Below are positions 1-25,075 of a stretch of DNA of 25,075 bases, one piece after another. Position numbers and translations under genes: made by a program. The notes under the pieces were generated by a model, which made no database searches, was not told where the DNA came from, and was given only the letters and a program-made list of their open reading frames with translations. Each line of letters starts with the position of its first letter. Position 1 is the stretch's first letter. Source of the stretch: a virus (Duplodnaviria > Caudoviricetes); the IMG/VR virus record IMGVR_UViG_3300035492_000019, positions 1 to 25,075 of that record. One strand, given 5' to 3'.

Positions 1-267
1 TCTTTTTATTCTTTCTTCAAGAATTTCCATTCTTCTTGATGTACTAATTTGGTATTCGTCTTGTGATTGAGCAAGACCGTTTACCCTCTTTTCTAGATAG
101 TTTGTCCAATTAAACATCTTATGGTTGAATTGCTTATCTAACTCAACTATTTGAGAATCAATCCTATAAAAATCTTTTTTATACCATCGTATCTCAATAA
201 TCAGAAGAAACATTAAAAGAGAGGCGATACAAATTAATAATATACAAACACCTCTCCATCTTTTCAT
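1..267 (-). CDS. Partial membrane-anchored coiled-coil protein after the lysis genes (runs off the window edge)
   Basis: Hand translation from ATG 267: MKRWRGVCILLICIASLLMFLLIIEIRWYKKDF...NYLEKRVNGLAQSQDEYQISTSRRMEILEERIKR, open to position 1. Has an N-terminal hydrophobic helix and abuts the stop of 268..576. Not in the ORF track. Confidence 0.75.
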   Translation of the reverse strand, partial: MKRWRGVCILLICIASLLMFLLIIEIRWYKKDFYRIDSQIVELDKQFNHKMFNWTNYLEKRVNGLAQSQDEYQISTSRRMEILEERIKR

Positions 268-576
268 TTACTTCCTCTTTAAATATTCATTTAGCATATC
301 CATCCTTTGGAGAATATCATTTTTTAATGCATCTTGCCTTGCAATAATATCACTTTTATTTGCATCGTTTTGAAGCCTTAGCTGTGTCATTTCTTCTTTA
401 AATTCTGCTTTAGATACTTTATCGTTATAAAGGAAAGCAACTTTATCTTCTAAAATATACACTCTCTGTTTCATATCAGTGTATATCATGGCCCCGATTC
501 CAAGGATTATCGCAATTGTTCCAGCAATAATTTTATCTTGTGTTTTTTCCCACCAAGTTTCAAAATTTGCTGTCAT
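268..576 (-). CDS. Single-TM coiled-coil protein in the lysis region (possible holin-related or accessory protein)
   Basis: 102 aa with one TM segment (IIAGTIAIILGIGAMIY) followed by a coiled coil; SD GGAG upstream; follows the spanins. Confidence 0.65.
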   Translation of the reverse strand: MTANFETWWEKTQDKIIAGTIAIILGIGAMIYTDMKQRVYILEDKVAFLYNDKVSKAEFKEEMTQLRLQNDANKSDIIARQDALKNDILQRMDMLNEYLKRK

Positions 577-850
577 TACTATCTCCTATAGAATTATTAT
601 ATTTACGAATGCTTTCTAAATTTCCTTCATATTGCCCAATACACGATGTATTTTTAATATACCCTTTAGCTAAAGATTCTAATGTTTCTCCTGCTCCAAC
701 TGGAATACAAGGGGATTGAACTAGTCCTTCAGGGATTTTCACAGGCCTGTCCACGTATTTCACTACAGTGTTTGTTGAGCAACCGGCTAAGACCACTAGG
801 GAGAGGAGAAGAGAGATTATTAACAGTGGGTATTTTTTCCTTTTTAACAT
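560..850 (-). CDS. Outer-membrane spanin (Rz1-like lipoprotein)
   Basis: Basic N-terminus, hydrophobic stretch and lipobox LAGC; periplasmic part with Pro and Cys; overlaps the 3' end of the i-spanin in another frame. Confidence 0.8.
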   Translation of the reverse strand: MLKRKKYPLLIISLLLSLVVLAGCSTNTVVKYVDRPVKIPEGLVQSPCIPVGAGETLESLAKGYIKNTSCIGQYEGNLESIRKYNNSIGDSNDSKF

Positions 851-1127
851 TTTCTAATTCTCCTAGTGTATTCTTTTCTTTCTCATTAATTTTATTTTTT
901 TCTTTCAATAAAAATTCAAGAGAAGTTTTTTCTGCTTCACATGTCTTTTTTATTGTTTCATTATTTTTCTTCAACAAAGAAATATCAGAGTTTAAATCTT
1001 TTATTGTTGATTCATTCTTTATTAATTGATTTTCTTTGCTCAATGAAGATACGTAATAATATCCTGTTGACAAAGAGAGGGAAATAATAATTCCTACAAA
1101 AATATAATTTAAATTAATTCCAAACAT
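729..1127 (-). CDS. Inner-membrane spanin (Rz-like)
   Basis: Likely start MFGINL at 1127 (track start 1184); N-terminal TM, long coiled coil and C-terminal cysteines; lies between holin and o-spanin. Confidence 0.75.
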   Translation of the reverse strand: MFGINLNYIFVGIIISLSLSTGYYYVSSLSKENQLIKNESTIKDLNSDISLLKKNNETIKKTCEAEKTSLEFLLKEKNKINEKEKNTLGELENVKKEKIPTVNNLSSPLPSGLSRLLNKHCSEIRGQACENP

Positions 1128-1128
1128 A

Positions 1129-1422
1129 TCATTCCCATTCACTTTCTTCATCAATTGCTTGGTTTGTAAAATAACCAAGAACACCTAAGACACCAAAGAT
1201 TATTCCACAAATCACCAAAGTGTTTAATAAAATTCCATCAGCAATTACACCAAGAACACTTAATCCAACAATACTAATTGTTGTTAAAAGATTTGCTATG
1301 TGACTTATAATAATCAGTTTTTTATTTCTTTTTTTCTTGACAATCTTTTGTTGGTTTGATAAATTCTTCATCTTTGGTCTTATCAGGAATAACAGCAATT
1401 TGAATAATTTCTTTGTAAACAT
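1129..1422 (-). CDS. Putative holin/pinholin
   Basis: Two hydrophobic helices, basic N-region and acidic C-tail; overlaps the endolysin 3' end; SD GAGGTGG before ATG 1422, second Met at 1371. Confidence 0.65.
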   Translation of the reverse strand: MFTKKLFKLLLFLIRPKMKNLSNQQKIVKKKRNKKLIIISHIANLLTTISIVGLSVLGVIADGILLNTLVICGIIFGVLGVLGYFTNQAIDEESEWE

Positions 1423-1954
1423 CTTCCACCTCTTTAGGAACTTCTCCTAAACACCATGCCTTTTCTTGTGCTCTTCTTTTCACAAGACCATTCAATTTTT
1501 TCTTTTGAGCATACACCCAACGTGATAGTTCATCACAAGCACCATCATGATCTTTATTATTCAATTTTCTCAATAGTGTACTATTAGATAGGTTTACAAC
1601 ACCAACATTATATGCAAAAGAAATTAAAGAGGCTTTTTCATAGTCGGAGATATAATCCACTTTAACAAGATCATCTACTTTTCTTTCAAATTCTTTTATT
1701 CTTGGAATAAACATTTGAATGCACTCTTGTTCTGTATATTCATCACCAACTTTAAAAGATTTTCCGTATAAATCTTTCCCTGTCAATCCCCAACATGCCG
1801 TTGGAATCCCTACTGCATCAGAATATACTACGTGTTTCTCATTGACAACCACTTGACCTTCGTTTGGAACTATGAGATAGGCACTTGAAAGAGCTAATGC
1901 AGAAGATAGACCGAGAGAAGCAAACCAAATAGACAGTTTTCTTTTATTCTGCAT
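1322..1954 (-). CDS. SAR endolysin, GH24 (T4/P21-like) lysozyme
   Basis: N-terminal Ser/Ala/Gly-rich weakly hydrophobic signal-anchor; catalytic E...D...T region (NEG...YSDAVGIPTACWG); ASLISFAYNVG, STLLRKLN and GLVKRRAQE motifs. Confidence 0.92.
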   Translation of the reverse strand: MQNKRKLSIWFASLGLSSALALSSAYLIVPNEGQVVVNEKHVVYSDAVGIPTACWGLTGKDLYGKSFKVGDEYTEQECIQMFIPRIKEFERKVDDLVKVDYISDYEKASLISFAYNVGVVNLSNSTLLRKLNNKDHDGACDELSRWVYAQKKKLNGLVKRRAQEKAWCLGEVPKEVEDVYKEIIQIAVIPDKTKDEEFIKPTKDCQEKKK

Positions 1955-1963
1955 TAGCCTTCC

Positions 1964-2602
1964 TTATTTTAATTTATTATATTTCTTAATTACAACACGA
2001 TAGGCAATAGGAGCACGATTCTTACGTTCATTTTCCCAAGGTGCTTTATATCCGAAGATAAGCTCAATAAACCATTGATTACCCAAGTGAATCTGGCGCT
2101 GATAAATAAACCCCACCTGACCATAGGCGTTTTTGAATTTCTTGTATGTGATGTTAGGTACGCCCTTGTCCCAAAGAACATCTTGATCGTGAATCACTTC
2201 GGTTGTCATGCCGGTTTGATCATATCCAAGATCGCGGCCCAGTTTGTAAGCCGCATTACGGTACATCCAAAACACGCGTACAAGATAGCGCACAAAGGGG
2301 CTGGCGAGGTATTGTGCCTCGGTCATATTGGCAAAGGGCTTCCAGCCAAAGAATGACAACTGCTGCGTTCGCCCCGAGTACCAATGTGCATCAGCACAAT
2401 CGTCAAATGTGCCTGCCCACTCAAACGGAAAGTCGATGTGCTCACGCAACTTGCCGGGAAACTGACTTGGATAGCCTGTCACACGGGACTCTTCCTGCCG
2501 ATAGTAGAATAGGCAGAAGAACCAGCCGAAAAGCCATGTAGAGATTAATCCAGCTAAGGCCACCGGGACTTTTAAAAACCATTTTGAGGTTGCGAGTATC
2601 AT
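1964..2602 (-). CDS. Hypothetical membrane-associated protein in the tail fibre region
   Basis: 212 aa, Trp/Tyr/Phe-rich with N-terminal TM and WMYRNAAY motif; GC 50-55% in two counted 60-nt lines, above the AT-rich flanks. Confidence 0.7.
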   Translation of the reverse strand: MILATSKWFLKVPVALAGLISTWLFGWFFCLFYYRQEESRVTGYPSQFPGKLREHIDFPFEWAGTFDDCADAHWYSGRTQQLSFFGWKPFANMTEAQYLASPFVRYLVRVFWMYRNAAYKLGRDLGYDQTGMTTEVIHDQDVLWDKGVPNITYKKFKNAYGQVGFIYQRQIHLGNQWFIELIFGYKAPWENERKNRAPIAYRVVIKKYNKLK

Positions 2603-2733
2603 GGTTTTTCAGGCCATACGATAGTTTCAGAAGCACCTACAATTTCAATAATTCCTTTCTGTGTTTCCGTTGCAGAAGGGACGAGGTTAGCTGTGTTAAT
2701 ATCTTGTCCTAAATAATTTCTTGTATTAGGCAT
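2599..2733 (-). pseudogene. 44-aa chimeric remnant: tail fibre-like N-terminus fused to a fibre chaperone-like C-terminus
   Basis: Hand translation MPNTRNYLGQDINTANLVPSATETQKGIIEIVGASETIVWPEKP*; SD AAAGGA; TGA overlaps the next ATG (ATGA). Confidence 0.6.
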
Positions 2734-2752
2734 ATTTTATTCCTTTACTATT

Positions 2753-3313
2753 TTAGACAGAAGCGTCTGGAGCAACAGGACGTTTTGTACTGTCTGGGAA
2801 ATCAGGAGATTCTGGCCATGCACGTAATTCCTTACGATATGTACGCCAATCACCTACAGCACCAGTAGCATTGGGGTCGCTGTCCTGCACTTTGTTCAAT
2901 TCAATGTCTGCACGAGATAGTTCTCCATCACGCCACACACGCTCTTGTTGTGCCTTATCTTGGAAAATCTCTTCTTCTGTTGGAGGAGGGAGTTCTTTAG
3001 AAAGCCACTCAGGGGTTTCCCCAATCCCGTTATATTTCTTTCCTTCTTTTTCTTCCCCAATTTCATATTTCTCTTTCCCGAAGTACAATTCATCTTTACG
3101 ATGATCTTCTTTTATCTCCCATTGCCCTGTTCCTTCTTTTCCAAAAGAACGGTCTGTTTGTCGTGATAAATCTGTAATCCAGACAGCAACAAACCCTTCT
3201 TGGATTTGAGGAGGGGAAACAAACACTGCACCAAATGGTGTGCTGTATGTCTCTTGTTGATATAAACAGATGTTATTCTCGTCTGTTTGATATGAAATAA
3301 TTTTTTCTTTCAT
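2753..3313 (-). CDS. Tail fibre assembly chaperone
   Basis: GQWEIKEDHR and C-terminal ERVWRDGELSRAD...WRTYRKELRAWPESPDFP..KRPVAP, typical of Tfa/tail-assembly chaperones; downstream of the fibre. Confidence 0.85.
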   Translation of the reverse strand: MKEKIISYQTDENNICLYQQETYSTPFGAVFVSPPQIQEGFVAVWITDLSRQTDRSFGKEGTGQWEIKEDHRKDELYFGKEKYEIGEEKEGKKYNGIGETPEWLSKELPPPTEEEIFQDKAQQERVWRDGELSRADIELNKVQDSDPNATGAVGDWRTYRKELRAWPESPDFPDSTKRPVAPDASV

Positions 3314-3328
3314 GTAATTCCTTTTAAA

Positions 3329-4324
3329 TTAAAAAGACGTAGATAATAGATGCCTATTTATCTTCCCAAACTGTTTACGTCCAATTTCGCTGTTTGCTAA
3401 TTTCATTGTCAAATGTTTAACATCGGGATGATAATATCTTAAAAGCATACGTGTGTCTGAATGCCCTGTAATTTTAGCTAATTCGTGCATTTCATATACG
3501 GTTGCTAAACGACTTGTTGCCTCATGCCTTAAATCATGAAAGCGTAAATTAACAAGAAAATCATTATTCGCTGGGATGTTTTGTTTATTGCATTCACCTA
3601 GATATAATTTTCTTGCTTTTCTTATAGCTCTTATGAAACTTCTTGTAATTGCACTTTCAGAGACATCAAATAAATTCCCTGCCCGATTATTTAATGCAAT
3701 ATATTGAATTAAAGTGTAAGAAGCCCAAGGGGATAGGGGGATTGTTCTTGATTTTCCATTCTTTGTTTTTGGAATTAATATACATCCCTCATCGAAATTA
3801 ATATGCTCTCTTCGTAAATTAATAATCTCGCTTCTCCGCATTGCTGTTTCCACAGCTAAATTTATTATTGTTGGAAGATGTTTAGAATTTGTATTACGAA
3901 TTATCCATGTTAATTCGTCTGTTGGAATTTCTTTTCCTGCAACAAATAGGTTGTCAATAATCCGTCTTTCCCTAGCATCTTGAACGATTGGTTTTCTTAA
4001 TGTTTTAGAAGGATCATCAATATACAACATTCCCCAATCTTTTCTAGCAATTGTGAATAGGTGGCTCATTATTGCCAATCTTCTCACCACGGTTGATCCA
4101 GAGATTTCCTTAAGCCATTCATCTCTATAGCGAACAAGATCATGTTGGGTGATTGTGGAAATAGGTCTATTTGCAAGGGTTGTTGAGCACCACACTTTAG
4201 TGAGATGCTTGTCCGTCCCATCCCCGCCACGTTTCTTACTGCTTACATCTTTAAGATACCTCTCCAATGCTTGTTTAAGTGTTGGAGATTGTTGTTTCAA
4301 TCTTTGATTGCGCTTTTCAAACAT
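3329..4324 (-). CDS. Tyrosine recombinase, shufflon Rci-like DNA invertase
   Basis: Complete catalytic set: R (ETAMRRSE), K (PKTKNG), HxxR (FHDLRHEATSRL), H (ITGHSD), Y (LLRYYH); adjacent to inverted sites flanking alternative fibre tips. Confidence 0.92.
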   Translation of the reverse strand: MFEKRNQRLKQQSPTLKQALERYLKDVSSKKRGGDGTDKHLTKVWCSTTLANRPISTITQHDLVRYRDEWLKEISGSTVVRRLAIMSHLFTIARKDWGMLYIDDPSKTLRKPIVQDARERRIIDNLFVAGKEIPTDELTWIIRNTNSKHLPTIINLAVETAMRRSEIINLRREHINFDEGCILIPKTKNGKSRTIPLSPWASYTLIQYIALNNRAGNLFDVSESAITRSFIRAIRKARKLYLGECNKQNIPANNDFLVNLRFHDLRHEATSRLATVYEMHELAKITGHSDTRMLLRYYHPDVKHLTMKLANSEIGRKQFGKINRHLLSTSF

Positions 4325-4353
4325 AACATTTCCTAAAATAGAACGTGTTATGA

Positions 4354-4383
4354 ATTCTACACGTAATCATCCCTTCAAGTCAA
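4354..4383 (-). promoter_or_regulatory. Putative sigma70-type promoter for the recombinase
   Basis: TTGACT (4383-4378), 18-nt spacer, TAGAAT (4359-4354), about 30 nt upstream of ATG 4324; SD AGGA; lies outside the invertible segment. Confidence 0.55.
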
Positions 4384-4398
4384 CAAGTGTTCCTTTCT

Positions 4399-4417
4399 CT
4401 GCAAATGCGAGGGTGCT
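4399..4417 (+). repeat. Left inversion (crossover) site
   Basis: CTGCAAATGCGAGGGTGCT, 15/19 identical to the inverted copy at 4883-4865, with the first 9 bp identical. Confidence 0.8.
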
Positions 4418-4607
4418 GGGGTCGACTCAACAGGACGAACTGCGTGAACACAGCCACCGGGTGGACTCAGACAATCAACGAGCATTGCAAGTGAATGGGC
4501 TTGGGCTTTCTGTGCCGGGAACGTCACTGTCAAGTTCTACCGGAAGCCATGGTGGATCCGAGACACGACCGGTCAACGGCGCATTCAATCCCTTCATAAA
4601 TTTATGA
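4401..4607 (+). CDS. Silent alternative tail fibre C-terminal cassette (68 aa, no start codon of its own)
   Basis: ANARVLGSTQQD...SETRPVNGAFNPFINL* aligns with the fibre tip ANERALGSMQLD...AETRGSNTAFLPVINL*; same frame relative to the CTGCAAATG site. Confidence 0.88.
   Translation, partial: ANARVLGSTQQDELREHSHRVDSDNQRALQVNGLGLSVPGTSLSSSTGSHGGSETRPVNGAFNPFINL
4594..4607. repeat. 14-bp perfect palindrome encoding I-N-L-stop on both strands
   Basis: TCATAAATTTATGA reads ATA AAT TTA TGA in both directions and ends both cassettes. Confidence 0.95.
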
Positions 4608-5727
4608 CAGGCAGAAAAGCGGTGTTAGATCCCCTGGTCTCCGCGGACGTGCGCGTGGTTAGCGCATTATCGAAGTCGGCCACGTCGCCCGACGAAGAGC
4701 TACCAGAATCGCGGGTAATGGAGTTGGAAGCGACCGACGACGAATATGAGACAGCGAATGCTCCCGTACCTGATTGCAGCGCACCAGTGCCAATGCCAGC
4801 GGCTCCGCTACGGAAATAAATGCTGCCCTGCACGCGCTGCTGCGCGTCTAATTGCATGGAGCCAAGGGCCCTTTCATTTGCAGTGTCAGCGTCAGTCCCG
4901 GTAAACCGCAAGAACTGGTTCCGCATATCGGGTGCTCTCCAATCACCGCCGCCAAGATCAGCAATTTTGTACTCACCAGCAACCCACGACCCAATTGGTG
5001 TTTCCAAACCACTTTCCCTGAATCTAGCAATAAGTCCACCATGGTCTACTTCATTGAGAACACCACCTATAGCTTCCACTTGCCAAGGAAGGGGTGTTGG
5101 TGTCCATCCAAACTCTAGTTTGCCCGAATTCAGAGAGCGATACCCTGTAAAATATGGAGTAGCCACCCACTCCCAGAAAGAGTTCATTTCTCTTACGTAA
5201 ATTGTCCCAACATTGGTTGTAGGGATATTATTAAATTCATAGATTCTGACAAAATCAGATGGATTTACAATCAGACCATCCACCTCTGTTTTTGAGTAAA
5301 CACCAATATTTGTTCTGAATACCGATGCGTCATCTATGTCTGCACCATTTGACAAAACTTTCAAATAAAGTGTATCGGATTGTTGGGGGTCTAAGAAAGC
5401 CAATGTCCAATATGTTTTTGAAACATCTGTTGTGGGGTCTTGTGTAGTTGTTGAAGGCCCACTAGCTGCAACACTTTTATAAATATTTCCATCAGAGCCT
5501 TGCACATAAGCTGCTGCTGCATCGTATGTCGTAAGAGCATCCCAAACAGGAACGCCCTTCTGATTGATGTGTGCCAACATCTGGTCTTGTCGATATTGAG
5601 CAAAGTTTTCCCACTGGTGCGGAGGAATCTCCGCAATCCATCCTTGTTGAATCTTAGAAGATGAGGGTGTAACTCTCGCCCCACCACTTGCCCAAAGATG
5701 TGTTAAATCTGGTTTTGAAATAGCCAT
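4594..5727 (-). CDS. Tail fibre protein with a variable C-terminus
   Basis: N-terminal baseplate-anchor WASGG...KIQQGW..EIPPHQWEN; collar-like RAPDMRNQFLR; GS.QLDA and ETR..N.A tip motifs; follows the baseplate wedge genes. Confidence 0.9.
   Translation of the reverse strand: MAISKPDLTHLWASGGARVTPSSSKIQQGWIAEIPPHQWENFAQYRQDQMLAHINQKGVPVWDALTTYDAAAAYVQGSDGNIYKSVAASGPSTTTQDPTTDVSKTYWTLAFLDPQQSDTLYLKVLSNGADIDDASVFRTNIGVYSKTEVDGLIVNPSDFVRIYEFNNIPTTNVGTIYVREMNSFWEWVATPYFTGYRSLNSGKLEFGWTPTPLPWQVEAIGGVLNEVDHGGLIARFRESGLETPIGSWVAGEYKIADLGGGDWRAPDMRNQFLRFTGTDADTANERALGSMQLDAQQRVQGSIYFRSGAAGIGTGALQSGTGAFAVSYSSSVASNSITRDSGSSSSGDVADFDNALTTRTSAETRGSNTAFLPVINL
4865..4883 (-). repeat. Right inversion (crossover) site inside the tail fibre CDS
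   Basis: Minus strand CTGCAAATGAAAGGGCCCT, encoding T-A-N-E-R-A-L. Confidence 0.8.
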
Positions 5728-5757
5728 TTAATTTCCTTTTTATTATATGACATTGTT

Positions 5758-6522
5758 TTATAATAGATAAGCGTATGTACCACCATCCACTCCTGTATCA
5801 TTAATTGGATCATAATCACCAAAACCACCTGCTCCTGCCACCCCGAGGTATGCAAATGGGAGTGTGGCATTAGATACCCCAAATCCATAATTAACGCCTA
5901 GGGCTTTAGGTACAAAATATGATCTGTAGCGGTCTTCTACAAAATAACGAAGTAATGCAAAACCAAAAGGCCCAATATCATCACTCACCATAATGAAAGG
6001 AGCATTTGCTTCCTCATCTGTTAAAATCTGAACGCGAGAGACACCAAATACAAATTGAATAAAATAAATAACTTGCTCCGGTGTTGGGTTTACAATGTTC
6101 TTTAGAATTTTTGCTTTAATGAATATTCTGTATTGTTCATCATTAAGAAGGATATTACCTGTTAATGATTTGTTAATATCCCAATAATATCCACCAACAC
6201 TATCATCTGTAAGACTCCCATAACTCTGAGCTTCGAATGCACCTTCATACCCAAAATAAGGAATAAATGAGCTATCAATCAATTCTCTTGGTTGTCCAAC
6301 AATATCACCAATAATATCCAACTGCTTACCAATCGCTGTATCAATACTGCGTTCTTGCATCAGTTGTCGTAACACTTCTTGCACTTCAATAGGAGAGCCA
6401 GAAAGAAGTTGCAGATATTTATCGAAGACAGGAGCATCTTCAAAAGCAAATGTCACTCTCTGACGTAAATCATCAAGATAATCTTTATTTTCAAAAGGAA
6501 TAACTTCTAATATTGCAGCCAT
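5758..6522 (-). CDS. Baseplate wedge subunit (DUF2612-like)
   Basis: IDTAIGKQLDIIGDIVGQPR and LNDEQYRIFIKAKI motifs; follows baseplate J; second ATG chosen for SD spacing. Confidence 0.8.
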   Translation of the reverse strand: MAAILEVIPFENKDYLDDLRQRVTFAFEDAPVFDKYLQLLSGSPIEVQEVLRQLMQERSIDTAIGKQLDIIGDIVGQPRELIDSSFIPYFGYEGAFEAQSYGSLTDDSVGGYYWDINKSLTGNILLNDEQYRIFIKAKILKNIVNPTPEQVIYFIQFVFGVSRVQILTDEEANAPFIMVSDDIGPFGFALLRYFVEDRYRSYFVPKALGVNYGFGVSNATLPFAYLGVAGAGGFGDYDPINDTGVDGGTYAYLL

Positions 6523-6532
6523 CATTCCTCCA

Positions 6533-7978
6533 TTATGAAATTGTTATATTAATATTTGCTGAGTCAAGAGAAGCAATTTCATTATAAGCCATTGTAATAT
6601 TTGATGTTCCAGTTGGAGAAGGAGATAACCCAATAGTCAAGCTATCAATTTGGTGTCCTTGAATTGTATTGATTGGTGTATATAGACGACTGTAAACTAC
6701 AGTTTCTCCAATACTGAAATTGTTTTCAAAGTATTCAATCAATGCTGCTTTAATTTTTTCAACACCATTAGCAGGGAAATCATCAATATTTGTTGTCAGA
6801 GTTATATCAATATAAATAGGGATATTAATGGGTCTTTCAAAAAATATATCTCTTGTAAATCCTTGACTGTCTGTTACCGGGGTTGATGTATTACCTCTTG
6901 AAGCAATACCTAGTGGTTTGTTTATCCAAATAGTTTTTCCAATTTCAATTGGGTTTCCACCAAGAATGATTGGTTTAAAACTATGTGGTGTTAAATCATA
7001 GACAGGATCATATGTTGCAGTTTCATTTTCATAAACACGAACATATTGAACACCATCTAATGCCACAAGAGAAGAATACAAAGCATCCGAAATATTTTGA
7101 GCACGTAGAAATTTACTTTCTCTAAATCTAAAACGTAGTGCATCATCGGTTTCTTGATATCTGCCTGTGATCGCTGGGAAAGGATTATTAACACTATCCC
7201 ACCCGAGAATTGGAGTGGCAATTGAATTAATGCTATTTGCGGGTTGTTCAATCACTCCTGTTTCTTGACAAACAACTTCTGTCTTTCCTTTTATTTTGTT
7301 TGTTGAAAGATTGGAAACTGTAAATCCGAAATAATCATTAATATCAACAGATTCTACAGTCAGTGAATTACCATTAACCACTGCCGTAAAAGATGGATAT
7401 AGTGAAAAACCACTTTGTAATCCTTCCAAAACTTGAACAAAAGTGTCTCCGCTTAGTGCTGTATATGACACTGTAAACGTTGTTTGGTCGTTTGTAATAA
7501 TTATTGAATACGTTGTTCCAACAACTACAGAACTTGTTTTTACAGAGAATCCTATGCAACGATCAGATGTTAATTCTGTGCTAACTAATACATCATATAA
7601 ATTATTATCATTTGATCGTACAACTGAAGTGACTGCTGGAATAAAAGTATTCTGATCACCCCATAAAACAACAGTTGCTTGTGTTGGAGAAGCTGGCTCT
7701 CTTGTTAAACCACCAAGGGCAACTAAATTATCAAGAGCAATTCCAGTAGCACTATTTGGATCAAAAGCAAAATAAACTTGTTGTGTTGCTTCCCAAAGAT
7801 CAGCAATTGGTCTGGAAAGAAGTGCTGTTAATCTGCCAATTGTGCTGGAATTTGATGTATCAATAACATCACCGGGAGGCACAAGGTCTTGAAAAATAGG
7901 CTGTGCATCAGCCCTCATATCTTCTACAACTTGTGTTAATCTTTTTATTTCAATACCGTTCTCATTTAACCCCGCCAT
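6533..7978 (-). CDS. Baseplate J-like wedge protein
   Basis: FDPNSATGIALDNL..L.GLTR, G...ETDDALRFR and VRVYEN motifs. Confidence 0.9.
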   Translation of the reverse strand: MAGLNENGIEIKRLTQVVEDMRADAQPIFQDLVPPGDVIDTSNSSTIGRLTALLSRPIADLWEATQQVYFAFDPNSATGIALDNLVALGGLTREPASPTQATVVLWGDQNTFIPAVTSVVRSNDNNLYDVLVSTELTSDRCIGFSVKTSSVVVGTTYSIIITNDQTTFTVSYTALSGDTFVQVLEGLQSGFSLYPSFTAVVNGNSLTVESVDINDYFGFTVSNLSTNKIKGKTEVVCQETGVIEQPANSINSIATPILGWDSVNNPFPAITGRYQETDDALRFRFRESKFLRAQNISDALYSSLVALDGVQYVRVYENETATYDPVYDLTPHSFKPIILGGNPIEIGKTIWINKPLGIASRGNTSTPVTDSQGFTRDIFFERPINIPIYIDITLTTNIDDFPANGVEKIKAALIEYFENNFSIGETVVYSRLYTPINTIQGHQIDSLTIGLSPSPTGTSNITMAYNEIASLDSANINITIS

Positions 7979-7987
7979 GATATTCCT

Positions 7988-8344
7988 TTATATTGTTATG
8001 ATAGGAGATATTTGTCCTCCTTGTGTTCTCACCTGAAAAGAACAAGAATATGCTCTTTTAGAATTTTCATATGTTGAAGAAAAATTAACTACTTGTTGAA
8101 CACCATTCTCTGATAAAATTTGTTCTTGTATAATAATATCTGCTGATGCTTTTCCATTCTTTTGTCCAAGAATTCTTTCAAGCCAAGGAACACCATATGT
8201 CACATCCCACCACCACTCTCCAAAAAATGTTCTTAGACGAATATATAGTCTCTGTATCACCCTATCTATTTCATCTGAAGTGGTTGGGCATTCCCCATTG
8301 ATAAAAACAAGATCGTTTTTTTCTCTATTAAGAAGTAAATCCAC
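7988..8344 (-). CDS. Baseplate wedge / sheath initiator (gp25/W-like)
   Basis: QRLYIRLRTFFGEWWWDVTYGVPW motif; likely GTG start at 8344 after GGAGG (track start 8356). Confidence 0.8.
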   Translation of the reverse strand: MDLLLNREKNDLVFINGECPTTSDEIDRVIQRLYIRLRTFFGEWWWDVTYGVPWLERILGQKNGKASADIIIQEQILSENGVQQVVNFSSTYENSKRAYSCSFQVRTQGGQISPIITI

Positions 8345-8451
8345 CAATGCCTCCAAAAAGCGTTTAAACGCCCTCTACGGGCTTTTTATTATTGTGCCTA
8401 TGTCCTAATATCAATTATCAAACAAATTGAATATAGGGCTTTTAAATGTGT

Positions 8452-9447
8452 TTAGCTTCCAAACGGGTCTGTTCTATCTCCTCCAGAAACCACCCCACCG
8501 TGATACGACTTTTTATGTTTTACATACAGTGATTCAATTTCATTGTATAAGGATGAAATTTCACCAACAGAGCAAGTTTCTGTATATCCATCAGGCATAT
8601 CTATTCTCTCTATCGCCTTACCGAACTTAGACCTTATTATTGACTCATGGTCTCTACATATAAGTCCATCTTCGTAGAACCAGTCTAAAATTGGAATAAA
8701 AGTTAATCCTTTATTGTTAATATGCAGATTGGATAGTCTTTTGGATTTTACATTTGATATACCAAATTTAAAACCAATCTCTTCTCCTTGTTTAACCACT
8801 TTCAACACATAAAGGTGTGAACTTCTAAGAGGGTTAAAACCAAGTCTGGCACAATTAGGGCAAGAATATTTTCCACTCAAAACATTAGCCATATGAGATT
8901 TCCACACATTATCACACACCTCACATTTCAACCTAACCCAAGATGACGCTCTTATTTTATCTGTTGTTTGAGAGTGAAACCTGAATTTATTTTGTTTACC
9001 AATGATGTTTATTCTTTCTATATACTCCTGATCTGTATATCTCTTTTGACCAGCACAACAAGGACACCCTCTCGCTATCTTACCGCAGAAATATGAAAAA
9101 GAAACATCCCACCTATGTAAGCAAGTTCTACATTCAACCGTGAATTTATCTCCTGAAGAGTTCAATTTGAGATTATCTTCAATGGGAAATATTCCCTTAA
9201 TCTCCGCAACTTCTTTCACCCTTTCAGCCTTTCTTTCGGGTGATTTGTAATAATTTCTTCCGCACTTACAAGGTTTCTGTCCAATAAATATCTTAGATGG
9301 GCTAGTGTGTGTTTCTGCAAGACATGTTTTACACTTAATCAGAATTTTGTGATCTATAGAAGACCCGCTATCCTTCAAAATTAAATAATTAGAACCAAAC
9401 TCATTGGCTCCCTTGCTGTTTGGAAATTTATCGAATAAAGTTATCAT
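8452..9447 (-). CDS. Free-standing putative homing endonuclease (repeated CxxC zinc ribbons plus GIY-YIG/T5orf172-like C-terminal domain)
   Basis: Three Cys-rich units (CKTC..CKC, CRTC..CPCC, CEVC..CPNC), then HLYVLKV..FKFGIS...RL and DGYTET; interrupts the baseplate operon; ATGA overlap with the spike stop. Confidence 0.75.
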   Translation of the reverse strand: MITLFDKFPNSKGANEFGSNYLILKDSGSSIDHKILIKCKTCLAETHTSPSKIFIGQKPCKCGRNYYKSPERKAERVKEVAEIKGIFPIEDNLKLNSSGDKFTVECRTCLHRWDVSFSYFCGKIARGCPCCAGQKRYTDQEYIERINIIGKQNKFRFHSQTTDKIRASSWVRLKCEVCDNVWKSHMANVLSGKYSCPNCARLGFNPLRSSHLYVLKVVKQGEEIGFKFGISNVKSKRLSNLHINNKGLTFIPILDWFYEDGLICRDHESIIRSKFGKAIERIDMPDGYTETCSVGEISSLYNEIESLYVKHKKSYHGGVVSGGDRTDPFGS

Positions 9448-10271
9448 TCATTAAATCTTCCTGTTCGGTCTGGGCCTGATGTGACACCCGAATGGTCGTG
9501 ACTCTCTACAGGTGTTCCATTAAGAACTAAACTTCCTGTCATCTCAAATGTTGCATCCATTGTTGCACTGGCAGTAGCAGACATTGCAATAGACCCAGAA
9601 TTCACAGTAAATGCTCCAGAAGTTGCTGTAAAATCACCATTGACAGTGGTATTCCCATTAATCGTATTTTCTGGACAATTAATTGTTGTTGTGCTATCAG
9701 CATTAATCTCTGCATCTATACAATTGACTGTTACTTTTGTTGGAGAATTAACTATGACATCGCCATTAGGTTTTAACCTTATTTCAACTTCAGCTCCACT
9801 ACCTATGTTATGCACCAAGACAACATCATTGACATCATGAGAATTAACTCTGCTAGAAGGATTATTTCTTGATTCAGGAAATGGAAATATTCCCGGAATA
9901 GCAACGCAATCTTTAATATCAAATTTCCTATTATCAGAAGGTGTTACAGGATAGCCATTCCCTCTTTTCCAAATGTCTATTCCTCTCATTGAGAACATAA
10001 GAAAAACAGGTGTTCCTACAGAAATTGGATAGGTTAATCCACCATCTTTTGTTAAAGGCATGTGTAAAGGAACATTTAAAATTACAGGGCGTTCTTCTAT
10101 ATTATCCCCATCTTCTGACCTAAGATTTAATGTTGGTTGGACATCAATTCTTTGCTCTGCTAGATTTTTAACAGAAACAACAATTGCTGGAATAGCTGTA
10201 TACATTTGAGAAGATTGATATTCAAATTGTGCAACTAACACTTCTTGCAGTGATGGTAGTCTTGTACTCAT
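9444..10271 (-). CDS. Baseplate central spike (gpV/gp138-like)
   Basis: OB-fold-like N-terminus, RKFDIKDCVAIPG, beta-helix repeats and C-terminal HxH (HDH) metal-binding motif. Confidence 0.9.
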   Translation of the reverse strand: MSTRLPSLQEVLVAQFEYQSSQMYTAIPAIVVSVKNLAEQRIDVQPTLNLRSEDGDNIEERPVILNVPLHMPLTKDGGLTYPISVGTPVFLMFSMRGIDIWKRGNGYPVTPSDNRKFDIKDCVAIPGIFPFPESRNNPSSRVNSHDVNDVVLVHNIGSGAEVEIRLKPNGDVIVNSPTKVTVNCIDAEINADSTTTINCPENTINGNTTVNGDFTATSGAFTVNSGSIAMSATASATMDATFEMTGSLVLNGTPVESHDHSGVTSGPDRTGRFNE

Positions 10272-11164
10272 TAGTCAACCTTTTGTCTAGCTATGATTGT
10301 GGAATACCACTGAGTTCCACGAAACTCACCAGCGTGAGTAACTTCAGACACTCTATAATATCCTGTCAAATCTTCAAATTCTAATTTAATAATACTACCA
10401 GCAATGATTTCTGGATTTAAAAGTATTTTAAATTTTAAATTATCTTTTTTATTTTTATTCTTCTTTTTGATTTTCTTTGAATCATTTGATATAAATTCTG
10501 GTCTTTCAATCAACCCTGAGAATTGTCCAACAGAATAAACCTCTTGTTTATTATCTGAATTACCATCTTCATCAGAGACATATAAAACACCCATATCAAT
10601 TTGCCATTCAATACCATAGGCTTTGGAAAGATCGTCTAAAATTTTCCTTGGAGTTCCAGAAATGGGGTATCCATCAATTAGTGATGTTTTAACTTTTTCG
10701 CCAGATATATCTTTTCTAGCAACTTCTGGAAGATAATTTGAAACAAAATTAATAACATCTTTTACAGTTTTTCCTGCTGGAATCAATCCCTTAATAGCTT
10801 GAGCATTCAATCTTTCATAAAGCTCATCAATTGTCAATCGTGTGATTAAATCTGTCCCCTGCCTTTTCGTAAGAAAAGGATCAATTTCTGTTGTAGAAAC
10901 ATTAACCACTTGTCCAGAGAATAATTCTTTTAATCCTGTATCTGAATAACCAACTTTCAAAGAAACCTGAACATAATCCTCTTCTAATGCTTTTCTTCTT
11001 GATTCAGAAAGATTGAATATTTCAACATAAGCATTATTCTTTTTATCTTTATTGCTTGATGTCTTTACAATATTGAAACGAATATTTAAATTATTAATTT
11101 CAACAGCATCTTCCTCTGTGCCAACAACGAGAGAATAAATTCTATTTCTTTGATAAGTGTCCAT
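10271..11164 (-). CDS. Baseplate hub protein
   Basis: VEIFNLS, VSLKVGY..LFSGQV, LLNPEI..G and HAGEFRG..WYS motifs; directly upstream of the spike. Confidence 0.8.
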   Translation of the reverse strand: MDTYQRNRIYSLVVGTEEDAVEINNLNIRFNIVKTSSNKDKKNNAYVEIFNLSESRRKALEEDYVQVSLKVGYSDTGLKELFSGQVVNVSTTEIDPFLTKRQGTDLITRLTIDELYERLNAQAIKGLIPAGKTVKDVINFVSNYLPEVARKDISGEKVKTSLIDGYPISGTPRKILDDLSKAYGIEWQIDMGVLYVSDEDGNSDNKQEVYSVGQFSGLIERPEFISNDSKKIKKKNKNKKDNLKFKILLNPEIIAGSIIKLEFEDLTGYYRVSEVTHAGEFRGTQWYSTIIARQKVD

Positions 11165-11488
11165 TTATTCCTCCGTTATGTAATATAGATTATAATATTT
11201 ACTTAGTTCAAAAGGGTTTGAAATTGTCTCATTTTTATTACCTCCAATAGGAGATAACCAAAGAAAACCATTAAATACATCTAAATAATCATACAACATG
11301 GGATATGATGGAACTAGGCAAACACCAAGAATAATAGGAGTCTTATCTGATAAATAAATATCCAAAATCCATTGTTTCATTCTTTCGTTATAATAAAACC
11401 TAAATCTATATGAAACCCTCTCTATTGTTACATTATAGAAATAATCCGATTCTTCGTACAAAGGAAGGAGAATACTTTTTAATGTCAT
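11165..11488 (-). CDS. Small baseplate (plug-type) protein
   Basis: YRFRFYYNER..QWILDI motif; lies between tube initiator and hub. Confidence 0.7.
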   Translation of the reverse strand: MTLKSILLPLYEESDYFYNVTIERVSYRFRFYYNERMKQWILDIYLSDKTPIILGVCLVPSYPMLYDYLDVFNGFLWLSPIGGNKNETISNPFELSKYYNLYYITEE

Positions 11489-12279
11489 GGTAAGCTCCTT
11501 GCTTTTGTTATTTGCCCTGTTGTACTTAATTCTTCAACATCTTCTGGGTTATTTGTACTAGATGTTGATGCTGTACCTTTATTCTCTTGTTTTTGTGTTG
11601 CTCGTGCATCTGCTGTTTTCTTTGCTGCCTTTGGAGCATTTGCTTTTTGTAGTGTGACAAATTTCACTTGCTCAAAAGAGGCATCAAAAAATAATTCTTC
11701 TCCGCTATCAGCATTTTCTTTGACTGAAAAAGAGGTTAAGATCAAATCTTTCATGAAAGGAAGCGGAGTGAGCCTTTCTATAACATAGATGGTGGCAGGA
11801 GTCATCTTATTTTCCCACCTCTTTTTATCTTCGTTATAATACAGTCCTGTAATAATTTCCCGCATCAAAATTTCAATAAAATCTCGATAGTTCACTCTTG
11901 ATCTTTGATCAACCTTCACATCTTGAGGGATAGGGGGAATAAACTGTGATATTGATCCCGGAATAAATTTTGCAAGGGATGATCCCATATCACTTACAAT
12001 AACAGGGGTTGGATAGTCATTTGCGTTTATTGCAAATAAATCATCTATTTTTATTTGTTTAGGATATTGAGAAAAATCAACGTGGGAGATAACACCAGAT
12101 ATTGTTATTTTAGGATTAGAAGATATAAAATGGTCTGTAACAGAAGCACCCGCTTCTATGGGGTGCTTTGTCACATCTCCGCTATATGTTCTATTAAAAT
12201 CTGTTGTAGCATCAATATAAATAACTCCCGATAGGGAATTAGTATTTGTGTCATCACCAAATTTAATAGCTAAAGACAT
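11485..12279 (-). CDS. Dit-like / tail tube initiator protein
   Basis: IDAT......VTKHPIEAGASVTDH...P..ITISGVIS motif; follows the tape measure. Confidence 0.8.
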   Translation of the reverse strand: MSLAIKFGDDTNTNSLSGVIYIDATTDFNRTYSGDVTKHPIEAGASVTDHFISSNPKITISGVISHVDFSQYPKQIKIDDLFAINANDYPTPVIVSDMGSSLAKFIPGSISQFIPPIPQDVKVDQRSRVNYRDFIEILMREIITGLYYNEDKKRWENKMTPATIYVIERLTPLPFMKDLILTSFSVKENADSGEELFFDASFEQVKFVTLQKANAPKAAKKTADARATQKQENKGTASTSSTNNPEDVEELSTTGQITKARSLP

Positions 12280-12289
12280 AATTCTCCTA

Positions 12290-13540
12290 TCAGAAATTAT
12301 AAAATGTATTTGGAAAAGTAGGCAGCATTGTACCCATTATTCTGTTTGTTGCTTCACTAATAGCATCGTGAGTTGCAGATTTTAAAGATTCCAAGTCTAT
12401 ATTTGACCCAACATCCCCGTATTTTATCTGGAAATTATTATAAACAACCATTGAATTACCCGGCATTCCTTTCACCATATTTACAGTGCTGGAAGGTATT
12501 TCATTGTTACTCATATTAGGAAGTAGTGGGCTTTTCCAAGACAGGGGGGTAGGAGTATAAGAAACCGGGTTTTGAATTTCTGGTTTTGTAAAATATGATC
12601 TTATACCATCTCCTATATATTTTCCCCAATTTTCAGGATTCCAAGGAGAGTTGTTAATATCTTCTAAAGAATTACTACCAATGGGCATACCAAACCAAGA
12701 AGCGTTGTTTCCTGATTGTTTCACTCTGTTGGATTCCATCTGTTGATAAAGCTCTTGAGTCCTATTTTTAATTTGCTCTCTTGGAACCTTAACACCTGTT
12801 CTTTGATAGGTAGACTCTGCCTCTTTTTCTGCTTGTGTTCTAGCTTTACCCATTGTTTCAATTTGAGCATTTCGTTCAACGAGAGCTTTAACACCGCCTT
12901 CATTATATGCTTGAGCTAAAGAGAACAAATTTCCCAAATCTCTCAGTAAGGGTTCAACAAAATCAGTTAAAAGACTGAATTCTTTTTTTAGATTTTTAAC
13001 AGATTTTGTGCTTTCATCCATTGAAGATGTTATATAAGATTTAATTTGTGAAAATGTTGTTTTAATTGTTGATAAAAATTCATTTTCACTTGATTTCCCA
13101 AATAATGCTGTTAGGAAATTACCTTTCTTTTCTGCACCAGAAAACCAATCAGAGATTTCTTTTGGTGCAAGCATAACTGCTGATAAATATAAAGAAGCTT
13201 TATAAAAAGCATTACCAAGATAATCTGCTGTATTTTTTGAATCTTTCATTAATTGTGCCCATGTATCAAAGAATGTTTTAACACCTTGAACACCACCAGC
13301 ACTCATGAAATTTTTAAAGAAATCTTCATTTCCTTTTGCTGCTCTACCACGACTCGCTTGAATTGATTCAAAGAAAGCACCAAGAAAAGGCTCTGCTCTT
13401 TTACCAAGTTCTTCGAAGAATAATGGAAGATACTTAAAAGCATCAACTTGTCCTGCTTTCATCATTTTTTCAAGTTTTGCTCTATCACCACCTGCTGCCA
13501 CCTTAGCCATAATATTTACGGCTTCCGGCATACCTTGCTC
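12290..13540 (-). CDS. Tape measure protein, exon 3 (416 aa)
   Basis: Begins GAG CAA GGT ATG CCG (EQGMPEAVNIMA) right after the terminal G of intron 2 and continues the tape-measure domain (KLEKMMKAGQV). Confidence 0.88.
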   Translation of the reverse strand, partial: EQGMPEAVNIMAKVAAGGDRAKLEKMMKAGQVDAFKYLPLFFEELGKRAEPFLGAFFESIQASRGRAAKGNEDFFKNFMSAGGVQGVKTFFDTWAQLMKDSKNTADYLGNAFYKASLYLSAVMLAPKEISDWFSGAEKKGNFLTALFGKSSENEFLSTIKTTFSQIKSYITSSMDESTKSVKNLKKEFSLLTDFVEPLLRDLGNLFSLAQAYNEGGVKALVERNAQIETMGKARTQAEKEAESTYQRTGVKVPREQIKNRTQELYQQMESNRVKQSGNNASWFGMPIGSNSLEDINNSPWNPENWGKYIGDGIRSYFTKPEIQNPVSYTPTPLSWKSPLLPNMSNNEIPSSTVNMVKGMPGNSMVVYNNFQIKYGDVGSNIDLESLKSATHDAISEATNRIMGTMLPTFPNTFYNF

Positions 13541-13783
13541 CAAAATTGTTCAAGATAGGTCGTTACTCTATCTCCGTAGAAAAATCTACTGCTCATAGTC
13601 GCCTATGAGTTCGGACTATATCTTATGTAATATTATTACATCTCCCCGCTTCGACCCACTTGGGTCTACTCCTATAAAAGGATAGTCTCTACACGTTCTA
13701 AATACAATATTTAGCTTCGCTCGGTATTACCTGCTTGAGGCTTCCACCGAATTCAAGGAGTTTTATAGTTGACCTAGCAATTA
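13541..13783 (-). ncRNA. Group I intron 2 of the tape measure gene (243 nt, no ORF, IA2-like)
   Basis: P1 GUUGGCU|...GGUCAAC with U.G at the splice site; P AAUUCGGUGGAA (13753-13742); R GUAGAGACUA (13692-13683); S AAGAUAUAGUCC (13624-13613); terminal G; P10 UUGCU/AGCAA; removal restores the frame. Confidence 0.92.
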
Positions 13784-13843
13784 AGCCAACTGCTGTCGCA
13801 ACTCTTCAGACTGAACTTTTCCCTTAGAAATCATTTGACTTAT
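13784..13843 (-). CDS. Tape measure protein, exon 2 (60 nt, 20 aa)
   Basis: ISQMISKGKVQSEELRQQLA, the conserved tape-measure motif QM.sKGkv..EEL.QQL; too short for the ORF track. Confidence 0.92.
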
Positions 13844-14882
13844 CTTTGTGTTCCCCACTGGTCGTTAATCAGTGGGCGTGTAAAAACACTGCTTTATATT
13901 TCTATAAAGAACGGACTATATCATCATCTCTTGTTTAGAGATGCGGGATTTTCAACCGCACTTGCGGTTTACGAGTAATACTCTAGTCTCTGACCCTTCC
14001 AACAAACTACAAGGTTTAAAAATATTCTTTAGATAACCACGCCCAAGTTTTCTTGGACTTGATGGATTTAATCAATGATGGTGTTATTGAATTCGAATTT
14101 GCCATCTTGACAATATCGCGATTTCTGTAACCTTCTTTGATTTTATTACATATCCATCTTGCTGTAACTTCAGATATTGATCTTTTTGAAATTACTAAAT
14201 CATATTGTGATGATACTTCTGTCCAAGTATTACCACGCCTTATATGTTTAACTGTGTCAATAGTTACACTAAGCTTTTCAGAAATTTCCTTATTTCTCAA
14301 TCCATCTTGGATTAATTTGCAAATTTCAATAGCTTGTTCTTTAGTTATCTCTGCCCTACAATTCTTTTTCCTATAAGGATCGAATTGTAAAGATTTTTCT
14401 ACATTCTCTTTTTCTGTAACCCATTCAAGATTTTCAACCCTGTTGTCATCCCTAACATGATTTATGTGATTAACAACGGGCTTGTTGTCAGGATTTGGTA
14501 TAAAAGTTTCTGCAACCAGACGATTAACTCTTTTGTGATGATATTTCAAACCATCCCACAAGTTGACCACCATATATCCATCCTGATTAATTTGAAGTTT
14601 TAATTTCTTCCCTTTTGTATTAAAAACTTCACCTTGCGTATTTACAAAATAATTGAAACCTTCTATTTGTTTTAACATAACTACCTCCTACTAAATTTTC
14701 GTGAGTAGTTTGTTGGAGTGGGTGCGGATTTTCCAATGTCTACAACTTTTTACCATACCTTGCGCATTACCGCAAGCCGCGTTTACTTTACAATAAATGT
14801 TTGGTATTGTAGACCTCTAAGGATGTTCCCGCAATTAACCCCGTTTTCATATAACATCACTGTTATATGGGCCTGTAAATTA
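13844..14882 (-). mobile_element. Group I intron 1 of the tape measure gene (1039 nt) encoding an HNH endonuclease
   Basis: P1 GGGCU|...GGCCC; P AAUUGCGGGAA (14836-14826); Q AAUCCGCA; R UCAGAGACUA (13993-13984); S GAUAUAGUCC (13922-13913); P3 CGGGGUU/AAUCCCG; terminal G at 13844; ORF enclosed by a 13-bp stem. Confidence 0.92.
14016..14678 (-). CDS. Intron-encoded HNH homing endonuclease (I-HmuI-like, NUMOD4-HNH)
   Basis: YFVNTQGEV, DGYMVVNL and RLVAETFIPNPDNKPVVNHINHVRDDNRVENLEWVT..EN; two tandem C-terminal helical repeats; SD AGGAGG. Confidence 0.92.
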   Translation of the reverse strand: MLKQIEGFNYFVNTQGEVFNTKGKKLKLQINQDGYMVVNLWDGLKYHHKRVNRLVAETFIPNPDNKPVVNHINHVRDDNRVENLEWVTEKENVEKSLQFDPYRKKNCRAEITKEQAIEICKLIQDGLRNKEISEKLSVTIDTVKHIRRGNTWTEVSSQYDLVISKRSISEVTARWICNKIKEGYRNRDIVKMANSNSITPSLIKSIKSKKTWAWLSKEYF

Positions 14883-15749
14883 AGCCCTAATACTCCCTTT
14901 GAGCTGTTCATCTCCAAGCCCCATAACAGAAGCATAATTCATTAGAGATGTAAACCCTGATTGTAAGGTTGGTTCCATACTTGTACCACGAGCACCAGCA
15001 TACATCTGAGCATAGTATGGTGCCATTGTTGATGTTTTTCTACCAAGAACATCACCAAGGTTGCTTAAAAACTTCATCTGTTCTTTAGCAACTTGAGGAC
15101 TGCCCATAGCAGTATTCATCATAATTTGTTGATTCTGAAGCATTGCTGCATTATTTGCTAGTGTATTCAAGCCCATAGCACCAGCAACACCGGGAAGAGC
15201 AAACATTCCAAATCTAAGAAAACTACCCGGCAATCCAGAAAATATAAAAGGATTAATTCTACCAGAAGATTTTCTTTCTCTTGATCTTTCACGCATAGCT
15301 GGATATCTTCCAGATGCAGCATGGATTCTTGGATTAATATTTGGCCTGATTATTATATTTGATAAACCAGCACGTATCTGTTCTCTCATAGCCATAATAC
15401 TGTCTCTAGACAACCTAGCACCAATACGAGCACCTGTCCTACCTGTTGTTCCTAGGTGTCCTCCCATTGCTTGTGTAAGAGCTTTATTAACCGCATCTTT
15501 ATTAAAAGAAACTTTACCTATTCTAAGAGTTGAGGTTTGCCCTGCCACTAATAGGGATTGTTTTAAAAGCCTATTAAGTGTGGCCTGATTTATCCTAAAT
15601 TCAAGTTGCAAAGCTCTTGTTCTACCAACTTTTGATTGGAAATCTCGTAGCTGCTTTTCAATTTTGTTTAAATATGCATCTACTGTCTTTAAAGACGAGT
15701 TATCGACGCCCACGCCTACTTTGGCATAGTAGCTACTAATCATTGTCAT
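14883..15749 (-). CDS. Tape measure protein, exon 1 (289 aa; spliced product 725 aa)
   Basis: Follows the tail chaperones; ends ...GLGDEQLKGSIRA and joins in frame to ISQMISKG; the apparent TAA is the first triplet of the intron. Confidence 0.88.
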
Positions 15750-15752
15750 AGC

Positions 15753-16046
15753 TTAGTTCCTCTTATTTGGAGCATCTTGCCTTGCAATCATCTCTCTGTT
15801 TTTCATTTCATCTTCCATTATAGTGTCTTTAACATCAAGCATTTCTAACATATCCAACAAAGTGATAACTGAATATTGCCCCGTTCTGATTTTATGCAGC
15901 GTATCTATGGGATCAGAAGAAGCCATTACAACACGCATAATTCTGTAATCCCCCTTCCAGTCTTTTAGCATTCTTCTATACTCTGCTGTGTGTTGCGTCT
16001 GCGATACGCCAGAAGATTTTATGTCTCTGAAGTATCGCTTTCTACG
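15753..16046 (-). CDS. Tail assembly chaperone frameshift extension (gpT-like)
   Basis: The -1 frame is open from the slippery site (RRKRYFRDIKSSGV...) into the track ORF 15753..15971. Confidence 0.75.
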   Translation of the reverse strand, partial: RRKRYFRDIKSSGVSQTQHTAEYRRMLKDWKGDYRIMRVVMASSDPIDTLHKIRTGQYSVITLLDMLEMLDVKDTIMEDEMKNREMIARQDAPNKRN

Positions 16047-16052
16047 TTTGGG
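16001..16052 (-). promoter_or_regulatory. Programmed -1 ribosomal frameshift signal
   Basis: In-frame X XXY YYZ heptamer C CCA AAC (16052-16046), 7-nt spacer, then hairpin GCGAUAC/GUAUCGC (16038-16032 / 16007-16001). Confidence 0.8.
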
Positions 16053-16345
16053 GATTCTCCTTCTGAATCCATATCAAAGTCAAAATTGAAATTTACAATT
16101 TGACTAAACAGTTCATAGAGTTCTTTGTAATTTCTAGCAAAATGTTTATTAAACCATTGTTCTGTTGGTTGAATATTATTCACTTTAACACTGCGAAGAA
16201 CAACCTCTTTTACAAAGTTAGCGGGAGGGGATGATTCCATTGTCATCAATGCATTTAATACAGATAAACCATATGTTGCATCTAATGCTGTAATCAAATA
16301 ATTATTTTGACCAACCACTACTTCTTTTTGTTCCAATACTTGCAT
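16019..16345 (-). CDS. Tail assembly chaperone (gpG-like)
   Basis: 108 aa between the tube genes and the tape measure; FNKHFARNY..L..LF..IV.FNF; slippery site near the 3' end. Confidence 0.8.
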   Translation of the reverse strand: MQVLEQKEVVVGQNNYLITALDATYGLSVLNALMTMESSPPANFVKEVVLRSVKVNNIQPTEQWFNKHFARNYKELYELFSQIVNFNFDFDMDSEGESPNVESDTSET

Positions 16346-16356
16346 AGTATCTCCTT

Positions 16357-16809
16357 TTAAAATATTGAATTAAATAAACTTAAAACTCCCCACCCTTCTC
16401 CATTTGTGAAAGATGAAGATAAACACTCTATTGTCCAACCTCTTGTTGAAATATCTGGCTCATAACCTATATCAGGATGAGAACTAATATATCCCTCTAT
16501 TGTATTAAAAACCTCTGTACCAAACGTATCTTTTATTGATATTTCCAATCTTCCTGTACCAAACTTCTCATCTTGGTCTAAAATATTCCTAAACAATTGA
16601 TTGCTTTCACTTGTTGAAGTGAGAACAACCTCAATTGTTGCAGAAGTATCTGGATTTTTTATTCGTGTATTTTTACCGCGAATCCCCCTCACCATTTTAT
16701 AAGAAGGAGAATTTCTTTTTATAGTTATTCTATCCCAACCAGACAGTGTAGCACCACCCATTGTAAATACAACATCTGAAGGAGAATATGTTGTTACGTT
16801 AAATGACAT
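16357..16809 (-). CDS. Tail tube-like structural protein (paralogue 3)
   Basis: TYSPSDV, TSESNQ and IKDTFG motifs shared with the two upstream genes. Confidence 0.75.
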   Translation of the reverse strand: MSFNVTTYSPSDVVFTMGGATLSGWDRITIKRNSPSYKMVRGIRGKNTRIKNPDTSATIEVVLTSTSESNQLFRNILDQDEKFGTGRLEISIKDTFGTEVFNTIEGYISSHPDIGYEPDISTRGWTIECLSSSFTNGEGWGVLSLFNSIF

Positions 16810-16819
16810 TCATTTCTCC

Positions 16820-17326
16820 TTAAAACAACCTAGACAATCCCGGAGCCAATCCGAGAGCACCATTGAGGAAATCTTCTCCGACAGACGATGCGGATTCATT
16901 ACCACCAAGATTAAACGTAGCTTGTGAACATTTAATCACCCACTCCCTTGTTTCAATTGATGTTGAAAAAGAAGAATCAGGCATTGTTTCAATCCACGAT
17001 GTTAAAGAGAAAAATAATGTAGAACCAAGATTATCTTTAACAAGAAACGGAAATTTACCCATCTGTGTCAATTCATCCAGTTTAGACATATAAGACAGTA
17101 TTTGATTACTTTCGGATGCTTGATGAAGTGTAAGAGAAAGATTATAAACTTGGCTATTTTTATATGTTCTTGATATAGCTCCATCAGAAGATTCTCTAGT
17201 TGTATAAACAGGATTTGCTTTAGAAATTGATAAGAATGTTCCATCAGCAAACCCGGATAGGTTATGAAACCCACCAAGTAATACAGAAACATCCTCTGGT
17301 GAATAATGTGCTAATATATTGCTCAT
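16820..17326 (-). CDS. Tail tube-like structural protein (paralogue 2)
   Basis: HYSPEDV, GFADGTF, LTLHQASESN and REWVIKC motifs. Confidence 0.78.
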   Translation of the reverse strand: MSNILAHYSPEDVSVLLGGFHNLSGFADGTFLSISKANPVYTTRESSDGAISRTYKNSQVYNLSLTLHQASESNQILSYMSKLDELTQMGKFPFLVKDNLGSTLFFSLTSWIETMPDSSFSTSIETREWVIKCSQATFNLGGNESASSVGEDFLNGALGLAPGLSRLF

Positions 17327-17352
17327 CAATTATTCCTTTGGATGAAAAAGAG

Positions 17353-17385
17353 AAAAATAAAGGGAGAATGCCGAAACATTCTCCC
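17353..17385 (-). terminator. Rho-independent terminator after the major tail tube gene
   Basis: GGGAGAAUG-UUUCGG-CAUUCUCCC followed by UUUAUUUUU. Confidence 0.88.
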
Positions 17386-17412
17386 AATATAATCTTTCTT
17401 TAAATTCTAATG

Positions 17413-17946
17413 TTAAGCATTAGGATTCCAGAAAGTGTCAGAATTATAACCAAGATCGGTTACAGTTGAATAAGTATCGCCGGTGAATTTACCATTACCA
17501 CCAATGTGCTGTGTCATATTGATTGCACGAATCACCCAAGCACGTTCTGCAATATCAGTACCCAGACTCGTATCTGGTGTGGTACCAATATAAGCAACCG
17601 GGGTTGACATCACGGTTCTACCTGAAGTGTCTTTAATTGTCATATAAAAACAATCACTACCATCCCTTGATTCTTCATCTAGTGCAAGCAGTTGAGAAAA
17701 GACATCATTAGATTCACTTGATTGGTGCAGGGTGAGTGTCACATCGCAATTCTTAATTGAACGTACAACACGAGCATTTGTACCATCAGCACCATTATAG
17801 TGTGTTGCATGGTCAACATTCCGTGCCACGCTGATAAACGTGCCATCTGCATAGCCAGAGACAATGTGAGAAAACTTATCATTACCAACAGTAATAACAA
17901 CACTCTCTGGGCTATAGGTTCCTAAAATATTACTAACTGGAGCCAT
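17413..17946 (-). CDS. Major tail tube protein (DUF3277-like)
   Basis: Follows the sheath and precedes a terminator; TYSPESV, GYADGTFI, LTLHQSSESND and IKDTSG motifs. Confidence 0.85.
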   Translation of the reverse strand: MAPVSNILGTYSPESVVITVGNDKFSHIVSGYADGTFISVARNVDHATHYNGADGTNARVVRSIKNCDVTLTLHQSSESNDVFSQLLALDEESRDGSDCFYMTIKDTSGRTVMSTPVAYIGTTPDTSLGTDIAERAWVIRAINMTQHIGGNGKFTGDTYSTVTDLGYNSDTFWNPNA

Positions 17947-17966
17947 TATATTTTCCTTTTAAAATG

Positions 17967-19013
17967 TTATACTGTTAGAGTGCCACGGATAGTTACAGTA
18001 GAAACTGCACCTGCCAAACGTGCTGTAAATTGGAAATCTCCCAAATTTCTAGCTGCGCGTTGAATTTCAGGAATGTCTAGAATTCGTGGAGTTGTTACAC
18101 TGTATGTATCAATACCCCCGTTTTGCTGTGCTTGTGTCAATACTGAACGAATTTCATTTTCAATAATTGTTGCACCAGCTTGTGTATATGGAATCTTTTT
18201 AGTATTAATCAGACGGAAGAAAATCTGCTCTTGAAGTCGAGCGTGAATCCAGTCTGTTAAAATCATTACGTCTACATATTCGCTCTGTGCAGTCTTACCG
18301 CGACGAGTGACAGGAGCACCTTTAATGGTGATATAGTAGTTATAGCCCTTATCTTCCAAAACGGTGATTTCTGTACCTGTGAGATTACTGACACTAACAC
18401 CTGCCAAACGCTTATATTCCCACGTATTTGATCCGGGAACCTCTATGATTTGACTACCCACCCAAGAACATTCAGGATATTCCGTATCCGCTGTTTTGGA
18501 GTACATAATCACTGTACGGTCATTAGATTTAGCTTTCAGCTTACTACCGATGTCTGTGGTGATTGCTTGGTTTGTTGCATCAGCAGATGAAGTTGATGTA
18601 AAATACATTTTACGCATCGCTTGGATGGTGTCACTAATTTCTTCAATATCAGCATCAACATGGCTCTCAGCCATTACAGCATACCAAGTATCATCTACAT
18701 TAATAGTGGCTTGGATTGCTTCAAGATATGTTTCTTCACTACCGAGTTCTTTGTTGACTTTAGCAATCTTGAAAGTAGCAGGTTTATTTTGACCACTTAG
18801 AAGTTTTTGAGCCATTAAGTAGCCTGTATGTGCTACTGTAAGGTCTGTAGCAACATCTTCTAGTGCTGTATATGTTCTGATTCTGTCTGTTGCAAATGCC
18901 GTAACAGTATCATCCATCTCAACAAACAAAACAGGAATATCAAAAGCAGCAATATCAATCTGGGTTGTTTGTCGGGTAATAAAAACTTTTACAATGTTAT
19001 CAATTTGAGACAT
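17967..19013 (-). CDS. Tail sheath protein (DUF3383-like)
   Basis: PGSNTWEYKRLAGV, DWIHARLQE, KIPYTQAGATII and F.ARLAGAV..V.IRG motifs. Confidence 0.9.
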   Translation of the reverse strand: MSQIDNIVKVFITRQTTQIDIAAFDIPVLFVEMDDTVTAFATDRIRTYTALEDVATDLTVAHTGYLMAQKLLSGQNKPATFKIAKVNKELGSEETYLEAIQATINVDDTWYAVMAESHVDADIEEISDTIQAMRKMYFTSTSSADATNQAITTDIGSKLKAKSNDRTVIMYSKTADTEYPECSWVGSQIIEVPGSNTWEYKRLAGVSVSNLTGTEITVLEDKGYNYYITIKGAPVTRRGKTAQSEYVDVMILTDWIHARLQEQIFFRLINTKKIPYTQAGATIIENEIRSVLTQAQQNGGIDTYSVTTPRILDIPEIQRAARNLGDFQFTARLAGAVSTVTIRGTLTV

Positions 19014-19040
19014 TATTTTTATTTCCTTAATTGTTTTTGT

Positions 19041-19607
19041 TTATGGGGAAGGGATTGTGATTGGGTTATTGATTGTAGTTGTATTATTATTTGAATAATT
19101 TAGTACTACACTAGTAGTTTCAACCCAATCCATTTGTTGTCTTGTCTTAATAGCAAATGATAATCTCATGTCCATATTGAACATTTCTACCCACTTTGCA
19201 TCTCTTGGTTGTGGGGAGCGCCTTATATCACTTCTATCAAGAAACCCCCAATTGTATTTATTGAAAATTGAAATACAAACTTGATTATTTATCAAATTAT
19301 GCCTAAAATCCATTGCAACAACATCTGCTGAATTTCCAATAAATGAATACTGAATAGATAATTTATAATGTGATACTGTTTCAAGAATTCCCAATTGTGT
19401 TTGAGGATCATAATCCGTCAAAAATGTTGCTTCATCTTTGAAGCCAACTTGAGAAAAATTCAGAACATTTATTAAGCAATATGTTTTTTCTGGTTCAGTT
19501 GTGTTGTTCCCTGAGAAGATAACATTTACATTTTCATAACCAAGGCTTGTCAATACTTCATGAGTGGCATCATATAAATTGTCTAAAACTGTTGTGTAAA
19601 AAGACAT
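19041..19607 (-). CDS. Tail terminator / tail completion protein
   Basis: Position before the sheath; IRRSPQPRDAKWVE motif. Confidence 0.65.
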   Translation of the reverse strand: MSFYTTVLDNLYDATHEVLTSLGYENVNVIFSGNNTTEPEKTYCLINVLNFSQVGFKDEATFLTDYDPQTQLGILETVSHYKLSIQYSFIGNSADVVAMDFRHNLINNQVCISIFNKYNWGFLDRSDIRRSPQPRDAKWVEMFNMDMRLSFAIKTRQQMDWVETTSVVLNYSNNNTTTINNPITIPSP

Positions 19608-19615
19608 CAGCCCTC

Positions 19616-20110
19616 CTATTTAGTTGAAGGCACTAGCCTTGATTTTATTGAATCGTAAGTTGTTCCTGTTTCAATAAGAGGATCATTGAAACCTTTAATT
19701 TCTACAGTTGTTCTACTATTAGCAGGATCGCTAAAATCTAACATTGTCTTCTTTAATAAGTCTTCTAAATCTTTTTTCATTGAATTATATAAAGAAGATT
19801 TTGTTAAAGTCCCTTGCATCACCATATTGAATTTAGTTGAATAATTCTCAACCAGATTTGGAATACTGTCCATGAAATTATTTCTAACAAATGCTCTGGG
19901 AGGTGTATAAGCACCGGGGAATGCACTGTCCGGGCCATTATAAAATCCCTCTTCTTGCCATTGAACAATTGAAGCAACAGGAACGCCCGAGGGATGCATA
20001 GTGTTCCACCAACCCACTTCAACATCTTTATTAGCACGTTCAAGCCTGCGCTTCATTTTTTCCCACTCTTTTGTGTTACAAGTCAGTGTCACTTTAGTGG
20101 AAAGTTTCAT
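19616..20110 (-). CDS. Neck / tail completion protein
   Basis: VEVGW, TPPRAF, PANS.TT...KGFNDPLIETG motifs; likely start MKLSTK at 20110 (ATGA overlap; track start 20155). Confidence 0.75.
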   Translation of the reverse strand: MKLSTKVTLTCNTKEWEKMKRRLERANKDVEVGWWNTMHPSGVPVASIVQWQEEGFYNGPDSAFPGAYTPPRAFVRNNFMDSIPNLVENYSTKFNMVMQGTLTKSSLYNSMKKDLEDLLKKTMLDFSDPANSRTTVEIKGFNDPLIETGTTYDSIKSRLVPSTK

Positions 20111-20499
20111 GGTAATGCACCTGCTGTAATTGGTATTCTTGCAGCATAAGCACAAAAATGATCCAATGTTCCCATAGCATAATTTTTACACTTCATTACT
20201 TCGTATTGATCACCGTTCCATTCAACAATATCTGCAAGCCAACCATCATCACCTTCTCTCAATGTCCTCAATTGGGATACAGAGAATATTTTTATCCATT
20301 CTTTTGTTCTATCAGATTCTTCCATTTGTTGAAGTTCTGTAAATTTTAATGGTTGTACGTTTGCTTCAATTACAACAGATGTTGGAGTAGGATCGACAGG
20401 TCTTCCTTTAACAAGGGTTTGTTTCCCTCTACGTTTGATTGTAAGGCTCGTAGAGCCTGTTAAACGAAAAGAGGGGTATGTACGTCTATTGATTGCCAT
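20107..20499 (-). CDS. Head closure protein
   Basis: IEANVQP, E.DRTKEWIKIFS and ADIVEWNGDQYEV motifs; SD AGGAGG; neck-module position. Confidence 0.72.
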   Translation of the reverse strand: MAINRRTYPSFRLTGSTSLTIKRRGKQTLVKGRPVDPTPTSVVIEANVQPLKFTELQQMEESDRTKEWIKIFSVSQLRTLREGDDGWLADIVEWNGDQYEVMKCKNYAMGTLDHFCAYAARIPITAGALP

Positions 20500-20518
20500 A
20501 AGCCCCTCCTAGAGCGTT

Positions 20519-20689
20519 TTAAGCGCCTTTAAGGGCAGCTAGAATTTCATTCACTTTGTTTGCAATATCTTCTGAAGTGGCTGTAACCGGATCAGCGATT
20601 GCAACAACAGCAGCAAGCAGCACTTTAGTATCCACCTCTGCCTTCAAATTAGCATCAAAGCGTTGTGCTTTAGTTGGAAAATTTGCCAT
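20519..20689 (-). CDS. Small virion protein, head fibre-like (56 aa)
   Basis: Hand translation MANFPTKAQRFDANLKAEVDTKVLLAAVVAIADPVTATSEDIANKVNEILAALKGA*; SD AGGA; fills the gap exactly; absent from the ORF track. Confidence 0.75.
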   Translation of the reverse strand: MANFPTKAQRFDANLKAEVDTKVLLAAVVAIADPVTATSEDIANKVNEILAALKGA

Positions 20690-20691
20690 TT

Positions 20692-21165
20692 TTAATTCCT
20701 AATATATTCTGTTAGTTCTTCAGGAAAGCGATAGCCTACAATCTTTGTCCACCAAGCAATACAAGGAGAGATTTGAGAAAGAGGGCTTCTATTTCTATCG
20801 GGATTGTTATTTGCAGCATTTACATCAGCAATACTGATACCAGCAGCATAGGGCTTCAAATTAGCTGGAAGATTAGCCTGTCCAGACTCTTTGATGAATT
20901 CCTCCAACACCTTGCGATATTCTAAAGAGGCGTTAGACCAAACTTCCAACTCCCCACTTCTCTCCCTGTAAGGAAAGGATGTTAAAGAGAATGCAATTGA
21001 TATTGCTACGCGCCTAGAAGCACGTAGAACATCCCAATTTTCTAATGCAAGTAGCTTTCCAATTTCTTCATCTGTTAGAACAGGATAGAATATGCTTGAA
21101 GGAACATCTCCAACAAGAATTCTCACCAATTCTATTTTTTCTTGTTCTTCTGGTGTGAAAGCCAT
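20692..21165 (-). CDS. Head-tail adaptor protein
   Basis: IELVRILVGD.....YPVLTDEEI and PYAAGIS motifs; directly after the major capsid gene. Confidence 0.75.
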   Translation of the reverse strand: MAFTPEEQEKIELVRILVGDVPSSIFYPVLTDEEIGKLLALENWDVLRASRRVAISIAFSLTSFPYRERSGELEVWSNASLEYRKVLEEFIKESGQANLPANLKPYAAGISIADVNAANNNPDRNRSPLSQISPCIAWWTKIVGYRFPEELTEYIRN

Positions 21166-21186
21166 TATTGTCTCCTAAATAGAGGA

Positions 21187-21207
21187 GAGGGGAAATAAAT
21201 TCCCCTC
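21187..21207 (-). terminator. Hairpin after the major capsid gene (leaky terminator or stabiliser)
   Basis: GAGGGGAA-UUUAU-UUCCCCUC, 8-bp stem followed by a pyrimidine-rich tail that is not poly-U. Confidence 0.6.
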
Positions 21208-21215
21208 ATGTTCAA

Positions 21216-22265
21216 TTAGGAAGCGGCTGAACTCAGAGTGATAACAGCTTGAGGACGCAGGAGAGCGTTCACGAAGTTGGTTTCAGACATGATTTCGATG
21301 ATGTCATCTTTCTCATTGCGATATTCAAACACGTAGCTTTCCAGAGCAGCGCGGTTTACAGTGCTGAAGCGATTTGCAGGAGCAAAGTAAGTGCGGAAGC
21401 TGTCTGTGCCCAATGGGAACATGTAGGCTTTATCAGCTTCTACATAGTCAACACCACCAAGTTTACCACGAGCTTCAATGAACCAGATACCACCGTAGTA
21501 GAACATACGAGCACGAGCGTCAAGACCAAGACCTTGAGCAGTGAGACGACCATTCAGAACAGCAGTGCCTTGAGTTTGAGCAAAATACTGATACGACTCG
21601 TAAACAAAAGGATTGGTTACAAGATCAGTGAAGAAAGAGCTAGAGCACAAGGCTACAAACTCAGTGATCACTTCACCAGATTGGTAGTTGTCTTGAACCT
21701 TAGCATATGCTTCTTCAGCGTGAACCAAAGGATTCACTGTAGTGGAAGCCAAATCAAAGAATACGGTTTCACGAGAAACACCAAACTCAGTGTAGAAGTT
21801 GGTTACTACAGTGCCGTTAGGAGCATATACGCTACCATCTTTTACCAACTGAGCACGAGCACGTTCCAGAGTGAGAGCGTGAGCACGGCGCAGACGTTCC
21901 ATCTTCTCCATACGAACTTTTTCAACAGTCATAGGAGCGTTACCGCCTTGCATCAGGCTGTCCCAATCAACCATACCATCGACATCGTTAGGAGTGATAG
22001 CATCGTCAGCAGGGAAGTGAGGGATAACGACAGGGAGTACATCACGCTTATTGCCAGTGATTACGCTGTTACGCTCATCCCAGTTACGGTCAACAAGGAT
22101 GCTTTCTTCTTCAGTGTTGCGAGGAACCAGAACAGTTTTCTGGGATTTGTATTCATTACGGAAAAGACCCATCGAATTGATGATGCCCCATTGATTAGGG
22201 ATTACATTAATCTCAGGCGATAGGTCGGTAACTTTACCAAGTTGGAAAGGATTAGCAATAGCCAT
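21216..22265 (-). CDS. Major capsid protein (lambda gpE-like family, HK97 fold)
   Basis: INVIPNQWG.I..MGLF, IPHFPADDAITP.D, NFYTEFGV, F.TYFAPAN and SETNF.NAL.RPQA motifs; codon usage typical of high expression. Confidence 0.93.
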   Translation of the reverse strand: MAIANPFQLGKVTDLSPEINVIPNQWGIINSMGLFRNEYKSQKTVLVPRNTEEESILVDRNWDERNSVITGNKRDVLPVVIPHFPADDAITPNDVDGMVDWDSLMQGGNAPMTVEKVRMEKMERLRRAHALTLERARAQLVKDGSVYAPNGTVVTNFYTEFGVSRETVFFDLASTTVNPLVHAEEAYAKVQDNYQSGEVITEFVALCSSSFFTDLVTNPFVYESYQYFAQTQGTAVLNGRLTAQGLGLDARARMFYYGGIWFIEARGKLGGVDYVEADKAYMFPLGTDSFRTYFAPANRFSTVNRAALESYVFEYRNEKDDIIEIMSETNFVNALLRPQAVITLSSAAS

Positions 22266-22306
22266 TTTATCTATTTCTCCAAATATTTATTATTATTTTG
22301 ACTGTA

Positions 22307-22753
22307 TTAAACAGTCAGAGTGGTTTCGATGATAATGCCTTGCTTTTCCAACAGGGCTTTAAGAGCTTTGTGTTCAGCAGAGCCACGAGTGATTCCATTC
22401 ACTGACAGGAGCAATTCATCTTTCAGAATCACTTCACCACGAACATATGCAACAGCAGCAGTGTTACCTACAGCAGCAGTGGTAACAACTGGGTTAAAAC
22501 CATAACCATCACCAAAGACAACAGCGAGTTCGTTAGTTGCAACCAGATCGGTAGCAGGAGTAGTGACAGGAGCGTAAGCAGCGCCTTGGTCTACAGCACC
22601 AGAGGCGGTAGTACGGAATACAACTGTACCCATAGGAAGGTCTGCACCCGCACCAGCAACATTAACTACGCGACGAGCATAGCCAACCGAAGGGTCTTGC
22701 TCGTGAACAACCAGATCAGACAGGATTTGTTCATTGATATTAATAAGAGCCAT
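22307..22753 (-). CDS. Head decoration protein
   Basis: LSDLVVHEQDPSVGYARRVV, YVRGEVIL and LEKQGII motifs; directly upstream of the major capsid gene. Confidence 0.8.
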   Translation of the reverse strand: MALININEQILSDLVVHEQDPSVGYARRVVNVAGAGADLPMGTVVFRTTASGAVDQGAAYAPVTTPATDLVATNELAVVFGDGYGFNPVVTTAAVGNTAAVAYVRGEVILKDELLLSVNGITRGSAEHKALKALLEKQGIIIETTLTV

Positions 22754-22783
22754 TTTATTATTTCCTTATTTGATTATTTTTAA

Positions 22784-23776
22784 TTAGGCTTGTTCTTTCT
22801 GATATTTCTGTTTCAAAAGAGCAGCAAGACCAGATTCTTGTGTACCAGATTCTACTGTTGCACCAGATTTTGTTTTAAAGAGATCTGATTGATCAACAAC
22901 CTCATCTTTTAGTTTGAGAGCTTTAACAACAGTCTCAAAAGCTTCATCTCCAAGAGCTTCAACAGACTTTGCAAAAGCAACGGCTTGTTCTTCTTCTTTA
23001 ATTACGCTCTTAACAACTTCAAGGCGTTGTGCAGCTTTAGCTTCTGCTTGAGCCTTAACAATCTCATCTACTTGCGCACGGAGAGCGTCACGCTCTTGTA
23101 CAGCTTTCTCAAGATCGGCTAGAGCCTTGGTAAGCTCTGCTTGTTTGGCTTCTACGGCTTTTTGGATTTCTTGTTCCACGTTTTTAACCTCATTTTCATG
23201 TTTTGATTTATAAATAGCTTTGATCTTCTCATTACTAGAGATAGAATCAAAAGATTTGACAATAAGGCTACGAACGCCTTTTGGGAGGACTCCAAGGGAG
23301 TCATTGCTAGTGCTGTCAGTCATTAGCAACGTCCCTGTCTTTGATTCAAAAGAAACAATACGATTGACAGGGTAAGCTACATCGCCAAGAACAACTTGAT
23401 TGTCTGACAACGTATATTCTGTATAATAGATTCCTTGGTCGTTGTAAAAAACAACATATTGGTCATCAAAATCTTCTACGTAAGACCATTCCCATTTATC
23501 TTTGGAAAATTTCTTAATGGCGTCTGCCATTTTTGTACGAAACTGTTCATAGGAGGCTTTTTCAATAACTTCCAAATCACCTTGTCCAAGAATAGATTTA
23601 AGAAGGGTTTTAGCTTCATCATCTAATTCAACATTTGCTTTCATGAGCAAAGAGACATTCCTGCCATTGGCAGCACCACCTTGTGTTTTCATGTCACACA
23701 ATGCAAGATGCGGACTCATTTTCTTATCTTCTGTTTCTTTAATAATATTAAGAGGCACTATCTTCCCCTCCATCAA
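22784..23776 (-). CDS. Scaffold-like capsid assembly protein
   Basis: PHLALC....GGAANG N-terminus and long E/K/A coiled-coil C-terminus; between protease and decoration genes; exact start uncertain. Confidence 0.7.
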   Translation of the reverse strand: MMEGKIVPLNIIKETEDKKMSPHLALCDMKTQGGAANGRNVSLLMKANVELDDEAKTLLKSILGQGDLEVIEKASYEQFRTKMADAIKKFSKDKWEWSYVEDFDDQYVVFYNDQGIYYTEYTLSDNQVVLGDVAYPVNRIVSFESKTGTLLMTDSTSNDSLGVLPKGVRSLIVKSFDSISSNEKIKAIYKSKHENEVKNVEQEIQKAVEAKQAELTKALADLEKAVQERDALRAQVDEIVKAQAEAKAAQRLEVVKSVIKEEEQAVAFAKSVEALGDEAFETVVKALKLKDEVVDQSDLFKTKSGATVESGTQESGLAALLKQKYQKEQA

Positions 23777-24248
23777 ATGTTACGTTTGTGATCTCGCCTG
23801 TAGATTCATCTACCACCCCTTCTGCACCAATAGAAACACCACCAACGATTCCTGCTTTCTTCAATTTCCACAGACACTCATCGTTATATTTCAATTTAGC
23901 AATCCATGTACCTGCTTTGATCTTCTCCCCCGTTCGCTCTACAATGACATCCAATTCTTTTTGAATCCATGTATCAACAATAGAGAAAGATTCAGTGTCT
24001 TGCAGGTGGAATAGATTTGATTTAACAATCCCTTTTTCAAGATATGTGTTAAAATTCTCACAAGCATCAATGAGGGTGTCTTGAGACATCCATTGTCCAT
24101 GAGCATCTTTAACCAGAGGCTCATAAACCACTTCAAAAGAAATCATTTCCTCTTCTGGAAGATTATCTACCACATCTTTACCACTTTCTTCTGAAAACAA
24201 TCCATATTCTTTAAGAAGGCTTTTAAGAGCCTTTGTAAAGTCTTTCAT
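23748..24248 (-). CDS. XkdF-like putative prohead serine protease
   Basis: VVYEP...DAHGQWMS, NLFH, IKAGTW and W...KAG..GGVSIG motifs; follows the portal. Confidence 0.8.
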   Translation of the reverse strand: MKDFTKALKSLLKEYGLFSEESGKDVVDNLPEEEMISFEVVYEPLVKDAHGQWMSQDTLIDACENFNTYLEKGIVKSNLFHLQDTESFSIVDTWIQKELDVIVERTGEKIKAGTWIAKLKYNDECLWKLKKAGIVGGVSIGAEGVVDESTGEITNVTFDGGEDSAS

Positions 24249-24257
24249 AAGCCTCCT

Positions 24258-25075
24258 TTAATTTTCTAAGTTTGCGGTGGAATTATCACGAGTTTCAAGC
24301 GTGTTTTCATCAGCCGTAAAACTGTCACCAGATGTTGATGTATATCCAGTCATAGAAGCCCTTACATCCTCAATGGGCGTATCAGGATCGTTGAAAGGAA
24401 TAGGCATACCTGCTTGCTCTGCAACCCAATTAGCTGTAATAGCATCATTCTTGAGCATACCTGCTGCCGCAACACGTTGAACAAACTTCCCAATTTCATC
24501 AAGAGAATTCTCATCTGTCTTGATAAAATCAAAGTATGGAAGAACGCTTACATCCCATCCGTTCAACATAAACAGTTGTGGGATGAGGTCATGATTTAAT
24601 TGGTCACGCAACTCTTTCAAACGAGCATTGATTACTGTTTGTGTCAAGTCTTTAAGGTTTTCTGCAAGAGCAAATGAACCACTCCCATCTTGTCCAAGAG
24701 TGAGCATAGGGCAGAGAAGTCCAGTCACCAATTCTTTCCGATAGCGCAAAATGACTTTATCTACATCGTGCGCTTGAACACCCATCACTGATTTCAATTC
24801 AAAATCAAATAATGGCTTACCATTTTCGTCATACGCTGTAGGAAGTAATACACCTGATTGCTCACCAGCATGAAGGCTTCTTAGAATCTCTCTAAATGCT
24901 TCTGCTGTTTGCTTCTCATCTTCTGTTGCATCTTCAGATAAATAACGTGGTGGGATTTTAATCACTTTCAATCCACGTAAATCTTGTGCAATAGATGTAG
25001 ACTCATACTTTTCTAATTGCGTCTTGAACCTCCATGCAGTGTAAACTGAATTAAGAGGTGATGTTCCAATAGGGC
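24258..25075 (-). CDS. Portal protein (3' part; 5' end outside the window)
   Basis: Frame open to the window edge (PIGTSPLNSVYTAWRFK...DLRGL); LGQDGSGSFALAE and LNHDLIPQLF.LNGW motifs. Confidence 0.88.
   Translation of the reverse strand, partial: PIGTSPLNSVYTAWRFKTQLEKYESTSIAQDLRGLKVIKIPPRYLSEDATEDEKQTAEAFREILRSLHAGEQSGVLLPTAYDENGKPLFDFELKSVMGVQAHDVDKVILRYRKELVTGLLCPMLTLGQDGSGSFALAENLKDLTQTVINARLKELRDQLNHDLIPQLFMLNGWDVSVLPYFDFIKTDENSLDEIGKFVQRVAAAGMLKNDAITANWVAEQAGMPIPFNDPDTPIEDVRASMTGYTSTSGDSFTADENTLETRDNSTANLEN

Follow-up and report, generated by a model that had tools for sequence, protein, structure and literature searches.

A probable two-tip tail-fibre switch beside a tyrosine recombinase in a myovirus contig

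The tail-fibre gene of the phage considered here is very probably part of a two-tip switch, in which the tyrosine recombinase encoded beside it likely turns over the 485 bp of segment 4399-4883 and the receptor probably changes with the tip. The window, by which we mean the whole stretch of DNA analysed, is an entire viral contig of 25,075 bases with myovirus head, tail and lysis genes on the minus strand. In the mechanism that we propose, inversion of 4399-4883 would replace the expressed tip of 95 aa by a silent tip of 68 aa, and the strands would be exchanged across a 7-bp spacer, CTGCAAA, with CA/TG flanks and a variable outer arm. That a neighbouring tyrosine recombinase operates a switch of fibre tips was the core of the original prediction made for this DNA, and it is well supported by natural flips in relatives.

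The presumed invertible segment and its recombinase

The fibre gene is an open reading frame of 377 aa on the minus strand (4594..5727), comprising 282 constant residues and a tip of 95, and it matches the PHROG 2282 tail fibre (E 9e-39), while residues 7-151 match the short tail fibre of PDB 9zd7. The constant part (4882..5727, minus strand; aa 1-282), itself a mosaic, adjoins a crossover site within the gene (4875..4883, minus strand; predicted 7-bp spacer at 4883-4877), and then follows the expressed tip, tip A (4594..4881, minus strand; 95 aa and a stop; GC3 0.58). A second, inverted crossover site (4399..4407, plus strand; predicted spacer 4399-4405) opens the silent tip B (4401..4607, plus strand; 68 aa and a stop; GC3 0.51), a start-less cassette with an HxH motif. 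The coordinates of this 9-mer pair and the existence of the cassette had both been noted from the sequence and are confirmed, the frame of tip B running on the plus strand from 4401 to a TGA stop at 4605-4607 and matching the tail-collar fibre PHROGs 523, 6459, 1858 and 327. The predicted in-frame change from 377 to 350 aa on a constant part of 282 aa likewise fits, as judged from lengths only. The homology claimed for both ends of the two tips holds for the C-terminal 16 aa (BLASTP, E 2e-4); the common N-terminal motif was seen by eye, and the overall likeness is weak. A 14-bp palindrome shared by the ends of tips A and B (4594..4607, both strands), which had been missed, reads I-N-L-stop on either strand.

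The structural model of the fibre tip has a pLDDT below 50, with residues 126-220 under 50, and its fold search gave no match at E <= 0.001, T4 needle tips appearing at E 0.7-1.7 only. Given this low pLDDT, receptor binding is argued from what is known of tail-collar fibres and from a weak match to PDB 9cuy (E 6e-4); a tip swap would probably also change the host.

The recombinase is encoded on the minus strand (3329..4324; 331 aa, PF00589) and, as predicted, is intact and starts 75 bases from 4399. The catalytic residues R163, K188, H263, R266, H288 and Y297 are all present; R163, H263, R266 and Y297 are invariant, and H288 nearly so, among 38 homologues. The model (pLDDT 89.9) has a core-binding and catalytic integrase fold with two C-terminal helices and is devoid of an arm domain or N-terminal extension. 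Upstream of the gene and outside the invertible segment lies a sigma-70-like promoter match (4354..4383, minus strand), which is a consensus match only, the region containing 10 such matches where 6.7 +/- 2.5 are expected by chance. The gene of the tail fibre assembly chaperone (2753..3313, minus strand; PF16778), relatives of which occur at 26 of 94 switch loci, is set apart from the fibre gene by the silent tip and the recombinase. The gene adjoining the fibre gene encodes a DUF2612 protein.

Flips in relatives and the crossover site

Opposite orientations do occur among relatives: six near-identical pairs differ by a flip at the 9-mer site. The paired sequences come from assemblies, a number of which may belong to a single series of studies, so that they are not fully independent. 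In L320/L321 the sole difference is a 452-bp segment, 100% identical, reversed and bounded by the 9-mer, with flanks 99.97% and 99.8% identical. In L308/L285 (453 bp), L331/L283 (864 bp), L302/L321 (950 bp), L276/L303 (450 bp) and L319/L304 (552 bp) the expressed tip lies inverted behind the 9-mer of the partner, the upstream DNA being 98.7-100% identical between partners; L285 is also without a site-bounded block of ~0.8 kb that L308 has. A comparable inverted-tip arrangement is seen in L019/L020 at 94-97% identity. Furthermore, 8 of 81 contigs stop no more than 10 bases past the site and none of the 81 in the 10 bases ahead of it, a pattern to be anticipated if a sample contains both orientations.

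For the window phage itself no strand-changing joint appeared in four runs, as judged from contigs, which drop rare forms. The run that is likely the source has the entire locus in a single contig, and in run X2 the right site is spanned only in the window orientation, the left site having no coverage, so that this result does not speak for the absence of flipped forms. A near-identical locus occurs in two tar-pit metagenomes, one of them probably the source of the window. A wastewater relative (run X3, ~85-90% identical) departs exactly behind 4407 and exactly before 4875 into other tips, and this divergence at both sites confirms them as module boundaries. In a compost relative the fibre end seems to be joined to the 3' end of the recombinase gene only, the spare tip being absent (one contig, with a side of 28 bases).

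Within the window, CTGCAAATG occurs at 4399-4407 (plus strand) and 4883-4875 (minus strand) and nowhere else; the chance mean for this count is 0.45, and two copies were reached in 8 of 100 shuffles. A general repeat search of 2500-7000 gave 641 inverted pairs, and the 25 longest of them do not include the 9-bp pair. Taken alone the pair is not beyond chance, and the case consequently rests on the relatives. A 31-bp site matrix derived from relatives (90 silent sites, window excluded) scores the two window sites at 37.8 and 29.0 bits, the next-best position of the window reaching 2.9. Among 122 tip starts from 35 loci (window included; five duplicate loci and one unrelated hit removed), the exact 9-mer opens 104, and most of the remaining starts carry a locus-wide variant. 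The alanine codon is GCA at 113 of 121 sites, as against 233 of 1031 elsewhere in the tips, and the asparagine codon is AAT at 119 of 121, as against 199 of 478. Since codons and non-coding bases alike are fixed, the constraint on the site acts on DNA and not merely on protein.

As we read them, the junctions of the flipped pairs confine the crossover to the 9-mer and the single base that follows it. The heptamer CTGCAAA is uniform within 28 of the 29 loci that have at least two sites, the exception being one duplicated site; spacer positions -2 and +2 differ between loci yet are likewise uniform within 28 of 29, and mismatches occur at position -3 in 8 loci and at +7 in 9. It is this uniformity within loci that points to a 7-bp spacer flanked by CA/TG and to a variable outer arm, the right-hand limit of the spacer being set by three loci only. 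The silent site of the window has T at -3, where A is usual, and other bases at -3 are present in sites that flipped.

A family of switch loci and a likely lytic carrier

Searching viral contigs with the recombinase as a single protein returned no relative; alignment-based scans of viral contigs, metagenomes and genomes found them, giving at least 239 loci, and tips were recognised with an HMM of 39 seed tips. Among the matches listed, 38 loci score >=260 bits and 30 of these adjoin tips, as against only 2 of the 201 that score lower, both of the latter being partial or split (48-56% identity); the metagenome scan, covering 4 of 64 parts, yielded no tip-linked locus among its matches listed. 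A reverse search with the 22-base constant-side site identified at least 81 viral stretches. Where at least 3.5 kb follow downstream (34 stretches), the recombinase is present in 31 and the inverted site in 33; many of these contigs also belong to the recombinase-scan set. The 30 loci with an expressed fibre carry two tips in 11 cases and 3-9 in the others; at ten of the two-tip loci the distance between tip starts is 405-542 bp, and at the eleventh it is 823 bp. The window's form is hence the commonest rather than a rare one, and the original prediction went too far in treating a sub-500-bp switch as special, two-tip forms below 550 bp being the commonest in the family. Long runs of direct sites persist in L020 and L278. 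The named carriers among the matches listed are all Alcaligenaceae (Corticimicrobacter, Bordetella, Achromobacter, Castellaniella), named protein relatives of the recombinase include Oligella and Pusillimonas, and the host is probably an Alcaligenaceae bacterium. Cultured phages contain no DNA similar to window 4300-5300.

The closest recombinases, P0003-P0011, are 55-84% identical to the window enzyme. A recombinase tree of 98 rows, built without seven near-duplicates and with one in six of the distant loci, unites all 30 tip-linked rows in a single clade (SH-aLRT 98). This clade also includes 11 context-less proteins and three loci ending less than 0.8 kb past the gene, and it is nested within integrases whose neighbours are restriction and defence genes. 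The tipless sister loci encode ~45 extra N-terminal residues and a 13-aa tail; the tip-linked enzymes are mostly without the extension and have tails of 28-56 aa, in one case 15. The enzyme would descend from genomic-island integrases through loss of the ~45 residues at the N-terminus and acquisition of a short helical tail. The label 'Rci-like' that the enzyme had been given holds loosely, at 35% identity over 310 columns, with an alignment ending at residue 309; it fails in that 34 residues follow the catalytic tyrosine here against 113 in the IncI1 Rci (L270), and a clade joining Rci and the tip-linked enzymes is rejected (AU p=0.013; 40 rows, with one long-branched Rci only). Lacking the C-terminal domain of Rci and belonging to a separate lineage, the enzyme works like Rci and is not an Rci.

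The fibre is a composite of two sources. Residues 1-150 are of a Pakpunavirus-like backbone type, 44-58% identical to backbone relatives, and residues 151-282 are of the switch-family type, up to 72-75% identical to switch-bearing viral contigs, this mid-fibre part having matches at all 94 loci tested. The capsid protein is closest (38-42%) to those of 76-95-kb Limnohabitans, Curvibacter and Pseudomonas phages including KPP10, which are lytic; a capsid search of five switch-bearing records, all incomplete, gave no match. The gene upstream of the fibre relates the window to 29 viral contigs, ~20 of which cover the fibre-to-lysis interval; the recombinase, the mid-fibre and the tips are absent from all 29. 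PF00589 is absent from 10 of 10 near-complete backbone relatives, and PF07508 from the 5 of 5 examined. The virulent-like gene order that had been proposed thus receives indirect support from capsid kin and from integrase-free near-complete relatives. From these comparisons the backbone would be that of an 85-93-kb-type myovirus whose lytic habit is likely rather than certain, since the relatives share only 47-62% identity in the marker and most of the genome of the window phage is missing. GC3 is 0.51-0.58 in the tips, as against 0.26 in the recombinase and 0.16-0.21 in baseplate genes; codon use that is backbone-like in the recombinase and not in the tips suggests long residence with turnover of tips. 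The simplest reading is that a lytic-type backbone took the switch module from host prophages and later changed its tips, the module (mid-fibre, tips, recombinase and chaperone) having presumably passed from Burkholderiales prophages to this probably lytic myovirus.

How much the switch is used in such a carrier bears on the main alternative, that it is a frozen or rarely used prophage remnant which came along with the captured fibre, a lytic phage offering too little time or enzyme for it to operate. The absence of a flipped window phage from the contigs of the four runs would agree with this, as would the compost contig that seems to have no spare tip and L282, which has the site without a second site or a recombinase. 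We nevertheless regard such a remnant as quite improbable: neither the recombinase frame nor the spare tip is interrupted or truncated, no site in the window outscores the silent one, a full-length recombinase 84% identical to this one exists in another assembly, and the backbone-like GC3 of the enzyme, unlike that of the tips, suggests long residence. A more ambitious extension of the preferred switch would have a strictly lytic phage use the family-wide site as a socket, flipping tips within one infection and importing tips of resident prophages by means of the recombinase, through exchange at the two sites. The constancy of the 9-mer across the family, the GC-rich tips in an AT-rich genome, and close relatives with wholly different site-bounded tips (run X3; L021/L022) are consistent with it. 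Homologous recombination in the flanks would give an equal picture, however, and we consider this extension unlikely.

That the enzyme is a phage integrase acting on an attP/attB pair, with the inverted 9-mer incidental, could be argued from its best matches in cultured phages (36-38%), which are annotated integrases, from the nesting of its clade among island integrases, and from a genome known here over 25 kb only. The clade is tied to tip arrays, however, most of its members are without the N-terminal extension of island integrases, and the flips map to the 9-mer site; moreover, 3 of 4 proviruses having the switch encode another tyrosine recombinase at a different place, a finding that would speak against the enzyme serving as integrase, and we give this account very little credence. 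No more plausible is an exchange of tips through their conserved ends by homologous recombination or a host enzyme, the recombinase being a bystander. The tip ends are indeed alike in protein sequence, and Mavrich et al. describe a phage inversion without an adjacent recombinase (PMC6109161). Against it, the window sites share only 9 bp of identity, synonymous positions and non-coding site bases are fixed, and the enzyme accompanies nearly all of the long loci.

Known switches and the meaning of the proposed one

The Gin and Cin enzymes of phages act on invertible segments of several kilobases. In the halovirus phiCh1 a tail-fibre inversion changes adhesion specificity (works cited in PMC8371274). 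PhiCh1, an archaeal temperate virus, uses a tyrosine recombinase on a larger segment with repeat clusters. Mu Gin, P1 Cin and p15B Min resemble the present case in that inversion swaps the C-terminus of a tail fibre (PMC6109161). Together with the Gin shufflon of FR-phi, in which one of three tips infects the tested host (bioRxiv 10.1101/2025.07.22.666180), they differ in being serine invertases of temperate phages, whereas the window enzyme is of the tyrosine family. Rin of Bifidobacterium prophages (2018) was reported as the first phage tyrosine invertase, with a ~500-bp two-state inversion among its examples (PMC6109161), and Eggerthella prophages likewise switch receptor-binding tips by tyrosine recombinase (PMC8778435). 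The novelty implied for the window was accordingly overstated. The principle of tyrosine-recombinase tip switching is already published; what appears new is the enzyme lineage, the site as mapped here and a carrier that is likely lytic.

The likeness to Rin, drawn from descriptions of that system, extends to an armless tyrosine recombinase by a constant receptor-binding gene and to start-less C-terminal cassettes (95-100 aa in Rin), each behind a short asymmetric site; the window has the same constant N-terminus, start-less cassettes and in-frame site before the tips. The Rin phages also have a separate integrase, and their inversions too were seen between genomes (PMC6109161). They are temperate phages of actinobacteria, whose 11-bp rix site differs in sequence and whose cassettes are TP901-1-like, unlike the tail-collar-type myovirus fibre, Burkholderiales-linked phages, 9-bp site and likely lytic backbone found here. 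With the R64/IncI1 shufflon the window shares the broad recombinase group, and the family shares its arrays of direct and inverted sites (PMC11852207; L270). The R64 sfx site has a 12+7+12 arrangement with a variable left arm (PMC11852207), comparable to the present site, whose predicted 7-bp core likewise lies between a conserved inner side and an outer arm that varies. The target of Rci is PilV and not a phage fibre, and the site sequences differ; their likeness is weak, for under the matrix of phage sites the seven sfx copies in L270 take ranks 50-313 of 15,616 and are outscored by unrelated positions, so that kinship with sfx is rejected as a matrix result and remains a likeness by eye. 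In the supplement of that study one reporter's site arm keeps the annotation 'tail fiber protein', the main text, as far as it was available, being without phages, and a true Rci homologue may thus also act on a fibre-like gene (PMC11852207).

The closest relatives of Rci, without its long tail, are the dusA-associated and related genomic-island integrases (Farrugia 2015, PMC4482086). The tipless sister loci, beside restriction and defence genes, may be likened to these; the window differs in having no dusA among the 35 proteins scanned and tail genes as neighbours. Milman et al. list tail-fibre genes among inversion targets and DUF2612 as an enriched neighbour of programmed inversions (PMC9881135). 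CrAss002 (PMC8042965) and Pf-5 (PMC2647930) were set aside as precedents, the available portions describing host inversions or an integrase and no phage switch. No published description of this switch family or of its lytic carrier was found in a search that left subscription journals mostly outside, and the family, with its enzyme lineage, Burkholderiales-linked phages and one shared site, is apparently undescribed.

The family, which comprises at least 81 viral stretches united by a common site, is one that pipelines label 'integrase', a label that would wrongly mark a lytic phage as temperate and leave spare tips overlooked. Since draft assemblies break at the site, database entries for these prophages often contain incomplete host-range genes. 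In a carrier that is truly lytic, switching would have to take place during a single infection, and progeny could then show a mismatch of phenotype and genotype. The enzyme keeps runs of same-direction sites without the tail domain of Rci, and so may offer a compact test case for how tyrosine invertases avoid deletions, as well as a candidate invertase for synthetic shufflons.

Tape-measure intron matches and other genes of the window

The tape-measure gene is split on the minus strand into segments at 14880-15749 and 12290-13549, and the interrupting stretch (13550-14879) holds two minus-strand matches to the group I intron family, Rfam RF00028, one at 13592-13817 (54.8 bits) and the other, upstream, at 13892-14098 (29.3 bits), both of which were missed by a scan of the whole window at the gathering threshold. 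An HNH/NUMOD4 endonuclease (14016-14678, minus strand) lies inside the upstream match, and the two matches are separated by a short exon, in frame and about 20 codons long, near 13783-13842 on the same strand. A second free-standing endonuclease gene (8452-9447, minus strand; PHROG 681/559) is flanked by the baseplate spike and wedge genes. PHROG 280, the KPP10 Orf10-like tail tube family, is represented by three tandem paralogues at 16357-17946 (minus strand).

Between the chaperone and endolysin genes lies a DUF7338 gene (1964-2602, minus strand), whose GC3 of 0.49 is unlike that of the adjoining genes. A relative is present in the switch locus L009 and was found in none of the 29 backbone relatives, the viral contigs related through the gene upstream of the fibre. 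The gene may have arrived together with the switch module.

Site arrangements in related loci

Divergent tips in five related loci (L003, L005, L006, L017 and L303) share a back-to-back double site, in which two 9-mers, separated by 16 bases, flank a palindromic 4-mer at the centre, so that one short spacer constitutes the outer arm for both. Another locus, L343, has at 1838-2310 two complete constant-side 22-mers, inverted relative to each other, which enclose a single tip; mixed orientations in the sample may have produced this pairing as an artefact during assembly.

Gene order, possible loss and array size

Only one relative, L024 (1966-4079), shares the window's gene order, with fibre, spare tip and recombinase in line; its recombinase, with a tail of 15 aa, forms the deepest branch of the tip-linked clade. 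In compost run X4, one contig joins the fibre end to the 3' part only of the recombinase (window 3174-3496 and 4593-4620). This junction looks as if most of the recombinase had disappeared along with the spare tip, but is a weak hint, since it depends on a single contig and one side spans 28 bases. The four-tip array of L308 and the two-tip array of L285, from phages 99% identical, differ by a flip and a block of about 0.8 kb between same-direction sites. This difference is likely a route between large and minimal tip arrays.
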